NCBI GenBank assembly: GCA_965215265.1
Contig: OZ244048.1
Coordinates: forward strand, 2,848,001-2,912,000
Length of the DNA stretch: 64,000 nt
Origin: Candidatus Poribacteria bacterium
GTDB lineage: Bacteria > Poribacteria > WGA-4E > WGA-3G
Direction: 5' to 3'
Shown here: positions 1 to 64,000 of the stretch, piece after piece
Layout of the letters: each line of letters starts with the position of its first letter
How positions within the stretch are numbered: position 1 is the stretch's first letter
Program-made: the position numbers and the translations under genes
The notes under the pieces: model-generated
Told to the model about the DNA's origin: nothing
Seen by the model: only the letters and a program-made list of their open reading frames with translations
Database searches by the model: none

Positions 1-1665
1 CCAGATTGACTCTGTTTCCGGGGTAATACGCGGAATGGTGAAAACCGAGGATAACATTGGATCGAAAGCGTTCTCAAATTGCGTTGTTATCCTATTGGTA
101 TTCCGTAGAAGTATATTCTGGAGTTTTACACTACGTTTTTGAAGGGCACTAACAACCGCTCGAACATCAACATTTTGGCCGCCGAGAAAAGGAGCGAGTG
201 CTCTTCCAAGTTCTGCTTGAAAATCGGAGGTGAATAATGCCTTAAGAAGTCCACGATCAGCGAATTGGAGGTTGCGCGGATCAGGCATTGCCCACTTCTC
301 AATTGTGTAAGTCTTCGTTGCAGATATCACATCTGCTAACTGCACAGTGGTTCCTTCTAGGACACGCTTAGTCAATTCTGCAACGGCTTCACGATCCAGC
401 ACCTCGAGTTCTACTGGTTCAGCAAGCGTTACTGCAAAGTAATAATAAGTGCTACCGGACGGAACCCCTATCGTAGTTTCCCAAACAACGCCATTTGCGC
501 CCTGTGTGGGCTGCATAGGAATAGATACGTAGTTTCCCTCGAGTCCGGATTGCGAATGCAGAAGTTCGACGTTGGAGAATAATTGGGTGTTTAAGGCGGG
601 CCATGCGGGTAGATTAGTCGCCGCGAGCGACTCATCCAATTGGAAGGTGTACTCGAAAGTAGCCGAACCAAACACCGTAGATGTCAACTGTTGTCCTTGC
701 ACCGTCCGACCATCTGTAAGAGTAAACGCGACACCGCCGATGTCTGTTGAAGGGACCCGAGCATAAACATTCAAATTATTGCTCGTAAGATATGTGCGAT
801 TCTCTATATCCTGGTAAATAACCTCACTGAGCATAGGCGTAATGGCATTTCCAAAGTTCTCGCGGTCTAACCCCACTTCTCCTACTTGATCGGCAAAGAT
901 CCTGATATCCTTTGATGCCAAAAGTTGCTGAACTTGCTTTTTGGGCAAGTACCCTTTTGGAATCTGTTTAAGGATTTCTCCAATGACGGCATCTTGTGTA
1001 AGTCCGTAGGATGCTTCCAAGAGGGGAGGTGGAAGTCCAATGGATTCAAAAAGCTCAGATACAAATTTCGCACCAGATAATTTATTAAGTTCAAGTCCAC
1101 CCAGCCTTGATTTGCCGATTATAGCTTGATTTGCGGGTGTAATCGCTGCAAACGGATCGGCTTGTTCCAGCGGTGGCGTTACAGCTGGAGGTTCTACAGG
1201 GGGTTCAACAACCGGCGGCACAACTGGGGGTTCAACAACCGGCGGCACAACAACCCCGACCTGCAGTATCTGCGTGAGTTCATCAATCGCGGCAGGGTCC
1301 TGAAGCAGCGTATGAACAAGTGGGTCGTTGAGCATGGCTTTGAGTTCAGCATCTTCTTTCAGAAGCGTTATGAAACGATCATCTATATCCGGAATGAACT
1401 GCTTAAGAAGAGCATCCGGATTTGCAACAACAAGCGTGATAGTCTCTGGATTCAAGAGTGGTTGAATGTCAGGCGATTTAAGCCCTTGTAAGACTGCGGG
1501 GAGCACTTCTTGAATATCCGCTCGCATTAGTGTTGCACCGTATTTTTCAAAAACCTGTTGGGCAGGCGAAATTTCCTGCGCCTGTCCGAAAGCAGTGTCC
1601 AGAATTGAACTGTGAAAAACACACAATGTAAAAATCAAAAAACAAACGAGCGTTCGTTTTTTCAT
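1..1665 (-). CDS. Large secreted hypothetical protein, partial (runs off window start)
   Basis: Manual translation: ATG at 1665 after GAGGAGG RBS; MKKRTLVCFLIFTLCVFHSSILDTAFGQAQ signal-like N-terminus; Pro/Val-rich linker; frame open for 555 codons to position 1. Confidence 0.85.
   Translation of the reverse strand, partial: MKKRTLVCFLIFTLCVFHSSILDTAFGQAQEISPAQQVFEKYGATLMRADIQEVLPAVLQGLKSPDIQPLLNPETITLVVANPDALLKQFIPDIDDRFITLLKEDAELKAMLNDPLVHTLLQDPAAIDELTQILQVGVVVPPVVEPPVVPPVVEPPVEPPAVTPPLEQADPFAAITPANQAIIGKSRLGGLELNKLSGAKFVSELFESIGLPPPLLEASYGLTQDAVIGEILKQIPKGYLPKKQVQQLLASKDIRIFADQVGEVGLDRENFGNAITPMLSEVIYQDIENRTYLTSNNLNVYARVPSTDIGGVAFTLTDGRTVQGQQLTSTVFGSATFEYTFQLDESLAATNLPAWPALNTQLFSNVELLHSQSGLEGNYVSIPMQPTQGANGVVWETTIGVPSGSTYYYFAVTLAEPVELEVLDREAVAELTKRVLEGTTVQLADVISATKTYTIEKWAMPDPRNLQFADRGLLKALFTSDFQAELGRALAPFLGGQNVDVRAVVSALQKRSVKLQNILLRNTNRITTQFENAFDPMLSSVFTIPRITPETESIW
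1199..1251. repeat. 27-bp tandem repeat (x2) encoding VVPPVVEPP linker
   Basis: gggggttcaacaaccggcggcacaac(t) twice in tandem, inside the CDS above. Confidence 0.85.
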
Positions 1666-2260
1666 TAACTTATCCTCCTCGTTAAGTCCGCGAGAACGCG
1701 AGACTGATACTGAGTTCTTCTTGGATAGACATCGTCAAACATCAAATAGGAGACACGATAGGCGGCAGACGCAGCAGTATGTCCATCCAATATATTCGTA
1801 GGGTTTAGCATCGTAAGTAAACTTTCTGACCGCATAACGTCTATGAAGACAGCATAATAGTAGATTGAAGTTGTGCATCACTTATCAAGCCGCGCCTTCG
1901 GATTGTATTGTGTCGTCAGAAGTTTTGTATGCTTCATATTACATACGATTACAAGAGCAAAAAGCAAGCCAAAAAGATGGTGCCAGACTCCTGCTCTGAT
2001 TTCCCGTGCCGATATCATCGGCAGTTCCATAAACGTTTTTTATTAGCGGGTTAAAGTTCATCTAATAATTTTAACAAAAATGCCAAAATTAAGCAAGTGT
2101 TTTAAGTCATTAGAATCACAACCATTGTAAACTTTAAACCGAGAACCTAAATTATCCAAAATTTCTACAATATATGATACCACAATTTCTAAGAATTGTC
2201 AAGCGAAAAATAATTTCTGATAAAGATTGTGCGATGCAAACGGAGGTTTGCAAAACACAA

Positions 2261-2290
2261 TTGACAAATTAGCATAAATTCCATTATAAT
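2261..2290 (+). promoter_or_regulatory. sigma70-type promoter
   Basis: TTGACA-18nt-TATAAT upstream of the PhyH gene. Confidence 0.7.
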
Positions 2291-2328
2291 GTCAACACAA
2301 AACCTTCAAAGTTAACCACGAGGTTCTC

Positions 2329-3066
2329 ATGCTAAAAACTTCTGAGAAATCTCAGTTAGATGAGCACGGCGTTCTGTTTTTAGAGAATCTGATTAGTTCA
2401 GATGCAGCAATGGCACTGCGCGAGTGCGCGTTGGAACTTGCAATCAAAGAACAAAAATCAGGCAAGGACCATCCGTATTTAAACGGGCATGCACAACGGG
2501 TGTGGAACCTAGTTGGCAAAGGGAACCTATTTGAAAATGCCATTCAACATCCTAAGATACTGGACGCGATGGCATATTTACTCGGTGATGACTGCACCCT
2601 TAGCTCCTTCACAGTGAATGTGCTTTACCCCGGGGCACCGCGTGGTGGTTTGCATATTGATTATTCATTATCGGCATTGCCTCAACCTCGTCCGTATTTT
2701 CCAATGGTTGCCAACAGTGTCTGGTTTTTAGACGACTTTACGGTTGAAAACGGTGCAACCAGCTGTATACCGGGGAGCCATAAGCGTCTCGAAGGGCTAC
2801 CGCAACCGCATGTTGAATACGAAGACGAGGTGCAAATTTGTGGACCGCGAGGCTCCGTTCTAATTGTCAACGGTTCGGTCTGGCACGGTTCTTATGCAAA
2901 TGAGTCGGATACCGCTCGTGTCGCCCTGCTCGGTTTTTTCTGTCGGGCGATTCTGAAACCGCAACAAGAACATCTGAAATTGGTGTCAGAACAGGTCTTT
3001 TCCCGCGCAACGCCTACATTAAAACGGCTGCTCGGGCTTAATTCATTGCCGAACAGGAACGTCTAG
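2329..3066 (+). CDS. Phytanoyl-CoA dioxygenase (PhyH) family Fe(II)/2OG oxygenase
   Basis: LHID (HxD), ENGATxxIPGSHK, VWHGS motifs. Confidence 0.88.
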   Translation: MLKTSEKSQLDEHGVLFLENLISSDAAMALRECALELAIKEQKSGKDHPYLNGHAQRVWNLVGKGNLFENAIQHPKILDAMAYLLGDDCTLSSFTVNVLYPGAPRGGLHIDYSLSALPQPRPYFPMVANSVWFLDDFTVENGATSCIPGSHKRLEGLPQPHVEYEDEVQICGPRGSVLIVNGSVWHGSYANESDTARVALLGFFCRAILKPQQEHLKLVSEQVFSRATPTLKRLLGLNSLPNRNV

Positions 3067-3089
3067 TTGAAGCAAGGCGACAAAACAGA

Positions 3090-4124
3090 TTAAGGCACCA
3101 CGCGCTGAACTTCTGTCATCAATACCCATGAAGACTCTGGTGTTTTGGGTGTGAGTTGATAACGCAAGCGTGCTACAATCGTGTCTGATGTTTGAACATC
3201 AAAAACAAATTGTCTACTATCGTCTGCCGGAAGCCGGTTACCTTTTCTTCCTGAAATGGTAAACTGCGCGAGTTGACGTGGTGTACCATCCGGTGCCAAA
3301 ATCTGGACATCAAGAACAATGATACGCAGCATGCTCCCCGGTAAGATATGTCCCGCTTTATTAGCAACCGTCAGAGTCGCTTTCGCGGATGCAAATTCAA
3401 ACACAAGTGTTGCGGCCCGTTTGAGTTGTGAAAGACTCCGGCTCCCTTGCCACGTATGTTTTCTGCCTGGGCTGCTTTCATAACTCGCTGTGCTTTGCAA
3501 ACGTTTAACAGCCGGCATGTGGCAGGTTGCACAACTTTTCTTTTTAGAGGCGAAACGGCTCTTTAAAAAGCTCGATACCTGGTCATGTTCAGGAACGTTT
3601 GGCTGGCCGTGGCACGTGCTGCACAGTAAAGTTGGCTCCCGATAGACAGGGTTAGTTACATTCGCGTGAAAACTAGTTTCGGCAGTTGCAGGCGGCCCAT
3701 GCATTGCCCCGTCGATGTCCAGATGACAGACTAAACATGAAACGCCTGAATCCCGATTTCGGTTTCTTAATTTCGGCATTTTTCCTATGCCAGTCACCAG
3801 AATCGGTTCAGGTGCGTGACACGGGTCGCACTTCGTTTCGCGTTCTGCAATCTGTTCTGCGGCTTCTTGATAAATTTTATCCACCCATGCCTGGGCATGC
3901 ATCGATTTTTCCCATTCACGCCAAATTGCAGGATGACAACTCTTACACTTGCCGGATTTAAACGCTTGATGTGCTTCTTCATAGCGATCGGTTGTGCCCG
4001 CGTGCGCTGTGCTGGGATCTTCGCGTCTTGTAAGCGCCCACACAACCGACAGCAACGTCAAGCAGCAGACTACTACGTTCATCGGGCATCTGCCGCCGTA
4101 GACAGAAAACTTGGAAATTGCCAT
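3090..4124 (-). CDS. Pentaheme c-type cytochrome (c554-like)
   Basis: Five CxxCH motifs (CKSCH, CDPCH, CLVCH, CSTCH, CATCH); hydrophobic N-terminus; real start may be MNVVV at ~4082. Confidence 0.88.
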   Translation of the reverse strand: MAISKFSVYGGRCPMNVVVCCLTLLSVVWALTRREDPSTAHAGTTDRYEEAHQAFKSGKCKSCHPAIWREWEKSMHAQAWVDKIYQEAAEQIAERETKCDPCHAPEPILVTGIGKMPKLRNRNRDSGVSCLVCHLDIDGAMHGPPATAETSFHANVTNPVYREPTLLCSTCHGQPNVPEHDQVSSFLKSRFASKKKSCATCHMPAVKRLQSTASYESSPGRKHTWQGSRSLSQLKRAATLVFEFASAKATLTVANKAGHILPGSMLRIIVLDVQILAPDGTPRQLAQFTISGRKGNRLPADDSRQFVFDVQTSDTIVARLRYQLTPKTPESSWVLMTEVQRVVP

Positions 4125-4152
4125 GCTGTATTACTCTGAAAACCGTGCCATA

Positions 4153-5604
4153 TTAAGGTAACTCGAGCAACTTGCGTGCTGCTTGCTCTCCACTATGAAT
4201 ACAATCTGGAATGCCGATGCCGTGGTACGCGTTGCCCGCTAATGCGAACCCTGGTAAATCTTTCGCAAGCCGCTCAATTTCACTGACACGGCTCTGATGC
4301 CCAACCAGATACTGTGCCATTGCTTGTGGATGGTGGCTAACGAGAGAGAAAAGAGGCTCTTTTGTTATCCTGAGTAACCGTGTTAACTCTTTTAGTACTC
4401 GCTGTGTTAACTCACTATCATCAGATCCGTTATCTTCTTTTACAAAAGCGCGTAGCAACACATGTTCCTCCGGGGCGCGCGCCGCAAATTTAACGCTACT
4501 AAACGAACAACCGATGAGAGAAAGGTTCTCAGTTGCCGGTACGACAAAGCCCATACCGTTGAGTGGGTGTCCAATATCCGCGCGGCGAAAAGCCAGATTT
4601 ACGGTCACAGACGAAGCATAAGGAATTTCATCCAATTTTTTCGCAAGTACAGCGGAAACAGGTCGGCAGATTTCGCGAGCACGTGGCGCGGGAATGGCAA
4701 TGCAGAGGGAGTCAGCATCAAGCCTTTCGCCACTCGCAAGTGAAACCTGCCACCCCTTCCCGGTATCTAATTGTTGGATTGCCATCACACGCGATGCGAG
4801 TCGAATCGTCACTTCTGCACAGGACGGTGCATTTTGCAAGCGCGTGACGAGCGCATCCACCAGTGTTTGCATACCGGATATGAATGAAAGGAAAAGACTG
4901 TAGCGTGGTCCGCTCGTATCGCAAGTCGTCTGCTTGGTGTGCTGTTTTCTTGCTAAGAGCGCTTTAATGATGCTTCCATGTGTCTGTTCCATCTCTAAAA
5001 AGCGAGGAAATGTTGCTCTGAGGCTTAAATTTTCTGCATCTGAGGTGTAGATGCCGCCTATCATCGGTTGCGCCATCCGTTCAAATGCTTCATTCCCAAG
5101 CCTACGCCGCACGAAATCCGCCACGGATTCATCTACATTCTGTACACCGGGCGGGTTGGCTGCAACGCCACGCGGAATAAAAAAGTCAAACATCATCCGA
5201 AGTTTACCGGACCAGCTGAAGATAGGGCTTTTCAAAAAGGGCAAAAACGCACCGGGTGCCATCATGTAAAAGCCTTCAGGTACCGGATGCAATTTCCTTC
5301 TTCGGGCGACAAAACTGCGGCGGACATGGGGATTTGTCCCTATCAACTTATCGGCGACACCCAACTCCTCACATAACGTCTTTGCCCACGGCTTTGTCGA
5401 AATAAAAGCATCGGGACCATGCTCAATCAGAAAACCGTCGCGCTGCGTCGTTTGGAGAACCCCTCCGACGCGCTCGCTTGCTTCAAGCATTACGATATCA
5501 AGAGGACTACGCTGCTTTTCTGCCTCACGCATCAGGCGATAGCTGGCGGCTAATCCTGTGATACCACAGCCAATAACGATAGTGCGTTTCCGCTCCTGCT
5601 GCAT
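4153..5604 (-). CDS. hemY: Protoporphyrinogen/coproporphyrinogen oxidase (HemY type)
   Basis: GCGITGL FAD motif, EHGPDAF, GIGIPDCIHSG C-terminus. Confidence 0.92.
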   Translation of the reverse strand: MQQERKRTIVIGCGITGLAASYRLMREAEKQRSPLDIVMLEASERVGGVLQTTQRDGFLIEHGPDAFISTKPWAKTLCEELGVADKLIGTNPHVRRSFVARRRKLHPVPEGFYMMAPGAFLPFLKSPIFSWSGKLRMMFDFFIPRGVAANPPGVQNVDESVADFVRRRLGNEAFERMAQPMIGGIYTSDAENLSLRATFPRFLEMEQTHGSIIKALLARKQHTKQTTCDTSGPRYSLFLSFISGMQTLVDALVTRLQNAPSCAEVTIRLASRVMAIQQLDTGKGWQVSLASGERLDADSLCIAIPAPRAREICRPVSAVLAKKLDEIPYASSVTVNLAFRRADIGHPLNGMGFVVPATENLSLIGCSFSSVKFAARAPEEHVLLRAFVKEDNGSDDSELTQRVLKELTRLLRITKEPLFSLVSHHPQAMAQYLVGHQSRVSEIERLAKDLPGFALAGNAYHGIGIPDCIHSGEQAARKLLELP

Positions 5605-5651
5605 CGCAATATTCCTTTAGATAAACACAAGCAATTCTGTACTACAAGATC

Positions 5652-5694
5652 TCGGCAGGACAAGGTAATCTTTGTCCTGCCGATCTATAGATTT
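5652..5694. repeat. REP-like hairpin between hemH and hemY
   Basis: 12-bp stem tcggcaggacaa/ttgtcctgccga; 19 nt (5676-5694, minus) identical to 39768-39786 (plus). Confidence 0.65.
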
Positions 5695-6635
5695 GATTCA
5701 AATTTTTCACAGACAAAGTCTGCTAACATGTTAATAAAATTCGGATGGCTGCCAACGGTTTCTGTCCGTATAAACTCAATACCGCAAGCTGCCGCTGTTT
5801 CTGCTGCTTCTATATCGAGATCATATAGTACCTCGACGTGGTCACAGAGGAAACCAATAGGTGAGGCAACTATCGTTTTCACTGTCGTTCGTTTTTGTGC
5901 TTTAATCCAATCGTTAATATCCGGTTGTGTCCATTTAACGGGTGTATTTTCGGCTTGACTCTGGTATGCCAAAGCAAATTCCGTTTTGCCAAGTCGCTCG
6001 GCGACGAATTCTGCAGTCTCTGCAAATTGCTGTGTATAGGGAGAGGAATTTGCTGCAGGTTGCGGAATTGCGTGTGCAGTGAAGACAAGGGCCGCCTTTT
6101 CTAATTGCCCGTTGCAGGCGTTTTTAATGCGAGCAACGATAGCACTGATATATCCGTCGTGTGTCCACCAGGGTTCCACATAATCTATTGTGATTTGAAA
6201 ATCGCCAGCATCAATTGCCTTGCGCACCGTCTGCTGATACCAATCCCAACTAACTTTGGATTGATGCGGTGCCATAATAATGCCGAGCATTTTTTTGTGT
6301 CCCTTTCTCACCATGTCCAAGATAACGTCATTTAAATAGGGTGTCCAATGCCGGAATCCAGCGTAAACCGGCAGCGGCACATCGCGTTGACGTAATGCCT
6401 TTGCTAGAGCTTTCGCCTGCTGGAATGTCAATTCATTGAAGGGCGAAAAGCCCCCAAGTTCCGTATAATGGCTCGCGACCTCCGCCACCCGTTTAGCTTG
6501 GGATTTAGCTGTGCCGACAATTCCGTCAACGAAGCAGTAAGCCTCACTCGGACATGCCTCATATTTTTGACAACAGCCTGGTGTCGGTCCGCCAAACGCT
6601 ACAAGTAAAACACTATCATATCTTTCGTTAGCCAT
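5685..6635 (-). CDS. hemH: Ferrochelatase
   Basis: LLVAFGGP, GGFSPFN, VFTAHAIP, PIGFLCDHVEVLYDLD motifs. Confidence 0.92.
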   Translation of the reverse strand: MANERYDSVLLVAFGGPTPGCCQKYEACPSEAYCFVDGIVGTAKSQAKRVAEVASHYTELGGFSPFNELTFQQAKALAKALRQRDVPLPVYAGFRHWTPYLNDVILDMVRKGHKKMLGIIMAPHQSKVSWDWYQQTVRKAIDAGDFQITIDYVEPWWTHDGYISAIVARIKNACNGQLEKAALVFTAHAIPQPAANSSPYTQQFAETAEFVAERLGKTEFALAYQSQAENTPVKWTQPDINDWIKAQKRTTVKTIVASPIGFLCDHVEVLYDLDIEAAETAAACGIEFIRTETVGSHPNFINMLADFVCEKFESNL

Positions 6636-6706
6636 TTTTTCTCCGCTATCCGAATCGTATATTCAACCATCTACCTAATAGAGACATTTAGTTCATTAAG
6701 ATTGCC

Positions 6707-8185
6707 CTAAGTCATACTTGCTAATTGAGCTGGTATAAATCGTGCATCTGCTGCGATTGCTTTTGCGAAACACGTTTTGGCGCGTGGCTCATCTCCGTTA
6801 GTTCGATGTGCCAACCCAAGACAAAAATGTGCTTGTGCAAGTTGTGTACCTTGAATCTCGAGACTCAAGGCTTTATGAATTGCCGTGATGCCATCGCCCG
6901 GTTCATCGCCGTTGCGATAAGCAGATAAAATAAGGGATTGCCCACGTAAAAGGTACGCCGGTGCGTAATCTGGGTCCAATTCCAAGGCGATATCCACTGC
7001 TTTCTTTGCCTCAACGAAAAAATCCCCTTTCTCAAGCACACTTGGAACATGACGAGAGGCTCGTGTGAGGAGAGCTGCGTATGCTGTCCACGCAGCAGGT
7101 AGATTTGTAAATTTTTGCGTTGCAACTCTCAAAATGGCGATTGCTAAGCCGATATCACTACCTTCTTCAACCTCTTCCGAGGCCTGAAGATACGCTTCAA
7201 AGTCTTCTAATCCACGGGTCTTTTCGGAGAGGAGTTCTGCCTCTGTACTCGGAATGGCGGATGGCTTCAGATGCTGCCACCCTGGCTCCGGGTCATCTAT
7301 TAGGCCCCGGTACACCCGCAAAATTGCATAACGGGGTGTTCCCCAGACTTCGGCAATATCGCGTATCCAATTGGGAAGGTTCACCTCCATGTCTGCCAAA
7401 AGTTCAGTTAATCCCATGCCTCGTTCAACGCGTTGGCGTACTTCTGTTAAAAAATAAGATTCAATTTGAATCAACAAGTCGATTTGTGCATCATGCGCTA
7501 AGGGACCGTGTCCCGGCAAAACATGTTTGGGTGCATACGTACGAAGTTCGTCAATGGCGTTAATCCAATCATGATTTGCCATGAGTCCTTCATTCATCAC
7601 TGGCTGCCCAAAAATAGGGAAACTGCCGGTCATGACGGTGTCGCCGGAAATGATGCAGTCTTCTGCCGGGAGATGAATAGCAGTTGCATCATCTGTCTCT
7701 GCTTTACCTAAGTAAACGAGATGCAGGGGTTGATTTCCTAAATCAAGTTCGAGTTCCTGCGTGAATATCAGATGAGGTAGAAAGGGTGCCTCTCCAAGCG
7801 TAAAGCCGCGCGATTGCAGGAACGCTTCTTGGCGAGGTGAACGATGGACCATAAAATTTTTCGTCAATTCGCGTGCGACTAGCATTGCCCCGGCCTCAGC
7901 GAAAATAACATTTCCATTGGTATGATCCCAATGATAATGGGTATTAATCGCATAAAGAATTGGTTTATCAGTTATGCCACGAACGGCCTGGTGTAACCGC
8001 CGCGCCATCGCTTGATTTACCTGCGTATCAATCACTGCAACACCTTCATCGCCAATAATAATTGAGGAATTAACGATGTTACGAAATAGGTAGACGCGTT
8101 CGGTTACTTTAACTAAATGTCCATATTGTCGTGGCGCATAAGGGTTTCTCGAGGCACTGCGGCCTCTTCGTGGAATTTCTCTCAC
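6707..8185 (-). CDS. Metallo-beta-lactamase-fold hydrolase with C-terminal TPR repeats
   Basis: NTHYHWDHTNGN and LPGHG motifs; TPR-like helices (ALELDPDYAPAY); GTG start overlaps hemE stop (GTGA). Confidence 0.85.
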   Translation of the reverse strand: MREIPRRGRSASRNPYAPRQYGHLVKVTERVYLFRNIVNSSIIIGDEGVAVIDTQVNQAMARRLHQAVRGITDKPILYAINTHYHWDHTNGNVIFAEAGAMLVARELTKNFMVHRSPRQEAFLQSRGFTLGEAPFLPHLIFTQELELDLGNQPLHLVYLGKAETDDATAIHLPAEDCIISGDTVMTGSFPIFGQPVMNEGLMANHDWINAIDELRTYAPKHVLPGHGPLAHDAQIDLLIQIESYFLTEVRQRVERGMGLTELLADMEVNLPNWIRDIAEVWGTPRYAILRVYRGLIDDPEPGWQHLKPSAIPSTEAELLSEKTRGLEDFEAYLQASEEVEEGSDIGLAIAILRVATQKFTNLPAAWTAYAALLTRASRHVPSVLEKGDFFVEAKKAVDIALELDPDYAPAYLLRGQSLILSAYRNGDEPGDGITAIHKALSLEIQGTQLAQAHFCLGLAHRTNGDEPRAKTCFAKAIAADARFIPAQLASMT

Positions 8186-9291
8186 CCCAATCCCCTCCTT
8201 GCGACATTTACGAAACACTTGACGTTCTCAAACGGTGTGTCTCTGTGTATGCCATGGTTTAGATTCAAAATATGCCCAAGTGTGCCGCCCTGTTTTAAGC
8301 AAGCTAGGACAGATGCCGTAATGTCCTCATGGGTGCCATCGCGAAGGATATCGTTATCAACGTTCCCTTGTAAAGCGACTGTTCCCCCGGTTTCAGCCCT
8401 GGCCTTCACAAGATTGATGCATTTCCCTACGCTCAACACATCTGCGCCACTCCGTAGCATTAGATCCAGGTAACTGCACTCTTTCGCAAACAGAATCGCC
8501 GGTACCTGGGAATTGAGTTCAGAAAAAATCCGTTGGTGATACGGTAGTACAAAATTTTCGTACATCGGACGTGGAATGATATCCGCAACGGACTCAAAAA
8601 GTTGGACAAGTTGAACGCCCTCTGCAATTTGATAGTTCAAATAATTAATCGTAGTTTCTGTTAAGCGTGTGAGTAATTGATGAAAGAGTTTGGGTGCTTC
8701 TGCGATCATTTGAAAGACTGATTTCGTGTTATTCGCTAGCCTGCCGTCTCGTTTCATAAGGCTTCCGCCAGCAATAATAAAAGCAGCAAGCGTCATCGGT
8801 GCGCCTGCAAACCCGATAAGTGGCAATTTCCCGTTCAACCGTTCCCGGAGGGTGCGGATGACATTGCCTGTAAAGGCGAGTTGCGCCGGTGCGTCATCAA
8901 GCGGTTTAAGCGATTCTACTTGTTGGCGGCTGCGAATGGGTGGGTTTAAGACGGGCCCGGGCGTAAATCGAAAATGCAAGCCCATTGGACATAACGGTGT
9001 GAGAATATCTTTATAGACAATAATAGCGTCCACGCCAATGCGCGCAGGCAACAACGAAATTTTAACAGCAGATTCGACATCGGTATCCGACATGGGCATT
9101 GGGCAGGTGCGAAAGAGCCGTTCCAAGGGGAGGTTTATCTCCCGTCTGATCCGCCGGTAAGCCGGGTCGGAACGGCCGGCCTGTCGCATCATCCAAACAG
9201 GAGCTCTGTCAACCGGTAAACAGCGTGCCGCGCGTAAGAGCCGGTCGTTTTTCAAACCAGATAAGGATGCCTGTTTTTTATCCATCATCAA
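8182..9291 (-). CDS. hemE: Uroporphyrinogen decarboxylase
   Basis: PVWMMRQAGR, PLIGFAGAP, ILNLNHGI motifs. Confidence 0.93.
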   Translation of the reverse strand: MMMDKKQASLSGLKNDRLLRAARCLPVDRAPVWMMRQAGRSDPAYRRIRREINLPLERLFRTCPMPMSDTDVESAVKISLLPARIGVDAIIVYKDILTPLCPMGLHFRFTPGPVLNPPIRSRQQVESLKPLDDAPAQLAFTGNVIRTLRERLNGKLPLIGFAGAPMTLAAFIIAGGSLMKRDGRLANNTKSVFQMIAEAPKLFHQLLTRLTETTINYLNYQIAEGVQLVQLFESVADIIPRPMYENFVLPYHQRIFSELNSQVPAILFAKECSYLDLMLRSGADVLSVGKCINLVKARAETGGTVALQGNVDNDILRDGTHEDITASVLACLKQGGTLGHILNLNHGIHRDTPFENVKCFVNVARRGLG

Positions 9292-10122
9292 TCTGTTTTA
9301 ATTTCTCCCCACACTGTTGCCAATTTATCCGTCAGTTCTACTCTACTGGGGCGACACCAAGTAATTTGCCAACGCCGTCGTCCATGAGCGTTTTTAAATC
9401 CGCTTTGCTCAGTGTGTCACTGAACATCGCTACGTCATCAATGATGCCTTTGAAATAGCCGCCATCACATCCATGGCCTGCGGGACAGAGTCCACTGTCG
9501 ATAAGGAGGCCTTTTTCAGGCACACCGACTTTGTTTGGGCCTTTTGACTTAAATTCGCCATTAACATAGAGTTCATACTCCATTCCGTTGTAAATACCGG
9601 CGATAAAATACCACTCGTCTGTGTTATTCACCGGTGTACTTGCAGCGGCACATCCGGCTTGACAACTTTTGAATTCAAAATTCCCTGCGTTCCAAAATTC
9701 AAACCACCAATTTGCACCGCCGCCGTCTCCTGGATTCCCATTCGCAATAATGAGGGTAGCCGAACCTTTCCCTGCCGGGTTGTTAACACCGATAGCACTC
9801 GGGTACATCCAGAAAGTTACCGTGAATACCTCTGGATTAAACGACAGCGAAGGTCCGATTTCAACGTAATCGTCTTTCCCATCAAAGACAATTCCTGGTC
9901 CGAACTGCCCAGTTTCCCATTTTGCACCTTCTTTAATCTCACCATCATTTCCATTACCAGATGCATCCTTTACAGTTTTGCCTTTACCTTCATCAAAGAG
10001 CCAGATACCGACAACCGTGTCGGCATCTTAGCATAACTAACAGCGTTAAAGTATGCTACGAATGCTGCGAATACTGTCATCCCAAGCCCTATCTGCATCC
10101 AAAGGCGCGATTGGATACTCAT
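9288..10122 (-). pseudogene. LamG-like jellyroll protein, doubly frameshifted
   Basis: Signal peptide from ATG 10122 is out of frame with VGIWLFDEGKGKTVKDASGNGNDG (shift ~10028); a GTAGA duplication at ~9337-9346 puts the KLATVWGEIK tail out of frame. Confidence 0.8.
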
Positions 10123-10139
10123 GAATCTTGTGATAAATT

Positions 10140-10484
10140 TCATTTCGTAGAATTCTCCTTTTGATACTTTTCAAGAAACCTTCTGAGTTTGACAAAACTT
10201 TTAATATTTTTCATAATCCGACCACTCTCTCGCTCTTCTAAATAGAGAAAAAAGCCCATCAGATAAAGAGTCGCGAGAAATAGAACGAATCCAGTGAAGC
10301 ACTTCGCCATCGCCCAATAATTGGGCTGGAAACTTAGGTAAGGGATGACAGAAATCGATCCGTTAGTGGGATCCAGCGCCTCTGGCTGATGCCGCTGTAT
10401 GGAGACGAAGTCACCCCAACCTGTTATGCTGAGTGATAAAAAAACGATTGAAAGCACAAAAACGACGAAAAATGGGATACCCAT
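10140..10484 (-). CDS. Small hypothetical membrane protein (2 TM)
   Basis: ORF with two hydrophobic segments, co-oriented with neighbours. Confidence 0.5.
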   Translation of the reverse strand: MGIPFFVVFVLSIVFLSLSITGWGDFVSIQRHQPEALDPTNGSISVIPYLSFQPNYWAMAKCFTGFVLFLATLYLMGFFLYLEERESGRIMKNIKSFVKLRRFLEKYQKENSTK

Positions 10485-10514
10485 ACGACTTCCAAGGGAG
10501 ATACCAGCAAAATA

Positions 10515-11585
10515 TTAGGCAGAAACTTTGACTAAGCCCTTAGTGCAACCATCTTCACGGTTTCGTACCTTTGTGATGCCCTCAACAAGTGATTCTAATG
10601 AAAATTCATGGCTGATGATTTTATCCATGTTGACATCGCCACTTGAGATGAGCTGAACGGCCTCCTCCCAGGTATCTGGGGCTAACCACGAAAAACGAAT
10701 CGTCTTATCCATGAGGATGGTATCCAGGATAGAGACCTGCATGACATCCGTGTCCCCGGGAAGCCCAAAGATAACAACGGTAGCATGCCGTCCTGTAACT
10801 TCTAATGCAGTATGAATTGCGTTAAGCGAACTGGTTGCAGTAATGGCTCTGTCAGCCAATTCACCGTTATTGAGTTCCTGAATAGTAGCCCCCAGGTCTG
10901 CGACATAGTGAGGGGAAGCGGTATCACTGACATTGACAATCACGTCTGCCCCCAATTCCTTTCCACATTCCAGTCTATAGTCTCGCGTGCCGACAAGCAA
11001 AACGTTTTTCAAACCGCGACTTTTCAACACTTGGACCATCATCAACCCGATTGGGCCAGGGCCAAATACGACAGCTGTCTGTCCAGCTTCGGCGTTAAGA
11101 TTATTAACAGCGTACAAGCCGCATGCCAGAGGTTCGGTCAGTGCGCCTTGGTCGTAGGTGACGCTATCTGGCAGTTTGACAGTCCATCTATAATCGGAAA
11201 CGGCATACTCCGCGAACCCTCCATCAACGCCCACACCTAATACCCGTTTTTCTGGACAGAGGTTCGACAATCCTTTTTGACTCCAAAACGAATTTGGGTT
11301 GGACTGAACAGGATTGACGACAACCCTATCTCCTACCTTAAAACCACCAATGTTTGCGGCATCCTTGCCAACTTCAACAACTTCGCCTGTAAATTCGTGG
11401 CCCAGGATGAGCGGTCCCTTTCCATCTGCGGTTTCCAAGGAACTATTCCCAAAATAGTAGGCGACATCCGAACCACAGATACCTACGGAACGAACTTGGA
11501 CTAATATATCAACGTCGCTGGGTTCCGGAACTGTCCGCTCTTCCAGCGTCATTTTTTCCGGTTCATAGAAAATTTGCGATTTCAT
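10515..11585 (-). CDS. Zn-dependent (MDR) polyol/sugar dehydrogenase
   Basis: GICGSD, LGHEFTG, FGPGPIG motifs. Confidence 0.9.
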   Translation of the reverse strand: MKSQIFYEPEKMTLEERTVPEPSDVDILVQVRSVGICGSDVAYYFGNSSLETADGKGPLILGHEFTGEVVEVGKDAANIGGFKVGDRVVVNPVQSNPNSFWSQKGLSNLCPEKRVLGVGVDGGFAEYAVSDYRWTVKLPDSVTYDQGALTEPLACGLYAVNNLNAEAGQTAVVFGPGPIGLMMVQVLKSRGLKNVLLVGTRDYRLECGKELGADVIVNVSDTASPHYVADLGATIQELNNGELADRAITATSSLNAIHTALEVTGRHATVVIFGLPGDTDVMQVSILDTILMDKTIRFSWLAPDTWEEAVQLISSGDVNMDKIISHEFSLESLVEGITKVRNREDGCTKGLVKVSA

Positions 11586-11697
11586 GTTTGTTTGTCTCCT
11601 TCTTAGATCAAAAAGCTGCCTATTTGAGCTCTATTGTATTTTAGCATATTAGATTTTAATTAGCAAGGAAATTAACGGTACAAAAGCACACGTTGTA

Positions 11698-12564
11698 TCA
11701 GAAGATGTAGCGCATTTCCAGCAGCAACAGTCTGCTACAGAATTCGCCTATAAAAACGGTAATAATCGCGATAAAAAGGAATCCAGTGGCTGCACGTGTC
11801 GCGCCGACAGTATCAGCGGCAACAGATTTATCGCGCAAGCAGTACCAAGTGATGAAGTAGAGGAACAGCGTGCCACAGAGTCCAATAATGACCCGCATGC
11901 CAAATATGAGTCGATAATAGAAATTAAAAGGGACAGAACCGGCCGTTTGCCAGTGAAAAAAAACGTTCACACCAAACAGCCAAGCGATGCAGAGGAGGGA
12001 ATAGAGGAATAGGCTATTAAATCGTTTCAAGTATGCTACGGGTAAGTCTGGGGTGACAAGATACCAATGCCCGAACCACATACCGGTATGAACGGCCCCA
12101 AGTAGCACAGCGGATGTCAAGAATTGAATCGGTAATAAAACCCTTTCACCGGGAATCTGAATAATTTCAAGGTAGCGCGCGGCACTCAGAAACAGCCAGA
12201 TTCCGCCACAAAGAATGCCGGTAAAGAAAAGTAGCTGCGTTAGGCGAGGCGATTTAAACCACCAACTCAAAGTATAGATAAGAATTAGAATAAAAAAGAT
12301 GAGAACAAAAACGGATTCAATCTTCAGTAAATGGTTCGGCAACCGGTGTCCGATCCCGAAGAAATTAGAGAATGTGACGGGTTGCTGCAGCAGTGATAGA
12401 TTCGCGCATCGTGCTAAGCCACTAACTACCAGATAAATGCCACCCATGAGACGATAAAAGTTTGCCCCGACTAAATCTCTGGGGATAAACAGAAGTAGCA
12501 CGAATCCGCCTATTGCCAATTGACTGAAGACGATATAAAAAATGTCAACGATACTAAACATCAA
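11698..12564 (-). CDS. Polytopic membrane protein (DmsC/NrfD-anchor-like)
   Basis: About 8 TM segments; GMWFGHWYL and ATG motifs. Confidence 0.6.
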   Translation of the reverse strand: MMFSIVDIFYIVFSQLAIGGFVLLLFIPRDLVGANFYRLMGGIYLVVSGLARCANLSLLQQPVTFSNFFGIGHRLPNHLLKIESVFVLIFFILILIYTLSWWFKSPRLTQLLFFTGILCGGIWLFLSAARYLEIIQIPGERVLLPIQFLTSAVLLGAVHTGMWFGHWYLVTPDLPVAYLKRFNSLFLYSLLCIAWLFGVNVFFHWQTAGSVPFNFYYRLIFGMRVIIGLCGTLFLYFITWYCLRDKSVAADTVGATRAATGFLFIAIITVFIGEFCSRLLLLEMRYIF

Positions 12565-12703
12565 TTGCCAACCTAACGGTAAAGTTGAGTCCGATGTGCA
12601 GTTTCAAGCTTCCATTGGGGTACCTATAGGAGTGAGGAGTCGGGCGGGAAGACATCTTCCCGCCTCAACGTGTCTTGATAGAAGTCACAGGAATAGATTC
12701 AGG

Positions 12704-13102
12704 TTAGAGAATGTCGACGGTTGCCCCGAGTTCTTCCAACTGTGCTTTCGTCTTCTCTGCTTCCTCTTTGCTGATACCCTCTTGGATAACCACCGGTGCA
12801 GATTCCACTTTGTCCTTTGCTTCCTTCAGTCCGAGTCCTGTAACCGCTCGTACCTCTTTGATAACCGGAATCTTTTGGGCACCGAAATCTTTGAGTTGTA
12901 CGTCAAACTCCGTTTTTTCTTCTACTTCGGGTGGTGCCTCTTCAGCACCGGCAGCGGCAGGCATCATCCCTGGCATCGCCATAACTGGTGCAGCCGATGC
13001 GCTCACCCCAAACTTATCCTCTAAGGCTTTGACGAGCTCAGAGAGCTCCAAAACCGACATATTGCTAATCTGTTCAATCAACTCTTCAATATTTGCAGCC
13101 AT
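12704..13102 (-). CDS. rplL: 50S ribosomal protein L7/L12
   Basis: [33 protein letters not shown]; start MAANIEE after AGGAG. Confidence 0.97.
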
Positions 13103-13127
13103 TGTTTGGCTCCTTTCTTGCGAAAAA

Positions 13128-13694
13128 TTAGGCGTTTTCAGCCTCTTTCTTTTGCTCTGCAACCTGTGTTAAAACCGAGGTTATTTGGCGTATTGTACTA
13201 CTTAACACATTTACGATTCCGGTGATAGGCGAACCTTGATGGAGAACTTGGACGAGTCCTGTCAAAGGCGCGCCGATACATCCGACCGCGCGTGCAATCA
13301 TCACTTCTCGAGACGGCATATCCTGTAGGGCTTCGACCTCTTCTGCATCAATAACCTGTGTTCCGAGAATACCGCCTTTAATCTTGAATTTCGCGTGTTC
13401 CTCGCGAAATTCCAGCAATGTCTTTGAGGATGCGGCCGGGTCACTACTAGTCGCGAGCGCAGTATTGCCCTTTAGGTACACTGCTAACCCTTCAATACCT
13501 CTCTCTTGTGCAACAACGTTGATTAATGTATTCTTACAGACCTTATACCGGACATCCGCCTCGCGTAAGCGTCTCCGCAAATCGTTTGTCTCTGCGACTG
13601 TAAGTCCCTGGAAATCTGTTAGCAGAATAACGTCGGCACTTTCAAAAAGCTCGCGAATTTGTTCAACCTGCTGAACGTTAGCCTGATTTGGCAT
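13128..13694 (-). CDS. rplJ: 50S ribosomal protein L10
   Basis: [19 protein letters not shown] motifs; operon position. Confidence 0.95.
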
Positions 13695-13789
13695 ATCTCA
13701 GCTCCTTTCCAGAACCTATCTCATAAATCGACACACCGCGTGCGGATGAAATAGGAACTACCTAAATTTCTATTTATGGGCGCAGGCCA

Positions 13790-13946
13790 ACAAAAAGCCT
13801 CCAGATGCATGGAGGCTTACACTCAATAAGGAGTAAAGGAATGTATAACGGATAATCAACACGCTGTCCAGACGTGCCCACCGTTCTCGTTCTATCCCTT
13901 CAAGCCTCGGTAGGTTATTAAGCCTGCGGCACCTACGTTCTACGAC
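13790..13946 (-). promoter_or_regulatory. L10 ribosomal leader with attenuator-type terminator
   Basis: Minus strand CGTAGAACGTAGGTG...TTAATAACCTACCGAGG resembles the L10 leader; hairpin aagcctcca/tggaggctt + T-run at 13792-13818 before rplJ. Confidence 0.75.
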
Positions 13947-14065
13947 TCTTTTCCATATCTATGGAAATCGTATGGGTAAATTTTATTGTCTTTACTATCC
14001 AAGCGGATGCTATTAGTCTATAACTAGTAGATTGCCCACTTATATTACGAATTCGCCGGTTGCAA

Positions 14066-14803
14066 TTAGGCAAACTGCTGCGGGTCAATACGAATACCAA
14101 CGCCCATCGTTGATGAGATAGCAACAGTCCGAATGTAGCGCCCTTTTATAGCGGCGGGCCGTGCATTCACAAGCGCACCCATTACGGCATTGAGGTTTCC
14201 CTTAATTTGCTCACCGTCAAACGAAGTTTTTCCAATCGGGACATGAACGACCCCGGAGGAACGTTCGACCCGGTATTCAATCTGTCCGGCTTTGATATTC
14301 TGTATCGTCTCAGTCAGTTCCATCGTAACCGTACCTGCTTTTGCATTCGGCATAAGCCCGCGTGGGCCAAGGATTCTACCTAACTTTGGCATAATACTGC
14401 GCATCAAGTCTGGTGTGGCGATGGTTGCATCAAAATCAAGCCAGCCTTCAACAATTTTATCAACTAACTCATCCGTCCCAACAAAATCAGCCCCGGCATC
14501 CTCTGCTTCGCGTGCTTTATCGCCTTGTGCAAACACCGCGACACGTACAGATTTACCGGTACCATGGGGCAGCGTGACAGTCCCGCGGATGTTCTGATCT
14601 GCTATCCGGGCATCTACCCCTAGCCGGGAGGCCAAATCGACCGTCTCATCAAATTTCGCATGGCCTGTTTTTTTGATCAGCGCAACAGCCTCGTCCACAG
14701 TGTATAGGCGAAATCTGTCCACCTGTGATTGAATTTCGCGGTATCGCTTCCCTTTCTTCGCCATAGCCTTTATCTGTGTAAGCGTCTTGGAGACGCGAGA
14801 CAC
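14066..14803 (-). CDS. rplA: 50S ribosomal protein L1
   Basis: [23 protein letters not shown] motifs. Confidence 0.97.
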
Positions 14804-14873
14804 TCTCTCCTTAAAATTACTTTATCATACCGACTGCCATAAAAAAACAGACGATTAGCATGATAAGAGAAGA

Positions 14874-15296
14874 TTAGTTAATCGTAAGTCCCATACTGCG
14901 AGCAGTCCCTTCAACCATTCGCGTTGCAGCATCCAGATCTGTTGTATTTAAGTCAGGTAATTTCGTTTGCGCGATCTCACGAATCTCATCCATTGTTACC
15001 GACGCGACTTTGTTGCGGTTCGGTTCGCCAGAACCTTTAGCGATTTTCGCTGCGGTTTTTAACAATACAGCTGCTGGTGGTGATTTCACGCTAAACGTAA
15101 AAGACCTGTCGCTGTAACACGTGATGATTGTTGTGACAACCATCCCGGTTTGGTGCTGCGTCTGGGCGTTAAAAGATTTAATAAACTCCTGGAGGTTAAT
15201 CATGTACGGCGCAAGACTAGGTCCGACAGGCGGCTGCGGGGTTGCCTGCCCTGAGACTAACTGGAGTTTCACTTCGCCTGCTATTTTTTTTGCCAT
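14874..15296 (-). CDS. rplK: 50S ribosomal protein L11
   Basis: [24 protein letters not shown] motifs. Confidence 0.97.
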
Positions 15297-15366
15297 TCTC
15301 ACTCCGCTATCGATTGTGTGAAAGTTCCATATTAGAGAACATGCACGTCAGATCTAAAAATTAGAT

Positions 15367-15930
15367 TCATAATGCTTCCACTTCAAGGAAGCCCAATTCA
15401 ACCGGTGTTGCACGCCCGAAGATAGTTATACTCAGCCGGAGGCGCTGCCGCTCCATGTCAATATCTTCTATTTCACCGGGAAATCCGCTAAAGGGTCCGT
15501 CAATCACCTTTACTGTATCGCCAACACCATACGCGACAGTAAGCACGGGTATGTGTTCCTCTTCTAACGTTGGCATCTGCAGCATCGCCTCAATGTCGCT
15601 TGCCTCTAACGCCGAAGGCCGTTGGTTCGGGCCCAAAAAATTCATCACACCTGGAGTTTCTTTAATGAGTTCCCAACTCCGTTTGCCTTGTGGCCGTTCA
15701 ACCTCAGGTCCTAATTCATGAGTGGTGTTAATGAGAACATACCCCGGATATGAGGGCCTAAAACTCACCTTGCGTTTGCTGTCTTTCACCTCAACAACTT
15801 CTGTGAGAGGCACCTTGACATCCAGAATTTCGTCCCGGAGCTCCTCACGTTCAATCATGTTATCAAGGTTGAGTTTAACCTTATTTTCATGCCCGGTGTA
15901 TATTTGAACAACGTACCAGTAACCAGTCAT
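15367..15930 (-). CDS. nusG: Transcription termination/antitermination factor NusG
   Basis: WYVV, YPGYVL, GPFSGF, IFGRATPVEL motifs. Confidence 0.96.
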   Translation of the reverse strand: MTGYWYVVQIYTGHENKVKLNLDNMIEREELRDEILDVKVPLTEVVEVKDSKRKVSFRPSYPGYVLINTTHELGPEVERPQGKRSWELIKETPGVMNFLGPNQRPSALEASDIEAMLQMPTLEEEHIPVLTVAYGVGDTVKVIDGPFSGFPGEIEDIDMERQRLRLSITIFGRATPVELGFLEVEAL

Positions 15931-15995
15931 AATCCATTTACCAACTAAGAGAAGCCAATCTAACTATTGATGTTATTTGGTTTATCCTGATAAAA

Positions 15996-16382
15996 TTATT
16001 CAACTGTACGGAGGAATAACGATCTAAGGAATGCCATACCGAAACCAGTTAGCGGTTCATCGAGTTTGAGCGCGTACTGACTGACAAGTACTACAACCAA
16101 GGGGACACACGCGATAACAATTGCATGAACGCGGTACTCCTCCCAGTTTCTGCTGAAAGAAAATACGGCTAACGGTATCACTATTAGCAAAATCAGACCA
16201 AAAACGCCGTTCCATAGCGGATAGGCGGCATTCCCATCAACTAACCAGATGAAAAAACCCAATAAGGCGCACGCGACAATTACTGTAATTGTGCTGCCCT
16301 GAACCTCTTTCGAGTCAGGTTTCGACACCTTCTGCCATTCTAACCTAATACCTTGAATATAGTTTTTTATGCGCGCTATCAT
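15996..16382 (-). CDS. secE: Preprotein translocase SecE with extra C-terminal TM segments
   Basis: EWQKVSKP (variant of ELxKVxWP) followed by a TM; position between tRNA-Trp and nusG. Confidence 0.8.
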   Translation of the reverse strand: MIARIKNYIQGIRLEWQKVSKPDSKEVQGSTITVIVACALLGFFIWLVDGNAAYPLWNGVFGLILLIVIPLAVFSFSRNWEEYRVHAIVIACVPLVVVLVSQYALKLDEPLTGFGMAFLRSLFLRTVE

Positions 16383-16393
16383 AATTATAAAGG

Positions 16394-16467
16394 CAGGCCA
16401 GGAGGGATTCGAACCCCCAACATTCGGTTTTGGAGACCGACGCTCTAGCCGTTGGAGCTACTGGCCT
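16394..16467 (-). tRNA. tRNA-Trp(CCA)
   Basis: Cloverleaf AGGCCAG/CTGGCCT, anticodon loop CT-CCA-AA, TTCGAAT T-loop. Confidence 0.96.
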
Positions 16468-16495
16468 GCAAGTTTGGTATATGAACGAGAAAAAA

Positions 16496-16648
16496 TTATC
16501 GCGTTTCCTTATGCAGTGTATGCTTGCGACAGAATCGGCAGTATTTCTTCCGTTCATACCGCGTTTGGTTCGTCCGACGGTTGCGAGTTGTTACATAATT
16601 CCGCTGACTACATACATCACATGCCATTGTCACAATATCTCTTGGCAT
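16496..16648 (-). CDS. rpmG: 50S ribosomal protein L33 (Zn-binding form)
   Basis: MPRDIVTMACDVCSQRNY...KKYCRFCRKHTLHKETR. Confidence 0.95.
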   Translation of the reverse strand: MPRDIVTMACDVCSQRNYVTTRNRRTNQTRYERKKYCRFCRKHTLHKETR

Positions 16649-16714
16649 AATAGATACCCTATAGGAGCACAGTGGCTGCCGTAAAACGCAAGGCCGGCTG
16701 TAGCTCAAGTTAAA

Positions 16715-16790
<76 letters not shown>

Positions 16791-16839
16791 AAAATTAAAG
16801 CAGCGTTCACAATAAATAACCTCAAATAGAGGGCCCAGA

Positions 16840-16912
16840 AGCGGGAGACGGGATTTGAACCCGCGACACATGGCTTGGAAGGCCAATGCTCTACCAGCTG
16901 AGCTACTCCCGC
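16840..16912 (-). tRNA. tRNA-Gly(TCC)
   Basis: GCGGGAG/CTCCCGC stem, anticodon TCC. Confidence 0.96.
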
Positions 16913-16981
16913 GTGTAAGGAGCCGAGGACGAGATTTTCATCAAACTGGCATCCCTGCCAAACCCTGAAAACAAAAAGAGA

Positions 16982-17063
16982 TGGGGGCGGATGGATTTGA
17001 ACCACCGTAGGCATCGCCAACAGATTTACAGTCTGCCCTTTTTGACCACTCAAGCACACCCCC
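16982..17063 (-). tRNA. tRNA-Tyr(GTA)
   Basis: GGGGGTG/CGCCCCC stem, anticodon GTA, long variable arm. Confidence 0.96.
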
Positions 17064-17075
17064 ATAGGTTCTAAA

Positions 17076-17147
17076 AGCTGACGAGAGGAATCGAACCTCC
17101 AACCTAGTGATTACAAATCACTTGCTCTACCATTGAGCCACGTCAGC
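17076..17147 (-). tRNA. tRNA-Thr(TGT)
   Basis: GCTGACG/CGTCAGC stem, anticodon TGT. Confidence 0.96.
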
Positions 17148-17158
17148 GATACATATTA

Positions 17159-17187
17159 ATTATACCCGATTTTCTGGCGTTTGTCAA
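17159..17187 (-). promoter_or_regulatory. sigma70 promoter of tRNA/ribosomal operon
   Basis: Minus strand TTGACA-17nt-TATAAT just upstream of tRNA-Thr(TGT). Confidence 0.8.
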
Positions 17188-17202
17188 GAAAAAATGTCAG
17201 CC

Positions 17203-17532
17203 TTAAAGCCCTTCCTCGGGTTCGACATCCTCCGAATCGGTTTCGTTTTCATCGTAAACCTCCGGATTAAAGGTATCGCGCCACTCATCCGCATCTAAGG
17301 AGCGTCCAAAAATTGCCTGCAGCCCTGGTGTTGAAGGTTTTTCCTCGCCCTTTTTAAATTCAAGTTCCCCGTCAATCAATTCTTGTGTAGCGACGACAAC
17401 AAATTTCTGTTTAGCGGCACCAGTTGCCAAGACTGTTTCATTTAACTCGCGTGCGCGCTTCGCAATGATATTCACTGCTAAGTACTTGTTTTCTACATGC
17501 TTGGCTAAGTCTTCATGGTAAACAACTGACAT
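17203..17532 (-). CDS. rpoZ: RNA polymerase omega subunit with acidic tail
   Basis: NKYLAVNIIAKRARELN motif; ATG 17532 after AGGAGG. Confidence 0.8.
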   Translation of the reverse strand: MSVVYHEDLAKHVENKYLAVNIIAKRARELNETVLATGAAKQKFVVVATQELIDGELEFKKGEEKPSTPGLQAIFGRSLDADEWRDTFNPEVYDENETDSEDVEPEEGL

Positions 17533-17663
17533 TTTTATCCCTCCTGATACAATTCTGTATCTGTAACGGCAGCGTGTTAGCAATTTCGACAACCTTCTAC
17601 AGATGAGATTTTTTAATTATACCCAATTTTTCAATGAAAGTCAAATTAAAAACGATTTTAAAT

Positions 17664-17692
17664 TTGACAAATCACGCGAAAAGTAGTAGAAT
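17664..17692 (+). promoter_or_regulatory. sigma70 promoter
   Basis: TTGACA-17nt-TAGAAT upstream of mqnC. Confidence 0.65.
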
Positions 17693-17756
17693 TTACAAAG
17701 GACAATCATTGAAAACGCACTAAAAAAACCTAATTTGCCCAAAATAAGGATTCTGC

Positions 17757-18821
17757 ATGGATACGACGATTCAACCTATTTTAGAAAAATCGCTCTCAGG
17801 CAAACGTTTAGATTTTGACGATGGCGTGACACTTTTTAAGAGTCACGACCTACTCTCATTGGGGCATGCTGCTGATATCATACGTCACCGTAAACATCCG
17901 GAAGGCTGCGTCACGTACATTGTAGACCGGAATATTAACTATACAAATTGGTGCTACGTCGATTGCGATTTCTGTGCGTTCTATCGGCACCGAAAAGACC
18001 CGGATGCTTATGTCATGCAACGGGATGAACTCGGACAAAAAATTCAGGAAACCCTAGATCTTGGCGGCGAATTAATCCTCATGCAAGGGGGCTTACATCC
18101 TAAACTCAAACTTGAGTGGTATGAAGAGCTCCTCTGCTGGATTAAAGCGAATTACCGAATCCACATACACGGTTTTTCGCCGCCTGAACTCGACTGGTTC
18201 GCCAAAATCAATCGCATGCCATTGCGCGAAATGCTCATCCGATTGCGCGATGCTGGACTTGATTCTATCCCCGGCGGGGGTGCTGAAATTCTAACAGAAC
18301 ATGCCCGAAACGAAATCAGTCCTAAAAAATGTACCGCCGATGAATGGCTGGAAGTGATGCGACAAGGACACGCTGTGGGTCTTAAGTCTAGTGCCACTAT
18401 GATGTACGGACATGTTGAAAGCTACGCCGAACGGGTTGAACACCTCCTCCGTCTCCGCGAACTCCAAGATGAAACCGGCGGTTTCACTGCTTTTATCTGC
18501 TGGTCTCTCCAACCGCACAATACTCGACTTGAACACATCCCACCGGCTGGAAGTTTTGAGTACCTCAAAACCTTAGCAATTTCGCGCTTGTTCCTAGATA
18601 ACTTTGATAATTTTCAATCCTCGTGGGTAACACAAGGACCAAAGATTGGGCAGCTCTCTCTCAAGTTCGGTGCCAATGACATGGGCGGGACGATGATAGA
18701 GGAAAATGTCGTCAGTAAAGCCGGTACTGTCTACTGCATGCCGATTGAAGAAATAGAACGCACCATAACAGAGCTCGGATATATTCCAAAACGCCGCAAT
18801 TTTTTTTATGAGCACCTATAA
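17757..18821 (+). CDS. mqnC: Cyclic dehypoxanthinyl futalosine synthase (radical SAM)
   Basis: DRNINYTNWCYVDCDFCAF, PGGGAEIL, SSWVTQG, EENVV motifs. Confidence 0.9.
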   Translation: MDTTIQPILEKSLSGKRLDFDDGVTLFKSHDLLSLGHAADIIRHRKHPEGCVTYIVDRNINYTNWCYVDCDFCAFYRHRKDPDAYVMQRDELGQKIQETLDLGGELILMQGGLHPKLKLEWYEELLCWIKANYRIHIHGFSPPELDWFAKINRMPLREMLIRLRDAGLDSIPGGGAEILTEHARNEISPKKCTADEWLEVMRQGHAVGLKSSATMMYGHVESYAERVEHLLRLRELQDETGGFTAFICWSLQPHNTRLEHIPPAGSFEYLKTLAISRLFLDNFDNFQSSWVTQGPKIGQLSLKFGANDMGGTMIEENVVSKAGTVYCMPIEEIERTITELGYIPKRRNFFYEHL

Positions 18822-18840
18822 ACGGCGTTAGTAGTTGTCC

Positions 18841-20829
18841 TTACCGGTACTCTGGATGAATCCATGGTTTAGTCAGTTTTTTGCGAGCGGCAAACCAGTT
18901 CAGATATGCCTCTCGTTTTTTCGTTTGAATGATTGCCTGCCGATGCCGTATTTTCTCATCAGTGTCGGTTGCAAACATGGCTAAGTCAGCCTCTTCGCGC
19001 TCAACTAGTTGAATAATATAGACAGCTGTATCCCCTTTAAACGGGCCACGAACCTCGTCTTTGTCCATTTTAAACGCAGCGAACATCACTTCTGTAGAAT
19101 TTCCTATACCTGCAACATAACTACTAGACCGTGAGAGCCCAAATAGACTACTCTCTTGAACAGAGAGCCGGTCCGCCGCCAGACCTTCAGGGGTTTTATA
19201 ATTTTTGAGGAGGGCCTCAAGCGTTCGCTCATTTTGCAAATTGGCATATTCATCGAACAATTTTTGCGCATCTTCGAAAGCCCATTTTTTTGCCTTTTCT
19301 TCGCGCAGTGCCTCAACCACCTCTGTTTTGACTTCGGCAAATGGTGGTATCGTTACAGGCTTCTTCTCAAGTACCGTCGCTATAAAATAAGCTTCAACGT
19401 CCCCCCTGACGTTTTTCCCTTCAACGACCTTTCTCACATTCACTTCCAAATCAAAAAGTTCATCGATGAGTCCACGGTAACTCCATACTGAGCCAATATT
19501 CGGGATATTTGAGACATCGCGGCTAAAGAGTCCAGTTTCTTGTACAGTAAGGGATAAGGGCTCATATTTCTGATGTGCGATGGCAGCATCATAATCCTGG
19601 ATTTCAATCTCATAAAGCAGGTCGTTTGCGAGTTCTTTTGCAGCTTCAACGCCTCTAATTTTCACCAGCTTCTGCCGGATTTCGGACTGAACCAGATCAA
19701 AGGGCTGCGTTTCTGGATTTTTCTTTTCCTCCAATTGGATAATGTGATATCCGTACGTGGTTTCCACCAATTCACTGACTTGCCCGGGGCTTAATCTATC
19801 AAAACAGGCTTCTTCAAACGGTTTAACCATATCTCCTCGAGCAAAGTAGTCGCCGGGCGGTAGTTTTGGATTGTTGCCTCTCAAGCTACCCCCACGGCTT
19901 GCAGACGGCCCCTCTGAGTACTTCTCGGCAAGTTCTGCAAACGTTGCCCCGGCAGCAAGTTCCTCATTAATAGTCTTGAGCAATTCTTCCGAAGCAATTT
20001 TGACCTCCGCTTTCTGTTCATCGGTAGCGTTATCGGGAAATTTTTTCAAGATATGCCGAGCTTTGACAGCTTCCGGGGTTGTGAACTCGCCGGGATTTTC
20101 TTGATAATACGTTTCAACCTCAGCATGTTCAACGAAATTCGCCGATACAACTTTGATGAACTTGACATTTACCTGCTCTTCCGTTTTATAGTCCTCTCGG
20201 TTTTTCTGAAAATATGCTTCTGCTTCGGTATCTTCAATGTTAATGCTTATCCCGTAATCACTGTGCTTAAATTCAATAAATTTCACCTTCGCCTTGTCTG
20301 CTTCAAGACGATAAGCTTGTTCTGTCTCAGTATCCGTTACCAATTCAAGTGCTTGAATATTATCCCTAAGCCTTGCAGCACTGAGTTGTAACCGAACGCT
20401 ATCCGTGTAACTATTCGCGTACCCCAATGCGTGGAAACGATTGTACTGAGTTACCAAGTTGGCATCGCTCCGGATGTAACGTTCCACCTCAGCATCGCTA
20501 ATTTGTGCGCTGCCGAGAATAGTCTCTTGAATCCACCTCTCAATCACTGATTTTTGCGTCTCTTCTCGGTCAGGCTCCCCGCCAAACCTCTGGTTTCGTC
20601 TGGAGCGCATTTCATTAGCGACAGCATTCTCGAAATTCTCGCGCGTGACTTCAGCATTGTCAATCCTGAGAACCACTTCCGCCCCGGGGTCCTCACCCCC
20701 GCCTTGTGAATTGCTGTAGAGCATCACCGTGCCTATAATGAACACCACAGCGATGACCGCCATAAAAAGTTGCGCAATAAATTTCTCACGTAAAAAGATA
20801 ATCATGTTGTTAATGTTGCTCCTATTCAA
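18841..20829 (-). CDS. PpiD/SurA-type parvulin peptidyl-prolyl isomerase
   Basis: N-terminal TM; ARHIL, FAELAEKYSE, GDMVKPFE, YGYHII parvulin motifs. Confidence 0.87.
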   Translation of the reverse strand: MNRSNINNMIIFLREKFIAQLFMAVIAVVFIIGTVMLYSNSQGGGEDPGAEVVLRIDNAEVTRENFENAVANEMRSRRNQRFGGEPDREETQKSVIERWIQETILGSAQISDAEVERYIRSDANLVTQYNRFHALGYANSYTDSVRLQLSAARLRDNIQALELVTDTETEQAYRLEADKAKVKFIEFKHSDYGISINIEDTEAEAYFQKNREDYKTEEQVNVKFIKVVSANFVEHAEVETYYQENPGEFTTPEAVKARHILKKFPDNATDEQKAEVKIASEELLKTINEELAAGATFAELAEKYSEGPSASRGGSLRGNNPKLPPGDYFARGDMVKPFEEACFDRLSPGQVSELVETTYGYHIIQLEEKKNPETQPFDLVQSEIRQKLVKIRGVEAAKELANDLLYEIEIQDYDAAIAHQKYEPLSLTVQETGLFSRDVSNIPNIGSVWSYRGLIDELFDLEVNVRKVVEGKNVRGDVEAYFIATVLEKKPVTIPPFAEVKTEVVEALREEKAKKWAFEDAQKLFDEYANLQNERTLEALLKNYKTPEGLAADRLSVQESSLFGLSRSSSYVAGIGNSTEVMFAAFKMDKDEVRGPFKGDTAVYIIQLVEREEADLAMFATDTDEKIRHRQAIIQTKKREAYLNWFAARKKLTKPWIHPEYR

Positions 20830-21064
20830 TTGTGCGTCAAGATGTTAATATTATACATTCAAATCCGGCGAATGTCAAATTTTTGTCCAACATTTCAGTA
20901 AAACAGACTGCCGAAATTTTCTTTCTTGAAAAACGGATGAAAATCGGTTAACATGGTATACACGTAGAAGAACATGATCTCTTTCAGAAGACAGCTCTTT
21001 TTCTGAAAGCATCTCCTATTTTCTACTTTTTATCATCAATTTCACATAAGACAGTCATACAGCT

Positions 21065-22261
21065 ATGAGTACTAAGCATTTAATTGAAACAGTTACCGCT
21101 GCTACTTTGACACTCCCTTCTCCGGTGATTACGGGCATTGGTGCAGCCGATAACGTTGGCGAACAAGCCAAACGACTCGAGAAAAAAAAGGTTCTGATTG
21201 TCACCGATCCGGGTATTGCCAAAATCGGATACGCAGAAAAGGTGGCTCAGAATTTGTCGACTGCTGGAATCGGCACAACATGCTTTTCCCAGGTCACGCC
21301 CGACCCAACTTTACAGAACGTCAGAGATGGATTAGCACAATACCGAAACGAAGCGTGTGATCTAATTGTCAGCATCGGGGGTGGCAGCGCAATCGACTGC
21401 GGCAAAGGCATCGCCATGAAATTGACAAACGATGGCGACTTTGCCAATTACATGGGTATAGACAAAATTCCCAATGCCGGTGCACCATTCATTGCGATTC
21501 CCACCACAGGTGGAACAGGTAGCGAGGTATCCAGGGTCACAGTCATTACCGATACCGATCGAAACGTGAAGATGATGCTGAGCAGTCCGCATCTCTTGGC
21601 AAGTGTCGCGCTGGTAGATCCGTTGCTCTCACTCACGACACCGCCCCATCTAACAGCCGCAGTCGGGGTTGATGCGTTGACACATGCAATAGAGGCATAT
21701 ATCTCTAAACGTGCACAACCGATAACTGACGCGCTGGCACTCAAGGCAATAGAACTGATCTCAGGCTCGCTAAGACAGGCCTGGGCAGATGGGGAAAATA
21801 TCGCGGCGCGAACCGATATGATGATCGGCGCTTCGATTGCAGGCATGGCGTTCAGCAACGCGTCGGTTGCGCTCGTTCACGGTATGTCACGTCCAATCGG
21901 TGCCTATTTCCACATCCATCACGGGCTCTCAAACGCTGTGCTGCTCCTCGATGTGATGGAATTTAGCGTTGTCGGTGCGCCTAAACGTTTTGCGGATATC
22001 GCCTACGCGATGGGCGAACCGATTGAAGGGTTATCCATGATGAAACAGGCAGATGCCGCCATTGCTGCTGTTGAAAGGCTTGTTAACGATATCCGGATGC
22101 CACGACTCAGCGATATCGGCATCCCAAAAACCGAATTCGACGCTGTGATTGAACAGATGGCACGAGATGCAATAGCAAGCGGCAGTCCGGCTAACAATCC
22201 ACGACAAGCAACCGCTGAAGAAATCGTGGCATTGTACAGAAAATGCTTCGCCGCACACTAG
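21065..22261 (+). CDS. Iron-containing alcohol dehydrogenase
   Basis: GGGSAID, PTTGGTGSE, DALTHAIE, HHGLSN motifs. Confidence 0.92.
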   Translation: MSTKHLIETVTAATLTLPSPVITGIGAADNVGEQAKRLEKKKVLIVTDPGIAKIGYAEKVAQNLSTAGIGTTCFSQVTPDPTLQNVRDGLAQYRNEACDLIVSIGGGSAIDCGKGIAMKLTNDGDFANYMGIDKIPNAGAPFIAIPTTGGTGSEVSRVTVITDTDRNVKMMLSSPHLLASVALVDPLLSLTTPPHLTAAVGVDALTHAIEAYISKRAQPITDALALKAIELISGSLRQAWADGENIAARTDMMIGASIAGMAFSNASVALVHGMSRPIGAYFHIHHGLSNAVLLLDVMEFSVVGAPKRFADIAYAMGEPIEGLSMMKQADAAIAAVERLVNDIRMPRLSDIGIPKTEFDAVIEQMARDAIASGSPANNPRQATAEEIVALYRKCFAAH

Positions 22262-22890
22262 ACTTTAGGAAAGACGATATGCAGAATCCCGGATTTGCCA
22301 AAAACCGATTTCCAAACAGTGCCATAGTGGCAATGTTTCTGATGGGACTGTTGCTCGCAGCATGCGATACACCTAATTTTTTACTGTATGAGAATGAAAT
22401 TCCGCCCTATTACGGTACAATTGAGAGTATTGATAACGTTTATGATGGGGACACAATTCAGGATGTCGCTATCCAAATTTATTCGTTGACACCTCTTAAT
22501 TCGCGTACCAGTGCACTTTGGCCGGGCGTAGAACAGCGAATCGACGGCATTTATAGCGTCACAGATATTAGAATCGCAGGAATAGATACTCCTGAAAGAA
22601 GGCCCCTACGCGCCGGGCGCACCGAAGCCTCACTCCAACGGGAAAAGGCACGCGCCGAAGCTGCAACGAACTTTCTCAAAAACCTAATTCTCACCAGCAT
22701 CACTGAAAACGGCGAACTCGGATTCGTGATTATCAATCCACAACCCGACAAATACGCGGGACGTACCATCGCAGGGGTAGTCTGTTTTAAAGAAGGTAAA
22801 TCGATTAATGTCGCCGAAGCATTGATAGAAGCAGGACACGCTGTTGTTTATACAGGCGGCACTAAAACATACGATTGGGGAAAAGAATAG
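22243..22890 (+). CDS. Thermonuclease (SNase-like) lipoprotein
   Basis: LLAAC lipobox; VYDGDTI, IRIAGIDTPE, DKYAGR motifs; real start probably MQNP or later. Confidence 0.82.
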   Translation: MLRRTLDFRKDDMQNPGFAKNRFPNSAIVAMFLMGLLLAACDTPNFLLYENEIPPYYGTIESIDNVYDGDTIQDVAIQIYSLTPLNSRTSALWPGVEQRIDGIYSVTDIRIAGIDTPERRPLRAGRTEASLQREKARAEAATNFLKNLILTSITENGELGFVIINPQPDKYAGRTIAGVVCFKEGKSINVAEALIEAGHAVVYTGGTKTYDWGKE

Positions 22891-22972
22891 GTTGAATTAA
22901 CAAGCTATAGGCAGTTTTTATAAGCCTAATACGGCATTCGCCGCCGTTTGACATAACGCAAAGGAATACCTT

Positions 22973-23932
22973 GTGAACCGACTCAAAATTGTTGTCCCTG
23001 GCGACGCACCGCCTCAAATCCAAGGCTCACGACACCTTGAACGGCTGCAGCCTTACGGTGACGTTGTATTATACACCGATCGGCCGGAAACATCGGAGGA
23101 GAAAATCCGCCGGGCCGAAGATGCTGACATTCTCATCAATTCACGGGGGCTCGTCAAATGGCCCGCCGACATCTTACAGCAGCTACCCAAACTCAAATTG
23201 ATTTCGCTCTGCTCCATCGGTACGGACATGATCGCACTTGAGGAAGCAAGCCGGCAGGGCATCGTTGTCTGTAACCAACCCGGCCGCACTGCTCCCGTTG
23301 TCGCCGAGCATGCCTTCGGGCTCATGTTCGCCCTTGCCAAACGGGCAGCTTTTCTCACTGCAGCAGTAAAAGCAGGTGAATGGCCCCGTATGGATAATGT
23401 CTACCTGCAAGGCAAGACTCTCGGAATCGTTGGTACTGGGCACATCGGTGCTGAAATGGCCCGCCTCGGCCGCACGATTGGTATGAACGTCATCGCGTGG
23501 AGCTATCATCCTTCTGATGAACGCGCGGAACAGTTAGGGGTTCACTTTGTTTCCTTTGACGAGTTGCTCCGGACATCTGATGTAGTCAGTTTACATGTCA
23601 AGTTAACAGAAGATAGTCATCATCTAATCGGCGCACCTGAGCTGTCATTGATGAAACCGAACGCACTCTTAATCAACGTTGCCCGGGGCGGTGTACTTGA
23701 CACCGATGCCCTTATTTGTGCCTTAAATAGCGGACGCGTCGGTGGTGCCGCAATTGATGTCTACGACGAAGAACCACCACCTGCCAATTATCCGCTCTTC
23801 GCATGCGAACAAGTGATTCTCACACCGCACTGTGCTGATATGACTCCGGAGGGTGTTGAACTCCTCAATGAAGGCGCGGTTAATAACATCATCGCTTTTT
23901 TGGAGGGTAATCCACAAAATGTGGTTGTCTAA
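22973..23932 (+). CDS. D-isomer-specific 2-hydroxyacid dehydrogenase
   Basis: VAEH, GTGHIG, INVARG, DVYDEEP, TPHCA motifs. Confidence 0.9.
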   Translation: MNRLKIVVPGDAPPQIQGSRHLERLQPYGDVVLYTDRPETSEEKIRRAEDADILINSRGLVKWPADILQQLPKLKLISLCSIGTDMIALEEASRQGIVVCNQPGRTAPVVAEHAFGLMFALAKRAAFLTAAVKAGEWPRMDNVYLQGKTLGIVGTGHIGAEMARLGRTIGMNVIAWSYHPSDERAEQLGVHFVSFDELLRTSDVVSLHVKLTEDSHHLIGAPELSLMKPNALLINVARGGVLDTDALICALNSGRVGGAAIDVYDEEPPPANYPLFACEQVILTPHCADMTPEGVELLNEGAVNNIIAFLEGNPQNVVV

Positions 23933-23988
23933 AACGGGTTTTTTCTTCAAAACAATACCTGAAACAAAAACGGAATACTAAAAATTTA

Positions 23989-26121
23989 ATGTCTAATTTC
24001 GATCAAAGAAAAGAGTCTACCATAAAAATCGGTGTGGATACAGGCGGCACCTTCACAGACATTGTCATGGCAGTGGATGGCATCCTTTTGACGCATAAAG
24101 TCCTTTCCACCCCGAGGAATCCTGCATACGCAGTGATACAAGGGGTTAGCGATATCCTGAATTTGCACAAAGAAGAGGGGGCTGCTGTTGAGATTGTGCA
24201 CGGCTCCACGGTTGCAACGAATGCGCTATTGGAACGCCGCGGTGCCCGTGTCGCTCTCGTTACTACAAAAGGCTTCGAAGACCTCTTAGAGATCGGCCGC
24301 CAAGCGCGTCCTGCCCTCTATGATTTTTTGGTTGAACGACCAGCTCCGCTCGTCCCAGCAGAACGCCGGTTCGGTATTGACGAAAGAACACTTCACATAG
24401 GAGACATCCAAACCCCTATCAACACCGTGCAATTGGACGTGCTGGCAAAACAGCTCGCCAATTTAGAACTTGACGCAATCGCAATCTGTTTTCTCTTCTC
24501 GTATGTGAATCCTCAAAATGAACAGATTGCAGCAAAACATCTTGCTGCTTCATTGCCCAATGTACAACAGATACCGATTTCGTGTTCTCACCAAATCTTG
24601 TCAGAATACCGTGAGTATGAACGTTTCAGTACCACGGTTGCAAACGCCTATATTCGTCCGACCTTAGAGCGGCATCTCGCAACATTAACCGAATCCGAGC
24701 GAGTAACACATTTCACATCTACCGAAACCCAAAATTTCCGTTTAATGCTATCCAATGGTGGTAGCATTTCTGTTAGGAATTTTGACGCGGCAGGGATTCG
24801 CACCGTGCTTTCTGGACCTGCTGGCGGGGTCATAGGAGCCTACAACGTTGCGAAAACTGCAGGATATCATCAGATTATTACGTTTGATATGGGGGGCACC
24901 TCCACCGATGTCAGTTTGTGCGATAACGGCATTTCAATGACAACGGAGAGCACTATCAGTGGGCTGCCTATTAAGGTGCCTCTCATAGATATCCACACCG
25001 TTGGAGCCGGTGGGGGTTCCATTGCCACAGTCGATACCGGGGGCGCACTGCGCGTCGGCCCAGAGAGCGCGGGTGCTGACCCGGGACCGTTATGTTACGG
25101 CAAGCAAGGACAAGCGATTACTGTCACCGACGCAAACCTTTTTCTAGGACGACTCGAGTCGACGCAATTTTTGGGCGGAAAAATGGAACTTGCCTCTGAG
25201 ACGACACGCACATATATCAAAAAATTAGGGACGGGCCTTGGACTTTCGGCCGTAGAGGCCGCGGACGGCATCCTCAAGGTGGCAAATGCAACTATGGAAC
25301 GCGCCATCAAAGTTATCTCCGTAGAACGAGGCTTTGATACGCGTGACTTTACACTCGTTTGCTTCGGAGGGGCGGGTGGTTTACACGCAGCATTTTTGGC
25401 AGAGAATCTCGGCATCTACACCGTGTTAATTCCGCCAAACGGAGGCTTACTCTCTGCGTACGGCATGCTTTTTGCAGATGTCATCAAAGATTATTCCCAA
25501 ACGGTGCTGTGGAAATTTAACACGCGTGAAGCGGGAAGTATAGAAACTTTGCTGAGACAGTTAAAGGCAGGTTTTGAAGCACTTTTTGCCCGTGCGGAAA
25601 GTGATATGACGACAGAAAAATTCCTTACGGACTCGCCGAAGATAGAATGTTCATTGGATATGCGTTATGAAGGACAATCGTATGAATTGAATATCCCCTA
25701 TACACTTAAAAATAACGTTTTTGCTTCAAATTCAAAAGTAGCAGAGGCAGCTATAGAACTACCCAGTTTTATTTCAGCATTTCATGCTGCACACAAACAA
25801 CGATTCAGCTACGCCCGACTCGATGCCACGGTGGAAATTGTCAACCTCCGGCTGACAGCCATCGGTGAAACCGAAAAACCGGAGATTTCTGCTCAGCCGC
25901 TCAGGGATGCTGATGCCTCTGAGGCACGTGTCGCACAAAAACAGGTCGTCTTTGACAGCACAACTCACGAAACCGATTTCTACCGACGCGAGGCATTATG
26001 TCCCGGCAATCAGATTGAGGGACCCGCGATTGTGACAGAATTCAGCGCGACGACTGTTATCCCTCCAAATTTCTCTGCGTCTGTCGATGCCTATCGTAAT
26101 CTCATCTTAAGGCAGCAGTAG
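23989..26121 (+). CDS. Hydantoinase/5-oxoprolinase subunit A
   Basis: GVDTGGTFTD, SGPAGG, DMGGTSTD, GAGGGS motifs. Confidence 0.92.
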   Translation: MSNFDQRKESTIKIGVDTGGTFTDIVMAVDGILLTHKVLSTPRNPAYAVIQGVSDILNLHKEEGAAVEIVHGSTVATNALLERRGARVALVTTKGFEDLLEIGRQARPALYDFLVERPAPLVPAERRFGIDERTLHIGDIQTPINTVQLDVLAKQLANLELDAIAICFLFSYVNPQNEQIAAKHLAASLPNVQQIPISCSHQILSEYREYERFSTTVANAYIRPTLERHLATLTESERVTHFTSTETQNFRLMLSNGGSISVRNFDAAGIRTVLSGPAGGVIGAYNVAKTAGYHQIITFDMGGTSTDVSLCDNGISMTTESTISGLPIKVPLIDIHTVGAGGGSIATVDTGGALRVGPESAGADPGPLCYGKQGQAITVTDANLFLGRLESTQFLGGKMELASETTRTYIKKLGTGLGLSAVEAADGILKVANATMERAIKVISVERGFDTRDFTLVCFGGAGGLHAAFLAENLGIYTVLIPPNGGLLSAYGMLFADVIKDYSQTVLWKFNTREAGSIETLLRQLKAGFEALFARAESDMTTEKFLTDSPKIECSLDMRYEGQSYELNIPYTLKNNVFASNSKVAEAAIELPSFISAFHAAHKQRFSYARLDATVEIVNLRLTAIGETEKPEISAQPLRDADASEARVAQKQVVFDSTTHETDFYRREALCPGNQIEGPAIVTEFSATTVIPPNFSASVDAYRNLILRQQ

Positions 26122-26395
26122 TTTTTATAGTGAATTAGTTTCCGACAGCGATATGACTATCGAAGCTAGCACGGACAAGAGTTAGAAACGCACTGACAAA
26201 GCACTTCTCGACGGTGGGGTGGCAGATTATAGGAATCCACACCGTGCAGCAGGAAAATGAATCTAAAGAAGCGTTCATTAAACGGATTAAAGATTATTAC
26301 AAAGGTTTTCAGTACAGACATTTGTGAAATGATTCATCTTGTTGTCGATTGAGCTCTGCTCTCATCACTAGAGCCAAAAACGAGGTATGTAGAAA

Positions 26396-27235
26396 ATGCT
26401 CAAAATTATTGACACCCATCAACACCTCTGGGATACCTCCAATTTGGACTACCCTTGGTTAGTTGGGTTTGATGCACTTGAAAAGCGGTATACCGCGCAA
26501 GATTATCGCGCAGCAGTGGGCGAACTGAACGTTGTCAAATCGGTTCACGTTGAAGGGGATCCGGCCGAAACACACGTCGTCCAAGAAGTAGAATGGTTAA
26601 CAGGCATCGCAGCAGAAGACGGTATGATAGGCGCGATAGCTGCCGCAGCACCCCTCGAAAAGCCAAACGCCGAAGCCGTCCTTGAACAACTTGCAGCGTT
26701 TGACCTTGTGGTAGGAATTCGGCGGATGGCGTGGCACCATGCAGATAACAATTTCTACGCGAACACCGATTTGATTCGCGGCGTAAAACTACTGCCGAAA
26801 TTCAATCTCTCTTTTGAACTCTGTGCCAAACACGACCAACTTGCTGCCGCTATTGAACTCGTCAAAGCCACACCTGATGTCAAACACGCAATCAACCACT
26901 GCGGCGGCCCCGATATCAAGGATGGGCAATTTGAACCCTGGGCAACATACATCCGCGAACTGGCCTCTTTCGAGAACGTTCACTGTAAAGTCTCCGGCAT
27001 CGTCACAACTGCCAGCGAGAATTGGACACATGAGGAACTCAAACCTTACATCCTACACCTTGTAGAAACATTCGGATATAAAAGACTCATGTTTGGAAGC
27101 GATTGGCCAGTCTGCACCCTCGCTGCAACATATCGAGAATGGGTGGCTGCACTCCTCTGGGCAGTTGATGACGCATCCGACGACGAGAAAAATAGACTCT
27201 TCTATCAAAACGGTTTGGAATTTTACGCTATATAG
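26396..27235 (+). CDS. Amidohydrolase_2 family (sugar-lactonase-like)
   Basis: IIDTHQHLW, HCKVSG, MFGSDWPV motifs. Confidence 0.9.
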   Translation: MLKIIDTHQHLWDTSNLDYPWLVGFDALEKRYTAQDYRAAVGELNVVKSVHVEGDPAETHVVQEVEWLTGIAAEDGMIGAIAAAAPLEKPNAEAVLEQLAAFDLVVGIRRMAWHHADNNFYANTDLIRGVKLLPKFNLSFELCAKHDQLAAAIELVKATPDVKHAINHCGGPDIKDGQFEPWATYIRELASFENVHCKVSGIVTTASENWTHEELKPYILHLVETFGYKRLMFGSDWPVCTLAATYREWVAALLWAVDDASDDEKNRLFYQNGLEFYAI

Positions 27236-27279
27236 CAATAGACGTTGTGTCACTAGCAGCTTATACATTAATGAATGTA

Positions 27280-29232
27280 TCATTGCAGCGCAATCAACAC
27301 CGGCTCAACCCCCTGCGTCTCTTGAATACGCTGCTTGAGAGGCTCTGCCTCGTGTCGTTCCGGGAATGTTCCAATCAGTACTCGATGCATCGTTGCCGCG
27401 TTAATTGTAACGGTCCGGATTTCTATTTTTTCTTCCGGATGCAAAAGCCGTAAATCATCGACCAGCATCTCTGCATTACTGCGAAGCGCAAAGGAACCTA
27501 CCATCAGAGTAAACTTAGCTTGCATTTGTCGAGGCTGCTGCGGCTGTAGTGTGAGTTGCTGAACACTTCGGTTTCCTGCACCGTCTTGAATGCTCAGCCT
27601 ACAAGTATACGTTTCCTCCGGATGCTGCTGTACCTTCATTAAAACTACCTCTTCTGGCGGTGCACCGTTACCTTTCATCTGTTCAATCTGTGTGTTATTC
27701 ACATCCAAAAGTTCAAGTTCCCAGCTGGCGATCGAATTGCTATTCGACGTTTTAATGCCGACAGTGGCTAGAGCGTTTTTCTGAAAGAGTTCTACCGTCG
27801 CAGGCATCAGGTCTACCCTAATTTTCGTGCGATCTCTTAAGGCGGATTTGCCGGTTTGTGCGGGCGTAACATGCAGCTGCACCTCGTACTCTCCATCAAT
27901 CACCACTTTGCCGCTGTTCGTAGTCCCTTTCCAGACAACTCCTTCGGGCGGTGGTGAACCTTCTCCAGATTGCTCCCAAACGGCTTCAGTATACTCATCA
28001 CGAATAGTCAAATGCCACTTATCATTCTTCGCGACCTCGAATCGGAATGCAGTACTATCTGTAACGCCATCGTTGTTCGGTGAAATTGTGCGTTCGGTGA
28101 GTTGCAATAGTCCGCCTTTTGCCGTTGTCTCAGCAACCGTATCTGTCTCAAGTGTGGCTGGCATTAAAATCGGAAAACCTTCCGTTTCAGCAGCAGTCTC
28201 GCTCGAGGTAGTTTCCGACTGACTGCCTCCCCAACGCAACGTCGCAGAAATCCAGTGCAATCCTTCTGCCAATTCACTCCCATTCACATAAGCATAATCC
28301 ACTTGCCCGATTGAGTTACGTAAACTCGCTCCGCGTGTCCATTCACCGCCTCCGAACCTCTCTACAGCAGTTAAAGCCGTATACCCGGTTCGCACTCCGA
28401 AGTGACCGTTGAAAAACCATCTTTCAGCACCGAGGTGCAACCGAAAACGTTCATTCTGTTCTAGTTGATTCTGTGCATAGTGAACCAAATCTGCCGAAAG
28501 GAGTGTGTAGATGTCCCATTTATACATGAGTCCAGCCCGAGCGGCTACCGGTGCTTGCTCGATCAAAACGCCATCTACCTGAATATCATTGCTTAACTCA
28601 GAAAGAGTTACCCCCATTCGAACCGAATCGCCTCGCTCTTCTAGAGGATACGTCCACTGTAGCCCGACATCCGTGCTCCAGAGGAAGTTAGTTCGGATCG
28701 GATCGCTGTTCTGATAATAACGGAGGTTCGCCCCTGCGGAAACCTGTTCGTTAAGAGCAATCCCGTATCCTAACAATACGATCTGGGTAACTTCAGGCGT
28801 TGGGACCGAAGACACAGCACCCGTCTCACCTGCTATAGACAGTTCATCATTATAAGTTCCGTCGGCAAACGCTGGAATTCCCCAACCATCAATCCAAGAG
28901 GCAAAGGACAAATTCCCTATATTTCTCTCTGTTAATCCGAGTGCACTCGGACTCGCCATAACTGAAAACGCGCCATCTCTGCCTGATGTACTACCTGTAG
29001 TAGGCACACCCCCGAACGTAAACTCTAAACCATCCATAAATCCGAGCGATGACGGATTCCACAAAAAAGCGTTGTTCGTTGAAGGAGCAGCAGTGAACGC
29101 ACTTCCCATGCCTACTGCACGTGCACTGGAACCGACAAAAATATCGCGATACCCCAAGCTTGAGGCATCCACTAAACTCGGAAGCAAGCATATTGCGAGT
29201 AAACCGATTATGTTTAGATTTTTTAGATGCAT
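27280..29232 (-). CDS. PorV/PorQ-like barrel + FlgD-type Ig + SPOR domain protein
   Basis: SARAVGMGSAF...WNPSSLG N-terminus; ISPNNDGVTD...WKG...DGEY Ig module; VGSFALRSNA...RVLIGTF SPOR-like C-terminus. Confidence 0.7.
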   Translation of the reverse strand: MHLKNLNIIGLLAICLLPSLVDASSLGYRDIFVGSSARAVGMGSAFTAAPSTNNAFLWNPSSLGFMDGLEFTFGGVPTTGSTSGRDGAFSVMASPSALGLTERNIGNLSFASWIDGWGIPAFADGTYNDELSIAGETGAVSSVPTPEVTQIVLLGYGIALNEQVSAGANLRYYQNSDPIRTNFLWSTDVGLQWTYPLEERGDSVRMGVTLSELSNDIQVDGVLIEQAPVAARAGLMYKWDIYTLLSADLVHYAQNQLEQNERFRLHLGAERWFFNGHFGVRTGYTALTAVERFGGGEWTRGASLRNSIGQVDYAYVNGSELAEGLHWISATLRWGGSQSETTSSETAAETEGFPILMPATLETDTVAETTAKGGLLQLTERTISPNNDGVTDSTAFRFEVAKNDKWHLTIRDEYTEAVWEQSGEGSPPPEGVVWKGTTNSGKVVIDGEYEVQLHVTPAQTGKSALRDRTKIRVDLMPATVELFQKNALATVGIKTSNSNSIASWELELLDVNNTQIEQMKGNGAPPEEVVLMKVQQHPEETYTCRLSIQDGAGNRSVQQLTLQPQQPRQMQAKFTLMVGSFALRSNAEMLVDDLRLLHPEEKIEIRTVTINAATMHRVLIGTFPERHEAEPLKQRIQETQGVEPVLIALQ

Positions 29233-29550
29233 TAGAGACTCCTGTTTTTTTTAGGCATAAAATTTCCTTTTTAATTTAACGTTCAATTCGCACAAACGGG
29301 TACAAAAGACTTCATTCCGCTAGCATGTTTTGCCATGATAAGTCAGATTTACGGGTTCCCTTTCCGCACTAGATGTCCGGTTCACGGAGTGTGGCGGCAG
29401 CATCTGCAGTTATAACGTTGCTTTTAGTTAACGACACCGTTTTTGACGACGGGCAGGTATTGACATCGTTGACCTGTCAGGAGATGTGGTTGACGAAACG
29501 CCCAGTTCGCATTTTTTTTGCAGAAAATGTTAAAAAATGATGATTTCTCC

Positions 29551-29691
29551 GAAAAAACAGGTCTTTTGTTCGACCCGGCTTGCTTTTTTTTACGTCTTGA
29601 TAAGAAGAATGGTGATTTCTTGTCAAAAAAAGCGCTTTTTCTGAAAAAACGGGTCTTTTGTTCGACCCGGCTTGCATTTTCCTACGTCTTG
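29551..29691 (+). repeat. 49-bp direct repeat (x2)
   Basis: 29551-29599 and 29643-29691 differ at 4 of 49 positions. Confidence 0.9.
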
Positions 29692-29814
29692 TTATTATGA
29701 AAGGCGCAGGAAAATACGAGCGAAAAATCGCCAAATGTGAAAAAAACGGGAACTCCCCGCGACAAACTTAACCCGTTTTTAGGCGGCGGGACCTGTCTCA
29801 CTTTTTCCTACGTC
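29572..29814 (+). promoter_or_regulatory. Three putative ECF-sigma promoters (GACC-N17-CGTC)
   Basis: GACC at 29572, 29664 and 29790, each followed after exactly 17 nt by CGTC with a T-rich spacer, directly upstream of an ECF sigma gene. Confidence 0.6.
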
Positions 29815-29842
29815 GTAATAATATCACTTGGAACCTTAAACT

Positions 29843-30415
29843 TTGATGGCTGATTCAGACGCTCACTTCCTTGAACGCATCCAAAAGGGTGACGATACCG
29901 CCCTCGTGGCACTCATTGAAAGGTATAAACCTTTGATGATGACTATCGTGCGCGGTGAGGTACCGGCTTATGCGGTAGAGGATGTGTATTTAGATGCGCG
30001 CGCGGCGATTGTGGGCCGCCGGTTTCGCAGGGATCCCAACGGCATCCGTGAAGTGTCGCAGTGGGTGAAGCAGGTGACGCGGAGCAAGTGTCTCGAGTTC
30101 GGGCGGCAGCTTGCTAAAGAACAGGAAGTGCATGCTATCGCCATAGATATCCGGTGGGACGCAGAGGAGCGAGAGTCACGCCGGCACCTGTCGGGCGATA
30201 TGCCTGATGAGGAAGAGGCGATGAGAGTTATTAAGAGGCTGGGTTCGAAGTATGTAGAAGTGACGGTATTGCGTGCGGCGGGTTACACGTTGTCGGAGAT
30301 AGGCAAACGGCTGAGAATACCAAAGGACACGGTGAAGTCACGTTGGTGGAAGATTCGGCAGCGTGTTCATGAACATTTCGGGGTGCCGTTTCCGCCGAAA
30401 AACGAGAAGCCCTAA
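29843..30415 (+). CDS. ECF-type sigma-70 factor (divergent)
   Basis: GDDTALVALIERY region 2; GYTLSEIGKRLRIPKDTVKSRW region-4 HTH. Confidence 0.82.
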   Translation: MMADSDAHFLERIQKGDDTALVALIERYKPLMMTIVRGEVPAYAVEDVYLDARAAIVGRRFRRDPNGIREVSQWVKQVTRSKCLEFGRQLAKEQEVHAIAIDIRWDAEERESRRHLSGDMPDEEEAMRVIKRLGSKYVEVTVLRAAGYTLSEIGKRLRIPKDTVKSRWWKIRQRVHEHFGVPFPPKNEKP

Positions 30416-30466
30416 CGCGCAATTCAGGCAACTTCAGGTTTATCCCTTTTTTGGACTCAAAAAAGG

Positions 30467-30697
30467 GAATGTATGTTCACTTTCGTTGATTTGTTGAAGT
30501 TAAGGTGGAAGATGTGATAAGATGAGTCACGTCTCCTAGGAATTGAGAGGTGTGCCGAGGATGTCACTAGCAATCCTTATTTTGTGACACTCTTGGGGTT
30601 AGCACCTTACAGGGACGGATTGCCAAGAACGCAAAACACGCAGACAGAAACCCACCTTTGCCTTCTAGATAGCAATCCCCCGAAATATAAAGGAGAA
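30467..30697 (+). repeat. Conserved promoter + structured leader, copy 1
   Basis: Colinear with 36200-36430; first 139 nt identical, 6 mismatches over 231 nt; contains TTGAAG-18nt-TAAGAT with extended-10 TG and an AAGGAG RBS. Confidence 0.93.
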
Positions 30698-30703
30698 AAC
30701 TTG

Positions 30704-31111
30704 ATGAAATTTTCTGTCTGTCAGATATTCGCAATCGTCCTAATCTTTGGCTTATTGTTCACTTCAGCAATAGCTCCAACGCTTCCTCTTGCTACAGCTC
30801 ATACGGAGTATGAAACTATAACCACGCAAAAGGAAGTAATGCGGGAGGTTACGACAGTCGAGGTTCGAGGCGTATATGAAATACATGATCAATGGGATAG
30901 TTCCACCAGACAGTATATTAAAGTGAAGGTACGCACCGGCACGATAACTACGACCTCTAAGGATCTGGTGGGTACCGGCACCTACACGACTGAAACAGTT
31001 ACTAGGCAGAAAGAGCATACTCACTGGTACACAAACCCCGCAGTGCTTACTACTGCAATTGGTACTGTGGGCGCCATCGCTACAGTAATTATTAGCAGCA
31101 ATGGTAATTAA
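30704..31111 (+). CDS. Secreted Thr-rich small protein with C-terminal TM (135 aa)
   Basis: ATG after AAGGAG; MKFSVCQIFAIVLIF signal peptide; C-terminal HTHWY + hydrophobic helix. Confidence 0.8.
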   Translation: MKFSVCQIFAIVLIFGLLFTSAIAPTLPLATAHTEYETITTQKEVMREVTTVEVRGVYEIHDQWDSSTRQYIKVKVRTGTITTTSKDLVGTGTYTTETVTRQKEHTHWYTNPAVLTTAIGTVGAIATVIISSNGN

Positions 31112-31165
31112 ATTCTAACGATGGGCACATTGATTCGGTGCCTCAACGTATGTGCAAGTCAATAC

Positions 31166-31207
31166 AAGGAAGGATTTGAAAATGAAAAGGAAGGATTTGA
31201 AAATGAA
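31166..31207 (+). repeat. 21-bp tandem duplication of RBS + start codon
   Basis: aaggaaggatttgaaaatgaa x2. Confidence 0.92.
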
Positions 31208-31451
31208 AAGGTTTCTACTCTGGACACTCATCGTGCTGATTTCTGCAAGTGTTTTGGGGTGTTCCGCTCCTGTCCAGCAATTATCCGAGATGGAACCTAT
31301 AGCACAGACACAACCTAATCCTCCCAAGGCTAAAACAACTTGGTACGATACGCAGACAGCAAACCATATAGCTTATGGTGTTACAGTCGTCGCTGCTGGC
31401 ATATGCCTAGGATACCTAATAGGTTCAATAATAAATTGTGCAAACAACTAA
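31203..31451 (+). CDS. Small lipoprotein with C-terminal TM
   Basis: MKRFLLWTLIVLISASVLGC lipobox; TTWY + hydrophobic helix; alternative in-frame start at 31182. Confidence 0.75.
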   Translation: MKRFLLWTLIVLISASVLGCSAPVQQLSEMEPIAQTQPNPPKAKTTWYDTQTANHIAYGVTVVAAGICLGYLIGSIINCANN

Positions 31452-31511
31452 CCCTTGTTCAGGTAGGCATAGTTTTTTTACCGATGTCTACCTGACTTCT
31501 TCTCTCATCAA

Positions 31512-32764
31512 ATGAGGAATATCCAATTGAAGTCAATAAAAAAGTTTGCCTTAAGTCTTCTAATAGTTATTGTTGTTTTTAGTTTTGCTACAGTTTTATT
31601 GTTGACCTTATTTAGGGATTTGAAGGATCCACGGCAAATGAATAAAATGGAAACAGCGGCACAGCATCTGCACCCGCACGCTGACAGCATACCTAACACC
31701 CTCACTAGGGCTTTAGAAGCAGAACAGAACACTCCGGAAAACGAAGTGGAATCTCCCACAAATGATAAAGGCGAAACGCAAGTAAAAGGTTTCCTTGAGT
31801 CTTTTAAACCTATAATAGACCTTCGAGACACAGACACCGCACTCGCGCAGAAAAAGTTGCACGCCATCGCAGAAGAACTTGGAAATGGAGACCCAGAATG
31901 GACAGAATACTTCCATCTTACAGGACACAGCCTATTGGCGCAACCCGCCGGAGAACCCCCAGGGGCATATCTGGCTCTAGAAGACGCAGTGTGTTACTTT
32001 GAACTCATAAACAAACTCTTTGGCGAAACAGAGCAAACACAGGAACAACTAAAAGAAACACGCGCACGGCTTCGGTGGAATAAGGAGACGGAAGAGGTAA
32101 ATATCAAACAGAACTGATAAAAGACCTTATCTCCTGGATGGAAGAAAACGCGTATGCTGAAGGCGAAGCAATCCTCCCCACCTATTTGGAAAAATTGAAT
32201 CAACGCGCATTACCCAAAATTCCACTGTCTGAAAATTGGCTAACCATTTCTGAGCGCGTTGATATTCACTATAACGCCTTCTTTGAAGCGCTAGAACTTC
32301 TCCTTGACGATTCTGCCACATTTCAAATGTTATCTGAAATTTCCTTAGACATGGCACACTCGCACCTTTTGCCTGAGCCGTCAGCAATCCAAGCAGAACC
32401 ATCGGAATCACAACAACCTCCTACGCATACGTGGGACATGATCCACGAGGCACCGGTTCAGGTTGGAGATCTCTCGCCAGAGTCTCCAGGGCGTTCTCCG
32501 CCCCCTCCTGCAAATCTTGCGTCCGATACGGATCCACAAATAGATTTTAAGATACTAGAAGATTTACAAAGGGAACACCCTGGACAAGAAAATTTGGAAA
32601 CCGCGCTTGAGGGACGGTTCTCACATGAGCGCTTCAACCAGGCCATGTCCATTTTGAATCAATACGGTCCCGAAGAAGGACTCCGCCGACTCAAAAACGA
32701 TGATCCAGAACTTGCCTTGCAAATTGAAAAACATCTCCAAAATGGGCAGAATAAGCGGCGATGA
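31512..32764 (+). pseudogene. Single-TM membrane-anchored hypothetical protein, frameshifted
   Basis: ORFs 31512-32117 and 32138-32764 join if one A is restored at ~32107 (ATC AAA ACA GAA CTG ATA AAA GAC CTT ATC TCC TGG ATG). Confidence 0.7.
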
Positions 32765-34290
32765 AGCCATCAACAGTGCAAAAAAAATGGGTTGGATTGT
32801 TAGAAAATAAGACACCGGCACTCTTACTTGTCTGCCTATTGTTTAGTTCTTTCTTGCTAAAACTCAACCGTCTTGGACACAGCCGTCTTGAAGGTGTGGA
32901 TGAATCCTGCCACGCCGTTGTCTCGAAAAATCTACTCAAACACCCGCTGAAGCCGACCCTGATTGATACCCCTTACCTGTATTACTTTGAAGAAGTCTGG
33001 GGGCAAAACCATGTCTGGCTCCACAAACCCACTCTCCCGCTGTGGCAGAGTGCCCTCTCCATGTGGCTTTTGGGCATCAACAGCTTCGCGTTCCGACTGC
33101 CGAGTGCAATCCTCAGCACGCTTGCTGTTTGGCTGACGTATCTCATCGGCGTTGAACTCTTGACAAAGCGCGCCGCACTTATCGCCGCCACCGCACAAGC
33201 GTTCTCATGGTTTATTATGCGCGTAACGCATGGCTACATGTTTAGCGATGTGATGGACATCTCACTATTGTTCTACTGTGAATTCGGTATTTACGGGGTC
33301 ATTCGTGCGGTCAAGACGGGGAACTGACGTTTTGTTGTTTTAGCAGGAGCCGGACAGGGATTGGCGTTCCTCTCAAAAACCTATCCCGCTTTTCTTGTGA
33401 CCGGCATCGCCCTCGCTGGATGGTTCGCCCCGTCTCTCGCTTTGGCAAAAAGGGAAGACTGTCACCTCCGCTGGCAACATATTTTAGGACTCTTAGGTGT
33501 GACAGTGCTCGTTGCAGGACCCTAGACGTTGTTTACCGCGATTGCGTATCCGATTGAATTCGAAATCTCAAACCGTGTCACCTTCTCGCATTTTACTAAG
33601 GATTTGCAAGGCTGGGGCGCGCCCTGGTATCAGGTGTTCATATACACGCGTAACATCTTGAATCTACTTACACTTCCAACTGTCATCGCTCTTTGTTGCA
33701 CACTCCCGCGTCTGTTCCGAGAACGAAACATCCATCTCTGCCTCCTTTATGCTTGGGGGTTCGGCGTGTTTCCCCCGTTTCTCGTCGCCACAACGAAAAT
33801 CCCGTGTGCCACACTTATTGGCGCACCTGCCTTACTCTTGCTATTGGGAGACTTCATCGCGCGAACCACACACCGAAAAGAGAACAGCGAGGCACGCTGG
33901 CGAGGGAGACTTCGCAAATGCTGGACGGTTTTGATACTCCTCCTATTTCTCTGCGAAACCATCGATGCATGGTGGGCAACCCGTCCAGACAAAAGCCATC
34001 TAAGTTTCTTCGAGATTGCCACTTATGTGAAAACAAAATTGCCACAAAACGCGGTCCTCCTCACCGAGGAGAATAACGATGATCCAGAACACAACAATCT
34101 TCAAATGATGTTTCTGACTTCGCACACAGCCTATCCGTATTACTCCGAAAATGCATGGCGAAAATTAGCCAAACGGATTCGACACCGCGGCGGTATCCCT
34201 TACATTCTCACCTTCCGTGAATTGAACCTACCTGTTATCTTCAAAAGCGGTACAGATGGAGTCACCATTTATTCTACATCACCCACATGA
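32761..34290 (+). pseudogene. ArnT/PMT-like GT-C glycosyltransferase with two in-frame stops
   Basis: DES, HKPTLPLW, FRLPSA, FLSK motifs; one frame throughout, broken by TGA 33325-33327 and TAG 33523-33525 (both plausibly Trp TGG). Confidence 0.82.
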
Positions 34291-34345
34291 GTTCAAAAAC
34301 GGATGAACCCCCTGAAGACCACGAAGACAGGAACGAGAAACCCCA

Positions 34346-34996
34346 ATGAAAAAAACTGTCACCCGGTTCATGAAAACACGGAAAAACTCACACAGCGTGA
34401 AGTATCCAAGAAAACCGTTAGATGAGATTCTCGAATACCTACGCTTTACAAAGGTTGAGCCTTACATTCCAAAAGGCGTGCGTCTGTTAGATATTGGCAC
34501 CGGCGATGGACACTTTTTACACTACCTCAACGGGCACATCCACACCGCAGTCGGGATAGACCCGTATCTCTCTGAATCCACGAAAATCGGCAGCTACTAC
34601 CTCATCTCCGGTGCTTTCCCAGAAGACTTTGATTCAGACATTACCTTTGATGTGATTACCATATTAGCTGCACTTGAGCACATCCCCCATCATCGACTCC
34701 CTTGTGTTGTCAGCGCCTGTGCAAAATACCTGAAAACTGGAGGACAGGTCATTCTCACCGTCCCACATCCACGCGTGGACAGCATCCTGAAGCTGCTGAC
34801 GTATCTCCGGGTCTTTGTCGGATTTTCGACACATCAGCATCATGGATTCAACCCCGAATGTCTCCCAACCCTGTTCAACGGCTGGATACTTGTGAAAAAA
34901 CAACGCTGGGAACTCGGATGTAATTACCTCTTTATCTTTGAAAAACCGGCGAAGAAAGAGAATGAAATGGAAGGAATCCCCACGCAGGCATGTTAG
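34346..34996 (+). CDS. Class I SAM-dependent methyltransferase
   Basis: LLDIGTGDG, FDVIT, LEHI, LKTGGQVILTVP motifs. Confidence 0.88.
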   Translation: MKKTVTRFMKTRKNSHSVKYPRKPLDEILEYLRFTKVEPYIPKGVRLLDIGTGDGHFLHYLNGHIHTAVGIDPYLSESTKIGSYYLISGAFPEDFDSDITFDVITILAALEHIPHHRLPCVVSACAKYLKTGGQVILTVPHPRVDSILKLLTYLRVFVGFSTHQHHGFNPECLPTLFNGWILVKKQRWELGCNYLFIFEKPAKKENEMEGIPTQAC

Positions 34997-35549
34997 ATTC
35001 AGCTCCAAACAACTTATCACACGCACTCAACACGGCGACACCGAAGCGTCCCATCGCCTCGTTAGCAAATACCACCCCCGGCTGTATACTCACATCAACC
35101 GCCGTGTCAAAGAACCCGAGCTTGCCAAAGACTTGACACAAGAAACCTGGCTGAAAGCATTTCGCGCCATCCACACCTTCCGCGGGGACGCGGCGTTCTA
35201 TTCCTGGGTGTATCGCATCGCAGAGAACGTCATAACGAACTTTTTCCGTAAATAGACGCACGCCAGCGAGGCATACCGCCTTACCGAGACACATCCTTCT
35301 CCGTGTCAAGACCTGCTGCGAAAAGAACTCCGCCTTCAGATTCAGGTTGCCATCGAACACCTCACCCCGATGCGGAAACAGGTCTTCTGCCTCTATTATA
35401 GGGATGAGCTGTCTATCAAAGCAATAGCAGCGCGTTTAAGACGTTCCGAAGGCACTATCAAAACCCATCTGCGCACTGCCCGGCTCCAGCTCCAAGCGTC
35501 CCTGACCCCTTATCTGAACAATGTAGACACCGACATCTTAGGTAGGTGA
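34962..35549 (+). pseudogene. ECF sigma factor (RpoE-like) with in-frame TAG
   Basis: DLTQETWLKAF, FYSWVYRIA region 2; TAG at 35253-35255; same frame continues 98 codons with LSIKAIAARLRRSEGTIKTHL region 4. Confidence 0.85.
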
Positions 35550-35852
35550 AACCTGCGCCACCTTTGGAATTGCAGCATGACGCAGTCGCCCGGCAACCCG
35601 GACAAAAGCCCGGAGACGGAGCTCGCTGTGAAGATTAAGTGCTGCCAACGCTGTGAGTCAGATTGCCGGGCAGACAACTTCAGAAAGGCATTCGGTAGCT
35701 TGTGTGGGAGGCAGGTTCACTTCGTTCTTCTGAATTTGTTCCGACGAGAATTGGAAAGATGAGCATGATACCGCCTGTATCTTGATAAGACGTTAGGCTG
35801 GCTACAAATGGCAAAATCTCGGTGGCAGAAGATTTGGCAGCGTGTCTGCGAA

Positions 35853-36145
35853 CTTTTTCGTATAGTGCAGCCCATCAACGCATGATGTGTTGTCAATCAC
35901 TGTGTACATCTCGCCAGAGGGTTCTGATGCTATGATTCAAAACATCGGAAACCTCCGACGAGATTTATGCTAAGGTTATCAAAGCATAGAGCGGTAATAG
36001 GCTCCTATAGACAAAAGAACGAGATTTGTGCTTAGGTTTACATTGCAGCCATCGGTGTTGGGCTGCATCATACAAAAGAACGAGATTTGTACAGGATTTA
36101 ACATAGTAGCCTTTAACGTGCTGCCGTATACGAAAGAACGAGCAG
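35853..36145. repeat. Array of degenerate ~61-bp units (1 inverted + 3 direct) around a hairpin
   Basis: ACGAG(ATTT) at 35958, 36019, 36080, 36138 (periods 61, 61, 58); inverted unit 35853-35913. Confidence 0.75.
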
Positions 36146-36199
36146 CCTTAACGCAATTCAAGCTGCTTCAGATTTATCCCTTTTTTGGAGAAAAAAGGT

Positions 36200-36430
36200 G
36201 AATGTATGTTCACTTTCGTTGATTTGTTGAAGTTAAGGTGGAAGATGTGATAAGATGAGTCACGTCTCCTAGGAATTGAGAGGTGTGCCGAGGATGTCAC
36301 TAGCAATCCTTATTTTGTGACACTCTTGGGGTTAGCACATTATAGGGACGGATTGCCCAGAACGCAAAACACGCAGACAGAAATCTACCTTTGCCTTCCA
36401 GATAGCAATCCCCCGAAATATAAAGGAGAA
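36200..36430 (+). repeat. Conserved promoter + structured leader, copy 2
   Basis: See 30467-30697; offset 5733 nt with no indels up to the ATG. Confidence 0.93.
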
Positions 36431-36436
36431 CATGAA

Positions 36437-36754
36437 ATGAAAATGTCTTTGTGCCAGATGATTGCGATTGTCTGTATCTTCGCAGTGGGATTCATGGCGG
36501 TTACACCGTTTTTGCTACAAGATGCCTATGGGGGCGCAGATCAGTATGATTATGATGCTTATAAGGTGTACTCTTGGGCAACTGGTGAGTTTATTGGTTA
36601 TTACATCGTAAGCGGTGGTTTGACATATACAGATCACTATAACTACTACCATTACCCCGGTAGTGAGGTAACAGCATGGGAGCACCGCCTGGCTTGGCCG
36701 AATGGGCATAGCACGAATGTCAATATGAACATTCTCGGTGTACGGTACTGGTAG
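36437..36754 (+). CDS. Secreted Tyr/His-rich small protein (105 aa)
   Basis: ATG after AAGGAG; MKMSLCQMIAIVCIF signal peptide homologous to that of the 30704 gene. Confidence 0.8.
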   Translation: MKMSLCQMIAIVCIFAVGFMAVTPFLLQDAYGGADQYDYDAYKVYSWATGEFIGYYIVSGGLTYTDHYNYYHYPGSEVTAWEHRLAWPNGHSTNVNMNILGVRYW

Positions 36755-36833
36755 GATTGATGTCCCATTGAAACAGGTCAGAAGCGCGACACCTCGGTTT
36801 GCGTTTCTGACCTAGATCAGAGGAGATTCATTC

Positions 36834-37519
36834 ATGAAAGTTTTGATAGTCACTACATGTTTAATATACGTTATACTTTTCGGGCTTATTCTCTATATGC
36901 ACTACGATACCAAGGCAATCCTCCAAAACTTGCCGCAGCCACCTATCCCGCAACGCGAAGTAGTTTCAGAAGAAAAAATACCAAGCGAAGTGAGAACTCC
37001 TTTCCATCAAGCAGAACAGACCTTAGAGGAGACCTTGCCAGTTACCCACACCCATGGCGATTCTCACGAGCAGACCGATTCTCATGGACACACACATCAC
37101 CACAACTCACTTGTGGAGCCAACGCCTTCTTTGGAATCTGATGTCGCACAACACACCGAAGAACCCGTTGAAGCCCCCCAAGTGGGGGGCAACTGCCCCC
37201 TGGTGTGGTGGCATGGAAAAGTGTAGGGCCAAATGGAACATTAGAGGTAGATAGGGAGGCTTTCCTTGCTGAGTTTGGAAATCATCCGAAAGCTCATACA
37301 TATTTAGTGTTACATAGAAAAATAAACATGGCTGACTCCTACACATACAGAGATATATACGAGTATATGGCGTTGGAGAAAGAGTTCACGCAGGATCCGA
37401 ATATATTGCCATCACACTTAGAAATGATGAGACAGAACGCGATAAAAAACCCTGATGGAAAACTTCCATCTTGGCGGTCACTGAAAAATAATCCGAATAT
37501 TAGGATAATAGAAAAATAA
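36834..37519 (+). pseudogene. Single-TM His-rich membrane-anchored protein, frameshifted in a C6/G6 tract
   Basis: ORFs 36834-37226 and 37205-37519 overlap; frame switches within gccccccaagtggggggc (~37173-37190). Confidence 0.65.
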
Positions 37520-37592
37520 TCGAAAAATCAAAGCCGAAAAACTCTCCGGTGCAGTGCCGGCAGAGTTGTCCCTATCACTGACTGGATTGACG

Positions 37593-38735
37593 ATGAAAAG
37601 TCTGAAGCCAACGAATAAGAGGATTGTTTTCTTGCAGTTGCGAAAATCAGTGATACTGTGTGCGATTCTGTGTATTGCCTTCTGGATTCGCATCCTGAGT
37701 GTAGACACTATTCCAGATAAACATTTTACTGGGATAGATCCTTATCTCTATTATTGGCAAGCACAAATTATTTCTGAACATGGACAACTTCCAGAACGCG
37801 ACATGCACCGCTGGTTACCGCTCGGTAGAGATTTGGAGCAATCCTTAAATCTTTATTCTTATGCCCTCGCTTACACATATAAAGCCTTGGCTTTGCTTTT
37901 TCCGAAACTTTTGCTGTATCATGTAGCCTTTTACGCACCGTCTGTCTGTTTTTGCATCGGGCTCGGCGTGCTTTGTCTGTTTCTCTCCCGGGGTTTCGGA
38001 TTTCTCTTTTCGGTCATCGTGGGTGTGCTCTTAGCAACGCTCCCAGGTGCTATTCACCGCAGTACCGTTGGATTTAGCGACAGAGATGCTTGGTGTCTAA
38101 TGCTCGGTATCTTCGCTGTTGGTACCTATCTTGCTTCGCTGAAATCACAACATAAACGCCAACGCCTGATATGGACGCTTACAAGTGGCGTTTTAATGTT
38201 CCTCGGGGGCCTGTCTTGGGAAGGCTTCGGTGTTTTTCTGAGCGTCATCATTGTTGTGGAACTCTACCGGTTTCTGACATCCGAAACAGAGGAAGGACTT
38301 TATCTTTATCTGTTGTGGGTGCTAACCTTCGTCCCGACACTTTACCTCGTTTCCCCTGCCTATCGGAGCGGATACGGTTTTGCAGAACACCTCTTTGCAT
38401 TTATGCTCGTGATGCCAATTGTGGTTTTCGCCATCCGCGCACTCCGGCATCTTCTCCTCTCAAAAGCGAAAAAACTCCACGCCCATGCCCGCACCCTCTC
38501 GCTGACAGAGTGGGTTGTGACGGAGGCGTTGGAGCGGTTGATGCGAGGACGGACATCGTTTGTTATCGCACATCGGTTGTCTACCGTGCTGAATGCGGAT
38601 GTGATTCTGGCCGTGGAAGGCGGCAACATTGTGGAACAAGGCACACATCAGGAGTTGCTGAATCAAGGTGGGCTCTATGCCCGGTTGTATCACTTACAAT
38701 TTGCGGCACCTGCTGGCTACTCAAAAGAGCAATAA
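37593..38735 (+). pseudogene. STT3/AglB-like oligosaccharyltransferase N-terminal half fused to an ABC-ATPase C-terminal fragment
   Basis: [26 protein letters not shown]3-like motifs; from ~38504 [21 protein letters not shown]...GTHQELL (ABC H-loop, no Walker A/B). Confidence 0.75.
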
Positions 38736-38778
38736 CCGGTTCAAAGATGGACGATGAACACCGGAATTACCAATTCTT

Positions 38779-39636
38779 TCAAACAACGTCCCCGCTATCT
38801 CCACTTAACCACTGCTGAACTCGTCTCAACTTATCAGTCGCTATTTGCACAACATGCGAATCTGCTGGAAAATCCCCTGACTCTACATCAGCCTTATAGC
38901 GGCAGATCGCCTCAAAGGTCAGTTCGTTGTAATCCTGATATCGTGTGGCATGCTTGAATGCAGGTCCCATACCGAGTATATCATTTATAACAAGTACCTG
39001 CCCATCACAGAATCGCCCGGCTCCGATACCGATAGTCGGGATGCGAATCCTTTCAGTGATGATACGGCTCACTTCTTCGGTGACTTTTTCAAGGACGATG
39101 AGTTTAGCACCAGCCTCAGCCAATGTCAACGCGGTCTCAATGATTCGTTTTGCCCCGGATACGGTTGTGCCGTGCATAGACGCTTTCCTACCGTGAATTT
39201 GTGGATTATGCCCGATATGCCCGCAAACCTCAATGCCTGCTTCCGTTAAGGCGTTGACAATGCGCGATTTTTCGCGTCCTCCTTCTAATTTAACACCATC
39301 TGCACCGTGCGATAAAAAAAGCCGGGCGTTCTCCACCGCCTGCGCGGGGTGGCTGTGCGAATCATACGGCATGTCAATAAGTAGATAGGCATCGGTTACG
39401 CCCCGGCGCACCGCTTTGAGATGATGCAACATATCCGCTATGGTCACCTCTACCTCACTTTTATAGCCGAGGACGTTGGTGCCAACACTATCACCAACAA
39501 AGACGATGTCAATCCCTGCTTTATCCTGCAAGCAGGCTGTCGGATAATCGTAGCAGGTTAGCATGGTAATGGGTTCACGTCGCTGTTTTTTTGCGAGCAA
39601 GGAACCGAACTCTTTCTTCAAAGGTTTTCTCCACAA
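38779..39636 (-). CDS. panB: 3-methyl-2-oxobutanoate hydroxymethyltransferase
   Basis: MLTCYD, VGDSVG, VKLEGG, TIGIGAG, DGQVLV motifs. Confidence 0.93.
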   Translation of the reverse strand: MWRKPLKKEFGSLLAKKQRREPITMLTCYDYPTACLQDKAGIDIVFVGDSVGTNVLGYKSEVEVTIADMLHHLKAVRRGVTDAYLLIDMPYDSHSHPAQAVENARLFLSHGADGVKLEGGREKSRIVNALTEAGIEVCGHIGHNPQIHGRKASMHGTTVSGAKRIIETALTLAEAGAKLIVLEKVTEEVSRIITERIRIPTIGIGAGRFCDGQVLVINDILGMGPAFKHATRYQDYNELTFEAICRYKADVESGDFPADSHVVQIATDKLRRVQQWLSGDSGDVV

Positions 39637-39676
39637 TCAACTATTGGCGTGAGAAGAAACTATAAAACAATTTTTT

Positions 39677-39904
39677 TTGTATACAGGAGGCCCAATAAAG
39701 GCGGCTGCTCTGTTAAATCCTGTACAAATCTCGCCAGAGGGTTCTGATGTTATGAATCTATACATCAAAATCTATAGATCGGCAGGTAAAAGGTTATCTT
39801 ATCTGCCAGCGGTGGCTCCCACCCGCCCAACTCCAAGGTATTCCTAGTGGGCGGGCACCATACCTAACCTGCCACATCAATCAGTATTGGGCTCCTGTAT
39901 ACAA
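39677..39904. repeat. Palindromic element related to 35853-36145
   Basis: Terminal inverted repeat 39677-39697 / 39885-39904; 22 nt (39728-39749) identical to 35908-35929; internal hairpins. Confidence 0.78.
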
Positions 39905-40042
39905 GAAAACATTCAGCCCGCTGGGGCTGCTCTGATGTGTTTTTTCCGTGTGTTCCGATTCGGTGTCAAACTCTCAGGAAAATAGAAAATTCTTGAAAAG
40001 TCAATCTGAAACGGACATAAACTGTCCAAAGATTAGATTAAA

Positions 40043-40912
40043 TTAGGACAACACTTGTGCGACGGTTTGCCCAATCGTCGCGAGGCTTTCAGCGACTAGA
40101 ATACCAGCTTCCTTAAGTGCCACGATTTTCTCTGCCGCCGTCCCTTTGCCGCCAGAGATAATAGCACCGGCATGTCCCATCCGCTTTCCGGGTGGTGCAG
40201 TCTGTCCGGCGATAAATCCGACAACAGGCTTTGTCATGTTATCCTTGACGAACTGTGCCGCGGTTTCTTCAGTCGAGCCCCCGATTTCCCCAATTAATAC
40301 TACAGCGTATGTTTCGTCATCTGCCTCAAAAAGTTGAAGTACCTCGACGAAATTTGTCCCGATAACCGGATCTCCGCCAATACCAACGCAAGTAGACTGC
40401 CCAATGCCGAGCTGCTTGAGTTGATAGGCTGCCTCATAAGTCAACGTTCCACTTCGAGAAACAATTCCGACGTTACCAGGACTATATGCAAATGCGGGCA
40501 TCACCCCAATCTTGCATTCACCGGGGGTAATGATACCGGGGCAGTTCGGCCCGATGAGCCGGGTCGATTTAGTCGCCAGAAATGCCTTCACCTTAACCAT
40601 ATCAAGCACCGGAATGTGCTCTGAGATACAGACGCTAAGCCCAACGCCTGCATCTGCTGCTTCCATCACTGAATCCGCGGCGAAACGCGCTGGAACAAGA
40701 ATCATAGATGCATCTGCACCTGTTTCCGCTACGGCTTCTCCTACTGTATCATAGACAGGGATACCATCAACCTCAGAGCCACCCCTGCCCGGCACAGCCC
40801 CGGCCACAACTTGCGTACCATACGCAGCACACTGCTCAGTATGAAACCGTCCGGAACTACCAGTAATCCCCTGAACGACGACTTTTGTGTTTTTGTTAAC
40901 AAGTATGCTCAT
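40043..40912 (-). CDS. sucD: Succinyl-CoA synthetase alpha subunit
   Basis: [30 protein letters not shown] motifs. Confidence 0.96.
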
Positions 40913-41007
40913 AGATTTAAGTTAGCAAGGGATTCCCAATAAACTGAAAATCCGTCCATCTCACGTGTAGAAAACCCACCTCTGCTGCGCTGCGATTCAG
41001 ACAATTA

Positions 41008-42480
41008 TTAATACGCCCGAGCGAAAATTGCCTCTTCTTCTGCCCTCTGTGCGCAGACGACACATTCTCCAGTCCCGTCAGGTTGTGAGAGTGGGATGCA
41101 CCGGACAGTCGCCTGTGTCCCTGCTTTCACCGTATCTTCACATGCTGCGTCTCCACACCACCATGCGCGTGCAAAGCCGTCTTCAACAACTTCCTTGAAA
41201 GCCTCGTACGTTGAAGGTGCAAATGTATTCGCCTCACGGAATTCTGTCGTCCGTTTGAGCATGTCAGCGTGTATCGTGTCCAACATCTGATTCACTGTTT
41301 CCGGCAGGGTGTCAATTGGGACAAACGACTTGCCTTCACGCCCTGGAATATCTCGACGCGCAAGGACAACCTGATTCTTCTCAAGGTCTCGGGGGCCAAT
41401 TTCTATGCGTAACGGCACGCCTTTGAGTTCCCATTCGTTAAATCGCCACCCCGGCGAGTAGTCATGCCTGTCATCAACATGATAGCGAACCGCGTTTAAC
41501 TGCGTACAGATCGAGGAAACCGCTGTCATAACAGATTGCGTGTGCTCTGGCCGGTTTTTGGGGGTGATCGGAATGATGACGAGTTGTGTCGGGGCGAGGC
41601 GCGGTGGCAGTACTAACCCTTGGTCATCCCCGTGTGCCATGATAATCGCGCCAATCATGCGCGTGCTAACCCCCCAACTCGTTGTCCAACAGTATTGTTG
41701 CCGTTGATTCGCATCCAGATATTTAATCTCAAACGCCTTGGCGAAGTTCTGGGCGAGGTGGTGAGACGTTCCGGCTTGGAGTGCCCGCTTATCGCCCATC
41801 ATCGCCTCAATCGTGTAAGACGTTTCGGCACCGGGAAATTTTTCGCTTTCACTCTTACGTCCGGGAATGACAGGAATCGCTGCTTCATTGACAGCAAAGT
41901 CTGTGTAGAGTTGCAGGATCCGCAACGTCTCCTCTTCGGCTTCTGCGCGTGTAGCGTGTGCGGTATGCCCCTCCTGCCAGAAGAATTCCATCGTCCGCAG
42001 GAAAAGCCGTGTCCGTAACTCCCATCGTACGACGTTTGCCCATTGGTTAATGAGAACTGGCAAGTCACGATAAGACTTAATCCATTGGCTGTACATATAA
42101 CCGATGATGGTTTCTGAGGTGGGCCGAACAACAAGCGGTTCCTCTAATTTTTTACCGCCGCCGTGGGTAACAACAGCCAACTCGGGTTTGAAGCCTTCGA
42201 CGTGTTCTGCTTCCTTTTCAATAAAACTCATCGGAATAAACAGGGGGAACGCAGCGTTTTGGTGCCCGGTCGCTTTGAAACGGGTATCCAGTGCCTCCTT
42301 GACGTTCTCCCAGAGTGCATATCCGTACGGACGAACCACCATGCACCCCCGGACAGGTGCATAGTCTGCCATCTCCGCTTGGCGGATGACCTGCGTATAC
42401 CATTTTGCGTAGTCTTCACTACGAGGAACAATTTTATCAAACATGATTAAGTATTCTGTATTTCTGTTTAGTCCAGCCAT
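41008..42480 (-). CDS. proS: Proline-tRNA ligase (archaeal/eukaryotic type)
   Basis: VRPTSETII, FLRTMEFFWQEGHT, C-terminal FARAY. Confidence 0.95.
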   Translation of the reverse strand: MAGLNRNTEYLIMFDKIVPRSEDYAKWYTQVIRQAEMADYAPVRGCMVVRPYGYALWENVKEALDTRFKATGHQNAAFPLFIPMSFIEKEAEHVEGFKPELAVVTHGGGKKLEEPLVVRPTSETIIGYMYSQWIKSYRDLPVLINQWANVVRWELRTRLFLRTMEFFWQEGHTAHATRAEAEEETLRILQLYTDFAVNEAAIPVIPGRKSESEKFPGAETSYTIEAMMGDKRALQAGTSHHLAQNFAKAFEIKYLDANQRQQYCWTTSWGVSTRMIGAIIMAHGDDQGLVLPPRLAPTQLVIIPITPKNRPEHTQSVMTAVSSICTQLNAVRYHVDDRHDYSPGWRFNEWELKGVPLRIEIGPRDLEKNQVVLARRDIPGREGKSFVPIDTLPETVNQMLDTIHADMLKRTTEFREANTFAPSTYEAFKEVVEDGFARAWWCGDAACEDTVKAGTQATVRCIPLSQPDGTGECVVCAQRAEEEAIFARAY

Positions 42481-42555
42481 CCTATAGGATGAGGACTTGC
42501 GCGATTCAAGAGCGTCCAGTTTTGCACGCGTATATCCGTTATTTATCCGTTAATG

Positions 42556-43722
42556 TTATTTATCTGTTAAGGCAGTAATGCCGGGCAGCGATTTACCCTC
42601 CAAAAACTCCAAAGCAGCGCCGCCACCGGTTGAAATATGACTCATCCGGTCTGCAACCCCTGCGTTGTGGACCGCGGCAACACAGTCTCCCCCGCCAATG
42701 ATGCGAACTGCATCAGAAACCGCCGCAATCTCTCGCGCCACTGCCATCGTGCCTTTTGCGAATTTCTCAAACTCATACACACCTAAGGGCCCGTTCCAAA
42801 TCACTGTTTTAGCTTGCGCAATCCGCTTAGCAAACGCAGCAACAGTCTTGGGCCCGATATCCAATCCCATCCATCCGTCCGGCATATTCTCCCGTTCAAC
42901 TATCATAGATTCAGTATCGGGCACAAACTCCCTTCCAAGTACCGTGTCGACCGGTAGGCAGATGTTAGTTTGTTGAAGGAGGGACTTAGCAAGCGCAATG
43001 TTTGACAAATCAACGAGTGAGTTCCCGATGTTGTATCCCATTGCAGCGAAAAACGTATAAACCATCGCCCCCCCGATCAGTAGTTCGTCTACGTTTAGAA
43101 GCAGCTTCTCAATAAGAGCAATCTTGTCAGCAATCTTTGCTCCTCCCAGGATAGCGACATACGGACGTTCAGGGTTTTCAAGGCAGGTACTGAGATAATA
43201 GATTTCGCGTGCCATTAAGAGACCTGCAGCACAAGGGTTCAGATAGTGGGTTACCCCTTCTGTTGAAGCGTGCGCGCGATGCGCAGCCCCGAACGCATCG
43301 TTGATGTAAACATCTGCAAGCAGGGAGAGTTCCTGTGCAAAGTCTGCGTCGTTTTCTGTTTCCGCAGCATAAAAACGGACATTCTCAAGCAGCAGCACCT
43401 CACCGTTTTTCAACGCTGCTACACGCTTTTGAACCTTTTTACCAATACACTCACTCACATGCTGAACGCGCTGCCCAAGCCGCTGGCTCAAAACAACTGC
43501 AAGCGGTTCAGTAGAAAACTCGGGGGTTCGCCTTTCCGGGCGGCCTAAGTGGGTGACTAGGACAATTTTTGCATTCTGACGGATGAGTTCAAAGAGTGTT
43601 GGCAAAGCGGCAGTGATGCGGGTTTCATCTATAATCTTTCCATCCACCATCGGCACATTGAAGTCAACACGCACTAGAACCCGCTTACCAGTGACATCAA
43701 TATCACTTAATTCAAGTTTCAT
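42556..43722 (-). CDS. pgk: Phosphoglycerate kinase
   Basis: RVDFNVP, LLENVRF, HRAHAS, STGGGA motifs; start MKLEL at 43722. Confidence 0.96.
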
Positions 43723-43732
43723 GCAGTTCCTC

Positions 43733-44923
43733 TTACCCACCGCTGGCGCGCGCAGCAGATACAACGAGCGATGCGGCTTCTGAAAGCCCATCTGCGGACT
43801 TAACGTTCAAATCCGAATCGGCGATAATCTGTTTGCCCAACTCCACGTTTGTCCCCTCTAATCGAACAACAAGCGGCACCTTAATCGCAACCTGCTTGCC
43901 AGCCTCAACGATACCGTTCGCAATCGTATCACATTTCATGATGCCCCCAAAAATGTTAACCAAAACGGCCTTAACCTGCTCATCGCCGAGAATCAAGCGA
44001 AAAGCGTGTGCCACAGCTTCCGTAGAGGCCCCTCCACCGACATCCAAGAAGTTTGCAGGCGCGCCTCCGTGCTGTTTGATAATGTCCATTGTCGCCATAG
44101 CGAGCCCTGCACCGTTCACCATACACCCAATATCACCATCAAGATGAATGTAACTCAATCCGGATTCGCTTGCCTCTAATTCGCGAACATCTTCCTCTGA
44201 CGGGTCGCGCATTGCAGCCAACTCTGGATGCCGCCAAAGCGCATTGTCGTCAAGGTTCACCTTAGAATCGATCATTGCAATGTCCAACCCAGTCGATGTT
44301 TTTACAATCGCCAACGGATTAATCTCTATCAAGGAACAATCACACGAGGTAAACGCACTGTACAAAGATAAGATTAGCTCTGCCGCCTTCAGAATTACTT
44401 CGCGATACGCTTCACCGGTGATAAGCTCATACGCAAACTTCCGGGCTTGAAATGGAGTCAACCCGAACGCTGGGTCAATTTGCATCCTAATAATCTTTTC
44501 AGGCGTTTCTGCCGCAACTGCTTCAATGTCAACACCGCCTTCCGCACTACCGATGAGCGCAAGCCGCGATGTTTCTCTATCAACCAAGATGGCTAGGTAG
44601 AACTCTTTCTCCAATTCTACAGCTTCAGTGACAAGCACCTTCCGGACAAGTTTTCCTTCAGGTCCAGTCTGCGGTGTGACCAGTTGCATTCCGAGGATAG
44701 CTTCCGCGCGTTCCATCACTTCCGCAGGACTTTTGGCGAGTTTGATGCCCCCACCTTTTCCACGTCCGCCTGCGTGGATTTGTGCTTTCACAACGTACGC
44801 AGAACAGTTGAGCTCACATGCTATCGCCTGAGCTTCAGCCGGAGTCGAAGCAACTCCGCCGGGGGGCGTGCTGACACCGTAAGATTGCAAAATTTCTTTA
44901 GCTTGATATTCGTGGATATTCAT
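43733..44923 (-). CDS. sucC: Succinyl-CoA synthetase beta subunit
   Basis: [28 protein letters not shown] motifs. Confidence 0.96.
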
Positions 44924-45503
44924 TATCTTTTCGGGTAATTGGATTATGAACCATGAAGGTTCAGCTGCGATATTCTTATAAAGTGTGGCCTTTTTTTAGA
45001 AATTATACTATATACCAACGCTGATTGCAAATTTTTCTCAAAATGCCAATAGAGCTTCTTTTTCTTTCGCGAGTGTTCCTATAGTCGAGCAAACTCCGGA
45101 TTGCGATACGCCCTTCTTTCGCATCAAGGTCGGTATTCGAGCGATTCATCGTCCATCCAGCGTGGGATGAATCTCCAGCCTGCGATCGCCTTTTCAGGGC
45201 TGTGCGATCGAGTTTCGTATAGAGATACGTCATTGTCTCAATTAGAAGTTTCAGAATTTAGATATGGACAGGATAAGAGCGGTTTATGTCGTCATGTATT
45301 CTATAAACATTGCGTGTTGCCTCGAAAAGCAAGATAGTAGCGAGCTCTAGCTCGTGATACGCCGCTTGGCTCCCCGAGAAGCCCATACGCGCTTCCCTGG
45401 ATTCTGATTCTGCGCGTTCACCATTGCTTCGGGACTAGATGTTTTACATAAAACCCGATAGCACAAGTATTTCATCGATCGAGGCGCTATCACATAAATA
45501 CGC

Positions 45504-45596
45504 AATAATTGTCCAAAACTGAATGCAGATTAGCAAATAATTGTCCAAATTTTCAGTAAAAAGAGATTGACAATCTATGCCATAACTTGGTATAAT
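45504..45596 (+). promoter_or_regulatory. sigma70 promoter with upstream 14-bp direct repeat
   Basis: aataattgtccaaa at 45504 and 45536; TTGACA(45567)-18nt-TATAAT(45591). Confidence 0.65.
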
Positions 45597-45690
45597 CTTA
45601 TTGCAATGCAAGCATATTTGAAGGCAGACCCGAAAAAAACTCGCGCAGCGTTAAAACGCTAAGTTAGTTTACAATACAAAGAGATAAAAA

Positions 45691-46521
45691 ATGAAACTCT
45701 CTTGTCTTCCTGTTTCACTGTACAACGACATTTTCACAGGGAAACGCACCGTGCTCGATTGGATCCAGTTGGGTTCAGAACTCGGGCTGGATGGTGTAGA
45801 TTTTAGCATCAAATTCTTTTCACACGGCGATGCGAAAACACTAAATCAAACGTGCGATGCCCTCCAAAGATATGGAATAACTCCGTGCATGCTCGCTTGT
45901 TATTCCGATTTCACGCACCCCGATTCGACACAACGCGAGGCAGAACTTAGACAACTCAAGTCAGACATCGCATTGGCGAAAGAATTAGACGCGAAATTCG
46001 TGCGAATTACTGCTGGGCAAAAACATCCGGGTATCCGTCGCACCGAAGCCATCCAATGGGTAATCGAAGGATTTCGGCTCGCGCTTGACGAAGCCGACCG
46101 TCACAGCATCACTCTCGCTTATGAAAACCACACCAAAGGTGCACCGTGGCAATATTGGGATTTCTCACAACGGACAGAGATTTTCCTCCAGATCGTGGAT
46201 GCCCTCTCGGACACGCCGCTTGGCATCTGCTTTGACACAGCCAACCCACTCGTCCTAGATGAAGATGTCCTCGCACTCCTTGACAAAGTCATCGAACGGA
46301 TTGTGGTGCTTCACATTTTCGATCTGCGCAAAGTTGGTGTCTTTGAACCTGTGCGTGTAGGTACTGGAGCATCACCGATTCCACAAATCCTCGCCCGAAT
46401 GATAGCATCAAACTATGATGGCTGGCTTAGTATTGAAGAAGCCAGCAATTTAGGACATGAGGGTTTTACCGAATCTATCGCGTTCGTTAAAGCAGCATGG
46501 CAAAACGCATTATCCGCGTGA
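45691..46521 (+). CDS. Sugar phosphate isomerase/epimerase (xylose isomerase-like TIM barrel)
   Basis: LAYENH, CFDTAN, YDGWLSIEE motifs. Confidence 0.85.
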   Translation: MKLSCLPVSLYNDIFTGKRTVLDWIQLGSELGLDGVDFSIKFFSHGDAKTLNQTCDALQRYGITPCMLACYSDFTHPDSTQREAELRQLKSDIALAKELDAKFVRITAGQKHPGIRRTEAIQWVIEGFRLALDEADRHSITLAYENHTKGAPWQYWDFSQRTEIFLQIVDALSDTPLGICFDTANPLVLDEDVLALLDKVIERIVVLHIFDLRKVGVFEPVRVGTGASPIPQILARMIASNYDGWLSIEEASNLGHEGFTESIAFVKAAWQNALSA

Positions 46522-47367
46522 CGGTTCACTCATCCGCTTCTGCGCCTGCTGTGACAGCGCCGCAAGATGCCCATCGTTTGCCCTCACCTGTTCAAGGTGT
46601 ATCTGCCGTTCTGGAGTCGCCGTGCGTACCATCTTCTCTCCATATTTCCGGTCAATCCAGAACCGTGCAGAACCAGCAATGTAGGCTTGCAGCGCATCTA
46701 GCTTCTCATCAGGATACCGCTCACAGAGATTTATCGTGAACATACGCCGCCGGGTGCCACCGCCGAAAGCAGCGTGCTTGGTGTTATGGTTAAACAAGAC
46801 TAGATCGCCGGGGGTTGTCTCAAACACCATGGCAGGTAAATCTTTCCCAGCTATTTCCCATATCTCTTGGCTCTTCGCGATCTGCCGTGAGAGTGCATCG
46901 GCGTAGTTATCGCTGAACAGATGGCTCCCTGGAATGACACGTAGTGCCCCCGTTTCACACGTGAGCGGATCGAGGTAGAAGGCAATCTTAATGTGCATCG
47001 GATCTTCGAGTTTATGCCCACCGTCCGAGTGCCATCCGGTATCACCTACGTAGAAATTGCCGTCGCTACCCATGTAGTTGAAATCATCACCGAGCAGCCC
47101 CTTGGCAATCGCCAGAATACGCGGATCGTCAAGCAGAGAACACAATTCCTCACTCTGATCTATGAACGGCACAATGCACGAACGCGCTGTCCCTTCGTGC
47201 GGTTTACCGTTATGCCCACCGCCACGCTCGGACCAGACAGCTTCAAACGCCTCCTGAATCTTTCCAATCCGGTCTGCCATTAACTGTGGAAAACTGAGAT
47301 ACCCGAACGTCTTGAAAAAACTAATCTCTGAATCAGTAAGGGTGAAGTTATGTTGATTCATCTCCAC
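46510..47367 (-). CDS. PhyH family Fe(II)/2OG oxygenase
   Basis: WHSD, GALRVIPGSH, PGDLVLF..H motifs. Confidence 0.88.
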   Translation of the reverse strand: MEMNQHNFTLTDSEISFFKTFGYLSFPQLMADRIGKIQEAFEAVWSERGGGHNGKPHEGTARSCIVPFIDQSEELCSLLDDPRILAIAKGLLGDDFNYMGSDGNFYVGDTGWHSDGGHKLEDPMHIKIAFYLDPLTCETGALRVIPGSHLFSDNYADALSRQIAKSQEIWEIAGKDLPAMVFETTPGDLVLFNHNTKHAAFGGGTRRRMFTINLCERYPDEKLDALQAYIAGSARFWIDRKYGEKMVRTATPERQIHLEQVRANDGHLAALSQQAQKRMSEPSRG

Positions 47368-47460
47368 GTCCCTCCTTTAAAATTGATACCTGTATTGTAT
47401 CATATCTATCATTAATTTCCTAATTCTACGTCCTAAACAGACATACGCAGCAAAATATTT

Positions 47461-47489
47461 TTGACAAAAGGCTGAAATTACATTATAAT
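47461..47489 (+). promoter_or_regulatory. sigma70 promoter
   Basis: TTGACA-17nt-TATAAT about 340 nt upstream of uvrB. Confidence 0.65.
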
Positions 47490-47830
47490 ACGATTTGTGC
47501 TAGTTCGTTTTTTTCTGTTATCTACTATTTGAGAGATTGACGGTTTGATTGACTCTGAATTAGAGTATCCGTTAGCAGCAGCGGTGCCACAGAAAAATAA
47601 ACCACGTACCTTTCAGAACGTTGCCGGTGTTTGCCAGAACATCAGGAAAACGCTTTATGAGACTGAATTTCCAAAAGCAGCGGCGCGCTGGCTTCCATCC
47701 GCCGCTGCCTTGATAGCGGATTCTCACGATTGCTTGGTGCCTTGAACTCACTAGAAAGATGAGTGAACTCGCAGGCGATAAGTTTATCTAAGCAGTCCTC
47801 AGCACCCTAGAGAAAAAAAGGAATACAAGG

Positions 47831-49870
47831 ATGCGAGAAAAAATAAAGCACATTGTCAATGACAGTGGAGAACTATCGTTTTCCCCATTTGAGCTCCTTT
47901 CGGATTTCACGCCACAAGGCGATCAGCCGCAAGCGATAGCTAAGCTCACAGACGGGCTCCAGCAGGACGAAAGGGCGCAAACGCTTCTCGGTGTGACAGG
48001 TTCTGGGAAAACCTATACGATGGCGAATTTGATTCAGAACGTTCAACGTCCAACGCTTATCATTTCCCCGAATAAGACACTCGCTGCACAACTTTACAAT
48101 GAATTCCGCACATTTTTCCCAAATAATGCTGTGCACTACTTCGTCAGTGATTACGAGTACTACCAACCGGAGGCGTACATTCCATCAACAGACACATATA
48201 TTGAGAAGGATGTTCGGATTAACGAGGAGATTACGCGGATGCGGCTCGCCTCAACGGCATCCTTAATGTCGCGTCGTGATGTGATTATTGTCGCCAGTGT
48301 CTCTTGTCTATACGGGCTCGGCTCTCCAGATGAATTTGATGGACAGAAAATTGACGTTGAAATAGGGCAGATTATCCGCCGAGACCGTTTCCTGCGGGAG
48401 TTGGTGGATATCCAGTATGCACGCAACGATGTTGAATTCTGGCAAGGCACGTTCCGTGCACGCGGTGATGTAATAGAGGTGTTTCCTGCCTACGCGGAAA
48501 GCGCGTATCGCATTGAATTATTCGGTGACGAAGTGGATAGAATCTCCCAAATTGACACGACAACCGGCGAGGTCGTTGCAAAATTGGATTCCGTAGAGAT
48601 TTATCCTGCGAAACATTTCATGACCGATGCGGAAATCTTTGACGAGGCGTTGATTAACATTGAGCTTGAACTTCAAGAACGGATTGAAGAATTTAAGAGC
48701 GAGAACAAACTCTTGGAAGCACAACGGATTGAACAACGCACCCGTTTTGACTTGGAAATGCTAAGGGAGGTCGGGTATTGCTCAGGTATTGAAAACTACT
48801 CGCGCCACCTTTCTGGATTACAACCCGGCGAGCCCCCCTACTGTCTCATCAACTACTTTCCGGAGGATTTTCTGCTGTTTATTGATGAGTCGCATGTAAC
48901 TATTCCGCAATTGCGGGGCATGTATCGCGGCGACCGGTCGCGAAAGGAGACACTCGTCAATTATGGGTTTCGTCTACCTTCAGCGTTAGATAACCGTCCG
49001 CTCCGGTTTGAAGAAGTCGAAGCATGTTTTAACCACGTTATCTTCGTTTCGGCGACACCAGGCACGTATGAAATAGAAAACAGCAGTCGAATCGTTGAGC
49101 AGCTGATCCGTCCTACTGGATTAATAGACCCAGAAATTATTATCCATCCTGTGAAAGGTCAGATCGACCATCTCATTGGAAAAATTAGAGAACGTGTGAA
49201 GCAGAAACAGCGGGTCCTGGTAACAACCTTGACGAAAAGAATGGCAGAAGATTTAACGGAATACTTTACTGAGGCAGGTGTCCGCGCTAATTATATGCAT
49301 TCTGAAATTGATGTATTCGATCGTGCTAGAATTCTCCGTGAACTTCGCGAAGGCGTATTTGATGTGCTTGTAGGTATCAACCTGCTTCGCGAAGGACTTG
49401 ACCTGCCGGAAGTCTCACTCGTTGCAATTTTAGATGCTGACAGACCTGGATTTCTCAGGTCGGTGAAATCATTGGTGCAAACTGCCGGACGCGCTGCACG
49501 GAACGTTGATGGCGAAGTGCTTCTATACGGTGATAGCATGACTGACGCAATGAAAGAGGCAATAAAGGAAACCAGCCGACGGCGGGACGCACAGATGAAA
49601 TATAACACCGAGCACAATATCACACCAGCGACGATTGAAAAAGCAATTCAAGAATTAATCTCTGAATCAACGGTTGAATACGAAGCGAAGAAAAAACCGA
49701 GTCAACCTGTTACTGTTGCTGAGGACGCGGAACGTGAAGACATTGAATCCATGATTGCAGAATTAACTCGACAGATGCAAAAAGCCGCAATGAATCTAGA
49801 ATTTGAGGAAGCTGCTGCACTTCGCGACCAGATTGTAGAACTTCAGAATGAGATAACCGAGGCATCATGA
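47831..49870 (+). CDS. uvrB: Excinuclease ABC subunit B
   Basis: LGVTGSGKT, YYQPEAY, IDESH, FEEAAALRD motifs. Confidence 0.97.
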   Translation: MREKIKHIVNDSGELSFSPFELLSDFTPQGDQPQAIAKLTDGLQQDERAQTLLGVTGSGKTYTMANLIQNVQRPTLIISPNKTLAAQLYNEFRTFFPNNAVHYFVSDYEYYQPEAYIPSTDTYIEKDVRINEEITRMRLASTASLMSRRDVIIVASVSCLYGLGSPDEFDGQKIDVEIGQIIRRDRFLRELVDIQYARNDVEFWQGTFRARGDVIEVFPAYAESAYRIELFGDEVDRISQIDTTTGEVVAKLDSVEIYPAKHFMTDAEIFDEALINIELELQERIEEFKSENKLLEAQRIEQRTRFDLEMLREVGYCSGIENYSRHLSGLQPGEPPYCLINYFPEDFLLFIDESHVTIPQLRGMYRGDRSRKETLVNYGFRLPSALDNRPLRFEEVEACFNHVIFVSATPGTYEIENSSRIVEQLIRPTGLIDPEIIIHPVKGQIDHLIGKIRERVKQKQRVLVTTLTKRMAEDLTEYFTEAGVRANYMHSEIDVFDRARILRELREGVFDVLVGINLLREGLDLPEVSLVAILDADRPGFLRSVKSLVQTAGRAARNVDGEVLLYGDSMTDAMKEAIKETSRRRDAQMKYNTEHNITPATIEKAIQELISESTVEYEAKKKPSQPVTVAEDAEREDIESMIAELTRQMQKAAMNLEFEEAAALRDQIVELQNEITEAS

Positions 49871-49883
49871 AAGTAACCTATGT

Positions 49884-50612
49884 TTGCATAGATGCAGTGG
49901 GACTAACCACAAAAGGCAGAAAAAAATGAAACGTTTCTTGCAACTCAGCCGTCCAATAATCTCTACTGTCGATATGAGTCGTGTTGTGATTCTAACGTCA
50001 GCGTTAATGTTAGGCTTACAGTCTTGTGCGCTAAGAACTGACATTCCTATGCAAGAAATGTCAGTTCTTGAAGTGACATTAGCAGTTCAGGATATCATAA
50101 ACGGCAATAGTATTGGACAAGTCATGGAGGCTTTGGCAGGAGCAGACGACGGCGGCATTGAGTGCAACGGGATGCTTTCATCGGGTGCTTTCCGCAGTAT
50201 TGGCTATTTTTTCGCAGAAGAAGACAGAGTGACTTGGAATGTTATGCCAGCGCCAGATTTCAAGGTGAATCCGACCGAAACCTCCTACTTTGTTGTTAGA
50301 ATTCGGGCCGCATCTAAAATCCTTTACGAACATTTAGAGAGCAAGGTTAAGCTGGGTGAACGTGATGCCTCAGGTCATCAGACATTCGGCGATTCGCTCG
50401 CTAGTACCTTTGTGCTTAATCTCATGAGCGCTGTTGAAAACGAAGGTTTTGAAGCGACTGTTGTGGGAATTGGGCTCGCTTACATACAAGAAAAAAAATC
50501 TACTTTTTGGCGTTCACAAGAGCGAATTAAATCTGAAAAGTCTTGGTTTGTTGCCATCCCTGATGACTCTGAAAACTCGCAAGATTATTGGCTGAGTGAC
50601 ACTAAAGAATGA
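49884..50612 (+). CDS. Hypothetical (probable lipo)protein
   Basis: Long ORF; LGLQSC lipobox-like; real start probably 49926 or 49974. Confidence 0.6.
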   Translation: MHRCSGTNHKRQKKMKRFLQLSRPIISTVDMSRVVILTSALMLGLQSCALRTDIPMQEMSVLEVTLAVQDIINGNSIGQVMEALAGADDGGIECNGMLSSGAFRSIGYFFAEEDRVTWNVMPAPDFKVNPTETSYFVVRIRAASKILYEHLESKVKLGERDASGHQTFGDSLASTFVLNLMSAVENEGFEATVVGIGLAYIQEKKSTFWRSQERIKSEKSWFVAIPDDSENSQDYWLSDTKE

Positions 50613-50715
50613 AAATAGAAGATTTCTGACTGCGAATTAAATTTCTTGCATTTAGTAACAGTCTTCTGGTACAATTGGAACATCATGAATTTTGTTTAAA
50701 AGGGAGGAATTCGCA

Positions 50716-50973
50716 ATGTTTGTTTGTGTAGCATGCGGTTATCTGTGGAAGGAAGCGGATAGTCCACCAGATGAGTGTCCGGCTTGCACTGCACCGAAGG
50801 AAAAATATATTCCGTACGATGATAAGGCTGAACGATGGGTTAAACGCGCAGTGGCGCAACATGTGATGTATCCGGACGAGGAAGGCGCGGACCTTCGCGC
50901 GGAGAATTCTGCACTTTCATCGCACGTCCGATTCGCCTTAGTCGGTTTACTTGAAGATCTCAAGAAAGCGTGA
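50716..50973 (+). CDS. Rubredoxin-like domain protein
   Basis: FVCVACGY...PDECPACTAPKEKY; GGAGG RBS. Confidence 0.8.
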   Translation: MFVCVACGYLWKEADSPPDECPACTAPKEKYIPYDDKAERWVKRAVAQHVMYPDEEGADLRAENSALSSHVRFALVGLLEDLKKA

Positions 50974-51197
50974 TAAGTAGGTGGCTTTTGTGCTGCCTAT
51001 TTTTTGCAAGGTTCCAGTAACCTTGCTTCGTCGAATCGGTGACTTCCAACTTTTGTACAAACACGGGCGGACAAGGGGATTTAATATACCTCAACCCGCC
51101 CCTTACACAAAGAAAGGAGGCGGTATTTATGTTGCCCTTTGAGTGATGTAGTACCAGACTTGCACATCATAAGGCTACAAAATGCCGCGAATATACA

Positions 51198-52715
51198 ATG
51201 AAAAAGATAACAAAATGGCTGGTGCTCCTATTATTAGTGGCTTGGCACGGCGGGGTTTCAGCACAAAATTTGGCGGATCGGGTAGTAGAGCATACCTACC
51301 CGAACGGTTTGAAATTGCTAATGATAGAACGACATACATCGCCAACAGTCGCACCGTATCTCCTGTTTAAGGCAGGTTCTGTGGATGAAACCGACGACGC
51401 ACGTGGTATTGCACACATGCTGGAGCACATGTTGTTCAAAGGCACGAAAACAATCGGAACGAAAGACTACGAAAAAGAAAAGGTGATTCTTGCTGAGATT
51501 GACCGGATAGGGGACGCGCTGGACCTTGAACGTTCAAAAGGGGACAGAGCTGATGCTGCTAAAATAGAGAAATTAGAATCAGCACTCAAAGCACAGCAGG
51601 AAGCCGCCAAAGAGTGGATTGTTACTGGTGAATATACCGAAATTTATACCCAACACGGTAGCACGGGGTTCAACGCTGGCACCTCAGTTGACTATACGAT
51701 TTACACGGTCGAGCTGCCGTCTAATAGGTTAGAATTGTGGGCGATGTTGGAATCTGATCGGATTAAAAATGCTGTTTTACGCGAATTTTATGTGGAGCGC
51801 GAGGCTGTTAAAGAAGAACGGCGGATGCGAGTTGACACGCGTCCTGGCGGGAAACTGTATGAACAGTTTATAGCTGCTGCCTTTACCGCACATCCCTATG
51901 GTATGCCGATTATTGGATGGCCGTCAGACATCGCGATGCTCAATCGACGGAAAGCGGAGGAGTTTTTCCGCATCCACTACGCACCCAATAATTCTGTGAT
52001 GGTGATCGTCGGCGATATTAACATAGACAAAACCATCAAATTGATTGAGAAGTACTTTGGTGATATCCCCTCACAACCGCTCCCGGATGAAGTGACGGTA
52101 GATGAGCCACGACAAGAAGGCGAACGGCGAATTGAGGTAGAATTTGACGCGGAATCGCAACTGATGATTGGGTATCATAAACCTACTATACCACATTTTG
52201 ACGACTATGTGTTAGATATGATCAGTGCGATCCTTTCTGATGGGCGTACTTCCCGTTTTTACAAAAATATCGTTGAAGAGGGCATCGCTGTTTCGGCTAA
52301 TGCCATCAACGGATACCCTGGGGCTCGTTACAATAATCTATTTGTGTTAAATGCGACACCGCGTTCTCCGCACACAACAGTTGATGTTGAAGAAGTTATT
52401 TATGCACAGATGGAGAGACTTAAGACGGAACCTGTTGAAGCGAAGGAATTTAAACGCATCCTGAAACAGGTGGATGCCGGGTTCATACGTGGGCTCAGTT
52501 CAAACGCCGGGATGGCACAGCAGTTAGCCTTTTATGAAGGTATCGCTGGTGACTGGCGGTACATCCTCAATTGGCGCGAAATGATGTACAAAATCACACC
52601 GGAAGATGTGATGAAAGTGGCAAAAACTTATTTTACAAAGAGCAATCGCACCGTCGGGACACTCGTTAAGAAACAGGCGGAGCGTACTCCTGAAACTGAG
52701 GAGGTTCATGAATGA
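51198..52715 (+). CDS. M16 family Zn peptidase, catalytic subunit
   Basis: AHMLEHMLF (HxxEH), HYAPNN; signal peptide. Confidence 0.92.
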   Translation: MKKITKWLVLLLLVAWHGGVSAQNLADRVVEHTYPNGLKLLMIERHTSPTVAPYLLFKAGSVDETDDARGIAHMLEHMLFKGTKTIGTKDYEKEKVILAEIDRIGDALDLERSKGDRADAAKIEKLESALKAQQEAAKEWIVTGEYTEIYTQHGSTGFNAGTSVDYTIYTVELPSNRLELWAMLESDRIKNAVLREFYVEREAVKEERRMRVDTRPGGKLYEQFIAAAFTAHPYGMPIIGWPSDIAMLNRRKAEEFFRIHYAPNNSVMVIVGDINIDKTIKLIEKYFGDIPSQPLPDEVTVDEPRQEGERRIEVEFDAESQLMIGYHKPTIPHFDDYVLDMISAILSDGRTSRFYKNIVEEGIAVSANAINGYPGARYNNLFVLNATPRSPHTTVDVEEVIYAQMERLKTEPVEAKEFKRILKQVDAGFIRGLSSNAGMAQQLAFYEGIAGDWRYILNWREMMYKITPEDVMKVAKTYFTKSNRTVGTLVKKQAERTPETEEVHE

Positions 52716-54883
52716 AGAAACCAACGTATCCGTTACTTTTCCATAAAGTTTACATCTTCAAGAAACTTGTTATCGCGACACTCATTGCTGCCCTTGCCAT
52801 GTCAGGAGTCCCTGCTACCGCTGCAAAACCACACGAGGTGCTTACGTTTGAACCGATTCAGTTTAAACCACCGGTTCCAGAAGAACGTGAACTTTCAAAT
52901 GGGATGACCCTTTACCTGATCGAAGATCACGAATTACCGCTTTTCAATATCAACGGTCTTATCAAAACTGGCAGCATTTATGATGCCGCGGATAAGGTAG
53001 GCTTAGCATCCATTTTCGCAAACGTAATGAGAACCGGCGGCACGATTTCGCGAGAACCTGACGCACTCAATGAAGAATTGGAATCGATGGCAGCCTCTGT
53101 TGAAATTAGTATGTCACGAGAATATGGCGGAATGAATCTCTCAACACTTGCAGAGGATATTGAAAAAGGGTTAGAAATCTTTGCTGATGTACTCAGGAAT
53201 CCTGCATTTCGCGAGGATAAACTGGAACTTCAGAAACAGAAAACGATTGAAGGTATCCGTAGAAGGAACGACAACCCTATCCAATTGGCATGGCGTAATT
53301 TCTCTGCGTTGCTCTACGGCACAGACCATCCGTTTGGATGGTATTCTGAGATCGAAGGCATAGAAAGCATCACCGTCGAAGATCTGAAGGCATTCCACGC
53401 TAAATATTATCATCCGAATAACATCATGCTCGCGATTACCGGAGATTTTGACACAGATACATTGATTGCGCAACTCGAAAGGGTGTTCGATGGCTGGAAG
53501 CACGCAGAGATTGATTTTCCGAACGTGCCAACAGTGGAAGCGACACCGAACCCATCTGTAAACTACATTTTCAAAGACCTGAATCAGACGACTATGTTAA
53601 TCGGTCATTTCGGCATCAAACGTACGCCTGATTTTCCGGACTACTTCCCGCTGCGAGTGATGAATGAGATTCTCGGTGAAGGTGGGTTTACTTCGCGGTT
53701 GATGATTGAAGTTCGAGAGAAACACGGCCTTGCCTATATGGTGGGGAGTTTGATGCAAACGAGTTACTATACGAATCCAGGGGAATGGTTCGCGTACTCA
53801 CAGACGCGTGCGGATAAAACCGCCGAAGCCATCTCCCTTATTATTAATATTGTTAGCGATTTACGAGAAACCCCGGTGCCTGAAGATGAACTTCAACGCA
53901 CCAAAGACTCGCTCATCAATTCGTTCGTCTTTCAGTTCGAGAGCAGCAGTCAGATAGCTTTTCAGCAGATGATGCTGGCATTTCGTGGTTACGCACCAGA
54001 TTTTCTTGAGACATTCACTGATAATATAGCGAAAGTCACAGCTGAAGACGTGCGAAATGTGGCGCGGAAATATCTCCATCCAGATGCATTAACCGTCGTC
54101 ACTGTCGGTAATAAGGAACATTTCGATCGCCCCTTAAGCGAATTCGGTGAGGTTAACGAAATTGAGCTCGCACAACCTGAGGCACCGCCGCCGGAACCGA
54201 TGCCAGAGGCGAGCGATGCCGATGTAGCGAAAGCCAAAGAGATTCTTGCCGCGGCAGTTAAGGCACACGGCGGCATTGAAAAATTGCAGGCTGTGAAGAA
54301 CATCGTTACGAAGGCACGCACCACAGCCAATTCACCGATGGGATCAATGAACGTAGAAGGGACATCTTACTACGTCTCTCCTGATAAATTTCGGCAAGAC
54401 CTTATCATGCCCCAGGGAGACATGAGCATGATCTTTGATGGGAGCTCTGCCTTTGTGATAATACCGGCAGGGCCACAGCCGCTACCGCCTGAAACCGTAA
54501 CCTCCTTCAAAGACGCTATTTTCAGGGAAACGATTTGGCTCCTCACTAATCTCACCCGAAACGATATTCCGGTTCAATACGGGGGTACAGAAGAAGTAGC
54601 CGGCAAACCCGCTGCGATTCTTCTCGTCACACAGCCCTCCGGTGAGGTGCTCAAACTCTTTGTTAGTGAAGAGACGCACTACATAGTGAAAATGGCCTAC
54701 CGTGAGACGGAGCAAGGCGTTACGTCAAATCGGGAAGAGATTAAAGACGATTTTCAAGATGTAGACGGCATCAAAATTGCCCATCATGTCATCCAAAATG
54801 TAGAGGGCGAACTTTTCACCGAGACTCGGATAACAAGTGTTACACTGAATGCTGAACTTGACGAGTCTCTGTTTCAGGAGTAA
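52712..54883 (+). CDS. M16 family peptidase, non-catalytic subunit with extra C-terminal domain
   Basis: No HxxEH; SRLMIEVREKHGLAY motif; Pro linker then ~230-aa AAVKAHGG... domain. Confidence 0.88.
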   Translation: MKKPTYPLLFHKVYIFKKLVIATLIAALAMSGVPATAAKPHEVLTFEPIQFKPPVPEERELSNGMTLYLIEDHELPLFNINGLIKTGSIYDAADKVGLASIFANVMRTGGTISREPDALNEELESMAASVEISMSREYGGMNLSTLAEDIEKGLEIFADVLRNPAFREDKLELQKQKTIEGIRRRNDNPIQLAWRNFSALLYGTDHPFGWYSEIEGIESITVEDLKAFHAKYYHPNNIMLAITGDFDTDTLIAQLERVFDGWKHAEIDFPNVPTVEATPNPSVNYIFKDLNQTTMLIGHFGIKRTPDFPDYFPLRVMNEILGEGGFTSRLMIEVREKHGLAYMVGSLMQTSYYTNPGEWFAYSQTRADKTAEAISLIINIVSDLRETPVPEDELQRTKDSLINSFVFQFESSSQIAFQQMMLAFRGYAPDFLETFTDNIAKVTAEDVRNVARKYLHPDALTVVTVGNKEHFDRPLSEFGEVNEIELAQPEAPPPEPMPEASDADVAKAKEILAAAVKAHGGIEKLQAVKNIVTKARTTANSPMGSMNVEGTSYYVSPDKFRQDLIMPQGDMSMIFDGSSAFVIIPAGPQPLPPETVTSFKDAIFRETIWLLTNLTRNDIPVQYGGTEEVAGKPAAILLVTQPSGEVLKLFVSEETHYIVKMAYRETEQGVTSNREEIKDDFQDVDGIKIAHHVIQNVEGELFTETRITSVTLNAELDESLFQE

Positions 54884-54886
54884 CCC

Positions 54887-55657
54887 GTGAAAGTGCTAAA
54901 TTTACGCGTGCGCTACTTTCAAGACAGCACCCCGGCAGATGTACCTTGCCGGGAAACCGCCTTTATCCGCCGTGAAATTGACATGCAGTTGGCTGTTGAA
55001 CAAACTGCTTTGGTTTTGGTTGACTTGTGGAACGTGCATTTCATTGAAAGTTGGATAGAACGGGCGAAACGGGTAACGGTTGACTGTGTCGTACCGGTGA
55101 TCGATGCCGCACGGAGAAGGGGCGTGACAATCGTTCACGCCCCTTCTCCGCCGGTAGCGGAGAAGTATATACAACTCCAAAGGCATGAACCGCCTCAACG
55201 GTCCGTACCGCCGGCGTGGCCGCCAGCGGATTTCCGAACCCGCGAAGGGGACTACGCCGTTTACCGCGGACCGCGCAGTCAACTACCTGGAATCGGCGTA
55301 CATTGGGATAAACTCGCATCCCAACTGGATATGTCTCCAACAATTGATGTTCAAGATGACGATTTTGTGATTGCCACGGGGACGCAATTACACCAGTTGT
55401 TAATGGACCGTCGCATCTTTCATCTCCTCTATGCCGGCTTTGCGACGAATTGGTGTGTCTTAGGCAGAGATTACGGCATTCGTTCGATGGCTCGGTACGG
55501 ATATAATATTGTTCTTCTCCGAGATGCAACCACTGGTGTGGAATTCCCTGACACGTATGATGAATTGTTCACAACAGAGATTGCCATCAGGGAGGTAGAA
55601 CAGCAGTACGGATTCAGCGTATCAAACACCGATTTTTTCAAGGCGGTAGGTTTGTAA
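54887..55657 (+). CDS. Isochorismatase-like cysteine hydrolase
   Basis: TALVLVDLW, GFATNWCV, LLRDAT motifs. Confidence 0.82.
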   Translation: MKVLNLRVRYFQDSTPADVPCRETAFIRREIDMQLAVEQTALVLVDLWNVHFIESWIERAKRVTVDCVVPVIDAARRRGVTIVHAPSPPVAEKYIQLQRHEPPQRSVPPAWPPADFRTREGDYAVYRGPRSQLPGIGVHWDKLASQLDMSPTIDVQDDDFVIATGTQLHQLLMDRRIFHLLYAGFATNWCVLGRDYGIRSMARYGYNIVLLRDATTGVEFPDTYDELFTTEIAIREVEQQYGFSVSNTDFFKAVGL

Positions 55658-55762
55658 ATACTCATCTAAAGATAAGGACACATTGAATGCATCAGTCCTC
55701 CGTTGAGGCTCAAATTGATAAAGTTGACACCTTTTTCTCTTGAACGTTACTTGTGATATCGA

Positions 55763-56423
55763 TTAATCTTGTTCATGCGGGGCGAGAATTAGCGTCATCC
55801 GCTGTTCTTCAGATAAATACCGGTTTGCAACGTCAATCACATCAGCGGAAGATACTTTTGAAAGCGCGTTCGCAAGTTTTTGTAAGGTGTCGCCATATTG
55901 AAACTCAAGCAAGCCCCACTGAAGCCCAATGTTACCGAGCATCATTGCTTTGGTGGCCGGTTTGTATCGTCTAACCCTAGTTATGTCAGGCGGCGTGCTA
56001 ATTTGCCGAGATATTCCTTTTGCGAGCATAGTTACTTGGGGATTGGCTTCTTTCAATTTCTTCAATTGATTTAGGTGCTTTGCAATATGATGCTTAACTT
56101 TCTCTATATCTGCATCCGGCTTAAGTGAAGCACAGACATATAGATATGTCTGTTCAGGAGTGATAAGGTCTACATTACTGATAATAAACCCTATGCTTTG
56201 CTTCAGTTCTGCATCCATCATGAAGTCCTGATTCAAAAGTAAGTTTGCGACATAAAGTGCTGCAGCGACCGCCTCGGCATCCTCAACGTAGAGACTGATG
56301 ACACGAATGCCGTTGCTAAGCGTGAAGCGCGTCACTTCTGGCGGAGAAGCAGAAACGGTAAAACCGGGACATGAGTAGAGATAAAGTTGCAATAACGACG
56401 AAAAAAATCCGTACCGATTTCAT
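55763..56423 (-). pseudogene. Internally deleted/frameshifted M16-peptidase-like gene
   Basis: Signal peptide from ATG 56423 is out of frame with FTLSNGIRV; that N-terminal motif is joined directly to a C-terminal VSSADVIDVANRYL segment. Confidence 0.6.
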
Positions 56424-56440
56424 AAGTATCTCCTGTGTCG

Positions 56441-57013
56441 TTACAACTTTTTCAATTCGGCAATAATTTGCTCGGAGGTCAGACGAATGTCTAATTTCTC
56501 GTCAAGGAACTTCCAGCGAATTCTCCCTGTTTCATCAATGATATAAGTGGCGGGCCGGGCAATTCTCGGATTGCTCGGGTCTACGACATTATAGGCTGAG
56601 ATAGCCTCTTTCTCTGCATCAGAGAGTATGAGATAGGTTAAGTTAAGCCGCTGCCGGGTTGTGACGACAAGAGGGGGTGGATCCGCGCTAATCGCAATAA
56701 TTTCAGCACCTTCTGCTTGAATCGCTTCGTATCCTCTTTGCAACTCACTGAGTTGCGCTTGACAAAATCCTCACGTCCCAAACCGATAGAAAACGAGTAC
56801 TACCTTTTTATTTAGAGAGTCAGTGAGGCTGTGTAAATTTCCGTCGCCATCAGCGAGTGAGAAGACTGGCGCATTTTCCCCAACGCTTAAGCCTTCACCT
56901 GCGGGCAGCTCTTCGATAATCGGGGTTGGCACAAGTATATCCACTTCATTACAAGCAAAGGCGGTTAGAGCAATGATTGCCATGAGAATGTAGGTATTTA
57001 ATTTAGATTTCAT
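56441..57013 (-). CDS. Selenocysteine-containing peroxiredoxin-like (AhpC/TSA) lipoprotein, UxxC
   Basis: Two track ORFs in one frame: VVLVFYRFGT-TGA(56771-56773)-GFCQAQL...IIAISAD...ARPATYIID; hairpin GCAACTC/GAGTTGC 14 nt after TGA; TAFAC lipobox. Confidence 0.88.
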
Positions 57014-57049
57014 GTTTTACTCCTTTAGGAGGAAGGTCTAAGTCGATAT

Positions 57050-58357
57050 TCAAATATCGCTTTGCGCCTCCATCCAGTTTGTTAGATCGGTACGCATCTG
57101 TTCAAGTATAGGAAGTGCATCGGGGTTAAACGCCAAATTATTAAATTCGTACGGGTCGGTTTGAACATCATACAGTTCCTCAGCGGGATGATATTGAATG
57201 AGATAAACAAGTCGCGCGATTTCCGGATCGCTTTTGGATTTTTCTATCCAACTTTTCCAGACCTCGGCGTGGCTTTCGGGAATGCCCTCAACTTCGGTGA
57301 AATGTGTTGTCCAAGTATTTTGAGGCATTAGATTTAAGATATATTTGAACCGGGTATCGCGTACGCAGCGTTGCGGAAAAACGTTCATATTTCCGTCGCG
57401 CGTATGCGTGCCGTAAATTTTATCACGAAAGGCTGTCTGTTGTCCAAGCAGCACGTTTTTGAAACTGCGGCCGTCTAAATGCTCGTCGGGTTCACCGCCT
57501 GCAATGTCTATAAGCGTTGGCAAAAAATCAATGTGCGAAATCAGGGCATCCGAAACAGTTCCATTTTCAATTTTCCCGGGCCATCTCGCAATAAAAGGCA
57601 AGCGGATGCCTGTGTCATACAACGTCCATTTGCAGTGAGGCCACTCCGAACCGTGGTCAGTCGTGTAGATAAACACGGTATTTCCTGCATACCCATACTC
57701 TTCTAACATCGCCGTGATTTCACCGATACGAGCATCCATCGTGGTGATGTCTTGGTAGTAGTTGGAGAGTGCTTTCCGGGCGACAGGCGTATCGGCAATA
57801 TACGGTGGAAGGGATAAGGTGTCTGGTGCATAAATCTTGTTCGGTTCCCACGTAACGTGCGGATTGCTATCACCGAGAATAAGACAGGCCGGCTGATTTG
57901 GATATTCTTGACGATGGGTTGAAAGAAAACGTTGAACAGAGACCGTATCAAGCCCTTCGGCGCGGTATTTTCGAGGACAGTCGGCACGCTCGGGAAGAAA
58001 TCCACCGATGTATTCAAAATCGAAGAGTCCCTCCGGTTTGACGTGCGTTTTGCCTGCAATTGCCACTCGATATCCGAGTTCGCGAAGGTAGCGCGGCAAA
58101 GTTTTAAGGTCTGCATGGCATGCTGTGTGATTGCCCATTGCGCCGTGCCGGGCAGGATAAAGTCCCGTGTAAAGGGTTGAACGAGACGGCGCGCATGTCG
58201 GCGTTGGTGTAAAGGCGTGTGTGAACCGCATTCCTGCTTCCGCAAGACTATCCAGATACGGCGTTTGAATGTCCGCGTTTCCGTAGCAACCGAAGTATTC
58301 CCAACCGTGGTCATCGGAAAGATAGACAATGATATCAGGTCTGTCTGAGCATGTCAT
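57050..58357 (-). CDS. Sulfatase (Cys-type)
   Basis: SDDHG, CAPSRSTLYTG, GKTH, TTDHG, ELYD motifs. Confidence 0.93.
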   Translation of the reverse strand: MTCSDRPDIIVYLSDDHGWEYFGCYGNADIQTPYLDSLAEAGMRFTHAFTPTPTCAPSRSTLYTGLYPARHGAMGNHTACHADLKTLPRYLRELGYRVAIAGKTHVKPEGLFDFEYIGGFLPERADCPRKYRAEGLDTVSVQRFLSTHRQEYPNQPACLILGDSNPHVTWEPNKIYAPDTLSLPPYIADTPVARKALSNYYQDITTMDARIGEITAMLEEYGYAGNTVFIYTTDHGSEWPHCKWTLYDTGIRLPFIARWPGKIENGTVSDALISHIDFLPTLIDIAGGEPDEHLDGRSFKNVLLGQQTAFRDKIYGTHTRDGNMNVFPQRCVRDTRFKYILNLMPQNTWTTHFTEVEGIPESHAEVWKSWIEKSKSDPEIARLVYLIQYHPAEELYDVQTDPYEFNNLAFNPDALPILEQMRTDLTNWMEAQSDI

Positions 58358-58362
58358 CTATT

Positions 58363-59217
58363 CTAGGCCCCTGCAAGTGGGTAGGGCTTTGGTTTTTCAA
58401 GGCTTTCACTTCCGATTTGGACAGATTCCGGTGGAAATTGCGTACAGACCTGTCCTTTTTTCATTGCCCACCGGAAATTATGCCAGAAACGTTTGCTTGT
58501 TTTGACAATTTCGGGATTCGTCCAGACACCGGCAACTGCAATGCGGCTTTGCTCGCTCTGATTCGGTGGACTATAGTGCCACATATTGCTGTGCCAAAAA
58601 ACAACGTCGCCTGGGTCTAGTTCAATATGATGAACGCGGTGCTTCTGAAGCATTTGCTGGACCTTTTCACGCGGCAATTCTCCGTGGATGCTATCCGAAT
58701 AAAGCACGTGTTCAACGATTTCGGTTTTGTGGCTTCCTGGTATAAACTGCATGCATCCATTCTCGCACGTTGCTGGCTCGAGCGGCATCCAGAAGTTGAA
58801 CGGCTCCGTTTCGCCATCACGCCAGAGTCCGTTATCTTGGTGCCATGGTGTCGCGCTACCTGTACGAGCAGGTTTGAGAAAGCAGCTGTTAAACTTGACG
58901 ATGATATCGTCCCCGAGAAAATAGCGAGCTATATTGAGCAACACCGGACCGGCATGAACGTTATGCCAGATGAGCGGCGATTGTACACAGAAATTGCTTA
59001 GTTTACGGTAGCGGGCGATACGTCCCTGAGGAGTATCCTCCATCGGATTCATCGGATCCAAATCAACGAATGTGCCGGGCTCAGGCAACATAATGACGTT
59101 GCGGATGACACCGCGGAGTTCCACCGTCAATTCGTATGAAATCAAGCCGCGTAGGATAAAATAGCCTTGGGTCTCGTATTGTGCCTTTTGCTCAAAGGTT
59201 GGTTGCCATTGTTGCAT
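58363..59217 (-). CDS. PhyH family Fe(II)/2OG oxygenase
   Basis: PWHQD, ENGCMQFIPGSHK, WHYS motifs. Confidence 0.9.
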   Translation of the reverse strand: MQQWQPTFEQKAQYETQGYFILRGLISYELTVELRGVIRNVIMLPEPGTFVDLDPMNPMEDTPQGRIARYRKLSNFCVQSPLIWHNVHAGPVLLNIARYFLGDDIIVKFNSCFLKPARTGSATPWHQDNGLWRDGETEPFNFWMPLEPATCENGCMQFIPGSHKTEIVEHVLYSDSIHGELPREKVQQMLQKHRVHHIELDPGDVVFWHSNMWHYSPPNQSEQSRIAVAGVWTNPEIVKTSKRFWHNFRWAMKKGQVCTQFPPESVQIGSESLEKPKPYPLAGA

Positions 59218-59563
59218 AGTATGTTATCTCTTTTGTTGATTAATAACCCCATACCATGGTGCTTCCTACAGTTAGCCCAGTTCGCCACTGCAGCATCCAA
59301 CACACGTACCGTATTCGGGTTTTTAATCGATCTAAAAACCTATTTCAGCACCACAAACTTAGCCTAATTGATGCTTTTCAACGTACTCATTCAGTCGTTA
59401 ACAAGGTCTGCTGCACACTTGGGAATGTGGGTTTTGACTGATTCAGTTGTGTATCTGCCAGGGCACCCTCCTCAGGTAGATTCTTTAATACTATAACACT
59501 TGCACCTCATTTTGTCAAACCGCGATAAAAATTAATTTCCTGCCCGTTTCCCCCCCGCTTCAG

Positions 59564-60304
59564 TTAAAGATTTTTGAGTTTTCCCCACGTAGTCGTCAAC
59601 AAGCCGTTTGGTGAAACAGATAAAACAGCTTCCACGCCTTCTGTCAATTTTTCTATTTCTACCTCTGTTATTGCTCTATCAAAAAAGACAACTTCGTCCA
59701 ATCTGCCGAGAAATTTCTCACCTCCGAATGTGCCGAATAGGAGTTCACCGGCTCCATCTATATCGCCGGTCTGTTTTGTAGTTGCTTCCAGTATGCCATC
59801 AACATAGATTCTCATCTCCTTGCTATCGTAAAGGCCGACAATGTGGTACCACTGTTCAAATTCAAGTGCTGTTGTGCCCCACACGCCACCCGTAAATCCG
59901 CCCCCTGACCAGATGCCGAATACATAGCCGCCTGGCACTTTTTCTGTTGGCGACTGCACCTCTAAGAGATAAGCACCATTCCGTCGGATAGCGGTATCTG
60001 AAACGCCAGCGTTCATATAAACCCACATAGCGATGGTCATCTGTTCTGTAAAGGCCATGCTATCCGAATGTTTAACTGTAACAAGATGTGGCGGCTCAAA
60101 TTCCAACGCACCCCCGAATTTGCCTTCTGCCCATTTTGCTCCCTTAATTTCCCCATCGTTTCCATTGCCAGAAGTATCCGCTGCGATATTTCCCTTTCCT
60201 TCATCAAAAAGCCAGATACCGACAGCATCTTCCAATAAATTTGCACTCAGTGCCGCATTTCCTATACAGAGACATCCGATGCACAAGTAAAACATCCATT
60301 TCAT
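59564..60304 (-). CDS. LamG-like jellyroll secreted protein
   Basis: VGIWLFDEGKG..DTSGNGNDG, WYHIVG, YVDG; C-terminal VSPNGLLTTTWGKLK; ATG 60304 after GGAGG. Confidence 0.87.
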   Translation of the reverse strand: MKWMFYLCIGCLCIGNAALSANLLEDAVGIWLFDEGKGNIAADTSGNGNDGEIKGAKWAEGKFGGALEFEPPHLVTVKHSDSMAFTEQMTIAMWVYMNAGVSDTAIRRNGAYLLEVQSPTEKVPGGYVFGIWSGGGFTGGVWGTTALEFEQWYHIVGLYDSKEMRIYVDGILEATTKQTGDIDGAGELLFGTFGGEKFLGRLDEVVFFDRAITEVEIEKLTEGVEAVLSVSPNGLLTTTWGKLKNL

Positions 60305-60505
60305 GAGTCCATCCCTCCTTTTGAGAAATGAATTTAGCAAAAATTATGAGTCAAGTCAACAAATTTCTGCGGAGTCTATCAGTTTTCTCATCTTTTCTTT
60401 AATATGACTTCAGATTTTAAGATTTTCAGTTTAAGACCAGATATATGTGCAAATTGATTTGAATTTTGTGCAGGATTATGATAAATTGATAGAAAAATCG
60501 TTATT

Positions 60506-61297
60506 TTGAGAATAGAGATGTTGATGCAAGAAATGGTCAAAGACGTTCCGTCGCTCCCAGGTGTCTACTTTTTTCGTGGTGCCTCAGGCAAGATACTTTA
60601 CATAGGCAAGGCGAAATGCTTGCGCAAACGGGTACGCTCGTATTTACATAAAACCAAGGGCCGGCCGTCCAAAATCAAACGATTGGTGCACTGGACGACA
60701 GACGTGCGGTATCAAGTCTGCCGTTCTGAACTAGAGGCCCTGTTCCTTGAGGCACGGTTGATAAAAAAGCATCAACCTTCCTACAACACCGCGCTGAAAC
60801 ATGGGCGGAAATCATGGTATATCCGAATAGATGTTGAAGACGATTTCCCGCTTGTCGAACAAGTTTCCGAAACTGAACCTGATGGTGCGAGATACTTCGG
60901 TCCTTTTGCTAGCAGTAGATGGACAGGAGAGGCGATTGACGTTTTCCACCGTATCTTTCCGATTCGCACATGCGCAGGCACGCTTCATCCGCACGATGAG
61001 TTTCGGCCCTGTTTTAATTACCACATCAAACGGTGTGACGCGCCATGTGCTGGGCATATAACGCGCGATGCCTATCAGGCAATGATAGCTGATGTGGTCG
61101 GATTGTTGGAGGGTAATTACACTCAAGTTTTCACGTCGCTAGTTGCAAAACGGGATAGTGCTGCTGCAGCACTTCATTTTGAGCGGGCCGCCGCACTTCA
61201 AAAACAGATTCAACGTATCCAAAAAGTGTTTACCTTTTTAGATGTACACCGAAAAGGAGGCGCAACAGATGAACAAAGAGGTCCTCGGTGGGTCTAA
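60506..61297 (+). CDS. UvrC N-terminal-like GIY-YIG nuclease with UVR domain (Cho-like)
   Basis: PGVYFF..LYIGKAKCLRKRVRSY, YFGPF, Cys cluster, FERAA; lacks the RNase H/HhH half of UvrC. Confidence 0.82.
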   Translation: MRIEMLMQEMVKDVPSLPGVYFFRGASGKILYIGKAKCLRKRVRSYLHKTKGRPSKIKRLVHWTTDVRYQVCRSELEALFLEARLIKKHQPSYNTALKHGRKSWYIRIDVEDDFPLVEQVSETEPDGARYFGPFASSRWTGEAIDVFHRIFPIRTCAGTLHPHDEFRPCFNYHIKRCDAPCAGHITRDAYQAMIADVVGLLEGNYTQVFTSLVAKRDSAAAALHFERAAALQKQIQRIQKVFTFLDVHRKGGATDEQRGPRWV

Positions 61298-61382
61298 TGG
61301 AACAACGCGGTGCCGCTAAAGGAGGCGCAACAGATGAACAAAGAGGTCCTCGGTGGGTCTAATGGAACAACGCGGTGCCGCT
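61253..61382 (+). repeat. Perfect 65-bp tandem duplication containing RBS + ATG
   Basis: 61253-61317 = 61318-61382. Confidence 0.95.
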
Positions 61383-61648
61383 GTGGAAGGCTACGCTATC
61401 CGCGCCATCCGGTATGCCCCAAATGTTATTACGAAGGCTTGCAGGAACCGGTTTCCCAAAAGAAATTGTCGCGTGCAGAATTGTTAAAAATGCAAATCTC
61501 AAAACCGATGCCCCTCGGTGATCGGGAAGAGCGGGTCCGATTCTTGGAAAAAAGGTACGGCACACAACTGCGCGGACAAGATATCCGTTATATGAAAAAC
61601 CGACAATTGTACGCCCTCTCAGAACAAGCAGGATATCGTCGAAAATAA
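61334..61648 (+). CDS. Small Zn-ribbon-like hypothetical protein
   Basis: ATG after AAGGAGG; CRCG...CPKC. Confidence 0.65.
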   Translation: MNKEVLGGSNGTTRCRCGRLRYPRHPVCPKCYYEGLQEPVSQKKLSRAELLKMQISKPMPLGDREERVRFLEKRYGTQLRGQDIRYMKNRQLYALSEQAGYRRK

Positions 61649-61667
61649 GTTGAGGTAAAAAAAACGT

Positions 61668-61696
61668 TTGACAAATTAGGTCAGATTTGCTAAAAT
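61668..61696 (+). promoter_or_regulatory. sigma70 promoter of the HMA cluster
   Basis: TTGACA-17nt-TAAAAT; CAAAT/ATTTG dyad across the spacer. Confidence 0.7.
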
Positions 61697-61769
61697 AATT
61701 GATAAACGACTTGTGATAGTTAGTTTTTTCTGTAGGTCGTTTAACAAATAACTCAAGGAGGTCAACCCG

Positions 61770-62201
61770 ATGTATATTGCGAAATTATCGCTGATCTGCC
61801 TCATCGCTTTTGCATTCATGGTAGGCTGTGGGATGATGGGCAAAAAGGCAGAAATGCCAGAAGCCGCCACAGGTTCCATGGAAGGTGAAATGATGAAATC
61901 CGAGGCCGCGGAAGCCAAGACAGAGTCCTCTGTTATGGAAGAGGAAACGCCAGAAGCCACGGAAGCTATAGCAGAGGCCGCCATTGAAGAGGTGACGTTA
62001 AACGTCACAGGCATGACGTGAGGAGCATGTACCAGTAAGGTGCAGGCTGCACTCTCTCAGATTGCCGGTGTTTCTGAAGTGGTGAGTGTTTCTTCTGATA
62101 CCAACACTGCAGTAGTGAAGGTAGAAAAAGGCAAAGTGGCGAACAACACTCTAACGGAGGCGGTTAAAGACGCGGGCTTCAGTGCCGAAGTTGCCAAATA
62201 A
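61770..62201 (+). CDS. Selenocysteine-containing HMA (CopZ/MerP-like) lipoprotein 1
   Basis: FMVGC lipobox; LNVTGMT-TGA(62019-62021)-GACTSKVQAALSQIAGV...AVKDAGFSAEVAK; hairpin GTGCA-GGC-TGCAC at 62040-62052. Confidence 0.9.
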
Positions 62202-62210
62202 ACGTTTGTA

Positions 62211-62244
62211 TGGAGGGACGGGCATCGCTCGCCCTCCATTTTTT
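62211..62244 (+). terminator. Intrinsic terminator
   Basis: tggaggg...ccctcca stem + T6 right after TAA 62201. Confidence 0.75.
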
Positions 62245-62263
62245 ATAGAGGAGATATTCTGAA

Positions 62264-62617
62264 ATGCGAGTACAACAACGCAGTACGCTATTTATCTGTT
62301 TGATCGCACTGCTCTTGGCTATCGGCTGTGCCGATCAGCAAAAGACAACAAGCGAGAAAACGGAAACTATCTCACCGTCCACAGCAGAGGCCGCCATTGA
62401 AGAAGTGACACTAAACGTCACAGGTATGACGTGAGGAGCTTGTACCAGTAAGGTGCAGGCTGCACTCTCTCAGGTTAGTGGTGTTACTGAAGTAGTGAGC
62501 GTTTCCGATGCGGAAAACAAGGCGGTAGTGAAGATAGAAAAAGGCAAAGTAACGAACGCCGATTTGACGGCGGCAGTTGAAGGTGCCGGAAATTTTAGTG
62601 CGAAAGTTTCCGAATAA
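62264..62617 (+). CDS. Selenocysteine-containing HMA lipoprotein 2 (absent from the ORF track)
   Basis: ATG after GAGGAG; LAIGC lipobox; LNVTGMT-TGA(62432-62434)-GACTSKVQAALSQVSGV...AVEGAGNFSAKVSE; same hairpin at 62453-62465. Confidence 0.9.
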
Positions 62618-62629
62618 ACGTTTGGTGGA

Positions 62630-62658
62630 AGGGCGGGCGTGGCTCGCCCTCTATTTTT
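62630..62658 (+). terminator. Intrinsic terminator
   Basis: agggcgggc/gctcgccct stem + T-run after TAA 62617. Confidence 0.72.
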
Positions 62659-62999
62659 CCGATTGCCTATTGGGTATATTCTAAAATGCGTCAACTTACT
62701 TGTAAAATCTAGTAACTTTTATAAATTATTTTCAGATACATCTACAGAACCTGCTCACAAATTGGTGCATCTCTTTTTTAATATTCTCCTTTTTGTGTAG
62801 TCGGAATTAACTCATCTCAATCCAACCTGTTGGTAATCTAATATTTTCCAATTCCTCTCCCTATTTTGACTTGGGGCAGAATGTGCCATTGCTTATTTTT
62901 TATATCTCATTAGATTTTGAATCAACGGTGGAATGTGTTGAACGGATGAAAACAGTGTTCCCGCCAAAAAAGTCGCATGCTTTTGAAATGTAAATCGAG

Positions 63000-63482
63000 A
63001 TGTTCCAACTCAGAAACTTGTTCATTGTCTTCTTGGCACTGATGCCTATTATTGGATGTTCGTCCGGAAAATCGGGGTTTGACGTAGCGTTGTCGGTTAC
63101 TGGAATGACTCGCGTAACCTCTATTTGGAATGTCATGAAAGCCTTAAAGAGCGTGGAGGCGTTGGAAATCAACGGTAATTTCTATCAGATAACCGGAGTT
63201 AATTTTCCTCTCCGTGATATGCACTATCAGGTAAAAAATAGCAGAGATGCGGATGAACCCCTGCGGATCCTGGTTATAAAAAATAAAATCGGTTGGCGTT
63301 TGCAACCTGATGAACCGAAGTACTTTTTCATTGTGGTGACAACTGAAGCTGAAGGTGTTCCCAAAGTCGCCGTCACGCAAGTGCTCATAAAACGTATCAC
63401 AAACGGGCTTGTGCCAGCCGTTGAACGCCTCGGTTTTCAAGGAAAGGTGGAAAGTGTCAAACCGTTTGATAGGATTTTTTAA
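63000..63482 (+). CDS. Lipoprotein with degenerate HMA fold (RxxS in place of UxxC)
   Basis: IIGC lipobox; LSVTGMTRVTSIWNVMKAL aligns in register with LNVTGMTUGACTSKVQAAL; AVERLGF at C-terminus. Confidence 0.7.
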   Translation: MFQLRNLFIVFLALMPIIGCSSGKSGFDVALSVTGMTRVTSIWNVMKALKSVEALEINGNFYQITGVNFPLRDMHYQVKNSRDADEPLRILVIKNKIGWRLQPDEPKYFFIVVTTEAEGVPKVAVTQVLIKRITNGLVPAVERLGFQGKVESVKPFDRIF

Positions 63483-63814
63483 ACGACTACCCGGTTAGAT
63501 TTCAATATCTGTTTTCGAAGGAGAATTTTGAAATGCAAACTCGACACCGTCAACGTTGGGGGGTCCTGAATCTAAAGACCTCCCTACCCGAGTTTTGGTA
63601 AACCGCACAAAGTCAATTTAGGACAACGTTTCCGAATAAGCAAGGTTGCCTCGCCGGCCCCGCTGCTAGATGTTCATAAGTAGATTTTAGAATGAATGAT
63701 ACATATTGATAATCTCTGCCAGTGCCTGATCTGATAAAAAAAGCGTTTTTTGGAAAAAATGGGTAACCTTCGTGAAAAATAGGCCTTTTCCCGAAAAATT
63801 ATGCTTTTTTTAAT

Positions 63815-63843
63815 TTGACAAAAACTGGTTTAGAGGGTATAAT
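63815..63843 (+). promoter_or_regulatory. sigma70 promoter
   Basis: TTGACA-17nt-TATAAT. Confidence 0.65.
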
Positions 63844-64000
63844 TATAAATAATCTGATTTCAAAAGGGCAATTTTCAGATTTTAATCGCAAATATGTCTC
63901 GCGTTGCATCTCACTTTTCCATAGAGAGTCTTGTAAGAGGTCATGAGAACAATGAATAGATACTGTCATGTTAACATTTTGATTCGTTGTGTATCATCAA

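Follow-up and report, generated by a model that had tools for sequence, protein, structure and literature searches.

The 64,000-nt stretch of contig OZ244048.1 of a Candidatus Poribacteria bacterium that was analysed here (hereafter the window) carries two adjacent genes, A and B, each of which has one in-frame TGA in the common context ...VTGMT-U-GAC-TSKVQAAL... (Table 1). An earlier note on this DNA had placed the two TGAs exactly at the first Cys of the GMTCxxC loop of an HMA domain, and both the direct reading of the sequence and the Pfam search bore this out. Past the TGA, the frames of both genes remain intact for about 60 more codons and then end at TAA, as the note had also stated. Products ending at the TGA would have 83 aa in the case of gene A and 56 aa in the case of gene B. 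When U was read as C, gene A matched the Pfam HMA profile PF00403 with 41.2 bits (E 2.2e-10, profile positions 1-61 of 62) and gene B with 36.7 bits (E 5.6e-9, positions 1-60 of 62), both scores exceeding the gathering score of 24.8 bits. The HMA loop GMxCxxC has two Cys ligands; in genes A and B the first of them is the TGA and the second is Cys. The TGA (Sec if recoded) in place of the first Cys is a variant feature, and the two genes stay in the HMA family.

Table 1. Features at the locus (positions in the window)
Feature	Position	Strand	Description
Sigma-70-like promoter upstream of gene A	61668..61696	+	TTGACA, 17 nt, TAAAAT, TG before the -10; 11 of 12 matches
Gene A	61770..62201	+	143 aa with TGA as Sec; lipoprotein signal peptide (Cys20), Met/Glu-rich linker, HMA domain GMT-U-GAC
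Putative Sec codon (TGA), gene A	62019..62021	+	First-Cys position of the HMA loop
SECIS-like hairpin, gene A	62039..62053	+	G-GUGCA-GGC-UGCAC-U, 17 nt past UGA
Terminator-like GC-rich hairpin and T-run after gene A	62212..62244	+	By eye and by alignment homology to the gene B terminator
Gene B	62264..62617	+	117 aa with TGA as Sec; lipoprotein signal peptide (Cys22), HMA domain GMT-U-GAC
Putative Sec codon (TGA), gene B	62432..62434	+	First-Cys position of the HMA loop
SECIS-like hairpin, gene B	62452..62466	+	Identical in sequence to the gene A hairpin, 17 nt past UGA
Intrinsic-terminator-like hairpin and T-run after gene B	62630..62658	+	Flagged by the terminator scan
Third lipoprotein	63000..63482	+	160 aa; lipobox; R and S replace the two ligands; inserted beta-hairpin region

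The structural comparisons agreed with the profile matches. In the AlphaFold2 model of gene B, the only one of the pair for which the fold was modelled, the beta-alpha-beta-beta-alpha-beta order of the ferredoxin-like fold was obtained (strands at residues 45-53, 74-81, 86-92 and 112-115, helices at 60-69 and 98-108), with a domain pLDDT of 85-94 (given elsewhere in the analysis as >90); U56 sits in the loop that joins beta1 to alpha1, and the linker is disordered. The closest solved sequences were HMA domains of Cu-ATPases, CopZ and MerP, the latter with an E-value of about 1e-7. Overall, genes A and B are 62% identical, and in the pairwise alignment they are near-identical over a stretch of about 95 nt that includes the TGA and the hairpin after it. 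Because of this near-identity the pair does not count as two independent observations, and the independent support comes from other genomes.

Homologues were present in all 41 relatives searched, which represent 13 genera and four families, and nearly all strong matches had exactly one TGA. Across the phylum, 138 of the 151 genomes gave a match at E<=1e-12, all of them within one order: 98/99 in family f1, 10/10 in f2, 26/26 in f3 and 3/4 in f4, compared with 0/13 in the other five families. Among the matches listed for these 138 genomes, the great majority had TGA at the first-Cys codon with the frame intact on both sides. The alternation of TGA and Cys at this codon, for which the earlier note had recommended looking in relatives, was found in the 60 HMA domains of 30 loci, of which 53 carry TGA here and seven carry Cys; as the second ligand, all 60 domains, including all 53 U-forms, have Cys. 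In sister genera the domain occurs in secreted chains of four to five HMA domains, with up to three Sec positions followed by Cys domains, and the order within one frame was U,U,C,C,C, U,U,U,C or U,U,U,C,C. In the 50 distinct sequences the mean entropy of columns 36-54 was about 0.74 bits for the first, 0.40 bits for the second and 1.54 bits for the third codon position; judged by this codon-position entropy, the post-TGA frame is under purifying selection at the protein level.

The machinery for selenocysteine insertion, which the earlier note had suggested confirming, is complete in the same genome. selA was detected with 516 bits, the winged-helix domain of SelB with 57 bits and selD with 360 bits, tRNA-SeC(tca) lies 49 nt downstream of the SelB winged-helix match, and selA, selB, selC and selD are therefore all accounted for. 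The selD gene itself contains one in-frame TGA. A global recoding of TGA (code 4 or 25) was considered and rejected, since TGA closes 257 of the 1265 stop-to-stop frames of >=400 codons (20%). The sequence features by which bacterial selenoprotein genes are recognised, namely a UGA aligned to Cys in homologues, a stem-loop 3' of it and the four sel genes, were all found.

The stem-loop was the same after both TGAs, as the earlier note had reported. It is formed by the 15-mer GGTGCAGGCTGCACT, which begins exactly 17 nt 3' of either TGA and coincides with the conserved element of the family. The hairpin GUGCA-GNN-UGCAC (nt 21-35) was kept in 50 of 50 distinct sequences. The third-codon positions that fall within it (24, 27, 30 and 33) had entropies of 0, 0, 0.28 and 0 bits, whereas the 12 third positions outside the hairpin had 0.63-1.98 bits in the same 50 sequences. 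The stem positions paired in 98.7% of cells, as against 8-55% when the partner was slid. There was one compensatory pair (A-U to G-C), and the observed covariation score was matched in 8 of 500 shuffles; because the stem hardly varies, classical covariation support is minimal. The synonymous-site entropy and the pairing together indicate that an RNA-level constraint acts on the hairpin. Cys forms of the domain do without it: six of the eight distinct ones encode V-E-A-A-L and form only one to three of the five pairs, and the other two keep V-Q-D-A-L with a pair broken at a synonymous site (GAC, GTT).

The same core recurs elsewhere in this genome. After the UGA of its selenoprotein of the UGSC family, which scored 151 bits with NF041046 (cut-off 125), the sequence GUGCAGUAUGCAC is found, which is read in another frame and encodes S-C-S-M-H; in this gene the stem is longer, its base lies 14 nt past the UGA, and the loop is 4 nt nearer to the UGA than in genes A and B. 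The motif GUGCA-GNN-UGCAC was not found after the UGA of selD, and the hairpin is therefore not the only SECIS form of the organism. The folding energies of the two window segments were unremarkable (MFE z-scores of 0.27 and -1.01), and the Rfam search of positions 61500-64000 gave no match at E<=1. ViennaRNA preferred an alternative hairpin in the window, GUACC-AGUAA-GGUGC, which competes with the conserved one; this candidate was rejected, as it depends on the C-T-S-K codons, which only genera g1 and g5 have kept, and the other genera lack it. The resemblance to the SECIS of E. coli fdhF that the earlier note had pointed out holds, with some differences. The string that it cited does occur in fdhF of strain K-12, 11 nt past the TGA, and in both cases a hairpin directly follows the UGA, with stems that are almost the same in sequence (GGUUGCA...UGCACC in fdhF, GGUGCA...UGCACU here) and G as the first loop position. 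The two differ in the loop, which has 4 nt (GGUC) in fdhF and 3 nt (GNN) in the window, in the bulged U, which only the fdhF element has, and in the spacer, which at 17 nt is 6 nt longer in the window than the 11 nt of fdhF.

The N-termini of both products are hydrophobic and end in the lipoboxes ...AFMVG-C (gene A) and ...LLAIG-C (gene B), and a signal peptide with a lipobox Cys was present in the single-domain forms examined. In the homologue set, 40 of the 48 frames carried the lipobox, as called with a regular expression for the lipobox pattern. Five of the eight frames missed by the expression read ...[VIA]MGC, and the other three are multi-domain proteins with a non-lipoprotein signal peptide. 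The low-complexity linkers between the lipobox and the domain, one of which the earlier note had described as rich in Met and Glu, differ between the paralogs. The linker of gene A contains seven Met and 13 Glu plus Asp in 51 residues, while that of gene B is short, with Thr and Glu and no Met in 22 residues. The linkers of type-A paralogs have 2-10 Met (mostly 4-10), the single exception being a 6-residue linker without Met; those of type-B paralogs in family f1 have none.

Downstream of the pair lies a third lipoprotein gene, in which the note had seen RxxS in the register of the metal-binding loop together with an insertion. The alignment of TGMT-R-VT-S to TGMT-U-GA-C confirmed this, and in all six aligned members of its family the two ligand positions hold R (or N) and S. 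Pfam HMA did not match the product at E<=0.1, and hhalign gave an 88% probability against the HMA alignment over 50 columns, among which the signal peptide is included. Its structure model (pLDDT 79.7) had no Foldseek match in the PDB at E<=0.001; in VIA-align, seven of the top eight chains were HMA domains aligned over nearly the full length (Z 8.2-7.3, rmsd 1.5-2.5, 66-77 residues), a Z of about 8 being within the common range of this tool. The look-alikes in the ESM Atlas (best score 0.89) belong to unnamed clusters and were uninformative. The third lipoprotein is plausibly an HMA-like fold without the two ligands and with an insertion. The view that it is a non-binding partner of the pair was not supported: the gene occurs in 6 of the 41 relatives and adjoins the pair only in the genus studied here (two genomes, G000 and G001). 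With this separate, sporadic distribution, the third gene is best left out of the system and was rejected as a conserved partner.

The promoter-like sequence upstream of gene A is a consensus match only, and the number of such sequences in the region (4) was not above the shuffle mean (3.2). Both genes had been said to end at a terminator; this was supported by the scan for gene B, whereas the hairpin after gene A was recognised by eye and by alignment and was not flagged by the scan. We surveyed 80 flanking ORFs at 10 loci with Pfam. In family f1, a GIY-YIG gene and a gene for a small protein recur, both upstream of the pair; one CDF transporter (locus L055) and one multihaem cytochrome (L061) were lineage-specific neighbours, and no cop, cus or mer genes were present in this set. 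The two P-type ATPases of this genome are located away from the pair and have no in-frame stop. The metal capture cluster envisaged in the earlier note is thus not borne out by conserved metal-resistance genes nearby, and the gene neighbourhood yields no clue to the metal. No RNA runs with the locus are listed, and four runs of one study carry it as contigs of unknown kind.

The earlier note did not recognise the arrangement, which overstates its novelty. HMA-type selenoproteins have been catalogued before, as P-type ATPases with UxxC, as MerP and as UxxU metal-binding proteins, according to the accessible parts of the published surveys, and NCBIfam also contains such a family. Our findings add a predicted exported UxxC HMA lipoprotein to these known Sec-HMA proteins. 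We found no earlier description of such a lipoprotein in the literature as far as it was accessible, and the supplements of the surveys could contain such sequences. The Sec-containing P-type ATPases share the domain family and, in the catalogued forms available to us, the replacement of the first GMxCxxC Cys by Sec with the second Cys kept; however, their HMA domain is the cytoplasmic N-terminal domain of a P1B pump, whereas in the present family it makes up a predicted exported lipoprotein of its own, or is repeated four to five times in a secreted chain, and no pump is attached. The small stand-alone HMA-like selenoproteins of NF041115 (UxxU_metal_bind, 'metal-binding (seleno)protein'), catalogued in the portion of the survey at hand as a 'putative mercuric reductase' with UxxU and two Sec, were the second or third best NCBIfam match of A and B (52.1 and 49.7 bits against a cut-off of 95). 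They have Sec at both ligand positions and not Cys at the second, and genes A and B add a lipoprotein signal and a linker. The CopZ/Atx1-type chaperones (NF047957, NF033795 and NF033794) have the same fold and gave the best-scoring models (56.5 and 52.4 bits against cut-offs of 85-95), but CopZ stays in the cytoplasm without a signal peptide and carries CxxC, while A and B have a signal peptide and a lipobox. MerP (TIGR02052, 50.5 and 45.9 bits against 92.55) is likewise exported, with a single HMA domain and a two-ligand loop; it is soluble, whereas A and B are predicted to be lipid-anchored, and they are chromosomal, spread order-wide and not accompanied by a mer operon. The GOS survey (PMC2398784), in the accessible portion of its text, also counts 'Mercuric transport protein MerP' among the selenoprotein families; this one was compared here by family name only. 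None of the CopZ, MerP and UxxU models of NCBIfam reached its curated cut-off with A or B.

Taken on these sequence data, both TGAs are almost certainly to be read as Sec within HMA domains, and we consider it likely that the proteins are exported, lipid-anchored HMA binders of soft metals, made by SelB/tRNA-Sec recoding, with Cu(I) as the favoured ligand. The SelB/tRNA-Sec system would recode the single in-frame UGA of each gene as selenocysteine, guided by the hairpin GUGCA-GNN-UGCAC, whose loop starts 23 nt past the UGA inside the K-V-Q-x-A-L codons. The products would then be exported through the lipoprotein signal peptide and tethered to the periplasm-facing membrane by the lipidated Cys, with the disordered linker between this anchor and a canonical MerP/CopZ-like HMA domain. 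Since the metal-binding loop is GMT-U-x-x-C, a soft metal ion would be gripped by a selenolate and a thiolate, and the proteins may bind or buffer a soft thiophilic metal outside the cytoplasm, either as a buffer or as a chaperone. Sec could make the binding tighter and faster, and in an oxidising compartment it could make the site easier to keep reduced or to reduce again. Met-rich acidic linkers are seen in periplasmic binders of Cu(I)/Ag(I), and because paralog A has a conserved linker of this kind, Cu(I) would be the most likely metal, Hg(II) being a possible one.

If the ligand were Hg(II), the proteins would be true Sec-HMA lipoproteins that act as MerP-like periplasmic scavengers and pass mercury on, either to further extracytoplasmic selenoproteins or to some importer or reductase. 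Selenolates bind Hg very tightly, MerP and MerTP (48.3 bits) are among the best NCBIfam matches, MerP structures are among the solved relatives mentioned above, and 'MerP' stands as a selenoprotein family in the available part of the GOS selenoproteome table (PMC2398784). We regard this as unlikely, however: the scores are well under the MerP cut-off, MerT was not found in genome G000 (completeness 95%), no mer genes lie by the pair in the 10 neighbourhoods, the chromosomal, housekeeping, order-wide spread differs from that of mobile mer operons, and the abundance of Met in the linker of paralog A speaks for Cu(I)/Ag(I). Even less probable is that UxxC forms a redox or chalcogen-transfer centre, so that an HMA scaffold would serve as a periplasmic selenol/thiol oxidoreductase or as a carrier of Se or S. 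Predicted prokaryotic selenoproteins are, in the accessible parts of the surveys, mostly UxxC/CxxU homologues of thiol oxidoreductases, and a selenenylsulfide would readily form in an oxidising compartment; yet in all solved relatives that were found the GMxCxxC HMA fold serves to bind metal, the multi-domain forms mix near-identical U and C domains in the manner of the repeated metal-binding domains of Cu-ATPases, and every Sec form of an HMA-type protein in those lists carries an annotation of metal transport or binding. That the TGAs are ordinary stops of pseudogenes or split genes, with the downstream HMA part left untranslated or made from GTG 62040 and 62453, where table 11 ORFs of 53-54 aa begin just past each TGA, is scarcely credible even in a genome that commonly uses TGA as a stop, as the stop falls exactly on the first-Cys codon in 53/60 domains with the flanking frame intact, either half alone is an incomplete HMA domain, the GTG belongs to the hairpin and has no ribosome-binding site, and the full Sec machinery is present along with a hairpin common to a known selenoprotein family.

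As the earlier note had predicted, ordinary gene calling mostly truncates or misreads these genes: the public protein sets seen give W where the TGA stands, presumably by a TGA=Trp call, or have truncated fragments or a missing loop. Because the family is mostly mis-called in the sets seen, genome annotation under-counts the selenoproteome, and the tiny, near-invariant hairpin, which is common to the UGSC gene, offers a simple lineage-specific search key for more selenoprotein genes. Much more tentatively, and with doubts on our side, the pair may be one arm of an order-wide extracytoplasmic network that handles soft metals by selenol groups in apparently sponge-associated bacteria; the HMA chains of the sister genera would be another arm, selenium would be the preferred periplasmic ligand of Cu(I)/Hg(II), and the gradient from U to C along the chains could act as a directional relay. 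The predicted exported Sec-HMA domains provide a natural system for asking what advantage selenium has over sulfur when metals are trafficked in an oxidising compartment, and because near-identical natural U and C domains sometimes share one polypeptide, the comparison between them would be direct.

Under translation table 11, genes A and B, the tandem HMA lipoprotein genes (referred to as the pair), appear as ORFs closing at TGA (61770..62021 and 62264..62434 in the ORF listing of the region), each followed by a same-frame, GTG-started ORF of 53-54 aa. When the TGA codons were read through, proteins of 143 aa (gene A) and 117 aa (gene B) ending at TAA were obtained, which have the stretch ...EEVTLNVTGMT-U-GAC-TSKVQAAL... 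in common. With U scored as C, both matched nearly the whole Pfam HMA profile (41.2 and 36.7 bits, respectively; cut-off 24.8), confirming the earlier observation that in two adjacent genes TGA occupies the first Cys codon of the HMA motif. The nearest solved sequences were HMA domains of copper ATPases, CopZ and MerP. The AlphaFold2 model of the gene B protein displayed a canonical beta-alpha-beta-beta-alpha-beta domain (pLDDT 85-94) with residue 56 (U) in the beta1-alpha1 loop and linker residues 21-39 at pLDDT < 50. Each N-terminus starts with a hydrophobic signal sequence whose last residues are VGC or IGC. Pairwise alignment revealed that the two genes are near-identical over some 95 nt that include the TGA and the following hairpin, and again at the terminators; thus, their mutual agreement does not represent independent evidence.

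The selenocysteine machinery on which the earlier note made its reading depend is present in the source genome, a single 4.83-Mb contig that is 95% complete. We detected selA (516 bits), a SelB-type winged-helix domain inside a 656-aa frame, tRNA-SeC(tca) 49 nt past the winged-helix match, and selD (360 bits), which has one in-frame TGA of its own (G000:C1:4044330, locus L004; context …KCAG-U-ASKLAPGEL…). Genome-wide reassignment of TGA is ruled out, since TGA is otherwise an ordinary stop: of 1265 stop-to-stop frames with 400 codons or more, 257 end in it. The selenoprotein reading of both genes is very probably right.

Features of the pair and of related loci
Feature	Location	Coordinates	Remarks
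Promoter-like site	window, 5' of gene A	61668-61696	11/12 matches
Gene A	window	61770-62201	
Terminator-like hairpin	window, 3' of gene A		homologous to that of gene B; seen in A/B alignment, unflagged by site scan
Gene B	window	62264-62617	
Terminator-like hairpin	window, 3' of gene B		site scan
Third lipoprotein ORF	window	63000-63482	
UGSC-family selenoprotein	source genome, outside window	G000:C1:570245-570772 (locus L066 345-872)	NF041046, 151.3 bits (cut-off 125)
Sec-HMA fusion frame	source genome, outside window	G000:C1:3279019-3280509 (locus L044 19-1509)	496 aa
Multi-domain HMA chains	genomes G002, G007, G009, G004	loci L019, L021, L034, L052	

The pair is widespread among relatives. 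A genome DNA search gave matches in all 41 related genomes (13 genera, four families, one order), and nearly all strong matches contained exactly one TGA, usually in a tandem pair as in the window. In a phylum-wide sample 138 of 151 genomes matched at E ≤ 1e-12 (98/99 in family f1, 10/10 in f2, 26/26 in f3 and 3/4 in f4), and the same query at this threshold found none in the other five families, which contributed 13 genomes. Among the matches listed for this sample, the only full-length one lacking a stop was G051:C1:3337080-3337379 (query residues 8-106, E 5.9e-23), which may be a single-domain Cys form in the otherwise Sec-using genus g3. The protein search yielded 30 homologues; many aligned as GMT-W-GxC, others end just past the motif, and others have GMMCDAC or GMTCGAC. 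The W presumably reflects a gene call that translated TGA as Trp. One 103-aa homologue (P0027, hypothetical protein, Candidatus Poribacteria bacterium) reads ...EEVTLAV-KVQDAL..., lacking exactly the ten residues TGMTUGACTS, a gap that could stem from a real in-frame loss of the metal loop or from an annotation error; another (P0019) has a scrambled stretch at this site.

The TGA/Cys alternation sought in orthologs was found at the same codon. Among 60 HMA domains in 30 fetched loci, counted by a script demanding that the frame stay open for 45 codons or more past the motif, the first ligand codon was TGA in 53 and Cys in seven, and the second ligand was Cys in all 60. Moreover, in three further genera a single frame encodes 4-5 HMA domains in tandem, giving secreted chains that are not lipoproteins and have the ligand patterns U,U,C,C,C, U,U,U,C (in two chains) and U,U,U,C,C. 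The N-terminal two to three domains have Sec and a hairpin each, and the C-terminal one to three have Cys and no hairpin. Judged from their coding sequences, these chains are predicted to alternate Sec and Cys from one near-identical domain to another along the same polypeptide, with up to three Sec codons within one bacterial ORF. The frame past the TGA did not decay in orthologs: in columns 36-54 the mean entropy was about 0.74 bits at first, 0.40 at second and 1.54 at third codon positions, and this periodicity indicates protein-level selection.

When only the window was folded with ViennaRNA, a different stem (GUACC/GGUGC) was preferred and z-scores were unremarkable; this stem is lost outside the closest genera. 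The hairpin proposed in the earlier note, in contrast, is the element retained across the 53 U-forms (50 distinct), as R-GUGCA-GNN-UGCAC-U at nt 21-35 from the U of UGA. Its cells were paired in 98.7% of cases, compared with 8-55% when the 3' partner was slid by 1-3 columns. Since four of the six pairs never vary and only one compensatory substitution (A-U to G-C) was seen, classical covariation is weak. The silence of synonymous sites is the stronger argument: third-codon positions 24, 27, 30 and 33 within the hairpin had entropies of 0, 0, 0.28 and 0 bits, versus 0.63 to 1.98 bits at the twelve third-codon positions outside it. As a control, six of the eight distinct Cys forms have V-E-A-A-L here and retain just 1-3 of five pairs; the other two retain V-Q-D-A-L, with one pair broken in each by a synonymous change (GAC; GTT).

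A scan of the source genome for GTGC[AG]GNN[TC]GCAC gave 20 strand-specific matches, three of them 21 nt downstream of the TGA in HMA frames (genes A and B, and one at C1:3280336) and one 17 nt downstream of that in the UGSC-family frame. In the latter gene the hairpin (core GUGCA-GUA-UGCAC, 8-bp stem, 14 nt after UGA) lies in another reading frame than in the HMA genes and encodes S-C-S-M-H. This favours a signal at the RNA level over a side effect of encoding KVQxAL, and suggests that GUGCA-GNN-UGCAC is a lineage-typical SECIS core. The sequence downstream of the selD UGA lacks this core, which is thus not the only SECIS form in the genome. The comparison with the E. coli fdhF SECIS was factually correct: K-12 fdhF contains the quoted string a single time, 11 nt past its TGA. 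The structure differs, however, in that the window element has a triloop, lacks the bulged U and is set 17 nt from its TGA. The Sec-HMA fusion frame has a CxxCH haem motif at the N-terminus, WD40-like repeats and, at the C-terminus, an HMA domain (SGMT-U-GAC) with the same hairpin as in the pair (GUGCAGGAUGCAC) 17 nt after its TGA; most relatives have counterparts of 527-590 aa with one TGA.

The mature proteins of the pair would be lipid-anchored outside the cytoplasm, where a soft metal could be gripped between the Se of U56 and the S of C59, and we consider such extracytoplasmic binding likely. The pair comprises two old paralog types. Type A linkers contain 2-10 Met (4-10 in most; seven in 51 residues in gene A), the sole exception being a 6-residue linker with no Met, and type B linkers in family f1 contain none. 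Acidic stretches rich in Met are a typical feature of proteins that bind Cu(I)/Ag(I) in the periplasm. Hg(II) is less favoured as the metal: selenolates bind mercury tightly, and MerP and MerTP models were among the top NCBIfam matches; however, MerT was not found in the source genome, nor were mer genes near the pair in the neighbourhoods examined. Cu(I) is thus favoured over Hg(II). A redox role of the UxxC motif is possible. The gene neighbourhood is uninformative about function: throughout family f1 the pair is preceded by genes for a GIY-YIG protein and a small Cys-rich protein, with housekeeping genes downstream. In the window, a perfect 65-bp tandem duplication (61253-61382, two copies, 100% identical) extends from the last part of the GIY-YIG/UvrC-like ORF (60506..61297) into the first part of the Cys-rich ORF (61310..61648). 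It doubles the latter's ribosome-binding site and start region and lengthens the GIY-YIG frame to 263 aa, whereas most relatives have 246-252 aa; the duplication may have arisen recently or may be an assembly artefact.

The third lipoprotein, previously viewed as a metal-site-dead, non-binding partner, belongs to a family with a lipobox and an invariant ...SVTGMT(R/N)xTS... motif, and aligns with R opposite U and S opposite the second Cys. It was unrecognised in the Pfam search, and Foldseek returned nothing significant for its model (pLDDT 79.7; beta-alpha-beta-beta, two extra strands, then beta-alpha-beta). In VIA-align seven of the eight best chains were HMA domains aligned near full length (Z 8.2-7.3, a range not decisive alone). 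A ligand-less HMA-like fold with an insertion is likely. The gene was found in only six of 41 relatives and adjoins the pair only in the source genome and its congener G001, lying on other contigs in G018 and G009; the partner role therefore lacks comparative support. A 125-aa paralog (motif SIKGMNRATS; E 1e-13 over residues 8-73) is located 15 kb downstream of the window copy, at G000:C1:2927001-2927375.

HMA-type selenoproteins are represented in NCBIfam by NF041115 (UxxU metal-binding) and NF045683 (MerT/CopZ fusion), but the proteins of the pair score far below both cut-offs, and also below those of the MerP and CopZ models. The Olavius symbiont paper lists the P-type ATPase family among selenoproteins (PMC1976440). 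A targeted literature search found no description of a UxxC HMA lipoprotein, and within the sources covered the lipid-anchored, order-wide family and the multi-Sec chains appear to be uncatalogued. The chemistry and the HMA domain are already known. This is a solid annotation and selenoproteome result rather than a new kind of system, and it offers a natural comparison of U and C in near-identical domains.
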